A stretch of DNA of 63,453 nucleotides, filler included, from Sphacelaria rigidula (lineage: Eukaryota): NCBI GenBank assembly GCA_964200075.2. It is 9 parts of 9 records of this genome, joined end to end, with 100 filler letters (N's around TTAATTAATTAA, not from the genome) between each part and the next. Parts side by side here need not be neighbours in the genome. Positions count along the whole stretch, not along the records: positions 1 to 6,962 come from CAXNAA020017184.1; 8 more parts are not named here. One strand, written 5' to 3'. Below, one piece after another: positions 1 to 63,453 of this stretch. Under the pieces are notes generated by a model, which was given only the letters and a program-made list of their open reading frames with translations, was not told the DNA's origin and did not search any database. Numbering within the stretch: position 1 is the stretch's first letter; each line of letters starts with the position of its first letter. Made by a program: the position numbers and the translations under genes.

Positions 1-66
1 CGTACTCATTTGTTACTTGCCTTAGTCGTTTGACCATTGACCACACATCCCTTTCGAGACGGAGCA
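1..66 (-). mobile_element. 3'-end fragment of LINE family A
   Basis: cgtactcatttgttacttgccttagtcgtttgaccattgaccacacatccctttcgagacggagc matches the terminus of the LINE at 2101-2166. A (GGGGT)n run follows at 71-90. Confidence 0.85.
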
Positions 67-540
67 TCGTGGGGTGGGGTGGGGTGGGGGTCTACGCTGA
101 CCAAGAGAGTTGCTTATTTCGTTTGTGATAATGTCAAGGAAAAAGGTTGCAAACGACTGTTTTCGCAAAACCGCAAAAAATACAAATGGCGCCAAAACTG
201 ACACTTTGAGCCCGAAAAACGGCCCAAAGCGTTTCCATATACTGGTGACGTGCTCGACCAGTACAGAACCAAAACCACTCACACATCGGACCTTGTACTG
301 TGTTGTAGCGGAGACAGGTTATCTGCGGATGCCTCGCTTTCTCCCGCAGGTGTCTAAAAGCGATGCGGTATGTCCTGGATTGTTGGTCACCCGTTCGCAT
401 CTTAGTTGCATCTCAGGACCTTCTGGCACACTCAGACAACCATTGAAGCGTTTTACGCCGCCTCTTGATAAAACGAGCTGATCCTTCCGATCTGGGGCAT
501 GTGTTGCTTCTTGTTGGGGCTTCGGGAAATCGTCGTCTCT

Positions 541-761
541 GTTCAGACGTGCAGCCCAACCACGACACAGGATTCAATTTCGATTTCCGATTTTCGATTG
601 TCGATTTTTCGATTATTTACTTTTGCTGAAGGTGTCGTGTCTCACGGCGTGTCAATTTGCGTTCAGTATTGGCAGAAGGGTGGCCGCGTGCGTGTCAATT
701 TCGACCGAAAGGGTGTCATCGCTGACCCCCATATGTGGGTGTTTTCGGCGCACGTCTGACA
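541..761. mobile_element. Possible small MITE
   Basis: Inverted ends tcagacgtgc (543-552) and gcacgtctga (750-759) with further imperfect pairing, plus internal ttcgat repeats. No TSD established. Confidence 0.35.
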
Positions 762-2075
762 CGAATCGCACTGTTTCTTGCTGGATCCAGACACGATTTG
801 ACCGACGCAAAGCACGATGTGCTCAGCTGATCGGCAGCTACGGCTTGCGCGATGTGTCTCTTGTTCGCGGGTGCAGTGGGGCTCTCAGTACCATGTTTTG
901 TGCTGGATTCTGCGTCACACCTTGACATGTGCCTCTGTGGTTACTACGTTTATGTTTCCCTCCGAGCAAACAGAGTGGTGGTGTGCGCAAACGACTTGGA
1001 AAATCCCAGGAGTAACCCTCGAAATCTGTTAGCGCAAATAGATAATTATTTTCGGTCTTCTTGGCGGATGGTGGTGCACCTAGCCATCACAGGTGAACAT
1101 GTTTCGAGCGAACAGATTTCCCAGGGATGTACGTTACCCATGACCGGTAATCAGCAGTCGGTTACAAAACCCACGATAACATGCCGCAGGCCAGGCACTG
1201 ATTTTCTAGCATTTATCTGGTCAACTTCCAATAGCATATATCACCTGCACTATCATTTGACACGATGCGTACCTACTGAAGTGGACGGCGAAGTAAGAGG
1301 AGAGAGATAGGGGAGAGAGGGGAGAGAGGGGAGGAAACACGAACATCAGGCCCGACCTTTCTTCGCCCGACATCACGACTCTGTGGAGTCAGATGGGTAC
1401 TTCGCTAGCGGAGATAATGGCGTCGGCTGGAATGATTTCGATGATGACATCTTTCTTGGGAGTCAGAGGCGTTTGATTCGTGTATCATTGTTTTAATGTT
1501 AGCCCGTTTTAGATTAATGACGGTTAAGGGAGATAAATCATGGCGCTCGAAGTCTTTTTTTTTCCGGTACATAAACTTGATGTGGATCGCCAAGTCAGGA
1601 GACGGGCTGGATTTTACTCGTTCCGTTACATTCACTTGACATGATCCTGCGAAAAAATATCAAGAAGAGCTGCACGCAAGATATCAATCTTGATTTTATT
1701 TCGGTCTTGTCCCATGCCAATGCGGAAAGACACGAGAGGTGCATTGCACGCTGCTCGGGCCTTATCACTCAAAGCTCAAACCTACACATGGGTCAGCTAG
1801 TTACACAGTCGCACTCTTCCACCATACAAGCTACATCTGCACAACGATCATCAATCGAGAGACATGCATTAATAAACATACATGTCAACGGTAAGCAAGA
1901 AGCTTCCGTTGTCAGCCCTTCTTCTGTTCTTCGGGGGGGGGGGGGGGGGGGGAGGTCATTCTTTTTTTTCTTTTTCTGGTTGGTGTGCGGCTACCCCCCC
2001 CTCTCTTTGGACTGGCNNNNNNNNNNGTCAATGCCTGGGAGTGGTCGCTTTCTGCTTCGGTGTTTTCGTTGTTGC

Positions 2076-5000
2076 GGGGGGGGGGGGGGGGGCCGGTGTC
2101 CGTACTCATTTGTTACTTGTCCTAGTCGTTTGACCATTGACCCCGCATCCCTTTCGAGACGAAGCACCGTTCCTACTCCTAATAGAGACACCTCCAACAT
2201 TTGGGTGCTCAGTACGCTTCTCCCGTACATTACACAAAAACCTTCTATATATCTTATCCCCGTCCTGTTTTGCCGTCTGTGGCCACCATTTATCTCCTAG
2301 TGTAGCCATCGTTTTTTCCCTACTGTCCAATGCATCAAACGATTTCATGCCATCTTCGTTTACGTCCCGCATTTCCCCCTCTACCACGTCCTGTTCCTCC
2401 TAGTGTAGTTCACATTTTGCCACTATATGACTTCTGCTCCTTATCACTTTGCCACAGGGACAGCTCTGTGCATCTTCCTCCTCCTCCTCTCGACGACTGG
2501 TATACGCCATTCTTCTTTCAGGCAGGTCTCGGTCCCCCACCCTAAATTTCAGTTTCATATTTTTCGCAGTGTCCATTGGGCCATGCAAATATGCTTTCAT
2601 CCCTATCCTTTCTCTCAACACCCCGTATATCTTCAGGTGTTCTTCCTCGTCTGCTTCGAGTCTGAGCGCTCCTTTTTCCTTTATTTCGATCATATTTCTT
2701 ACTCTTGTCTTGTACCCCACGCCTTCATCTAGGGACAGTATTTCATCTTGGCTTCCTCCTATCTCCTTCCATGCTTTCTCTACTTCTCTATCCCACCTTA
2801 TTCCAGCCTCCCCTTTCGTACTTTCTTCCATCAAGCCCTATCAACTATAGCTGGCAATTTCCTTCCCTGCATGTTTTTTACGCTGTATTTCCACCTCAAT
2901 TTCCTCATGTATGTTTCTTTTAAGTGAGTAGTGTCTCCAACTCTGCTCTCAATGCTGTATTACTCGTCGTTTTCGAGCATCCAAGTACTTTTTAAGCTGA
3001 TGCCAACTGTATTGTTCGTAACTTCTTCACCAACTTCACGTTCCACCCCCACACTTCTCCTGCATATTCCAGCTTTGATACGATCACGTTCATCAGGATA
3101 TATCTCTTGATCCTAGTGTCTAGGCGCGGGTCTCTGAGGATCACGTCTATCCTTCCTACTTGTGCCTTACCCTTTTCTGTTACTTTATTCATGTGTGCAT
3201 CCGAAGAACAGTTTTTTGAGATCTCTACACCAAGATATGTATACTATCTACGATCGGCAGTTCCTCTTCTACCCACTTCCACTTGAACTCTACCGGATTT
3301 TTTCTCATCTTCGTTATAGACGAGTACCGCGCAATTGTTAACATTCGCTGTTATTCTCCACTCCCTAGTGCGTTTTAGAGCCTTTTCTATTTGTTTTTGT
3401 GACACTTCTGCTATTCCTCAAATCCCAACAAAATCATTTGCGAACATCAAACTTGGTATCACATCTTCACCCACCTCGACTCCTTGCTTTGCTGCTTCTA
3501 TCGCTGATTACTATTATTATTTAGGTGATATCAGGTCATTAATAAATATCTTGAACAAAGTGGGTGATAACGTACATCCTTGTGTAAAATATCGAAATAT
3601 TTCGATATCTCCCCGTCTAGCATAATGGCACTTTTGGCACATTCTGTCTTCTTCACCATTCTCTACATCTTTCGTCTGATCCCAGGTTCGCACAACTTTT
3701 TCCACGACCTATTTCTCTATACTGTGTCATAAGCCTTTTGCACGTCCAAACATAATCAGTACGTTGTCAGCCCGGTGTCTTTCCTACCTTGAATAATCTT
3801 ACCTAGTGTGTACACATGATCTACGCAACTACGGTCTGGTCTGAAACCTGCTTGTCCCTCGCTGATTTTTCGTCATTTTCTAGCATCGTTCCTACTCCAT
3901 CATTCAGAATCTTACGGAACGGTTTCTCTACCGTGCTCAGTAGCGTCATCCCTCTATAATTCCCTGGGTCAGCCTTGTCTTCTTTTTTGAAAAGGTTGAC
4001 GACTCCTCCTTCTCTCCACCTCTTGGGCTTGTACTCGTTTTCCCAGATCCAGTTGTACGGCATAACCATCATGGTAATCATTCCTCCCCTCCCGTACTTC
4101 AGAAATCTACTCACTATTCCGTCTGCCCCTTCTGCCTTCCTGTTCTTGAGTCTAGCTACGCACTTCTTTACTTCGTCTCTGGTAAATTCTCTCTGCAATT
4201 CTTTCGAGCCACTATCCTCCCGTTTTGACGTCTCTACATTTGCTTCTGCCCACTCGGTGATCTCTTTCTCGAAATCCTTGTCGAACTTCGTGTTAGTTTT
4301 TGGTGTTTCTAGTTAACGGTAATGCTTGACTGGCACTTCTCTCTTTCCCTTCAAACTACAGTGTTATTCCTTTTCGATAATATAAAGGCGGTGTGTGCCG
4401 CAGAATATGTACCTTCTAGTAGATACTGTCATATTCCGAGGTTTCAATTGTCTGAGCCCAAGACTGGACATCGTCACGGGAAGAGGGGTGGGTATTTCCA
4501 GCATCAAGAGCTCGCCTCACGGGCAGATTGCGTATGTGGAGGAAGCTGCATCACTTACGAGGTATGTAACAGCATAGATTACAAGCGATTTCTACTGAAA
4601 AATCGTGCCGTCCTGATAGTACACGACGAAGTTCGTGGAGGGTTATGTACATGCGGGCCCCACCTCGTGCGCACTGGTCTGAATACATATGATACAGGAC
4701 AGTACAGTACAGCACATCCACCAACAGATTTCAGTACTGTGCGCAGTACACTTTCTTTGAAGCTGAACAGAAATATCTTCTCTACCGTTGTACATGTCCA
4801 CATATAAAGTTGGGCAGTGAGACCGTGGCTTGTCGCCAAAACATGGCCGAAGTGGAAGTGACGCAATCACCGAAATATTCACGTGCAAAGCCAATGCGGA
4901 GATAATTTAAGTTGACAAGGCTAGAAGAATACCAGTGCAACGCCCAATCTGCCTGCCAGCCTGTTTGCACGGCTGTCCTGGTAGTGGTGGGGCTGTCTGT

Positions 5001-6560
5001 ACCGGGATATCGCCTCCAGTATCAGGTACGCCGGCAAGGGCCCGTCGCGCTACCCACTGGTCGCGCGACAGGAAGTTAACCTTCGACTGTCGACCGTTTT
5101 GGAGCGGAAACGTTCGCCTCCCAACCCTCATATATATAACGGACCATAAACGATGTTTGTTTGCTGGGTTTCTTCGAGCGTTAATCCATAACTGGGCGAA
5201 GGTTGATGACGAGATCGGCAGGATCCATGCATAGTCAGCGTGCTCAACTGCCACTGTACCCACTATAATCGTCATCAGACAGCAGGGTGTTGAAAAAACA
5301 AAAATCGGCGCGCGGTGATTATTCACCATATCGATGCAGACGGGGCCATGAGCGACTTTCCCTGCCGCAGCTGTGACTGTGACACCTTCCTCTAATACCA
5401 ATGTACACGTTCTCCAAGTTTCGGCGTCATCTGAAACGAGGTGCGGATTCTCTTCACGCCTAAGTTCCCAAAACACCGCCTTCATATTGTCGAAAATGAA
5501 TAACCCTGACTACTGACCATTTTACCGTTCTGTGCCCGTAGTGCGGCTATCCCGTTGTTTATCTTTCTCGCCTGTATCCAATAATCTCTTTTATCCCTAC
5601 CCACATTTGTTACATCCCGCCATCGAAATTTTCATTTGTTTTATTTACTACATCTTTCCATACGCCCTTGTTTTTCTTATGTACCGTCGTTTCCACTTTC
5701 TTTCGATCTTTAGTATACTCATCCCATCCCACCGTACTTTTGCTCGATATCCATCTCGCCTGGGACTCTCTTCTTACTCTTACAGCCTCTTTTACTTCGT
5801 CATCTCACTGTTGTACTGTGCATACGATCAGTTCCTTCCCTATGACCTTACCCGCTGTGTTCTTGACCAGCTGCTCTGATCCTTCTACAATCTTCTTTCG
5901 GTATCAACTGTTCCCACGCGTTCCAACAGCTCGGAAAACTTCACTGCATTTTTGGTCATCTCTTTTTGGAACTCTTCTGTTTTTTTTCCATATCTAGCTC
6001 ATAGATTCTCCATTTATACAACTTCCTACCCCGCGTATTTCTTTTAGCTCTCATCTGTCGGCTTTCTGTCTATACTAGGCAGTGATCTGTAATTCCCACG
6101 TCCTCCGGGCATACATGTACTTCCATTTCTTCACTATTTTCATGCTCCACCACTATAAAGTCAAGAACGAAGCATTCTCTCTCGTCTTTGCGGTTTCCAA
6201 TCCATGTCCACTGCGCCTCTGGCTTTAGTACTCTATCGTTCAGCGTCTTCATCTCGGTATTCTCAAGGACCTTGAGCGTTTTCCACCCCATTCGTGTTCT
6301 TATCTTCCCCGTATTGCCCGATGATATCATCCGGTTGGCCTGCTTTTCCTATCCTTGCATTACATTCCCCCACCAACATTACTTCTCGTTGCCTTTTACA
6401 CTCATGTACATCTGCTGCTATTTCTTCAAACCTACGCTGAGTGTCGTTCACCCTATTCTTCGATTCTGGGGGCATATAGATGTTCCCCACGAATAAATCC
6501 TTGGTTTCCCGCTCTCCTGGTACCCTTATCCATATGCTCTCGTCGGATTTCTATACTGTC
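2076..6560 (-). mobile_element. Decayed non-LTR retrotransposon (LINE family A; APE endonuclease + RT + C-terminal CCHC, RTEX/CR1-like), 5'-truncated, interrupted by a DNA transposon
   Basis: APE motifs VGECNARIG, QWTW, LDFIVV, TDHCLV (6070-6490). RT motifs KNRKAEGADGI and FKKEDKADPGNYRGMTLLS (3821-4198), QGCTLSPTLFKIFINDL (3517-3705), LMFAND (degenerate YADD, 3421-3450) and YLGV (~3230). C-terminal CPCG..SHIVAKC (2400-2470). ORF ends GCGVNGQTTRTSNK* at 2106, then a G17 tract on the + strand (2076-2092). Multiple frameshifts and stops. Confidence 0.93.
4359..5508. mobile_element. Non-autonomous TIR DNA transposon (1150 bp, ~36-bp TIRs, 4-bp TSD ACTA; possibly Academ-like) nested in the LINE
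   Basis: Left end cagtgttattccttttcgataatataaaggcggtgt versus right-end reverse complement cagggttattcattttcgacaatatgaaggcggtgt. ACTA at 4355-4358 and 5509-5512. Removing it restores the LINE frame ...KMVSSLKGKREV... Confidence 0.85.
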
Positions 6561-6565
6561 ACACA

Positions 6566-6915
6566 GGGGGGGGAGGGGGGGGGGCTACTAGCATCCTCGT
6601 GGGGTGTGTGTGATCATGATATTGCATGCCATAGTCACAAGACCATCGACCTCGCATCCCTACACAGCCGGGACGGAGCACACCGGGTTTCCGTCGGGCC
6701 AGGCTCGCAATCATCACCAAGCGCGAAGCGCCGTGATGTGGTCGGCGAGTCGCACGAAGGATGAGCCGCACCATGCTCAGATTGTTCGGTCCGAAGCGTA
6801 CCGAGTATCTTAAATATGCATGATAGCCTACAATGAGTTGCTTCATTTTCTGGTATTGCCACTTCCAATGACCGCCACTGGTTCTGCACTGCCTCATGAA
6901 TGTCTCACCATACAC
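6566..6915 (-). mobile_element. 5'-truncated LINE family B copy (ORF2 C-terminus + C-rich tail)
   Basis: Terminus tcatgatattgcatgccatagtcacaagaccatcgacctcgcatccctacacagccgggacggagc is shared with 6938-6962, 13957-14024 and 56054-56112. Body 6760-6910 is homologous to 56493-56640. It shares gacca.(t/c)gacc.cgcatccct...gacggagc with family A. Confidence 0.7.
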
Positions 6916-6917
6916 CG

Positions 6918-6962
6918 TGGGGTGGGATGGGGGTGGGGTGTACTCATGATCATGCATGCCAT
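6918..6962 (-). mobile_element. LINE family B 3' end at contig break
   Basis: G-rich run followed by gtgtactcatgatcatgcatgccat. Confidence 0.7.
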
Positions 6963-7062
6963 NNNNNNNNNNNNNNNNNNNNNNNNNNNNNNNNNNNNNN
7001 NNNNNNTTAATTAATTAANNNNNNNNNNNNNNNNNNNNNNNNNNNNNNNNNNNNNNNNNNNN
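6963..7062. other. Artificial contig linker (N-TTAATTAATTAA-N, 100 nt); identical linkers at 14025-14124, 21087-21186, 28149-28248, 35210-35309, 42271-42370, 49332-49431, 56393-56492
   Basis: The same all-frame-stop spacer recurs every ~7061 nt. Intervening segments are 6962,6962,6962,6962,6961,6961,6961,6961,6961 nt, i.e. length-sorted unplaced contigs. Confidence 0.98.
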
Positions 7063-7469
7063 GGGAGAGATGGGTTGACCCCTTGAGACCACTGACTCAT
7101 CCCGAGGAAGGGGAGGGGTTCAAAGTGTTGGGGGAAAAAAAGAAGTAGATCCCATATATTTGGGCTCCTACAAAAAGAGACCCAGAAACAAGTGCAACCC
7201 CTATTGTAGCATTGCTTATTTCCAAAGTATTAAGGCCTTTGTCGTTGGCCCTTCCCATTTCAGTCCCCTCACCTGCTGCTGCAGTTCGGACGTACACCGC
7301 ACATACTGCACAGTGGTTCTATCCGATAGATGCCACGCCACAACACCGCCAGCTCTATACGTCGGATATAACCATCAATGCAAGTGATTACATTGGCCGA
7401 TCATCAAAACTTAGGATGGAGCTGTCTTCACTGAAGATGTATGGATGGTAACCTGAAAAAAATGAAATG

Positions 7470-7685
7470 CTCATTTCTTCATGTGCTTTGCTTGTGTTGA
7501 CTTTTTGTTACTCTTTTTTTGTCACGACTTAGTCTGCTATGTCGTTCTGTTCGTTTATTTTTTCCCCTTGTTACTTCTTTTCTTCAGAGCGTGTTTCAGT
7601 TTCGTTTTCCTTGGGTACGTCTGTCATGAGGCCGGCTGGACCCCTGGGGGGTCAGTTGAAGTGCGACAATCAATCAGAATCGATC
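7470..7685 (+). mobile_element. Retroposon 3' end with (CAAT)n tail; homolog at 55112-55320 (-)
   Basis: Shared blocks gcttgtgttgac, ttgtcacgac, atgtcgttctgttcg, gtacgtct(g/a)tcatgag and tcagtt..agtgc..ca(a/g)tcaatca between the two contigs. Confidence 0.65.
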
Positions 7686-7716
7686 AGTTCGTATCCACAA
7701 CAATCTTCGAAATAAG

Positions 7717-10467
7717 CAGGGGTCTACACGTTAAACGTGCCACAGCTTTACACGTTGCGTTCACGTTACATTTTGGCCGAAACGTAACGTGAATGTTGAG
7801 GATTTTTAACGTGATGAACGTAACGTGAACGTAACGTTAAAATTTCGAATGAAACGTCAATGTAACATTAATTGTTTTTAACGCGACATCAGTAACGTAA
7901 CGTGAACGTTTGAATGCCCAAACGTTCTAATCACGTAATATGAAACATTTCATGTAACGTGTAACGCCCATTGCACGTAACCCGTGCATGAGACGTCACA
8001 CGTTACACGTAACGTTATATTTTACGTTACACGATACCTGAAACGTCATAAACACGTCACATGCAGTGGTGAAACTTCAAGTTTGCAATGAATTTACAAA
8101 TCCTGGAAGATGGTGCTTCAACAAACACGAGTGAGTTTGAATGACCGTGGTATAGGTATGACACTATTGCAGAACTTTTGCGCTCTCCCCACCACACGTC
8201 ACAATCATAACATCATAGCCATCTCGACCACATCCAACGCTACTTCTTATGGGGGCCCCTTCCGGAACGGCCCCTTTAGGCTAAATGTTCCTATCGCGAT
8301 AGGGAGATTTGGCTCGGATAGCAACGCGATAGCATCGCGATAGAATCGCGATAGAGAGAAATTATATTTTTTTATCGCGATACTATCTGCCACACGATCA
8401 CACAGTGTCTTGCGACGACCACTGGCGACATTAAACATTTTTACGAAGGAATATGTAGGACCAGAAAATTTACCTTAATTTGATTTTTTCTGGTCGTAAA
8501 CGATGCTATCGCGATAGCATCGCGATGGAGAGGAATGGCTTTTTTTCTATCGCGATACTATCGCGATACCACTTTCAGGGTCAAATAGGCCTGAATGGAC
8601 AGTTCCAGAATACGTGCTATACTGTTCTTATGTATAAAAAAAGACGTTATCAGAAAAACCGTTTCTCAACGGTGCGATTTTCCACATAATTTTTCAACGC
8701 AGCCTTTCTCACGTAATCGACGCGCTGTCAAAATTGGAAACGCAGTGCTCATCGTTTTCTATGAGGCGTGTAGGCATAATTTCGAATTCTGGGGCGCGCG
8801 AGACAGACGCAGCACTCTGCTGTCGTGTCGTGGTGTATGGTTCGTATTGACTGTAATATTGTGATTCATTACCTGCGCAATACATGGTGGGCTGCGTGAC
8901 GCAAGACTATCGATATGAACACCGCCTTGCTGTACTGATAACTGACTGTAGAAGTGACGGTTGTGCTTTTCATTGCACGGTAGTACTTGACTAAAAGGAA
9001 AGCACAGACAAGTGTACACACAACAGTACTGTATAGTATGCATTGGCTGTAAACGTTTTCGTGAGATTGAGAGTAGAGCGCTGATTGGGAGTGGCTTTGT
9101 TCATTCGCTTCAACTTAGCCGATTATTCATTCCGTCTGCGCTTTTTCTCCCCTCCATCACGGGCGTGTGCTTAAAGCTACACGTCGATATCCTACTCAAG
9201 GATATCAAGGGCCTCAGTGGCAAGTTACTACAGAAAGGATATTGGGCCTCGTGGAGGGGCATTTCGGGACTGAAACCGGTACTTCACTAATAGACCGCTT
9301 TTCACTCTCAATCGTATCCTCTACTCTCATCCTCACGAAAACCTTGTTTGTAGTGATGGCTTGGCTGGCATCATCACTGCTGTCGCTGCTGCTCGCGGGC
9401 AGTCAGCGAATTGCTTTATTGCCCTTCGCTCGCCGGTAGCGAAATGGCCCTTACCGCTTACCCCCACGAGAACAAAACAGGGCAGGGTTTGTGACGAGTG
9501 CCGTCCGACACTCTATATGCAGGTTGCACAGTAATGTAGCTCAGTTCAGGTCTGTGCATGCAGCGTGTTGGAAATAGCACTCGAATACAGTACAGACTGC
9601 CCAAGCACCCAAGCCCTGTAGACACTACAGCAGTAGCCCCATTGCTTATACTGTGGTCTTGTGTGTACGGTCAGTGCGGTCCTGTCTCTACAAGACTTGG
9701 GTGCGTGGGCAGTCTGTACTGCATCCAGTGCTGTTCGCATCACGCTGCGTGCACAGACCTGAAATGCGAGCTACAATACTGTCTGTGCAAACTACACACA
9801 GAGTGTACAGCAGCACTCGTCATCGACCCTGCCCTGTGTTTTTCTCATGGGGTGAAGAGCTACCGTGATACTGGCGAGCGGATGGCAATGAAGCAAGACG
9901 TTGACTACCCGCGAGCACCAGCGACAGCAGTGGTGATGGCAGCCAAGCCACCCATGGCTGCTATCGTGGGCTGGAGTGTGTGTTGGCGTGCGGCGGGATT
10001 TCAAACGCGTTTTCTAATCACATGAGAAGTCGGTTTTTATCAGAAGACTCGTTTTGTTTTCTAGAGTTCTTTTTATACATGATAACTAGACGACGGGTCA
10101 CCGTCACCGTCACGTACATGGTTACATCAGGCGTTGAACGACACGTTACAAAGCCTTCAACACTAGTGAATGATCCGCGACATGCACAGAATGAAACGTT
10201 ACATTCGAACGTTACACGTGTCAACGTAACGTTATATTAGACGTTACACGTGACATTGAAACGTTTCATATTACATGTAACGAAACGTAACGTGAACTTT
10301 GTTTCACGTCATGAACGGGACGTGAACGTAACGTTAAATTTTCATATGGAACGTTAACGTAACGCTCAAATTTACTTAACGTGACATACATAACGTAACG
10401 TGAACGCTAAATATCTTTTACATGATGAACATAGCGTGAACGTGAACGTGTAACGTGTAGACCCCTG
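7717..10467. mobile_element. hAT-type non-autonomous DNA transposon (2751 bp)
   Basis: TIR caggggtctacacgtt / aacgtgtagacccctg. Perfect 8-bp TSD GAAATAAG (7709-7716, 10468-10475). About 350-bp subterminal zones are packed with acgttac/gtaacgt motifs. Confidence 0.92.
8252..8617. mobile_element. MITE nested in the hAT element (possibly Harbinger-like)
   Basis: Imperfect TIR ttccggaacggcccctttaggcta versus rc ttctggaactgtccattcaggccta. Many internal tatcgcgata palindromes. Confidence 0.6.
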
Positions 10468-10659
10468 GAAATAAGGTTGCATTCCTTCACTTACCGGTAT
10501 AGCTGTTGAAAAGCACTAAACGCGACACAAATTTGGATTCCGACAACCGAAACTTTGGGTCCCTATTACAGGTGAAGAAATCAATCTGGGGAAGTTGAAT
10601 GATAAACAAGGATCAAACGATACCTCGCTAAGATACCGCGAGCTTCACAGTAAAAATAG

Positions 10660-10925
10660 CAAGGGTCGGAGGAACGAATGATTCGCCTGGATATTACTTG
10701 ATTTTAGTGTCATTGGTTCGTGCCGTACGAATCAATTCTTAGGCTTTGTGTTCAGAGTTGCAACCCAGGAACGCGCAGCCCAGGCACCTGGAATGGCGCA
10801 AAAGTTGTGTGGTGACCTTTTTGATCAGCGGTCAAGGTTCATATTTGTTTTGAGCAATCAGGCCTGAAAAATCGTGGATGCTTTGGTGATTCGAACCGGC
10901 GATGATTCGTCCGAACCGTGAAGTA
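10660..10925 (+). repeat. Dispersed repeat family; copies at 26000-26180 (-) and 52770-53045 (+)
   Basis: Shared blocks gttgcaacccagg..cgcagcccag, ggaatggcgca, gcaatcaggcc..gaaatcgtggat and gatgattcgtcc.aaccgtg in three contigs. Confidence 0.75.
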
Positions 10926-11197
10926 TACCCATGCACCAGTACTGCGAGTGGTTGAATACGGCCGTTCGGCATAATGGAACCATGCCCCTACCTCCATGTG
11001 CTTGCCCTCTCCACAAACCCTGACGGAAACGATTGCAGCGCACTCTTGTGCTTGAATAAGATGCCTATACTGTACGGTACTGTTGTTTTTCTTGGGACGG
11101 GATGCGTCTCGTGTACGGTGAAACCCTTACCACTGCTTGTGCAGCACAAGGCTGCCACCTCCGCACGCGGCCATTCGGTTACCCCCATAAAAATCCT

Positions 11198-11560
11198 CTA
11201 CCCCTCTCGAGGGTAAAGTGCCCTCTGGAGGGTATTCCATCCCAAGGTGCGGCGGTCATAAACGAATCCTCTGGAGGGTATTTGATGCTCCAGTGACTTC
11301 TGAGGTCTGAATTCCTCGAGAGTAACAAAAGAAATGGTGCTGTGGAGGGCCGCGCATCCTCCAAATTCCTCAGGAGGATGCGCGGCCCTCCAGAGGCAAA
11401 ATAAACCTCTGGAGGCGTTTGATCCCACCCCTGGCGCTCCGTCTCGAAAGGGATGCGTGGTCAATGGTCAAATGACTAAGGCAAGCAACAAATGAGTACG
11501 CCCCCCCCCCTCTGGAGGGCCGCGTACCCTCTGGAAGCGTTTAAATCCTCTGGAGGCTCG
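11198..11560. repeat. Cluster of CCTCTGGAGG(G) motifs interrupted by a short LINE-A 3' fragment
   Basis: About 8 copies of (c)ctctggaggg in both orientations. Confidence 0.55.
11432..11510 (+). mobile_element. 5'-truncated LINE family A copy with C10 tail
   Basis: gctccgtctcgaaagggatgcgtggtcaatggtcaaatgactaaggcaagcaacaaatgagtacg + cccccccccc, preceded by cccacccc. Confidence 0.85.
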
Positions 11561-11741
11561 AAGAGTTGACCGGAACAGAGTATTTTGGGGGGTAGCCGAA
11601 TGACCGCGTGTGTACAGGTAGTTGAATCATCTTTCAAAGTGGACTTTCGTACAAGAATTATCCCCGAGGGACGCCGATATAGTCATTATCCACAACGTAG
11701 ACGTACCCATGAACAAATCGGAAACGCTCGCTACAGAAAGA

Positions 11742-12096
11742 GAAACTTTTTTTTCGGGGCGGGAGGCTTTTCGTGATTTACACGAAGGCGGTCAACTCGT
11801 CCGAACGGCCGTCACCCCCCCTGAAAGCCCGTGATCTGATAGTAATATTGGTGCAAAAAAATTGAAAATCGATGTAGTCAGTGCAGAATTCTCAGGAAAA
11901 ACGTACCCAGAAAACGATTTGCTTTTTCCCGACACGTTCGGCCGGGTCTTACGGAAGGCGTCACCGGCTTCAAATCTGATCTCGCCAGAATTCTAGTCAG
12001 ATCACGGGCTTTCAGGGAGGGTTACTGCCGTTTCGGACGAGTCAACCGTCTTGGTGTAGTTCACGTAAAAAAAAACGCTCCGAAAAAAAATGTTCC
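11742..12096. mobile_element. Foldback/MITE with ~100-bp inverted arms
   Basis: actcgtccgaacgg..cccctgaaagcccgtgatctga (11795-11840) is inverted at 11995-12045, and pairing extends to the A/T-run ends. Confidence 0.75.
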
Positions 12097-12401
12097 AAAT
12101 TTCACATACATGTTAAGCATACGAGGAACAAACGGAGTAGGGCGAGGAAACAAAAAAAGACGGCAACATAGAACAAGCAGAAAAATGGAAAGGAACCGAG
12201 CGGAGAATGACATTGCTAGTGGCGAAAAATAAGGAGAGTAGAAAACACTCTCGAAAGAGATCGAGAGAGAAAGATATAGAGAGAGACGGCAAGGGATGGT
12301 GGGTGAAGGGCCAAGGAGTGGGCGTGTACAGTACTGAAACAGTATTGCCGGAATTTGGAGCCCCTAGCGATGTGGCGAGAATAGAGTTCAAGAGAAAATG
12401 C

Positions 12402-13017
12402 TAGGGTTGGGGGCTGGACCCGTATCTACTGACAGTATTGCTGTACTGGCAGTTTTCCTGTACTGCGTCAGAGGCTGCCAGTAGAGCCAGTACATAGCCA
12501 TCTTACGTACGTCCTATATTATGCCTCATAAACTACATGGAAACCCACCGGAACTGCGCCGCATGAGAGGCAGGAGAGGGGAGAGGTTGAGAAGAGGGCA
12601 CACACACACACTAGAGGGAGACCACAAAATCGATGTTCCAATATGTAACTAGCAGCAGCAGCAGCCCGCCCGCTTCAGACCCGAGCCCGGGGCCTCAGAT
12701 CCCTAAACCCACCGCGGCCTCCAGCGAATCACGATTGTTGAAGTTTTTTTCTGGGTATACTAACAACTATTTGAAGGAGAAACGTTTTCAAACCCGGGCA
12801 GGCATCATCGAAGTGGCCCAAAATCAACCAAAAAACATGTTCCAGTGAAGCCAAATCGCGTGAAAATACGCCTCCGGCGGGGCCCCCTCACCAGCCGGGG
12901 GGGGGCGGTGGTCGCGGCTTCGCCGCGACACCAATGTACTGATAAGACCAGGTAAGCTGACTGCTCTCCGCAGCCAGTTTACCTGGTACTGGCGCGTAGC
13001 TCCAGTCCCCAACCCTA
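12402..13017. mobile_element. hAT-type MITE (616 bp)
   Basis: TIR tagggttgggggctgga / tccagtccccaacccta. Perfect 8-bp TSD GAAAATGC (12394-12401, 13018-13025). Confidence 0.9.
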
Positions 13018-13079
13018 GAAAATGCGATACAGGAGGACTATACTTTTCGAGAGATCGGGCTAATGTGACGAACATATCA

Positions 13080-13102
13080 GTAATAGTAGTAGTAGTAGTA
13101 GC

Positions 13103-13151
<49 letters not shown>

Positions 13152-13180
13152 ATAGTAATAATAACAATACATAATAACAA

Positions 13181-13211
<31 letters not shown>

Positions 13212-13220
13212 AAGAAGAAT
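13080..13220. repeat. Compound microsatellite (TAG)n-(AAT)-(AAG)n
   Basis: Read directly from the sequence. Confidence 0.95.
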
Positions 13221-13788
13221 AACAAATAATAATGATAAATAGTGATGATAATACTCTTTGGCAATAGGGAAAGCAGAAAGGCAGTGAGAACACTTCCAAG
13301 TCGCGCTGAACAAGAGGGCGCGAGCAATGAGTAAAAGAAGAGACCATTAGATTTTCAACATGGGTTAGAAGGGAAGGATGGAGAATGCGCACTACCAATG
13401 GAATGCCGAACCCAAAAAGCAGCCCTCGGGTGAACGGAGGTAAGGAGATGCAGGAACAGAGCAATACTACGGTAGGGGCTGCACTTTTTGTTTCTGGTTC
13501 ATGGTGTTTGCACGGAGGGACAGTTTCGTGAATCAGCATCACATTCAGTCTTTTTCGATAAAGTGATGCCGATTCACAAAATGATCCGTGCAACACCCCG
13601 AGCAGCCCCGAGAAACCTTTTCGCTGAGAAAGTGCAACCCCTACCGTAGCATCACTCAACAAGTGAATGCCCTGAAGGGAAAGGGGAGGGAGAATACCGG
13701 CCCAAAGCAAGAAGACCGGGACCAAACTAGAAGCGGAAATAATATCAAGCAAGGGAGAATATAAGTAAAAAACGACGGAGAGAGAACA

Positions 13789-13947
13789 ATGGACGAAAGG
13801 AAGGTGGGAAGGGGTTCGATTAAGAAGAAGCCGAAAACAGGATCGTGGAACGTGTGTAGATTTACCACCATTGAGCACAGAAGACTAGAAATACCCGAAG
13901 AAGTAAGTAAACGCGACCTAGATATAGTGGGAATCCAAGAGTTATGA
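13789..13947 (+). pseudogene. N-terminus of a LINE ORF2 APE endonuclease (truncated)
   Basis: Translates as MDERKVGRGSIKKKPKTGSWNVCRF...LDIVGIQEL*, with the canonical (S/T)WNV and D-I-x-x-x-QE motifs. It is cut off by a family B LINE end. Confidence 0.8.
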
Positions 13948-13954
13948 AGAAACC

Positions 13955-14024
13955 AGGGTGCGCTCATGATCATGCATGCCATAGTCATCAGACCATTGAC
14001 CTCGCATCCCTACAAAGCCGGGAC
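13955..14024 (-). mobile_element. LINE family B 3' end at contig break
   Basis: gggtgcgctcatgatcatgcatgccatagtcatcagaccattgacctcgcatccctacaaagccgggac. Confidence 0.75.
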
Positions 14025-15129
14025 NNNNNNNNNNNNNNNNNNNNNNNNNNNNNNNNNNNNNNNNNNNNTTAATTAATTAANNNNNNNNNNNNNNNNNNNN
14101 NNNNNNNNNNNNNNNNNNNNNNNNATGATATGTCAGCATTACTGTAGCAGGGCCGTGTTGCATTCGTGTCTCCCGAAAGGCAGAAGCCGCCACGGACAAA
14201 ACTACCAAAGCAATATATTACCGGTAATCGAGGGTCTCCCGCACACGACTTGAGCGGATAAATGGTTGTCAGAAAGGAGTCTCGTCAATTTAATAATGGT
14301 CCTTATTAAAAAAATTGTTTTAACCTTTCACCCGTTTTCGTTCAGGTTTCATCATCTAATGCACAAATCCGGTTGGTAACTGCCCCAACCATGTTTTAGT
14401 TTCCGTGTTCTCATTGATCTTTTCGAGAAACTGGAAACACGGAACACTTACTCATCTTGTTTGACCTTTACCATGTCGCCGTCGAGAGAGCGCTTCAGAC
14501 GCGAGTTCGTGAGGTCCAACAGCTGCTCTTCGCTCAGCGACCTTCGTTTGTTGTTTGAGATTCATTCCCTTTCCTCATTCTTCTGTTTTCTGCCTTTCTC
14601 GAGTTCTTGTCGCGAGTGTTATTTTCATCTTCTTTACTTTGGGGACGTCAGCTTGTCACCACGACTACGGCTAGACTCCTCTGGAATCAGTTAGTGTGCG
14701 ACAATAAATAACAAAAACTCATCTCTCAGTTGAGCAGTTTTGCACACAGTGTGTTTTGTTTTCACTCACGCTTTTTCACTAACGGCGCGACACGCGGGTC
14801 CGCCCGAGAGAAACCGTACTAGTTGTATAAAGGGATTCCCCATATACAATGTAGATGACATGCAAACCGTTTCACATTTTCATCGTCTCGGCACAGTTCA
14901 GTGTAAGCTCGCGTGCGCACAGACAAGCGGCTGCCGCGGTGTGGGTGCAGGTGGCGCCAAGCCTTGCGGGCTTAGCATATCGCTGGCAGCAGGTTTGGTG
15001 TTTGTTCACGTGCGCTCATGTGTGTGGCTGGGATACAACGGTGACTTCACCTTGAGTGCCAAATCTAGTTTTGGCCCGTCCCGACTTAACCAGTACAAAT
15101 TGATCGAGCTCCACCCCGGGGGTTCCTTC

Positions 15130-16700
15130 AAGCCTGCGGGTGCAGCGACTTCCGACTCGTCGATAGCAATATCACACTCAAGAGACTGCCACAACACAGC
15201 AGGAAACAGGAGCCGCGACCCCAACGCTGGGTACGATTCCTTGACGAGGGGGGCTCTTCCCCAGGCGCCTTAACGGCAACACACCCCCGAGCCAGCCAGC
15301 GCCTACTTCTCACCCAGCGGGGGCGCCCACGCCTGACCCGGAGGTCCGGCCGACCAGCAACTTGTTTTTGTTCCTCCCCGCCGTCACTTCATTGAGAACC
15401 GGCTCTTCGCCAGCTCCATCCCAGGGGGAAAACCATCACACCAACCGCAAGGGCGCTTTCTCGAAGCCCAGGGATCTCTTTTTTGCCAGGCGCGGTGCCG
15501 GTAACGCGTCCAGAAGCCAGACGTGGACTACTCCTCACCCAGCGTCGGCGGCCGCGCCTAACGCTCAGGTCCAGCGACGGACAACTTCTTCCTGTTCCCC
15601 GCTGCCGACACCTGCATAGACTTTCGATTCCTTGCCAGTTTCATCCCTGGCAGGAAACCGCCACATCAACCCTATGCACGATTCCTGACCAGGAGGAGGT
15701 CCTTCCTCCCCACGTGCACTACTGGCAACGCACCCATAAGCCAGTCGGCGCTCGCTTCTGACTTAGCTGCAGCACCCGAGCCTGACCGGGAGGTCCAGCC
15801 GAGCGGCAAGTCCTCCCCGTTCCCGGCCGCTAACACTTCAAGGACTTCCGACCCTTTGCCAGCCCAAACTTTGGCGGGAAACCGTCACATCAACGGAAGG
15901 CATAATTTGTCGAGGCCCAGGGGTTCCTATTTCCAGGGTGCGCTACCGGCAACACACCCATGAGCCAGTCGTCGCCCACTCCTCACTCAGCGGTGACGCC
16001 CACGCCTGACTCGGAGGCCCAGCCGACCGACAACTCCTTCCTGTTCCCCGCCACCGACACTTGGCTGATTTTTGATTGCTTACCAGCTCCACTCCCGTCA
16101 GGAAATCGTCACTAACGACACTTCGCGGACTTCCAAAGTGACTTCTGGCTCTTGGCCGGCTCTACGCGACATGTACCCGCAGCTCGATCTCTCGAAGGCC
16201 AGGGATTTTTCCTTCCCCAACCGCACTTTCGACAGGACGCACGGAAGCCAGTCAGCGCTTACTCCTGGCCCAGAGGTGGCGCGTACGCCTGACCCAGAGG
16301 TGGAGCTGATCCGCAACCTCTCGCCGTTTCCCGCCGACCGCACTTCACCGACTCACGATGTGACCCATGTCTCTTTGCCGGCTCCATACCCCCCAGGAAA
16401 ACACCACACCAGCCCTAGGCATGTCGTTTCGAAGGGCAGAGATTTTTGTCGCCGCACCTCGCTACCCCCAACACGCCTAGAAACAGCCGGCGCAGACCAC
16501 TGCCCCAAAGGCGGCGCCCGAGCCTGATCCGCAGGTGACGCCGACCAGCAGCCCCTCCTCGTTCTGCATCGCCGATGCTCTTTTGACTTTCGATGTCAGT
16601 CCGATTCTTCGCCACTTCTATTGCCCCCGGGATACCACCCCACGAACCACAGGCACGAGTTCTGAAGAGCGGGGACTTTGTTTCCCCCAGTGTCGCTGTC
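15130..16700. repeat. Degenerate tandem array, ~225-bp unit, ~6-7 copies
   Basis: The motif series ggcaac.cacc..agccag..cgcctgac.cggagg..cagccga..tgttcccc..ggaaacc..cacatcaac..tcgaagccca recurs at ~15275, 15500, 15725, 15950, 16235 and 16470. Confidence 0.8.
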
Positions 16701-18408
16701 GGAAAAACGCCCGCAAGACTATTGCCCCTGCCGTACTTGAAAAATCTACGAACGAAGTACAGTCAAAGGTTTGACTCCCTTCCCGTTTCGACAATTCAAG
16801 CCTATTTGAGGGTAAGAGTCCAGTCCATAATTTTCAGTTGGGTTAAAGTCTCACCGGTGCAGGCTGCTGAGGAAGTCGCGTTGAAGTTCTGTGTGTTTAA
16901 CCGTGTGGCACTACAACCGTCTACATAATGTTTCGTAATTGTTTCGGCGTTCGCGAACATTTGCATAAAAAATGCATGACCCCCTCCTCGGGACGCGTCC
17001 GTTGTGTACGGGGATCAAGCCATATTTTTATCGGTATACTGCCTGGCATTTCTTCATCGAGCAGTGGGTCATCACTTCCACAGCCTTTTAGTCTTCGACT
17101 TTTCCATTGACCCACGTCTTCACGATCTCCACGACGGAATCCAAGACAAAAACCCATTCCTGTCGGGTTCGAAGCTACTAATACGACCTGAGCTGCCGAT
17201 GAAATCAAGTACCAGTTTGACCAGAGGGATGCGGCAGCTGTATTTCATGTTGATTTCCTCTCGTTGAAGCCCTTAGCGGACAATATCTGTTCGCTTGTTG
17301 CGCGTCGGATGGGCGATGCTATTGTGTGCTCGAACCTGTACGAAATCGATGGGAAAACAACATACACAAGCAGGGAGCATGCCAACGACACGAGTAGGTG
17401 GTGGTTGTGGGAGGCACATTGAAGGCGCACAAAAAGAGGCAACGCTAGTACCAGCTGGGCGGTACCCGACACGGCCACTGTGCCGTCGCCTACACTCGTC
17501 GGGAATCCCCTTGAAATACACACATGTGAATACAGGCAACACGACTCGACGCAGGCACAGACGGACTGGACAAACACCGATGAGTGTGGAATGCCCATTA
17601 TTTGAGTGCAAGCAGCCCCGGTAGACAATCCAGCTGCTCGAACGAACGCACACAATCCGTAGCTTGGAATGACGAGTGTGCAACTTCCGGTCATACTATC
17701 AGAGAGGTGGCAGCACTTGAGTTTTGATTTGAATAGCTCGCGGCTGATCGCCAAACTATTCCCATACCATAGGCCAAAGGTCAACAGCACTTTATACATC
17801 CCTGGATACAATCAACTACGTAATGCCACTCGACAGTCGATGACGACGAGGCACAAAAAATCTAGCAGAATGTTATGAGCAAGATCGAACCCTTCACATA
17901 CTTCTACAGGCCAAGGGAAACCTCGGATGGCATCACCATCTAGCACTGAAACGCATCGTCTCTGTTCTATCCGAATATCTCGACCAGCATGTTGAGCCAA
18001 AAACAGCCGAGTCTCGCCAGGTTAGCCGAGATTGAACAATCGTAAACGTTTCCTATCCGGTAGAGACAAATTATCTCACCGTTCTGGTAGGGGGGGCCAT
18101 GAGCCCTCCGGGGTTCCTCTGTCGCTTGGTGATCGCATCCGTGAATCCATCAAGGGCGTCGCGCAGCTCGCCCTCGGGGAACAGTCGCCGTCGATCTGCT
18201 GCAGCCTGGGGAACGTACGGCAACGAAACGGGGTTGAAGCGAGCACCTACGCCTGACAGTACAGTAGGAGTTCTCGGCGTATAAGGGCCGAGATGGGGAC
18301 TCGATATGGGAAAACAAACTAACAAACCGCACAATGCGCAGTCTTTCCAACGTCGATCTGATGCAGCGTTGACCCCCACTTTCCTACGTCGTCTACCCGC
18401 ACTCGCAC

Positions 18409-18669
18409 CTTAAAGGCGGGCTCAATGGAAGACCTTGCCCACGCCAAGTGGTAGCTTTTGAACGCTTCCTTCATTATCTCGATCACGGCTACTTTGCGCT
18501 CATGCGATAGAGCCGAGGAACGTTCTTCTGCTGCGTCCGCCTCCGGGCCGTCGCCGTCGCCGTCGCCACCGCTGCCGCCGCCCCCGCCTGTGGAGTCTCC
18601 CAACGCCTCGATCGCCGATCGCAAGCGCTTGATGGCACGCGCGAACTGGAACGAGTCGTCTGTCTTCAC
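18409..18669 (-). CDS. Putative exon of an unknown protein (87 aa)
   Basis: ag|GTG...AAG|gtgcg boundaries, GC-rich codons and an open frame VKTDDSFQFARAIKRLRSAIEALG...EAFKSYHLAWARSSIEPAFK. A second exon-like block lies at ~18080-18252, but its phase does not match, so this may be a pseudogene. Confidence 0.5.
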
Positions 18670-19504
18670 CTTTAGTGTCGGTGTTGCAGGAAGACGGGGA
18701 CAGAAAATGGTACGCATGACTTGATTGTGCATGAGGAGGAAAAGGGACAGGAAATGGTGCACACAAAGCACCGGCATTCGTCATGCGGTGCAATGCGCGT
18801 GTTCATCACGGGCCATACATGACATCGAACGGCAACAAACACGCATAGATTCACAGCAAGCACCCGGTAGCGCACTGCGGTTCATGTGTTCGCAAACATC
18901 ACAGAAAAGTAGAGTTATGTATCGGTTGGATCTGCCGATACCCAATACATATACACAAGTATCACGAAAATACTGGGGTTGAGGCGCCAGGCGGTGTGTA
19001 TTTGCGCTAGTAAAAGCGCCGACGGAGGCAGAAGGAATACGCGATTTGGCCTACTCTTCCTCCAAAGGCAGGCTCAGAATGCTCGAAAAATAGTCGGGGA
19101 GCAACCGCGCAGAACATAATTGGCAATGAAGGAAGCCAGGGAAAAACAATTCAGCAAATAATAAAATCAACCAGCACATGATGGTGAAGACACAACACCG
19201 ACGACACTACTCTGACGCTGTGAGGACCCAAAGGGCCTACAAGCTGTACGCGATCGAGCCGTGAGTCACGAGGGTAATCAGGCCCTGACTCTGACGGGGC
19301 TGCCGACTCTGAGGCGGATCATTCACGGCCAGAGACGAGCAACGTTTGCAGAAAATATAACTGGAAATCTCTCATTTGCATCAAACACGGACTGAAGGGG
19401 CGACGTGGTCATTTCTCGGCATGGATATATTGATTATATAGAGTGCGCGGCCCTTGCCCCCACCACACCACACTCTGGACAATGGACACAATAATAGTCC
19501 ATTG

Positions 19505-21020
19505 CTTCAGCAATAGACGCGGGGGAAAATCTATCGATATATATATAGATATAGATATATTATAGAACACGATAGATGGTGAAACATATCTGTTGATATG
19601 TATTGCAAGGGCCAATAGATGTTGCAAAAGTCGATCGATAGCCCATGGCAATTACAAAAGATAAATTTCACTCGCCATCGATGGACATCGTGTACCGCAA
19701 TAGATTCTGGGATGTATATATCGACAGCCATTGCCGTAATCAACAGGTTTGGTGAGCCATCCATCGATAGTCATTGCTGTTATCAATAGGCTTGGCGAGC
19801 CATCCATCGATTGTCATTACCGTCATCAATAGATTAGGTGAGACATGTGTCAATACCTATTATTAATATCGTCATCAAAAAAATTGCGTGAGCTGTCAAT
19901 CGGTAGCCTCTGCCGTCAACAACGCATTTTTCGTAACTATCAATACGGGCATTGCCGTCAACGATCGATTGTTGTCGGGAGCACCTGTCGATAGCCAGTG
20001 ACGTCAACGACAGGTTTTGAAAAATAGAATGATCACTGCAGTGGTCTTATGACATCAACGGCAATACCCCTTACACATGAACACGCACCGACCTGAGGCG
20101 ATAGCTGGTTATAGCTTCTGTGGGAAAAGGTGGAAACATACAGAGAAATATGTGCATACATAGCGATAGTGATCGACGCCATTCAGTTACTTTTGTGGTC
20201 AGTAATAGATATTAGTGGCCGATATTCACATTACATTGTGACCAGCGGTGAACATCTGTGGCCGCGATTCAGATTCTATCGTGACTCTCAATAGACGTTG
20301 GTGGGCGCAATTTAGAGCCTGTTGGAACAAATAAGATGTATCGATAGACAACCTGACCCCTCCATTGTCACGGCAATGATACATTCTATACCTTGTCCAG
20401 AATCCATTGTCGCCTACAATAGCTATCGATAGACATCGATGCCAGTCGATTATGACTGACGATGTACATTGACAGTAGAACTCTCGGGGCTATTGCAGCG
20501 CCAATGTTTTATTACACAGGTTATTGTCCAGGGCATAAGCACATCTCATCCACACACAAAAGTACTGTAAGCGTTCATGTCCATCAGAGGCACAACCACA
20601 AGTACCGACATCACACCAATAACCAAAGGTGTAAACTTTTGTCCACACATATTGCGGATGCCTACAGATACAAGCGTTCCAAAATGATAGAAGCGTGATG
20701 TCATATATTCACAAGTACGGTCATTATATACCCACTGCATGTCCACCTGCGGCTTCTCTACCGTAACGTAACGGAGTATAATATGCTCTATATGTCGTAT
20801 GTTGCGATGTAGGTGCGGCAATCGACGACATGGAAGATCTATCCCTAGGCGTTGTATACCACAGTAGATTCTGGTATGTATCTATCGATATTCATTGACG
20901 CCATGCATAGATTCATTCATACGCAATCTATTAATAGCTATTGCCGTCATCAATAGATTTGATATTCAATCTGTCAACAGCCATCGTCGTTATCAATAGG
21001 TTTGGCACGCGGTCTATCGA
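19505..21020. repeat. Degenerate ATCGATAG/ATCAATAG-rich repeat region (likely TE-derived)
   Basis: Dozens of atcgat/tcaatag motifs and a ~39-bp subrepeat (ggtgagccatccatcgatagtcattgc..tcaatag) at 19720-19860. Confidence 0.6.
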
Positions 21021-21022
21021 TA

Positions 21023-21086
21023 CGAGCTGGGCCAGCTTAAAAGCTGCTAAAAGTTGCTCACACTCCAGCTTGCCCAGTTTCTCGAA
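21023..21086 (+). mobile_element. TA-flanked DNA transposon terminus (Tc1/mariner-like); related ends at 42200-42270 (+) and ~48290-48364 (-)
   Basis: TA|CGAGCTGGGCCAGC occurs in three contigs, each time preceded by TA. The 42200 and 48364 copies also share aaacgg..tatctcatcgaca.agacga. Confidence 0.65.
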
Positions 21087-22580
21087 NNNNNNNNNNNNNN
21101 NNNNNNNNNNNNNNNNNNNNNNNNNNNNNNTTAATTAATTAANNNNNNNNNNNNNNNNNNNNNNNNNNNNNNNNNNNNNNNNNNNNAACCGAAGGCGCGC
21201 AAAAAAAAACGGTAACCGGATTGCCTAGCTTACGCAGTGAGTGGCGTGTTTTAGAGCATCATCGCCAACCGACGCCAACCGGGGGGGGGGGAGGGGGGGG
21301 GAGTATATTTGGCCGTGCTCGGTTCGAGCACACGTTTTGTCGGCTGTCGCGCACAGAATTTCGAGAAAATTGAAAAAAACTGAATCACAGTACTGTTGGC
21401 CGCACCATGAATACCTGAAAATCGCGTAAAGATGTGTTATAAAATTGTCGATCGTTCAAGACTGGGTTGATCGAACGAAAATAGCGAAGAACCAGAACCT
21501 GGAGTTGAGTACTCATAGGACCCTCGACGACAGGTCAGCTCGAAAGGCGTTGGAAGTTGATCTTCGAGGGGTTTTTTTCCGGAATTTGTGCCGGATGCCA
21601 ACATACCCACATCTCCATACTATACGACCAAACGTTCACCCTGAGAAGCCTTGGTAACCGGAAAGGGTTAGGGTTAGGGTTGATCTCATACCATCACTTC
21701 CATAATCCTCCACAAGAACAGCCAGAACTTACGTTCATGCCGGTCTTCTCCACGAAGGGCGGCCCGGAAAAGTGGCTCAACGCCTCCCGCTTCGCACAGG
21801 TTCTGCACAGCTACATCGCTAGCCTGTTTCCGCACAAAATATCTGAGACGGTCAACGGGATAGCTGGCGGCGGAGTTTCCAGCTGTCATAGCCGTCCGCT
21901 CTTGTATGCGAAACACAATACCACCCGCTTGATGCCCTAGAGACGACTCAGCGAGTTCTCGGGGTAGACATCGCCGGTTACGTTGAACCGCGTGTGATAG
22001 GAAAAACGTGCACCCACGTAGAAGGTTATGGACCGGCGACACGATTTTCTTACGACAGTGATCTGCACCTTTCTTGCTGGCAAACTGTGTGGTACTGCAC
22101 TTCAGACACAGGGAATTCCCCGTGTGTGGCAGCACGTACTGTCGCGCACGAACACAGCTTGAGGCAGGGCATACTTCACTTACAGTGCCTGAAGAACAGC
22201 CTCACATATGCCGTACGTACTAGGGGTTCAACTACGCATCTCGTAGCAAGGCATGTCTCACCCGGGTGATGCTGCAGAGACAGCTCAACGCGTTATCCCG
22301 CAACTCTTCATCAGTTGCACTTTCGTGAAGCTGGTCTGGCTGAGGATCTACAGTGTCGCCAGTGGCGACGGTGGCGTGCTCAACCACCAGGGAGTTGTGA
22401 AGAATTGGCCAAGGAAGCGAGATTCGCTTTGAAAACGCGATCGTCAGCAAAATCCGAATACATCGGATTCCGGCCAGCTCCCTACAAAGCTCCAGATCGT
22501 CGTGAAGACCCACTGCCAGAGCTTGTAATACGTGAGCGCAACCTATTTTTCACGATAATATTCGCACACGCAGTTAGTGA

Positions 22581-22940
22581 CCGGTCGCCTCGGTGGCTCA
22601 GTGGGTAACCTCGAAACCTTCTGACGATTGGGTCGTGGGTTCAAATCTCGGAGCGATCTGTCATGTTTTCTCACACGATGCCCAAGAGTGGAGAGCGACT
22701 ATGTCGTGGGTACACAAAATTCGACGTAGTGGTCGACGAGGGAAAGGGACTGCTGAACCCCTCTCGCGATAAAAAAAGAAAGGCAAACACCGCAGAAAGA
22801 AGGTGGAGAACAGAAACAAAGAAAGAAGAAAATAGCTCCTGTGTTGACCTTCCTCCTGTGTGACCCCGGCTGGTGCGCCCACATACACCGAAAGGCGTAG
22901 ACCGGCGTACAGAATAGATGGGATGACAACACACAACACG
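22581..22940 (+). mobile_element. tRNA-derived SINE (~360 bp); copies at 41360-41721 (+), 53385-53610 (+, 3'-truncated), 49244-49331 (-, 3' part)
   Basis: Pol III A box TGGCTCAGTGG and B box GGTTCAAATC at tRNA spacing. Conserved body gtggagagcgactatgtcgtgggtacac..gacgagggaaagggactgctg and (CA)n tail. Four copies in four contigs. Confidence 0.88.
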
Positions 22941-24822
22941 CAGTTAGTTGGATCAGGTGTACGTCGCACGCAAACACAACGCTGGCTCGTAATTGGAATA
23001 TGGCAATGTACAACTACCGGAGAATATATATATATAAACACACAGTGTCGGCTAATGGTTCAAGAAATTCTGAGTGGCTAGATACGTAGCTATCGACAAC
23101 GACGCAGCTTGATTGTGGAGATACCTCTATTTGTTGTACATCTTGCCCGCAAAGGCATCAACGTTATAGCCGGAAACATACTCCCATCTCAACACAGCGA
23201 CTGACAGCGAGTATACATCTCCAAGGTTTGGGACAAGGCAGGATACACGTGATGTGGGGTTGGAGGATGCTGATTCGATCCTTACGGGCCTCCGATCACC
23301 CGCCAGGCGTGAAGTCACTGCATTGAACTTCAATTATCTAATGTTTTCATGATGCTGGGTGATCCTCATGTGATATAGCCGTTCTTGCTTGTGACGGCAA
23401 GCTCCGGCAGCAGAACTCACGGGTATTCGACCATCTGTACAGCACTCTGGTGCGGTATTCCCTCATTATACCACACGGAAGAGGGCGTCGACAGCGGGGG
23501 AAGTGCGTGCGACTCAGACACAACATAACTGCAGGGATCTGCTTCCAGCAGGAAGGCCAGGTGCAAGTGTCTGTGTTGGAACGGTGGGCAGCAGATCAGC
23601 TTTGGTGTGGGGAGGGGGGGAACTGGGATGCCTGCTTCAATGCCAATCGCTCCAGTTCGCGGCTTTCGATCGTCACGAGCACGTCGTGTTCATCACGTTG
23701 CGCCGGCCATTCGTTACAGAATCAAGATAAACAACCACTTCTTGGTCACGTAGCCAAACCACCCGGATACGGAGGAAAGGGGGTGCAGAAGTAGACGACA
23801 AGAGGCAGCAAAGTGCGCGAAAGATGGATATTTCCCGACAAAGGTAACGACGAGGGGATATCCCCCCGACGTGCCTCGCCAAAAGGGTGTACAAAGTCAT
23901 GTTACGCGGCAGCCGGTTCTTTTGAGCGAGATCGCTCAATACGTGGTTGTCAGAAAACCACAGAGGGTTCACGGGCAATGGAGGGTGAAAACAGATGGGG
24001 TGCAGACTTCTAAGTTCATGTGTTGCAGCCTCTTCCCAGCCAGCATTCGGTGCGCCCTTGTGCGTCTAAAACTCGCGAAGGAGCTAGAATTCGTGGAGAG
24101 ACGTACCCTTTTTTGTCCATCACCTACAATAAAGAAATTACTCACGATACCTGAAAACGGTACGATTCAAAGCCTGTGCGCTCCAGGGTGCACGTACATT
24201 GTGCGTCTCGCCTCACGATGCCATCAGAGACTATATCGAGTAGCGATTCAGCGACTCCGGAATCATGAATACTGGTTCCGAGGACCGCCAGGACCGTCAG
24301 CAGATTCGCTCGAGTTTTGTCGGAGATGGCGAAACCTGCGGAAAATGGTTCCTGAGGTGAGCGTCCTAGTATCCCACAAGTGACGGTTCTTCAATCACGG
24401 ACGAGTTAGGAGAGCAAAGCTTTCACTGGCTTTGCGGTAAATTCGGCACTGCGCTTCAGTACCCATCTGCAGCACGCTATCTGACTAGTGCACGCGGCTG
24501 TGCAACGCATCCGTACATGCTCTACTGCTCTTGGTTACGACCATATATTTTATCGCGCGCTTTATCCCATAGATTCCACGGCACCCACCTTGAAACAGCA
24601 GTTGTACGATTGACGTAAGCGTTCTGCGGCGTAAGCTCTTCTCTCGCGCTGCGCTGGGGCTCCCCTCGCGGAACCAATGCTGGCCACGGCACTTGCCTAC
24701 TGCAGCAACGGTGTGTTTTACACTATCAACGACTGGTTCGGATCCCCCGCTGTCTCCTACAAAGGCGTACAGTGGTGGTCAAAGTACGATCAAAAGAGTA
24801 CCACGTTATATACGGAATATTT

Positions 24823-24853
24823 GGGGCGTACTCATTTGTTGCTTGCCTTAGTC
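24823..24853 (-). mobile_element. Very short LINE family A 3' fragment
   Basis: gggg + cgtactcatttgttgcttgccttagtc, with a G7 run a few bases further on. Confidence 0.7.
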
Positions 24854-24878
24854 ACCACAGGGGGGGTGATAATAATAC

Positions 24879-25452
24879 CAAGGTCGTATTTTTTAGGGTA
24901 CGGTTTTTTGTATACCCAGGGTATTTTGCCAGGTATTTACCGTACCCGACAGTTCTGTAAACTCTGTGAGATTTCCATTCCAGTACCCGACAGTTCTGTA
25001 ATCTCTGTAAGACCTCCATACCCTTACCCGATAGTTCTGTGAGTTCTGTGAGCCTCCCGTACCGTTACTGGGGGGCACGGGCATGCTCTTGGTAAGATAC
25101 CCGGTTGCGGGTACGATTTTCTGTGCAACCTCCATACCCTACCCGACAGTTTCTGTGAGTTCTGTAAACCTTCCATACCCTTACCCGATAGTTCTGTGAG
25201 TTCTGTACAAAACCTTCACCCGAACCCGAGGGGCGGCATGCCCTGAAAGAGTTACCAGATTGCCGGTACCGGTTTTCTGTAAGCCTTCCATACCGTACCC
25301 GACAAGTCTTGTAATTTCTGTCTTTCATACAGGTACCCGACAGTTCTGTAAACTCTGTAGAACTTTCATACCGTTAGCCAACAGTTCTGTAAGTTCTGTA
25401 AGGAATCTCATACCCTACAGAACGCACCCATACCTTACAGAACACGACCTTG
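24879..25452. mobile_element. CAAGG-ended MITE with internal tandem subrepeats (P/hAT-like)
   Basis: TIR caaggtcgtatttt.. / ..gaacacgaccttg. About 9 copies of tacccgacagttctgt(g/a)a. No intact TSD. Confidence 0.7.
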
Positions 25453-26812
25453 GAACTTTATATACCACCCCCAGAGGGGTAGTTCCAACGCTTGCACGAA
25501 AGTAAACAAAGCAAGAACGACGAAAGATTGATCATGATCTGCGGATCAGGACCGAATCATGGGGTATGCACCACGCAGATAAATGAATTGCGTCGGATTA
25601 AGATATCACATCGTTACGCCCGACGTCTCTTTTTGTGTCTCGCTCCTGTAGAGCTTGTGGATGAGACTTCTTGCTCAAATATCACGGTCCCCAAACCTCA
25701 GCGTTGCCCGATGCACGACAGACGGTCTGTCTTCTGTTGCTGCCGACCAAGCTACTTCAATACCCGCTTCGGCCTCTAACGGTTCAGATTATGACGATGA
25801 AGTAGTACGCTCGCACTCGCCTCCATCAGATTATCTACATTTGCCAGAGGCTTTCGGGCGCAGGGGGTGGTCACTTGACACTCTCAGACGGCACGACACC
25901 CGCCGCTTCCCCCCCCCCAATCCACCTAATATCAAGTTCGGGGAAATCGGTGTGTTGATTTCAATGTACGGGTACCCTCGACTGTCAATATCGAACTTAG
26001 CACGGTTAGGACGAATCATCACGGTTTCGAATCACCAAATCCACGATTTCTTTGGCCTGATTGCCCNNNNNNNNNNAACAAGGCCTAGGGATTAATTTGT
26101 ACGATTCGAACCAATTACACTAAAACCAAGTAATTTCCAGATGGGTCCTTGATTTGTCCGACCCTTGGAACTTAGTGAACAGGTTTGCGTACCGTTTTTT
26201 TCGTCACAAAATGCCAAGGAAAATTCATCATCACGCGCAGGAGAAATAAAGGGGATCCAGACATGGTGTGGTCAGCTAGGTATGCTCACTCATGAAATTC
26301 CCTCTAACAGAAACAAAGAGCTTTCGAAAGGGTTTATTTTTTATTCAAGGTCACGATGAACGGGGTCTCTGAGATCCTCAGGTTCGTGACAGGGAAAAGT
26401 AGCGACCGCGGGTCAGAACGGTAAACCCTAATATCGCGCGAATCTAGCGCATCCACAGCCATCGTTGCTGTGCAGGAATCTCAAGCTGGAAATGGAACCA
26501 AACGATCCATGCGTTACGTACGAATCATGAAGGTATTGGCCACATGAATCGCGCTTCATCCGATGTGTGTTTTCGGTCTGTCGATGTGCACAAACACAAA
26601 AGAATGCACACACCTTTTCGTGGAACTCAAAGTGTCCTCGTTTTTATCGTCTCTTGCAAACTGTTGGCCCCTTTCTTCAGCATTCTGGAGCCAATGCGTT
26701 ACCCTACGCCACACACGGGACAGAGGATTGATATTCGTATTTCCCGAAAGAGTTCAAGTTCTAGGCAGACACAGTATTACTGTCTCAAGTCGGTTTCCGG
26801 CTATACTGGTCA

Positions 26813-27066
26813 CCTTTGAAAAAGTTGGATCCGGATCGCTCCGCATCCGAGATTCCGCATGCCAAAAGCGCCGCTCCTAGCTCAACCCTTTGGGCAGCAA
26901 ATATGCCACCATCGAAGGTGGTGTGCCCTGCACCACCACGACAAGGCGACCTTAGCAAGTTGAGAGCACCTGTGATACCGCCTATGCGCCGTAGCTCCAG
27001 CCTCACGTCACCCTCTTCTTTGCCATCGCTTGGCATGCTGTACCTTAGTTTGTCTACTCGCCGTGC
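26813..27066 (-). CDS. Possible exon of an unknown protein
   Basis: Open frame ..DKLRYSMPSDGKEEGDVRLELRRIGGITGALNLLRSPC..SNFFK between a ccag acceptor and an AAG|gtgac donor. No family recognised. Confidence 0.3.
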
Positions 27067-27920
27067 TGGATAATATGTATCGATAGGGGTCGCTTCTCTT
27101 CTTGTTTACGTGAACACGACTGCCGCCCACCAGCTGTTGTAGCAAATGCAAGATCCACGAGATTACTCTTTAGAGGATGAAGTAGAGGGAGGAGCTGTTG
27201 AGGGTAGCATGTCCACTGCATACTCTTTTGCACTCCTCTAAACGCTAGTGTTGTACCACTGCTGCGTTGAACATATTTGTCCTGACACGCTGTGCTGCGC
27301 TCGTATACGGCGCTGTTGCGCCAGGTTGCGTCCGCAATGCTGTCACGTTTTTCATCACTCCTCCACAAACAACATACGCGGAGTCATTAGAGTTGATGGA
27401 TTTTCGAATCCAAAGTATACTAGCGTGAAGCTGTGAGCTATAACCATCGCTACCTTCTAGAAAAACTGCGGTCGTATCCACCACAACGAACAAACTTCTG
27501 ACGATGGATATTATCCAATAATAGCTGGGAAAATATTGCTTGCTGGGGTGGTCATTTTCCATCATGGTGCGTAGAGCCCACGCCGTCACTTGACTGGATT
27601 GTGTTTGACTTCACTCCACGTACAACTGGAGCATACTGATAACGGTAACTATTTCAGTCGAGGATTGTACTCGGAACCTCACACAACTTCCCATTTTCGT
27701 GTGTCCGTGTTTACATCGGTTCTTCCGTTTTCCTCCAGCGTTTGTGGCGTTGTATCTTCGTGCGGCGGTGTACAAGTGATTTGTGAATGTCTTGGACATT
27801 CATAACCAGGAAATAATGAGTGGGTTTGTCTCAGCAGGTAGGTGACGTTTGGGTGAAGATCGCCAACTGTTAACAGCCGATTTTCGAAAATGGGGTCGGA
27901 AAAACAAATGAGGTTCAACT

Positions 27921-28148
27921 CTGTAATGCGTGAGAGGACCGCGTGCTTAGTGCTTAGAGGAACGCATCGGAATTTGAACATCCCTATGGTTAGGGTTAGG
28001 GTTGGGGTTGGGGTTAGGGTTAGGGTTAGGGTTAGGGTTAGGGGCGTGGTACCTGCAGGGACTGACCCGATTGGTTTTGAGAAACGTCGATCCTGAAGGA
28101 TTTTGAACTACGGCGCGGTCCTCTAAGCACGCGGTCCTCTCACGCATT
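27921..28148. mobile_element. MITE carrying an internal telomeric (TTAGGG)n tract
   Basis: TIR aatgcgtgagaggaccgcgtgcttag / ctaagcacgcggtcctctcacgcatt, running into the contig end. About 9 TTAGGG-type units at 27989-28043. Confidence 0.8.
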
Positions 28149-28248
28149 NNNNNNNNNNNNNNNNNNNNNNNNNNNNNNNNNNNNNNNNNNNNTTAATTAA
28201 TTAANNNNNNNNNNNNNNNNNNNNNNNNNNNNNNNNNNNNNNNNNNNN

Positions 28249-28320
28249 AGATTTTAATCCTCCGGGTTCTCATCCTCAATCAAAAGCACCATCCTCAACA
28301 TAGATGATTGGCTGTTTGCA
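28249..28320 (+). repeat. High-copy repeat at contig end; inverted copy at 63397-63453
   Basis: gggttctcatcctcaatcaaaagcaccatcctcaacatagatgattggctgtt is identical in reverse complement at the window end. Confidence 0.85.
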
Positions 28321-28586
28321 GGAGGGAAAACAACAAGAGTTTTTTTTCTTAGACCCCATCTTCTGCGGCGGGGTCGATCAAATCAATCGTGGTCCAGCGT
28401 CTCCCGATTTTGTGACGGAACTATTATAACGAAGTCGTGACCACGGACCAGCTCATATGCGAAGATGTTTTGCCAATTGCGATGTCCTCTCCGTATGCAG
28501 CTACGCGCCAGCTGACATGCGAATATGTTCTGCCAATCGTGGCGTCCCCTCCGTACGCAACTACGGGAGAAGAAAATTAAAAAGAA

Positions 28587-28659
28587 TACTCACACCGGGG
28601 TTCGAACCCGGGACCTCGGCTTTATCAGAGCCGCGCTCTACCAGCGGAGCTCTGCGAGC
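28587..28659 (-). tRNA. tRNA-Ile(GAT)-like gene, possibly a pseudogene
   Basis: GCTCGCA-GA-GCTC CGCTGGTA GAGC-G-CGGCT CTGATAA AGCCG-AGGTC-CCGGG TTCGAAC CCCGG-TGTGAGT-A. All four stems pair, anticodon GAT, followed by TTCTTTTT (Pol III terminator). Atypical G8 and C14. Confidence 0.8.
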
Positions 28660-28895
28660 GTCTTCCACGATGCAGCAGAGAATAGGCAGCACATATATAT
28701 GAAGATGGAAGATAATAGCAGTTTGACTGAGCCCCGGTATTATGTAACACGGGGAACGAAGAACAAAACCTCTGGCAAGTAGGAACAGTCGGTCCTAAAT
28801 AATGGGAACTAGATTATTACGGTAACGAACTGAGGTTGAAGTCGTGTAGTATGCGTGGTTTTGAACCTAGTGCCCGTCAAACGTGCCTTGGACCG

Positions 28896-29109
28896 AGGGG
28901 CCCCATATCGGGAAATGGCTGCACCGCACCGCCTATACTAACCCTAAGTAATCAAATGTAATTCACGTGCGGTGCAATGCAGAAACTACTATCGCCATAT
29001 CCAGCGATCAGGGGGACCCCCCCCCCCCCTTCCCCTCCTTCAACCCCAAAATGAGGTTTTTGCGGCCTGGAGGGCGGTGGTGCAGCCATTCCCCGAAATG
29101 GGCCCCCTG
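28896..29109. mobile_element. MITE (hAT-like); related right half at 53780-53914
   Basis: TIR aggggccccatatcgggaaatggctgcacc / ggtgcagccattccccgaaatgggccccct. Degenerate TSD cttggacc/tttggaca. Confidence 0.7.
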
Positions 29110-29267
29110 TTTGGACAGCAACCTTGAACGGGGGTTACTCTACGTGTGTTCACCATCATACGGCCGCATCTTTTGTGTCCGAACACCTTGGACAGAACCG
29201 GTGGGATCTCTCTTAGCATACTGTAGCGCCTACCTTCGAAAACTTAGCGTGGATGTAGCCAAGACAC

Positions 29268-29377
29268 CACGGGTGGCCACCGGGGTGCCTGCAACCTCAA
29301 ATTTGGACGTTACAGATGTTGTACAAGGTCTGTAACGTTCAAATTTGAGGTTACAGGCAACCCAGTGGCCACCCGTG
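29268..29377. repeat. 110-bp near-perfect hairpin (CAC...GTG ends; tiny foldback MITE)
   Basis: 49-bp arms with ~4 mismatches around a ~12-nt loop. The dinucleotide AC flanks both sides. Confidence 0.85.
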
Positions 29378-30299
29378 ACGTCTTTACCAGTGCACCGTTT
29401 CCTGAATTCCAGATTCCAGGATTACAACTTGACGTGCTCTAAATTGGAATATGACAGTCTGCGCATAGGTCGCCACGAACCGGGATTGGTTGCGCCGCAT
29501 TCTGGTCGTCAAGATTCCATCAGTCATCAGTCCGTCCACACACGCGCTAAACAATATTGATTGCAGTACAGGACAAGGAGGGGGGTGTAGGAGAAGATCG
29601 ACTACATCTCAAAGCAGAAGTAGCTGTTTCGCACTGTGTTTCTGTCTTTCAGAAGCTTCTTCAAAACCGATCCCGAAAAACGATGCATCCTCGCCAAGGA
29701 AATATTCGCACCGCCCTCGTTCTTGCCGCCGTGGCATCTCTCAGTAACCAAACCATACATAACTATCGAGCGCGTGCCAATTATTCCTGCGCGTTCATGA
29801 TTTCATATCTTTTCATGGGCAATTACGCACTGAGCATCTCCGGGCTGCAGCAAACTGTACTGTATATCGCGCTGGACGAGCACAACGCTGTTACCTGCTG
29901 TTTCCTGTACGGACTTGGCCGACGAAATGGGTGACACCGAGCGTAAAGCAGAAGCAACACCGTTGTGTGGAGAGCGTTGACTGAGCTTGCTCAACAGAGC
30001 TTCAGTCAGGCGAGGTAAACACGAAAATGCAAGACACCTCGCGACAGGAGCAAGCATGTCTATATCAGCACACTTGGGAAACGTACGCATCAACACCGAG
30101 ACTTGACGGATCGGAATGGCGATTCTTAAACACACCAAAAGTACACAGGAAGTTAGCAGTGTGTCATCGTTCTCATAGGAACGCCTGCCACGGTAAAGGT
30201 GCGGAATAATTTGGTTTGAACAGTGTTTCCTTTGTCACACACAAGCACACGCACACGTCATCCATTCTTGTCACACTGTGAGCAAAACCCGATCAAGTT

Positions 30300-32500
30300 G
30301 GCGCCAACAAAACTCGGATATGCTGGGGAGAGAGACATTTGGACGCCGATCAACATCAACTGTAACTAGAAGTACAGCAGCAGGGTGTATCGCGACAGCG
30401 CTCCACTCTTCCTCACAACTGGACGACACAAGGTGGATCACCCTCTGTGCTTGCTCTGTCTAATAGGTGACTTGCTCACAACTGTCAGTTGTATAGATCA
30501 GTTCAGGTCCATCGTGCTATTTCATTTCGTCACTGTACACTGTACGATAGTGATGGGACACTATTCAGTGTGCCGAACAGAATGCAAGACGACGGTAATC
30601 CGTCCTCCTGTATGTCCCACACTATGGGTTGTCCAGATGCATGTTCGCACTGGTAAGCGAAGTGTGCCATGGATATACAGGACGAAAGTGTGGAAAGAGA
30701 TGCGAAGGAGACAGGATGATGTCATTCGATGCCATGATCTCCGCCTCTACTTTGTCGTAGCATGTGGTTGGAGTGAACATTAGGCCTGTACGTAAAACAA
30801 CGAGTTGTGACGGTCCAGACCACGCGGTGCATCTGGACACTTGGAGTTCTGTAGGGACTGGTCCTTCCTCATAAAGTGAACATTTTGACCTCTGGACCTG
30901 TGGAAAACCAGTGAGCGCTCGCCGGTTTTTGGGACTGTTTACTTTGTGAACAATTCCTGGTGTGGTTCATCATCTCACGTTGTGACTCACGGTGGTCCCG
31001 CGTATGGTGGAGTACCTCATTTGCCGCTTGTTGATCCTCCGCTTCCTTGTGACACAAGAGCCCTTAGCGGAGTAGCCGTGGGAAACAGGGTGTTCGTAAA
31101 CAACGGGCACATTTCCTGGTGCTCCACTACATGCCCGTACATGGGATCATCGGTGGTGCCGGAAAACACCCAGAGTTCTCACCCCGAGCCCTGCGCTTCG
31201 ATGTCTTGCAATGTGTGAAGTACAGGTATTTTGGAATCGAGCCCAGAGCTTCGTCGAAAAATGAACGGGGTCGAATTTTGAAATAATTGTCGACATGTGT
31301 GAAGGCCCAAGATGTATATAGAACCAAGTGGCGACAACTGAACGCACATCTGTCCACACTTGGCTCCAGAACTATCGTGTGACCTGTGCATGGAAATGCA
31401 CGCCTTGATTGAAGTACGGGACCCTGTCATTGGTAGTGTCATGGCTTGGTTGATATCTCACAATACGGTTGGTTTCTGGAATACGTTGATGCGCACAACC
31501 CATGAAATCGTGTGGAGTAGGGAAGCATTGCACGACTGTGCCGCGACGCGGTAGAGTTGATGGCGCAGCTGTGTGAGCCGTAGGGTGGTTGGTTAGCGGC
31601 CTTGTTATCCGTTCGGGAGATGCATCGTTAGAGCATCCACTGAAGGCGACATATCGGCACCACACCGAACGACAGCGTGAACAGCTATAATATGCAGAGC
31701 CATCGAGCACGTATCGTGATCTCTCAAGCGGTGTGTGTCGGTGACGGCGGCTGTCTCGAAGAGAAAGGTTGAGTGCGATCACCGTTTGCAGACATGCCGA
31801 GCAGGTTGAAGCAGCAGGATATGACTGGCGTCTTGAGTAAAGAACAAAACCGTCTGGACAGTCTGTACCGTACGGGGCCGTATAGCGTGGTGGGTCTATA
31901 TCTCGTAGTTGTGCGCGTATCTGAACACCACTATACCACTACACCCACCAACTGCAGACAGCAAGCAAGCTGCAAAATGAGCTTTCCGGTGTCTCTTGCT
32001 TTGTTTGACAGCGATGTATTGCCGCCAATGACCCGATTTACGTCCGGAAACTGACAAGGATCCTGCCTGGAAAGGTTTCAACAACAGCAAAGCTGCCCGC
32101 GTAGATATATCAGAGGGCAATATCATGCACTTGCTCGTGGCAACAGACTGTATACTTGTGAGCAAGAACGCGCGCTGTATTCAAGCTACCCGCCAAACAG
32201 CTGCTTCATCTACGTGACTCTTGGGCATTCAATAATATGTAACCGGTGTTTATTCGTCAGCGTATGTATGCCGCTGCTGCGTTCTACGAGAAAAGAGGGT
32301 GTTTCAGTCAGTCAGGTCACCACGGCCAATCGCTTTTGTTGTATGGTGATCGTTGATGGCAGATATTCACAGTAGTGTAGTTCCCGGTCAATCCCGCCCT
32401 TACGTGCCCGACCGCTCGTCTGTTTGACGTAGAGGTCACACGCAGGACACAGCAAGATATCCCTAGGGGACTCAATTCGCTAAGTGAGTTCTTCATCCCG
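30300..32500 (-). mobile_element. Highly decayed Ty3/Gypsy pol remnant (RT-RNase H-integrase order)
   Basis: Weak, frameshifted motifs: RT-like NAAAAYIR*RIN (~32260), integrase Zn-finger-like HTRNCSQSKQSQK (~30940-30965) and core-like segments toward 30450-30850. Recognised by eye only. Confidence 0.4.
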
Positions 32501-32846
32501 GCGAAAATCGGCGCTCAACCACAAAACAGGGACCATTTGAGAGTCAGTTTTCCCATTCCCCACCCGATTGATAAAACTCCCCCAAATGATCACGCGACTG
32601 CGTTGTGACCCATTTTTTGCCGCATCGCCTGCAATATATCCTGATGAAGCTAACTCTGAACTTTGAAAGGCTTGACAGCAAGGCGTACCTTGTGCAACGA
32701 TAGCTACTTTAATGCAAAAACACGACGTGTCCCACCAGGGCTCACACAGATAAACGACTCGAAAAAGTAGGACCTGATTATGCTGATCGCACAACATTTG
32801 CCCCATCTTCAGAGAAACTATTCACACCGTGTTAGTCACAACGTGC

Positions 32847-34902
32847 AACAGTTATGGGCGCACCTGACCCCCAAAAATGAGCTCATAAAGTGTCACCGAC
32901 CAAAAGCATGAACGGACCGGAGATGTCGTTCATCCTCTGACTATGCACGCCGCAAAATCCCTCCAAGTACTTTTGATTCGAGTAGGGTTTCCATTCCACG
33001 CTTTAGAAGTTTTCTTACTCCGGAGGACGAATAACGGCGGGGCTCGGCTACTCACCGGCGTGTATTTATCCATGCTACTATTGTACAGGTTGGTTTTACC
33101 CAAGACGTTACGGTGATCGAGAAAATGGCAAAAAAAACATTTTTGTTTTTACTTATTTCGTTATAAAACTCGCATCCTGATTACATAAAAAAACTCAACC
33201 CGTACAATTGTCGCTGTCGTCTTGGCGCAGATGATGCAAAAAGTCGCATCCCAATCGATGATCGTGGCGATGAGTATTCTCTGAGACAGATTGGGCTGTG
33301 ATCGCAAACACGCACCTCCAACCCTCGCCGGTCTCCACAAAACGCGAAAACCACACCCCTGTCTAACGGCCTCGGAATAGATGACACCCATGAATGACTC
33401 TTGTTAGTGCATATGGTTGGTACATCGGATATGGGGAATGTTGTCGAATTTAAACCTTCGACCGAGCCCCCAGAAGAAAGAATCATCTTCGCGACCTCGC
33501 AGCAGCGCAGAGAACAAATTTTGACACTGGCCCAAACGAAGGCATACCGAGAACCACCGGGCAAGGCGGGTGCAACGTGTTTCGTAGGCGAAGGATGCGT
33601 TGCCAGACCTCAAATTAGCGCCCCAGGCGCCGATTCAGACAAGAACGCGTTCTGGGCCGCTACTGTAGGAGAATGCTAGGAGCACAGCCCCCATGAAAGA
33701 TCCTGATTTCGGTTTTCACACCAAGATCAAGATTGACCAACTCACGCTCCCGAATGGGAAAGTATACTGCGCCATGACGACACAACGGACAGCATGAAGT
33801 CGTCGGCCCACTTTCGCTGAAGCCACATGGCACCGAAGCCCCAATCATGTCTTTCAGTGGACCCACCCGTCCTGAGACACGCACCTGTTGTATCGGCAAT
33901 GGTGAGTGATGGACGACCGTTTGTTTTCATTCCCTCTTGCAAAACAATATCTTTGGAGTCCGATGAACCCCTAGACCGCGAGGGTAGTCCATCTGGACCA
34001 TGAATACATTTTTTTGAAGTGAAATATGATGCCGATTCAGCATGTGACCAACCGTCGCGGTCAAAGGGTCAATTAATATCATACTCATGAAATGAAAAGC
34101 CATGCCCACGGAACAAATATACTTGACAAGGCGAGTCGTTCATCCGACAAAAGCTGTGGAATGATGGCAGCCATTAAATGAAGTACCTCAAAACATGATG
34201 ACGTTGTGGACCAACACCCGCCCAGCCCACATTACACACCTGGTGACTCATTGTTCTCCACTCGTCTGTGTAAGGGCCGTCCCCGTTGAAGTTCATCAGT
34301 ACATATGGCTCATTTTGGCCCATTGTCGATCCGTACCCCCCCCCCAAAATGGTTCAGCTTGCTGGTTTCAGTTACTGGCGTTGGGCTACAAATGTTCATG
34401 GTTGGTATTACTCGATTTTAGTGTTACAACGAGAATCGGAATTTGAGTAGGGCTGACGGTCCCGTCTGGTCCTCGGGTGCGCACAACGCGTTTTCGTTGA
34501 AATCGGCGCCACAGAAGTCGATTTGGGGTCTACCAAGGCCCCACTTTCTTCAGGGAATGTGTGTACCGCCCTTGCCCAAGTGTTCTCGATGTGATTTGGG
34601 TTGGTTCAACCCAATCAGCCTCCTTGCATGCCGGGGTATCGCAAGCGCGGGCGAAAGGCGATGCAGTGGCATGTAATATATAAGGAACAATGGAAACGGT
34701 AGGGTTCTGATTCTAGATGGCAGTCCACTTTTTTTCGATGTCAATTTTGGATCCATACCGTCCTCTTCCGATGACGTAAGGCGTATTTTACTCCACGAGC
34801 CTGAATAAGCCCCAGAAGTCGGTGTGTTCGTGTCTGTTCGTGGCATTGGTCGGTGTCACTTTTTTTGCCCATTTTGGGGGGTCAGGCGCGCCCATAACAG
34901 TG
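32847..34902. mobile_element. TIR element ~2.05 kb with CACTG-like end (Transib/CMC-like), non-autonomous
   Basis: Left gttatgggcgcacctgacccccaaaaatgagctcataaagtgtcaccgacca versus right rc cactgttatgggcgcgcctgaccccccaaaatgggcaaaaaaagtgacaccgacca. TSD not preserved. Confidence 0.7.
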
Positions 34903-35098
34903 AATCTACTCCACATTTGTTTTACATATTGGGGGGTTTGTTCAAGGTACGGGTCGTTGCTGAACTTTGGTATACCGAGAAATATGCCCCTCTATGTTCT
35001 GCGCCAAATCGCAGCTGCTCTTAGGAAGTTTTCAGATTTGTTGTCCTTCGTGATGCAGGACATATCTGATTGTATACAAGACGCAGGAATCATCCTAC

Positions 35099-35209
35099 GA
35101 TAGAGGGGGGAGGTGTACTCATGATAGAGGGGGGGGGGCTTACTCATTTGTTGCTTGCCTTAGTCGTTTGACCATTGACCACGCATCCCTTTCGAGACGG
35201 AGCCGGGGG
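35099..35209 (-). mobile_element. LINE family A 3' end with a 12-nt family B insert in its G/C tail
   Basis: gatagagggggg [aggtgtactcat] gatagagggggg gggg c ttactcatttgttgcttgccttagtcgtttgaccattgaccacgcatccctttcgagacggagc. Confidence 0.8.
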
Positions 35210-35424
35210 NNNNNNNNNNNNNNNNNNNNNNNNNNNNNNNNNNNNNNNNNNNNTTAATTAATTAANNNNNNNNNNNNNNNNNNNNNNNNNNNNNNNNNNN
35301 NNNNNNNNNGCGGCAGAATAATGTGATGCAAAGAGAGGAAGCATACACGACATGATCAACTGCAAGGAAAGCTTCATATTTCTGACTCCAACGTGTTGGA
35401 GACGTCGACACCTGTCCAAATGCT

Positions 35425-35660
35425 GGACCTTGGTGTCAGGTACCTCGCGCAACCTGGTGTAAGCTACCTTACAGAACCTTGTGCAAGGTACCATACAGGA
35501 CCTTGTGCAATGTACCTTGCAGGATCTTGTGCAACATACCTTACCAGACCTTCCACGACCTTCCAGGACCTTGTGCAACATACCTTAAGCAACCTCCACC
35601 TTGCCAAAGGTGGATAACCTACCTTGCAGGGCCAGGTTGCGCAAGGTGCCTACAAGGTCT
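35425..35660. repeat. ~22-bp minisatellite (ggaccttgtgcaa.gtacctt.ca)
   Basis: About 9 degenerate units. Confidence 0.75.
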
Positions 35661-36170
35661 TGGAGCCCCCCCCCAGTGGCCACGTGTGTATGATGTGGAT
35701 TCCCCGCACATAGCGCCTGAAACGGACCTGCGGATCTGCCTTCCTCCTCAGAGGCGACGACATCTGGCTCGGACAGTTTTGCCCAAAGTTCACGGATAAT
35801 GTCGCATATTGCGCTATCACCGTTTCTCCTCTTTCTGTTGATCGCCAGGTTGGGATCAATCAGGTTCACAAACCGCGGGTGTTTCTGGAGGAGAGACCTC
35901 GTGGGCTCCCTAATTTCGTCGCATTTCGCCTCTATATTCAGCCACTTCTGCTCTTCCTCTGACTCCACAGCGTTGAGAAATACGCCTGCAGCTTTGTACA
36001 GTGAGGTTTTGAGGTTCCATGCTGACGTCCTCTCCATTACTTGAGGTCAGTCTCGCCCCACAGTCCTGGGTTATATCAAATACGCATTGGGGTGTGACAT
36101 CCTTTAGCTTTACCATAGTTCGGCAATGCGACATATGTTTCAGCAAGCCATACCTTGTCGGCGCCTAATC
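35585..36170 (-). pseudogene. Frameshifted intronless ORF of unknown function
   Basis: KHMSHCRTMVKLKDVTPQCVFDITQDCGARLT (35910..36146 frame) appears to continue after a frameshift near 36045 as VMERTSAWNLKTSLYKAAGVFLNAVESEEEQKWLNIEAKCDEIREP... Protein-like composition; no family recognised. Confidence 0.4.
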
Positions 36171-36199
36171 TCTCATTCGAATTTGGAATGCCCTTGTCT

Positions 36200-37976
36200 C
36201 GCCGGCGACTGGCGATGGCGAGCCTCATATACGAAGGAGACTCCTTTCGAGGTCTTTATATTTTGATATCCCTTACGTGCCTTGCAGAAGGCGATGAAAC
36301 GATATCGGCTTATTCCTCCGTAGGGCAAGGTCTTTCATCCATAGGTTAGGTTGTGTTGGCGTGTACCGTAGCAACAACGCATATCCTATTCGGGGGCGTC
36401 CTCTGACTTGATCAAAGATTGCCACGTTTGGATCTCCTTCGTGTATGAGACTCTCATGAGGCCCATCCAAGAATATAAATTCTATTCTTGCTGCTTTGCC
36501 GGCGATTGGCGACGGCGAGCCTCATACACGAATGAGACTCCCTTCGAGGTTGTTATATTTTGATATCCGTTGCGTGCCTTGCAGAACGCGATGAAAAGAT
36601 GTGGGCATGGGCCTATCTCTTCACAGGGCAAGATGAGTCATCGATAGATTAGGTAACGTTGGCATATACCGTAGCAACACAAGGCGTATCCTACTCGGGG
36701 GCGGCTCTTGACGTCATCAAAGATTGTCAAGTTTGGTTCTCCTTCGTGTATGAGGCTCTGACGAGGCCCATCTAAGAAAATACATATCATGCTTGCTACT
36801 TCGCCGGCGATTGGCGACGGCGAGCCTCATATGCGAAGGACACTCCCTTCAAGTTCTTGGTATTTGTTATCCGTTGCGTGCCTTATTTGAGCGATGAAAA
36901 GAAGTGGGCCTATACCTCCATAGGCGAGATGACTCATGATTCATCGATACATTTGGTCATATTGGCATGTGCCCTAGCAACAACGCATATCCTACTCGGA
37001 GTTGGTCTCTGACTTGATCAAAGATTGCCGAGTTTGGGTTTCTTCCGTGTATGAGACTCTCGTGAGGCCCGTCTTACAACATTAATATTGTGCTTGCTTC
37101 GTCGGCGACTGGCGATGGCGAGCCTCATATGCGAAGGAGACTCCCTTCAAAGTCTGTGTATTTTAAAATTCGTTGTGTGCCTTGTAGGGCGCGATGAAAA
37201 GATGTGGGCCTATCCCTCCATAGGACACGATGGCTCGTTGATAGATTAGGTTATTATGTTGTTGGCATGTACCGTGGCGCCACACTGCATATCCTACTCG
37301 GGGGCAGCCTCTTACTTGATCAAAGATTGCCGAGTTTGGGTTTCTTCCGTGTATGAGGCTCTCGTGAGGCCCGTCTTACAACATTAATATTGTGCTTGCT
37401 TCGTCGACGACTGGCGATGGCGAGCCTCATATACAAAGGAGACTCCCTTCAAAGTCTGTGTATTTTAAAATTCGTTGTGTGCCTTGTAGGGCGCGATGAA
37501 AAGATGTGGGCCTATCCCTCCATAGGACACGATGGCTCGTTGGTAGATTAGGTTATTATGTTGTTGGCATGTACCGTGGCGCCACACTGCATATCCTACT
37601 CGGGGGCGGCCTCTTACTTGATCAAAGATTGCCGAGTTTGAGTTTCCTTCGTGTATGAGACTCTCGTGAGGCCCGTCTTACAACATTAATATTGTGCTTG
37701 CTTCGTCGGCGACTGGCGATGGCGAGCCTCATATACAAAGGAGACTCCCTTCAAAGTCCGTGTATTTTAAAATTCGTTGTGTGCCTTGTAGGGCGCGATG
37801 AAAAGATGTGGGCCTATCCCTCCATAGGACACGATGACTCGTTGATAGATTAGGTTATTATGTTGTTGGCATGTACCGTGGCGCCACACTGCATATCCTA
37901 CTCGGGGGCGGCCTCTTACTTGATCAAAGATTGTCGAGTTTGGGTTTCCTTCGTGTATGAGGCTCTGATAGGGCCC
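36200..37976. repeat. Tandem array of six ~300-bp units, each bounded by a ~21-bp inverted motif
   Basis: Units start at ~36200, 36498, 36802, 37102, 37404 and 37706. Motif gagcctcatatacgaaggaga and its inverse tctccttcgtgtatgagactc occur in every unit. Confidence 0.95.
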
Positions 37977-38017
37977 AGCGGATCCTAATTTTTGGGGTTG
38001 AAGTAAAAAATGAGGTT

Positions 38018-39525
38018 CAACCCGCAAATCGGCTACGTTGGGAGAATACCAAACAGTAACACAGAAGGAAAGTCTTTCCCCCCAAAACTCCGCAGGAGGA
38101 GTTGGGCAGTTCGGGCCAGGTGCACCCAACAAATGCGGTGTACACGCGTGTCGATGACGATTTCACCAGAGAGAGGAGCAACGGCAGAGAGGAAGCTCCT
38201 CGCCCGTGTCCTTTGTGTGTCCTCGCTCGGCGAGTACCAATCGCTCGAGAGGCTGGCATCATCGATGCTACCAGCATGTACCCAATTTTCCATGTTGTGT
38301 CTGAAGACCGAGCTGCGGAGAGATTTCGTCTCTTCGTCTTGCCTGAGCACCTCACCGATGCGAATATCAATTTGTCTCTGGCTCTGGTTTTGGACAGCAC
38401 GCGTCCCCGTGCGCTGAAAAACATGTCGTTGAAAAACAGGGCGATGTTCCCGTCACCGCTACTGCTGCTCTCTGTCACACATACGCCCGCAAGAACGGTG
38501 TTGCGGCAAAACCAGATAGATCCAATATCAACTTAAGGGGTGTTATTCATCGTCGATTTTCCCCAACCTCCCCCCAACCGAGCGCTTGACCACACGCCAG
38601 TTGGGGGGAGTGCACAAGAGATCAAACACTTGTGAAGACCTTCTTGACATGCAGAGTTAAAAACGATGCCTGTGGTGGCGACCTAAGTGTTGCTAGCGTC
38701 GTGTAGAGGGGTGCGTCAGCTGCGATCTGGAGCTTCCATTGATCTACTCTACTGACTGCCTTGGGTGTGCACAGCACCTGCCTAGAGGTCACACTGGGTA
38801 CTATTGTAACATGTTATTATGTACCCAAAATCAGAATAGCTTTGGACACGAAAGAGTTCCTTTTTTCAAAGTACGTCGACATGGCTGAAAAGACTCTCCT
38901 TACCCGAGGGAAAGTGTCCGCTTTGGGTCCGTTCAAACGTTCGAAGATAGTGTCGAACAGCACTACTATGAGTCTTTCCTGGCATTGGCATCTACCAATC
39001 AATACAGTACTATCATAAATCGACAATTTAACGTTCTTATCAGAAACCAACGGGCATCGAACTGTTTGCAGGTAGGAAGACGGGCATTTTCATGGACGAG
39101 AAACTCTGTGTTTCCCCGTGGGCGTTGCATGTGGTCCCAAAAACTATGCTGTTCTTCTTATATACCTGGCGCGCGGAGGGGGAAGCCCCAGTCCCTACAG
39201 TGGGGAGAGTCATTTCAACATCTCTCCGCAGCTCGGTCTTGAGGCACAACATGGAAAATTGGGTACATGCTGGTAGCATCGATGATGCCAGTCTCTCGAA
39301 CGATTGGTACTCGCCGAGCGAGGACACACAAAGGACACGGGCGAGGAGCTTCCTCTCTGTCGTTGCTCCTCTCTCTGGTGATATCGTCATCGACACGCGT
39401 GTACACCGCATTTGTTGGGTGCATCTGGCCCGAACTGCCCAACTCCTCCTGCGGAGTTTTGGGGGGAAAGACTTTCCTTCTGTGTTACTGTTTGGTATTT
39501 TCCCAACGTGAACGATTTGCGGGTC
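38018..39525. repeat. Inverted duplication (~310-bp arms 38018-38324 / 39218-39525) of an ORF-bearing segment
   Basis: Both arms encode SLRSSV(F/L)RHNMENWVHAGSIDDASLS(S/N)DWYSPSEDTQRTRARSFLS...LLFGI(L/F)PT*, diverging outward. Confidence 0.92.
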
Positions 39526-40030
39526 CTGAGGCATAGGTGCGAGCACTTCTGTGCTAACTGCGTGCTCAATGTGTGAAAGCGCGTATTAAATGAAAAAAAG
39601 CGCGAGCAGCCGAACCGCATCTGCGGCCGAATGATGCATGCAGTTTGCCTTGCCGCAAATCACACGATGCTGTCGTGTGACCAACCCACGAGTGTTGCTG
39701 TGGCATATGCGTTATTATTACGGCAAAACAATGCCCGATACGGTTCCCAACGTCATCGCTAGTCCTTTCTGAAATAACGTTTAAACCACGACACTGCGGC
39801 TGTTTTCGCTGTGCGCAGACGCGGAGTTCCGAGTTATGCGAATTGCTGTAGTAGCTGGATGCTCTCTCTGTGCATCCACCGGTTTGTATCGCATGAACAC
39901 TTCGCGATATTACAAGATGGGTTTTGTCGCCGGGTGATGCGCCACATTACCCTCCCCCATGTGCACATATTTTGTGACGAAACCTGTCAACACGAATCAT
40001 GGGATATGCCAGAATATGCATACAAATTAA

Positions 40031-40128
40031 GCCTTAGACCGCGAGGGTAGTCTATCCGGATCATGCATACTTTTTTCATTTGAAATTGATGCCGATTCAG
40101 CAGATGACCTACTCTCGCTGTCTAAGGG
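40031..40128. mobile_element. ~100-bp piggyBac-type MITE (TTAA TSD); copies at ~33968-34068 and ~43990-44085, related ends at ~54860-54912 and ~63347-63361
   Basis: TTAA|gccttagaccgcgagggtag...ctactctcgctgtctaaggg|TTAA, with a conserved internal tgatgccgattc. Confidence 0.85.
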
Positions 40129-40699
40129 TTAAATATGTGTTCCAACATATTAACTTGTTGCTACACACTGATCTTGATACACGTGTATTACGAGGCTTCA
40201 AAATTTTGGTCTTGTGTTGAGATGCAGAGGATAAACATGGACAAACTTCTGCAACAACAGTATGTATCCGGTGTGTAACTGCGTGTTTCCGTCGTTCGAA
40301 CAAATCGCGCGGGCGAGATCAAACGTTTTCGAATACAATTGTTTGGGCAATTCATCTCCGCACTTACACGCATGAAAGAGTGCACATTAGATGCCCCATG
40401 AAGAGCATGAATCGGCGCGCATTCCTTTTGGTCTGCGTGTACTTTTTGTTATGAAAATGTTGGCTCATGTCCATGTACAAGTCAATGTTCAGTTCCGTAG
40501 CACCGCTGTTGTATCATAGCAGACCTTGTCGGTCTAATATGTATCGGTTCATGTGTAACGTATGGTATGCGGAGGAACTACTTTGCTGTGTGTTCTGCCG
40601 CGTGGAGGTCACTCCTCCTGTCTGGATCTTTCTGGATGCTCTGGTATATATGCTGTCCTGTTATCTCTGGATAGCTACCGTTGTCTAGACTTCACTGTA

Positions 40700-41340
40700 C
40701 TCTGTGCATTTCATCTGTGTGCGTATTGGCCACCTAGGCGCCACATTTTATCGTCACATCATCGTCTCTACAGCACGGAAGTATTTTCCTACTTCTCTTG
40801 TGTTACCCGCTGCAAGTGTCATCACGTCTCGACTAACATCGAGAGACACAGCCACTGCCCACAGTGCCTGGGGTACATCCAATATCCATAACACTTTTGT
40901 CATTTGCTTTTGTCGGGGACGGTGGTTTATCGGGGAGAGTCCTTGGATAGGCCGGCTAAGTCAGAGACGATCTCGTCGATCACGAATGCGATTCGAGTGC
41001 TGTTTTTTGCGTTGTGTGCTTGAAATCACGTTACATGTTCTGATGACCTCGCTTTCCGGGAACGTCCCACGCTCGGCACACCAGGCACCAAGAAGTATTT
41101 TTTTTGCAGAGTTTGAGCGAACGCTGGAAGAATTGAGAAGAAAGGAGCTCATCTTGCAGTGCGTGTCAGGGGTGTGGACGTGTATGTCGCGCCTGAACAG
41201 GGAGGACGTCGCTTACACGCACGGTTTGCTCGTTCTAATGATGTTGTGTGTAATCGAGTGTATCCACATAGAAGAAAGGAAACCAGGATGAGCTGTCTAT
41301 GGTCGATAAAATTCCGTCGAACAGCCTGACAAAATTCGGA
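40700..41340 (-). mobile_element. Possible decayed Gypsy integrase fragment
   Basis: Degenerate motifs HPGFLSSMW, QHH*NEQTVRVSDVL and APF in shifting frames, reminiscent of the integrase core. Confidence 0.3.
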
Positions 41341-42446
41341 GGCTAACACCCCCCCGATTCGCATCCCTAACTGTAGTTGGTAACCTCGAAATCTTCTGAT
41401 GGTTGGGTCGTGGGTTCAAATCTCGGAGTGGTATGGAATTGTTTCTCACACCATGCCCAACAGTGGAGAGCGACTATGTCGTGGGTACACAGTACACAAA
41501 ATTCGACTCAACGATCGACGAGGGAAAGGGACTGCTGAACCCCTCTCACGATAAAAAATTAAAGGCAAGCACCGCAGAAGGAAGGTGAGGTGCTAAAAGT
41601 AAATAAAAAAGGAAAGCTCCTGTGTTGGCCTTCCTCCTATGTGACCCCGGCTGGTGCGCCCACATATACCGGAAGGTGTAGGCCGGCGTCCAGGATAGGG
41701 GGGACGACAACACACACACACTGTAGCCCGAAGACAACATAATATGTAACACACAAACAATCTCAAGCTCCACTGGCTGCGAGCATGATGCCTTGCGCGG
41801 CGGGTATTACAGTGTTTGTGAAGCAGTATTACTGCAAAGAGGTGTAACATAGCGGAGGTGTCGTACCATCTTTGTAAGGCCAAGCTGGCCTGGATGAACG
41901 AGGGTGGATCAAGGGAAACAAAACGAACTTGCATGGCAGACTTCATACACCGTTGCAGAAGCTGCCGATGCGCGCACGTCACATGTCTATGGGTGGGTAG
42001 GACGAGTGTAGGTACTTAAGTTTCACTGGTGGTGAGAGAAGCACTTGTACAGCACTACAGAATACACATTGTGTGGTTTTCTGTCTTTTTGCCCTACTAT
42101 TTTGTTTTTTGCTTCCGAGATGTTACGTGTGTGTGGCGTGCATGTGTTGGGTTGGATGCTCTGTTCCAGTGATGTGGGGATAACTTCGATAACGCGGTAC
42201 GAGCTGGGCCAGCCTAAAAACGGGTTTAAGCTCCAAAAGTAATATCTCATCGACACAGACGAGTTGGGCCNNNNNNNNNNNNNNNNNNNNNNNNNNNNNN
42301 NNNNNNNNNNNNNNTTAATTAATTAANNNNNNNNNNNNNNNNNNNNNNNNNNNNNNNNNNNNNNNNNNNNCGTTATGGGGCCAATCCCCTGTCAAAAGGG
42401 GATTGTGAAAAAGGGGATTATCCCCTTCGTTAAGACAGGCCCTTAA

Positions 42447-43499
42447 CCCTCTTGGGACCGAACCCCCACGAACACGAGGTTGACGATGTTTTGGTGAGAT
42501 AATAAAAATATGTCAGAGAGCGACCTGCCCAATCATGGCGAGGCGAAGTTTATCGACCAGACCCGAACGACCAGCGCGGGGACTGTTCCGAGTGTGATGT
42601 CACTGCAAAGATTGTGTGGGGGCCCCATCCCTGGCACAGATAAGCTTTCCCTGGTGTGCAAATCCAGGATGCTCGGGGCATGGCTTCTCGTGTTACTTGC
42701 ATTCAGTGAAGCGTTCCAGGGATTCCCCGGGAGTTTTGTTTGGGTCGCCAGCCTATATTAAAACGTAGTATTTACCCTCACACAGGGTGGAGTCGGAAAA
42801 ACCGGGGAGGAGTGTACATGCCACGATGTGGCCATTTCCACGAGGCACTTGACCCAGGTGGGCCGTGGAAAGACAAAAGGAGCTACCGTATTGGATTCTG
42901 CTTATCCCCCTGCCGATGACTTGCAGAACACTGTCAACATGTATGTGGTAGGCGGGGATGAAGAAGCTGTGTATAGGCAGCTGATCTCCGTCGCTGAGAA
43001 CTGCACAGAACATGCTAGAGAGTGTGCAGCGGTAGCTGCTGCTGCAGTCGGATAGGCGTACTGTACTGTACGGTGTGCGCGCCGCAACGCCCATACCCTT
43101 CGGAGATAATTCGCTGCTTGCAACAAAGAGGGAAATCGCGGCCCACCCCAACCATAAAGGGCTGTGTGGCAAAGTGATGGGGTTAATGATATCATCCAAA
43201 GCCACAAGTGGCGGGCGGCCCGCCGGCCGCCGCATCCTGTTGAAAGCTCTGTACGGCGACCCTCATTACTCGTTCATCAGATGTACATCACCTAATGCGC
43301 ACCCCACCCGGATTACAGTTTGTATCTGCACCTGAAAATAGATTGGATGAAACTTTCGGTCTTCCTCCTAACCATGCATGCGACGGTTACATATACGTAG
43401 ATTTTCACATGAAGCCACTGCTTCGTGCAGACGCCAGACACGTCATTCTCATTCCTAACCAGCCTCGTTGGTCGTTCTGGAGGCCCGGTCCCCAAAGGG
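42447..43499 (+). mobile_element. ~1.05-kb piggyBac-like non-autonomous element, copy 1
   Basis: TTAA|ccctcttgggaccg ... cggtccccaaaggg|TTGA. Homologous over its whole length to 46212-47259 in inverted orientation. Confidence 0.85.
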
Positions 43500-45015
43500 T
43501 TGAAGGGTACAAATTTATAAACTGGAAAAGCATTGTTGTTCAAAAGTTTCGTAATACCCCATAGTATTTGTACGCAAAATTCCAGAGCCTCACTCCAATT
43601 GTCGGCGTGAGCATTTCAACCTTTGTGCGATGAAGTGAGCTTGAACGGGACAAACTTGAAACCCTCACTTCTTGATTTTAGTATCGAAATGACTGTTCGG
43701 ATACGTGTGGGGTTGAACGATCCCATTGCATCAGTTTTTTGAGTGGCGCTTCGAAACCCAGCTTCCGGGGGTCTTCACGCCAGGACCCGCGGAAGCCGGT
43801 AAAAGAGCGGAGGAAAAATGTTCAATTCGGAGCACCAATACCTACCGAACTGGCTTCCACTACTTGAAGCATTCAAAGGTAGGGTGGAAATATCGTCGGA
43901 AATTCGTATATTGAATTTCAGAAGAAATTGAAGGTCGCTGATTGGTCGAGGTACCTTGTCGCCCTTATTGCCACTGATGTGGCCTCAAACCTTTGACCGT
44001 GAGGGTAGTTCATCTTGGTGTGCATATTATTTTTCTAGAAATTGATGCCGATTCCACTGATGACCTACTCTCGCTGTCAGAGGGTCGAACAAAAGCCGGT
44101 CATGTCGCCGTCTTCAGTAGGCCCTGGCAACCATTATGACAACATGCATGCGACTATTGGGTAGGTATTGCGAAATATATTTGCTGACGAGTGGATTCTG
44201 GACGAAAACCGTGAACTAGACTGTAGTGAAAAAACGGCTGTTCTGAATCCCGAATACCTTATGGTCTATCCGGGTCCGTAGTGGGAAAATACTCGTGTTT
44301 GGGGGACTTTTCTTTGGTCGTGTTGGTGAAAGCCGAGATTAGGTTCCGGCACTGGTGCTCATGAAGCGCACAAAGTCATCACATGGTGTCGCTACTGTGA
44401 TCTGAAAAGATTATCCACTCGACAGACGCTTGTGGGAATCTTTCCTCCCATATGGTAGTATCAGTATCCACACATTCCAGCCGGAACAGGCCTTGTGTAC
44501 ACGCAGGTGAGCCGGGACCAGGCTCAGAGCAAATACATACACACTGAAACTGTGTGCGTGTCGTCAGGCTGCGCAGGCACCATGTGGCCCCAAAACCTCT
44601 TCACGGTTGCTTCGTTCGCACCCCGAAGCAGGCACCATTTCTTCATATGCCGACCGTTCTACCCTATATATACACGCCATCTTCCGTTGTTATGACGCAT
44701 CAATCGACACGCAGCCAAGATTGCGCTGAGCTTTTCATGTCTAATGAAATAGCTGGCTGGTAGAAGTAGCCCCTTCCAGCAGCGCTAAGCTTCGATCAAA
44801 GGTTGTATCGTGGCTTAGTACTACTGCAGAGTGTGGCGGTTGTTCCTCACCTCCGCGCGTTTTCTGTCGTGCAGTAGTCTGAGTTGCGGGCATATGGAAA
44901 TCCACTGCTTCGTGCAAAACATGCGCCCATGCGCCCATCACGTCCACAACTGACAATTGATTTCGGATTTCTGCACGGCAAACAATACCCCTGAAGGTGA
45001 AAGTGATGTTCTTTC

Positions 45016-45219
45016 CAAGGACAGGTCGAGTAGAGTATACTCAATGCGGGGTATTTTGAAAGTCGTACTTGAAGTACACAAACTGGGGGTAGGGCTTTAG
45101 GGATCGTTTTACAGTTATATTTTGGGTACGACTCCCAACACTCTACCCTAATTTGAGTACCCCAAGTACGTCTTTCAAAATACCCCGCAATTGAGTGTAC
45201 TCTACTCAACCTGCCCTTG
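45016..45219. mobile_element. MITE (204 bp, CAAGG ends, 8-bp TSD; P/hAT-like)
   Basis: ~60-bp TIR caaggacaggtcgagtagagtatactcaatgcggggtattttgaaag. Perfect TSD GTTCTTTC (45008-45015, 45220-45227). Confidence 0.92.
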
Positions 45220-46211
45220 GTTCTTTCGCACGTTGTGTTGCTCCCGTAGAGAGTCGTCTTTCTGTGACGAAAAATGCACACGCCAAAACCGTGTTCGTAG
45301 ATGTGATGCTGCTCTGGGTGCCTAGTTTCGACTTTCGAGATAAATGCCGCACACAGGCCTTTTGCTTTTTTCGAGTGGGTGTGCTTTTGCGCAAGGCCTT
45401 TTCCCCGTAACCATGTTTCAGTGGCTGACCATTTCTGGTGTTTTTTTCACTCCTAGTCTACTACCCTGTTCGTCCGTGTTACCTTCATGTTTCCTTCGCT
45501 TTTCTTCAGCGGGTGCTTTTGTTACGTTCCGTCTCGGGTACTGCACGCCTACCTTGTGGATAATGACCACGGCTGGATCATGACTACCTTGGGGGATCAC
45601 TTGAAGTCCGACAATCTACTAATCGATCAACCAATCAGGAAGAAGGGCATGGAAAAATCATGCATCACACGATGAGTTATGCACCGCAGAGGAACGCGCG
45701 TCGGAGCAGTCAGCAGTTTTGAATTCTTCCATACCAGTACAGTGGATACTACGACTTGGTCCCGGAAAAATAATGGGCCCTCGCCGCAGCCCGCCTACGA
45801 GTACCAGGCGTTCGGCGCAACGACATTTGTCAGTGATGTCAGCGCAGCAGGCGCGGCAGGTGGAAATAGTCCGTTGAGGGCGAGTGTTTTCACCCCTCAC
45901 ATTGCGTTTGCCTCCCTCTTACTGCTTGTCCGCCATGGCCTCGCCCCAAATACAAAGTGTGGAGTATGATGGTCGCTATCGACTCGATGAGAGATACGGG
46001 CTACTGGAGGTATTTGTCCCTCGAGTGACGCGATGCGGCGCGTATGTTGGGACTCATATCAGTAGTACAGTCCGGTGGTTGCCGTGGATGTCCATGCTCT
46101 ATTGCCAGGAGGTATGTTAGCTTCGCGGGCAGCCTGAATGATTTCAGGAAAGTCCGAAACATTGCGAGCAGGGCCAGCCGAGAAGCGAATCTGTAGTTTG
46201 CAGGTCTATTA

Positions 46212-47259
46212 GCCCTTTTGGGACCGGGCCTCCAGAACGACCAATGGGGCCGGTTAGGAATGACGTGTCTGGCGTGTGCACGAAACAGTGGCGTGTGGAA
46301 ATCCGCGTATGTAACCGCAGGTTTATGACGAAGACCGAAAAATTCATTCGATCTATTTTTAGATGCAAGGTGCACATTAGGTGATATACATCTGATGTAG
46401 CAAGCAGTATGGGTCGCGGTAGATAGCCTCCAACAGGATACGGCGACCGGTGGGCCGCCCGCCACTTGTGGCTGTAGAAGATATTATTGTCTCTATCACC
46501 TTGCCACACAGCCCTTCGTGGTCGGGGTGGGCCGCCGTTTCCCTCTTTGTTGCAGGCAGCAAATTCTCTTTGAAGGGTATATCAGCGTTGCGGTGCGCAT
46601 ACATACAACATTATAGTACAGTACAAGTACAGTGCAGTACGCCTCTCCGACTGCAACAGCAGCTGCCGTTGCATACTCCCTTGCACGTTCTGGGCAATTC
46701 TCAGCCACCGAGATCAACTGCCTATATATCGCTTCTTCATCCCTGCCCACTACATACATGTTAACTGCACACTGCAAGTTATCGGCAGAGGGATATACAG
46801 AATTCATGACGGTAGCTCCTTTAGTCTTTCCACGGCCCACCTCGGTTTAGTGTCTCGTGAAAATAACCACATTGTAACATGTACACTCCTTCCCGAGTTT
46901 TTCCGGTCCACCCTGTGTTCGTATAAATTACTACGTTTCAGTATAGGATTGGGACCCAAAAAACACTCCGGAAAACCCGGGAACGGTATACTCAGTGCAA
47001 GTAATACCATAAAACCAAGCTGTGACCACCCTGCGCTCGGAAACCTGGGGAGGCTTATCTGGGCCAGGGATGGGGCCCCCACACGATCTTTGCAGTGGCA
47101 TCACACTCGACAACAATCGCCGCGCTGGTCGTTCGGGTCAGGTTTATATGTTTCGCCTCGCCGGGATTGGGCAGGTCGCTCGAAGACTTATTTATTGTTC
47201 CACTAACACAGGGTCAACGCTGTTGACCCTGTGTTAGTAAGGGTCCGGTCCCAACAGGG
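46212..47259 (-). mobile_element. ~1.05-kb piggyBac-like non-autonomous element, copy 2 (inverted)
   Basis: TTAG|cccttttgggaccgg ... ccggtcccaacaggg|TTAA. Confidence 0.85.
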
Positions 47260-47263
47260 TTAA

Positions 47264-47454
47264 CCGGCCAATATTTAGAGCTGGACCCTGAAATTTGGTG
47301 TGGACAATGAATAGGGCGTTGTACTGATACCCGAAAACTGGTTATTGCCCTTAACTCATGAAAAAACAAACTTGTGTGCACTGGTTTTTGTTTCTATTAT
47401 GCCCTATTTATTGTCCATACCAATTGTCAGGGTCTAAGTTCAATTATTGGCCGG
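47264..47454. mobile_element. MITE with ~55-bp TIRs bounded by TTAA
   Basis: ttaa ccggccaatatttagagctggaccctgaaatttggtgtggacaatgaatagggc versus rc ttaa ccggccaataattgaacttagaccctgacaattggtatggacaataaatagggc. Confidence 0.85.
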
Positions 47455-61534: not shown

Positions 61535-61875
61535 TCACAATCCTATTCTCCCTACGCCATCATATCGCCCTGCACAACAATAACTGCAACAGTATGGAAC
61601 GACGCAAGCGAACATGGGCAGGACGGAAAGAGGAGGATATCACATATCGGTGGAGCAGCATACCTTCGCACATGCGTATCACGTGCTGCAATGCAACGCA
61701 CGCGTGTCGTCTAGGATGACCCCTACAGTACTGCATTGTCAGCGCACTTTTGTCCTGCAAGTGCTCATATTTCATGTTTCGTACAACGAGATATCTTTTC
61801 TGCCAGCATGAATGACGCACATGTTCTGGAACAAAACACACAACGGTAGTACATCACGTAGCTCTCACCTCTACA

Positions 61876-62922
61876 CTACGAACGACGCCGAGAAGACCGT
61901 GTAGCCTGCGCCTTGTGCTCAGTGTTAGCGGCCCCAGCTCGTGCTCTCGTCGATGACTGCTTGCGAGTCGAAACGCCCGGCGGCTTCGGAGCCTCGACCG
62001 TACTGGCTCGGCGCTGCACTCGAGCGGAACGCCGTACGTTTTGGGCGGCACCCGCGCGCTGACCGCGAGTCGAAACGCCTGGTGGCTTCGGATCCTGGGC
62101 CGTATTCGCTCGGCTCTGCACTCGAGGAGAACGCCGCCGTACGTTCTGGGCGGGACTCGCTGGCTGGCCGCGCCGCCGCCCCCCCCTTCGCGATGACGCT
62201 CCACTCGTAGCGACGGCACCGGCTACGGCAGGAGGTGCAGCTGCTTCTGGCTCCCGACTCTTCACTCGGCCAGATCGCCTAAAGCCAGCCACAGCAGGGT
62301 CGCTTTGCACTGGCTGCGCAGGGGCCACTGGGGGACACGGATCCCCACCACTTGAAGATCGGGTAGGGCTTTCTTGCCCTCGCTGCGGGGTTGGGGAGGG
62401 GACGTCCGCGTGCATCGATGCGGGAGACACAACCGGACTAGGAGACGACGGGACAGCGTTTGCTCGTGGTGATTCAGAGTCTGTCGAGGGAAGGGGGAGC
62501 GGGGCCGGAGAAGCATCCCGATCCTGCCCCTGAACATGGCCAGGGGTGGCCTGCTGCCTGGAAGATTGGTCACCCCCGGGAGCTGTGGACACCGCGTGGA
62601 CTGGTCCACTGAACATTGGCAGGTACTCCAACATCAGTTTGTAGAAGGACAGCACGAACACGACCCTCGTAATGATCGAGATTGCACGCTTCGCATAGAT
62701 GTCCTCTACGCAGAACCCCGAGATGTCAACAGAACCCCCCCAGGTGGGGAGCCAGTATGGGGTACAGCTCCTGAAGCGCCGAAGGACGTTGCTGTCAAGA
62801 AGCACCATGGAGCAGGCCAGGAAGTGCGAAATGAGCCCGGCAAGCAGAGCGCAGTGCAGAGCCCATTTCATGTTGCTCGCCCAAGCAGCCTTGATTGCAG
62901 TAAGGATGCTGCTCAGATTCAT
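61876..62922 (-). CDS. Intronless orphan ORF, 348 aa: two predicted TM helices, Pro/Ser-rich linker, basic repeat tail
   Basis: Longest ORF in the window, with ATG at 62922. Hydrophobic WALHCALLAGLISHFLACSMVLL and AISIITRVVFVLSFYKLML segments. Duplicated ~35-aa unit AQNVRR(R)S(P/A)RVQ..PKPPGVSTR. Confidence 0.7.
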   Translation of the reverse strand: MNLSSILTAIKAAWASNMKWALHCALLAGLISHFLACSMVLLDSNVLRRFRSCTPYWLPTWGGSVDISGFCVEDIYAKRAISIITRVVFVLSFYKLMLEYLPMFSGPVHAVSTAPGGDQSSRQQATPGHVQGQDRDASPAPLPLPSTDSESPRANAVPSSPSPVVSPASMHADVPSPTPQRGQESPTRSSSGGDPCPPVAPAQPVQSDPAVAGFRRSGRVKSREPEAAAPPAVAGAVATSGASSRRGGRRRGQPASPAQNVRRRSPRVQSRANTAQDPKPPGVSTRGQRAGAAQNVRRSARVQRRASTVEAPKPPGVSTRKQSSTRARAGAANTEHKAQATRSSRRRS

Positions 62923-63453
62923 TATCGTAGTCTCAGATGAAACGTCTGTTTGATTCGGAGGTTGAGCCAAGTACAGTACCACGCGTCTGCTCAGACCGAA
63001 GCTGCACGAGACGGAGATCGATTCAATTGTGACACGTGGGGCCACGCAAAAATTGAGGGGGTGTTTTCAAATCTCGTATTGTAGAGGTAGTGAGCTTTTT
63101 TTTCAAATTATGTTACCCTTCATACCTCACTTTTCCGAGCGTTGTGATTGGTCCAGTGCCACATTTTTGAAAAGTTGATGTAACGTTTGAAGTTGCATAT
63201 TTCGCCCGTACGATCGTGAGGCACCGTGGCCTGCATCAAGACACTTATGTTACGTTCTGATGTTTAGTCTGTGCCTGTACGACCGTGAGGCACATGATTC
63301 TAGATCCAAAATGTGGAGCGTCTACCTTAGTCTACCAGCGGGGGGGGTCGCTGTCTGAGGGTTAAGCTTTTCTCAGCGAAAATATGCGTACGTTATAACA
63401 GCCAATCATCTATGTTGAGGATGGTGCTTTTGATTGAGGATGAGAACCCAGAG

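Follow-up and report, generated by a model that had tools for sequence, protein, structure and literature searches.

A C-tailed LINE of probable RTE-X type and its short partner element in Sphacelaria rigidula

Described relatives of the element

LINEs of the RTE clade carry a single APE+RT ORF, a very short 3′ UTR and simple-repeat tails in place of poly(A), and have many SINE-like dependents. In another group of LINEs (Kibi, Koshi, Mino, Waldo and Dong/R4), the tail is the simple repeat of the target, and the primer can pair with the repeat at the 3′ end of the RNA. Homopolymer-C tails are, to our knowledge, rare among LINEs, and we know of no study of their origin.

The closest described systems come from Ectocarpus. 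In the curated Ectocarpus TE table (Genome Biol 2025, PMC12477816 Suppl. 3), RTEX-1_Ec32 is annotated as “single EN-RT ORF; (C)n 3'” with a “C-rich” TSD, RTEX-2_Ec32 as “(C)n termini/TSD” and RTEX-N1 as “60 bp 3' end 83% RTEX-1/RTEX-2; can be present in tandem”; for RTE-1/2_Ec32 the tail given is (CAA)n. The RTEX elements have their best blastp matches to RTEX-4_NV and RTEX-1_BF (PMC12477816). The main text of that paper has 0 occurrences of “C-rich” or “homopolymer” and leaves aside the C tail and its origin; in a Saccharina paper RTEX-1 is named and tails are not mentioned. A search of the literature on poly-C/G-tract tails of non-LTR elements and on TPRT returned nothing relevant. Poly-C in Blepharisma belongs to a DNA-transposon TIR. 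The only description of a C-tailed LINE that was found consists of comment cells in the supplementary table (PMC12477816). A preliminary description of our locus knew of no earlier account of such a LINE; the table provides one.

The element analyzed here lies in a 63,453-nucleotide stretch of the S. rigidula assembly, spacers included (hereafter, the window). Given the (C)n 3′ ends, C-rich TSDs and RTEX-N partners of the Ectocarpus table, it belongs to a known type, and by its sequence it appears to be a new family of that type. Membership in RTE-X is indicated by the matching published description and by unnamed Ectocarpus proteins homologous to that of the element; among named proteins, too, the closest are those of Ectocarpus, which are 59% identical and end in a similar peptide. 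Compared by description, the element shares with RTEX-1/2_Ec32 the single EN-RT ORF and the (C)n 3′ end, and may share the C-rich duplications; both are the LINE group of highest abundance and include numerous short copies. It differs in species and family, as the protein identity reflects, and in an apparent abundance that is far higher in S. rigidula. At a probability of about 0.7, we consider the feature under study to be the 3′ end of a decayed, 5′-truncated RTE-X LINE of brown-alga type that has its own C tail and is probably primed at G runs.

With the RTE clade at large the element shares the single APE+RT ORF, the very short 3′ UTR, a simple tail other than poly(A) and the presence of dependents, but its tail unit is one base (C) and its protein has, besides an N-terminal extension, a CCHC motif in the C-terminal part. 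As in microsatellite-targeting LINEs, one simple repeat makes up both tail and target; those LINEs belong to clades Tx1/L1, R1 and R4 and use di- to tetranucleotide repeats. L1-type elements resemble the mechanism proposed below in their target-primed logic, by which a homopolymer tail base-pairs with the target at the nick (T's on poly(A)), and share with our element the frequent 5′ truncation; L1 RT is the nearest solved relative, for the RT domain only (E 7e-21). In contrast to L1, the homopolymer here is C, poly(A) is absent, and the 3′ ~60 nt are common to the LINE and its dependents, which suggests that the 3′ end is recognized rather than the tail alone. The S. rigidula genome shows this type of element at extreme abundance, with nested chains, a short dependent and a minimal 3′ module, and is therefore a good system for three questions: what an RTE-type RT recognizes, whether tail-target pairing guides integration, and to what extent a transposon can shape the G/C tracts (G-quadruplex/i-motif) of a genome.

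The focal copy and its setting in the window

The window consists of nine whole contigs (four of 6962 nt and five of 6961 nt) separated by N44-TTAATTAATTAA-N44 spacers, and the ends of its pieces are therefore real contig ends. Elements of family A (the LINE) and family B (its partner, see below) contain 6 of the 18 contig ends. Termini or their C runs lie at five of them, namely both the start and the end of contig 1 and the ends of contigs 2, 5 and 8; the start of contig 9 is inside a B body, not at a terminus. The placement of contig ends in termini thus stands, and their number, first given as four, does not. Short-read assemblies are broken by C-tailed elements, as is seen here. Such elements also appear in bacterial MAGs as eukaryotic contamination; a DNA pattern scan of the terminus gave two true matches and one chance match in metagenome genome contigs and 0 matches in viral contigs.

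The focal copy is on the minus strand. Its ORF ends in a TGA at 2106–2108 (tca on the plus strand), after which come a 5-nt 3′ UTR, GTACG (2101–2105), an 8-nt linker (2093–2100) and a C17 tail (2076–2092; G17 on the plus strand). The original reading of a stop, ~13 nt and then C17 is thereby borne out. The linker is atypical for A termini: in the consensus of 55 X6 contigs (Logan) the C run follows GTACG directly, and other Logan contigs have 1–5-nt deletions at 2094–2097. A 10-N gap sits 50 nt from the G17/C17 run.

The body of the LINE occupies 2106–6565 and is 5′-truncated and frameshifted; it was identified by tblastn and by Pfam analysis of an intact relative. With P0001 as a query, tblastn covers residues 258–1360, and DNA homology extends to about residue 248. 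The copy is interrupted by a secondary insertion of ~1.15 kb at 4355–5508, which is not LINE sequence and has 36-bp inverted ends (4359–4394 and 5473–5508). The joint 4354→5509, without the insertion, is present in 11, 9, 6 and 3 Logan contigs of X1, X2, X3 and X6, so other copies of the LINE lack the insertion. Full-length matches without interruption are carried by L001 and L025, which align from L001:121 and L025rc:287 at 82%; further up the similarity is weaker, and both contigs stop short of the 5′ end of the complete element.

The C-terminal peptide of the window copy (...NGQTTRTSNK*) corresponds to ...NGQMTKASNK in three intact relatives, which are 1360, 1328 and 655 aa long; P0001, P0002 and P0004 agree in stop position and C-terminal peptide. 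The focal TGA is therefore the true end of the ORF. In intact relatives (P0001, L001, L025) the stop is followed by GTACG, as in the window copy, and then by C8–C13. Pfam analysis of P0001 revealed Exo_endo_phos at residues 170–392 and RVT_1 at 740–989, i.e. APE N-terminal to RT in a single ORF; Pfam searches with individual fragments of the decayed window ORF gave no matches. The ORF of the element (~1360 aa) comprises an N-terminal region, the APE endonuclease, the RT and a C-terminal CCHC motif. Since it runs to 5 nt from the end of the element, there is practically no 3′ UTR, and the initial identification of an APE-RT LINE with a near-absent 3′ UTR holds on the intact relatives.

A profile search for the terminus (cut-off E≤4e-4) found nine copies of A and B types in the window. 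Besides the focal terminus (profile match 2102–2171), family A is represented by five copies. A 69-nt mini-copy on the minus strand (1–69; match 2–71) is placed so that the contig starts exactly after its ...GTACG, and a (CCCCA)-type run (70–90) precedes it in the sense direction. Another 69-nt mini-copy (11432–11500, plus strand; match 11431–11499) lies between a C-rich run (11424–11431) and a C10 tail (11501–11510). The remaining three are on the minus strand. A 33-nt copy with an internal deletion (24827–24859; match 24828–24855) has a C4 tail (24823–24826) and a C7 run (24860–24866) on its 5′ side; a 66-nt mini-copy (35139–35204; match 35141–35205) has a C10 tail (35129–35138) and, at the end of contig 5, a 5′ C5 run (35205–35209); and a terminus cut by the end of contig 8 (56362–56392; match 56363–56391) has a C11 tail (56351–56361). 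The mini-copies share one 5′ end, a hot spot at 66–70 nt.

The short partner and the shared 3′ module

Family B had been taken for a sister LINE. B1 (6585–6917, minus strand) is instead an element of ~333 nt, non-coding, with no tblastn match of P0001 in 6585–6917. The last ~52 nt of B are ~80% identical to the 3′ end of the LINE (in B1 the similar part is ~50–60 nt, the extreme end being degenerate), but indels put B out of the A reading frame; with no protein likeness upstream, this means that the 3′ module is conserved as nucleotides and not as protein. As no likeness to LINE protein was found upstream of the last ~60 nt, family B is a non-autonomous partner that has only the last ~50–60 nt in common with the LINE. 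The idea of an earlier in-frame stop in B was dropped, since B has no LINE-like coding sequence upstream. A search (window 1–14024) for the 5′ head of a strict SINE, which comes from tRNA, 5S or 7SL RNA and carries a Pol III promoter, gave no Rfam family at gathering score, a threshold that a diverged head may escape. RTEX-N1/N2_Ec32, to which B is likened by description, are short non-coding elements of 188–607 bp whose likeness to the LINE is confined to the ~60–100-bp 3′ end (83%); their duplications are C-rich, and they can occur in tandem, as B2 and B1 do. They differ in that 66–70-nt copies of the 3′ module alone are also present here.

The B copies are all on the minus strand. B1 (profile match 6610–6678) is followed by a C10TC8 run (6566–6584), which is both its tail and the 5′ junction of the focal LINE; the LINE begins directly at this run, the two overlapping by 2 nt (CC). 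At its 5′ end, B1 adjoins the interrupted C-rich tail (6918–6938) of B2, whose terminus (6939–6962), cut by the contig end, is too short for the profile. B3 (13962–14024; match 13962–14026) is cut by the end of contig 2 and has a mutated end, ..GAGCGCA, and then only CCC. B4 is a 10-nt copy (35114–35123), likewise too short for the profile, with the tail CCTCCCCCC (35105–35113). B5 is a ~62-nt copy with the tail CCCCTCCCTCCCCC (56041–56054), the whole spanning 56041–56116 (match 56056–56114), and has no C run at its 5′ junction. The 5′ part of another B element lies at the start of contig 9 (56495–56657; 77% to 6762–6909), where a C-rich run (56646–56657) precedes it in the sense direction.

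In stringent-type LINEs an RNA structure serves for recognition of the 3′ end. Here, RNA folds of five termini were no more stable than those of shuffled sequences (z 0.36 to 1.24). A 5-bp stem, TGGTC/GACTA, is invariant, with variable loops and no compensatory change.

Tails, junctions and the origin of the C runs

At least four C's are found within 10 nt after 14 of the 16 termini with a visible 3′ side, and poly(A) after none, in agreement with the initial statement that no copy has an A-tail; A runs in the 40 nt downstream reach a length of 6 at most, never directly beside a terminus, so an L1-like poly(A) tail was not seen. Four of these 14 termini come from other public assemblies (L001 C10, L002 C8, L022 C10TC9, L025 C13). 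The five window A tails with a visible 3′ side are C17 (after the linker), C10, C10, C4 and C11. Tails are pure C in 8/9 A cases, while B tails are C-rich and interrupted (3/5 in the window). In X6, a G run of at least 20 (plus strand) lies just beyond the A end in the 55-contig consensus, and the same is seen at the B end (53 contigs). Among sequencing runs on record as RNA, none was found with the element.

C runs also adjoin 9 of the 11 visible 5′ junctions, against a background of 0.032 (binomial tail for 8/10, 4e-11); two junctions have none. The G/C runs that had been listed at 5′ junctions (71–90, 11424–11431, 24860–24866, 35205–35209 and 6566–6584) are all present; the “linkers” there proved to be mostly LINE sequence. 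The only clear target-site duplication is TCTAT around B4 (35124–35128 and 35100–35104). If C's are counted it extends to CCCCCCTCTAT, (C6)TCTAT, in which case the nick would fall inside a G run. A look-alike of the B4 site without interruption is present at L001 5008–5025. In three other short copies (11432, 24859, 35204) the two C runs are followed by a few bases that differ from each other. The element tends, as far as sequence can tell, to insert at C runs; since no true empty site was seen, this preference is read from the junctions only. On contig 1, B2>B1>LINE forms a nested head-to-tail chain. Joints from 2161–2167 to 6929–6936 occur in all four Logan runs (2166→6935 in 21, 24, 31 and 3 contigs), and head-to-tail chains are common.

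In the mechanism that we propose for a C-tailed, G-run-primed LINE, the RT would recognize the last ~60–70 nt, common to the LINE, family B and the mini-copies, together with the C run. The endonuclease would nick the bottom strand inside or beside a G run; the G's exposed there, paired with the C run that ends the RNA, would serve as primer for reverse transcription. With such pairing the tail would merge with the target and the duplication would be C-rich. Each insertion would bring a new C run and old tails would become landing sites, so that nested head-to-tail chains such as that on contig 1 would arise and many long G/C runs would be added to the genome.

A different source of the C runs, which we regard as unlikely, would be untemplated synthesis: the RT or a nucleotidyl transferase would tail the RNA or cDNA, 5′ C runs would be template jumps onto C-tailed RNAs, and chains and mini-copies would be single-event chimeras. 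Such jumps would fit the frequent B-then-A head-to-tail joints with recurrent break points at 61–67 nt, the common 5′ end of mini-copies, as if a discrete short template had been copied to its end, and tail lengths from 4 to more than 20. However, C runs also adjoin the focal copy of 4.4 kb and the copy of 33 nt, whose break points are unrelated; upstream of the 5′ C runs at 11424 and 24866 no other element's terminus is present; and template-free addition of C is without direct evidence.

In another reading, of about the same low probability, the element would have no tail of its own and would insert site-specifically upstream of or inside genomic C runs, the “tail” being a target duplication or read-through, as in microsatellite-specific LINEs. 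The C runs on both sides of 9/11 copies, the duplications labeled “C-rich” in the Ectocarpus table (PMC12477816) and the many long G/C runs in the window that have no recognizable element are all compatible with this. Yet B5 and L022:349–683 have a C tail and a 5′ junction without a C run; composition follows the family, A tails being pure C and B tails interrupted by T/A; and the CCT that precedes the C's in the B4 tail cannot come from the target. The tails of B5 and the L022 copy and the different composition of A and B tails show that the C tail is borne by the element.

Abundance, inferred at first from four contig ends, is confirmed by the 81,086–113,424 Logan contigs per DNA run that lie on contig 1. 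The same ends are found in independent public assemblies and in Logan contigs of four runs and are therefore not an assembly artefact. The possibility that the G/C runs arise in sequencing or assembly, for instance as two-color poly-G at fragment ends, is negligible: several contigs do break at runs and there is the 10-N gap near the focal one, but the runs are internal and flanked left and right by unique sequence, are G or C according to element strand at a constant place relative to the stop codon, and recur in four other assemblies as well as in those Logan contigs.

Returning to the C-tailed LINE with G-run priming, a further-reaching version is possible, though we doubt it. In this version the last 66–70 nt and the C run would be a self-sufficient mobilizable unit, the smallest LINE-dependent retroposon, whose insertions create the next landing sites; it would propagate itself, build chains and have seeded most long G/C tracts of large brown-algal genomes. 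If true, the tracts seeded by this mini-unit would be potential G4/i-motif DNA.

The window contains 20 G/C runs of at least 8 nt, compared to a mean of 1.2 and a maximum of 5 in 200 first-order Markov simulations. By the profile search, ~13 of 18 long G/C-run loci have no recognizable terminus beside them, so either some of the runs in the window have another source or orphan tails are frequent. At 34336 and 53835, GTA lies directly 5′ of a C-rich run, a hint of 4-nt copies too weak to be counted.

The 3′ end of the LINE

On the minus strand, the focal LINE copy (2106–6565) ends in ...AAA TGA GTACG, followed by an 8-nt linker and a C17 tract (G17 at 2076–2092). Upstream of this stop lies a decayed LINE encoding APE and RT, which contains frameshifts and stops and reaches ~6565; its DNA homology extends to a C10TC8 run (6566–6584), with which it overlaps by 2 nt (CC). 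A search with the best RT fragment of the copy retrieved intact relatives of 1360, 1328 and 655 aa with Exo_endo_phos and RVT_1 domains, and the window copy covers residues 258–1360 (tblastn). All three relatives terminate in ...NGQMTKASNK, while the window copy terminates in ...NGQTTRTSNK followed by TGA at 2106–2108. The matching peptides therefore mark the true ORF end and leave a 3′ UTR of 5 nt. Thus, the ORF reaches the end of the element, where a variable C-rich tail follows; the preliminary description was right to note an unusual, genuine LINE end with an almost absent 3′ UTR and a C17 tract closely trailing the stop.

A ~1.15-kb element with 36-bp inverted ends (4355–5508) is a later insertion into the RT region of this copy. 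It is absent from other LINE copies, whose contigs pass directly from 4354 to 5509 in all four public sequencing runs compared. Its summed depth is 100–300 times that of single-copy flank, indicating a moderately repeated, DNA-transposon-like element.

Residues 1–160 of the 1360-aa relative form a conserved N-terminal region ahead of the endonuclease without a Pfam match; it could be an RNA-binding part fused to the ORF. The LINE coding strand carries a G8–G10 run in the endonuclease region in three public contigs (L002 315–324, L003 313–322, L001 1216–1223), which could serve as a landing site for antisense insertions.

C-rich tails in the window and in other assemblies

Nine separate pieces make up the window; four measure 6962 nt, the other five 6961 nt, and N44-TTAATTAATTAA-N44 spacers lie between them (6963–7062 and seven more). 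Since the sizes fall by one base, as in a size-sorted list, the piece ends are real contig ends; the source is a fragmented eukaryotic assembly. Scaffold gaps of 10 N occur at 2017, 26067 and 51034, and long trinucleotide repeats at 13079–13238 and 55700–55800. The organism has spliced genes: a PP4/PP2A-type phosphatase motif is encoded by an exon at 54129–54230 (minus strand).

A terminus profile built from 13 termini matched nine copies in the window at the cut-off of E≤4e-4, with the next matches at E>2; two more copies (24 and 10 nt) are too short for it. Where the 3′ side of LINE-type (A) copies can be seen, their tails are C17 (after the 8-nt linker), C10, C10, C4 and C11. Ends of family B, a short element with a LINE-like 3′ end, read ...GAGTACA followed by C-rich yet interrupted runs; B3 has CCC only, and at B1 the end is degenerate and C10TC8 lies 15 nt further. 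As noted earlier, none of the window copies ends in an A tail; within 40 nt, A runs reach at most 6, and the longest does not adjoin a terminus.

A protein-guided scan of metagenome contigs yielded a full-length copy ending in GTACG+C10 (L001) and another copy ending in GTACG+C8 (L002). Scanning prokaryote genome contigs with a DNA pattern gave two true matches, one ending in GAGTAC+C10TC9 (L022) and the other a full-length intact copy ending in GTACG+C13 (L025); in one such MAG there were also two diverged termini, L023 and L024, with C-rich runs behind them. These four loci sit on contigs C325, C146 and C272 of G001 and C43 of G002; eukaryotic contigs with this LINE family in bacterial MAGs are binning contamination. 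Upstream of the L025 copy, the first ~230 nt (reverse strand) contain tandem units of ~65 nt that include T runs and may be 5′ UTR monomers, and a (GGGGT)-like stretch lies on the same strand downstream of the C13 tail (60–94). Counting all termini whose 3′ side can be seen, four or more consecutive C follow within 10 nt in 14 of 16.

Logan contigs of four public runs were aligned to contig 1. The single-copy flank (96–1917) was matched by one contig per DNA run at a depth of 25–53 with 0–4 differences, so the same organism is present in those runs. The LINE and B parts of contig 1 were matched by 81,086–113,424 contigs per DNA run, and summed word depth in run X1, which is not a copy number, was 2.6 million in the terminal bin versus 29 in the flank. 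The family is very abundant, as the preliminary description had supposed. In run X6, the loose ends of 55 contigs just past the A terminus, and of 53 contigs just past that of B, gave a consensus of at least 20 G on the plus strand. Recurrence of the same ends in other assemblies and in Logan contigs shows that the C runs are neither chance nor an assembly artefact.

Family B, 5′ junctions and a proposed priming mechanism

Family B had been taken for a sister LINE. In the 270 nt before its terminus, no similarity to the LINE protein was seen. This body is found again where contig 9 begins (77%) and in L022 (78%), and two copies have a common 5′ boundary with a C-rich run ahead of it. Family B is thus non-coding, ~333 nt long, and a partner rather than a sister of the LINE. 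Its last ~52 nt are ~80% identical to the LINE coding end with indels that break the frame, which indicates conservation at the nucleotide level; the module shared by the two families is the 3′ ~60 nt. No Rfam family was found in contigs 1–2, so a Pol III-type head of B is not evident.

Most 5′ junctions lie at C runs, and chains of copies are common. A run of at least four C occurs within 12 nt upstream in 9 of 11 copies with a visible junction, against a window background of 0.032 (binomial tail 4e-11 for 8 of 10), in agreement with the earlier description of junctions beside G/C runs. The apparent short linkers that follow the C run belong mostly to the element itself. The L022 copy and B5 lack a C run at this junction. 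The tail moves with the element, because tails occur on two copies that have no C run on the 5′ side, and each family has its own tail composition.

One clean target duplication, TCTAT (35124–35128 and 35100–35104), surrounds the 10-nt B copy with tail CCTCCCCCC; L001 continues after its tail into sequence similar to this site, but uninterrupted. With the C's counted the duplication would be CCCCCCTCTAT, which would place the first nick inside the bottom-strand G run. We propose that the endonuclease would nick in or beside a G run and that the exposed G's would base-pair with the C tract in the RNA, priming reverse transcription; the resulting target duplication would be C-rich. The proposed priming logic is that of L1, with C in place of A, and the proposed 3′-end recognition is RTE-like. 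Upkeep or extension of simple-repeat tails is usually explained by slippage.

Besides priming, the points of interest are chains and a 66–70-nt unit. Four A-type copies (1–69, 11432–11500, 35139–35204 and L024) start within 4 nt of one another, 66–70 nt from the end. Eight of the 15 listed Logan-contig joints, from all four runs, lead from 2161–2167 into the B tail at 6929–6936, in the order B end, four or five C, A module. The common start and the joints point to either a strong stop or template jump there or an amplified composite element. At four sites (35090–35101, minus strand; L001 5013–5023; L024 ~7797–7808; window ~6593–6605, minus strand) a C run is succeeded, at once or after up to 7 nt, by a motif resembling ATCGTAGGATG, and at two of these sites a further C run comes 7–8 nt later. 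The motif may mark where a third family of elements ends.

G/C runs and related families

The window contains 20 G/C runs of at least 8 nt versus 1.2 expected. Spreading of G runs by the LINE, as suggested earlier, is plausible; tails of recognised copies make up only five of ~18 long-run loci. The others, among them G20 (1933–1952), G11AG9 (21281–21301), C13 (29017–29029) and G14 (51315–51328), have no recognisable link to a terminus, so LINE spread does not explain all runs here. At 34336 and 53835, GTA directly precedes a C-rich run; these may be copies of only 4 nt.

Among named proteins, those of Ectocarpus sp. CCAP 1310/34 come closest (best 59% identical, with a similar terminal peptide); farther matches are invertebrate elements. 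According to the main text of a 2025 Genome Biology paper on Ectocarpus transposons (PMC12477816), RTE-X and its dependents are the most abundant families. Its Supplementary Material 3 gives RTEX-1_Ec32 as "single EN-RT ORF; (C)n 3'" with "C-rich" TSD, RTEX-2_Ec32 as "(C)n termini/TSD", and RTEX-N1_Ec32 and RTEX-N2_Ec32 as 607 and 188 bp; in the main text, where neither 'C-rich' nor 'homopolymer' occurs, the C tail goes unmentioned. Compared by these published descriptions, the window elements agree on every point, with a C-rich target duplication as a probable one. Homology and the matching features would assign the window LINE to the RTE-X clade. On these entries the kind of element, of which the preliminary description knew no account, is already catalogued: a (C)n-ended LINE is known in Ectocarpus, and the window LINE adds another member. 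A 29%-identical relative in a public contig (L004, 2490–2520) ends in TGATGAGT (TGA TGAGT) and then (CT)n; it keeps the terminal TGAGT but has another simple-repeat tail, showing that simple tails vary within the wider group.
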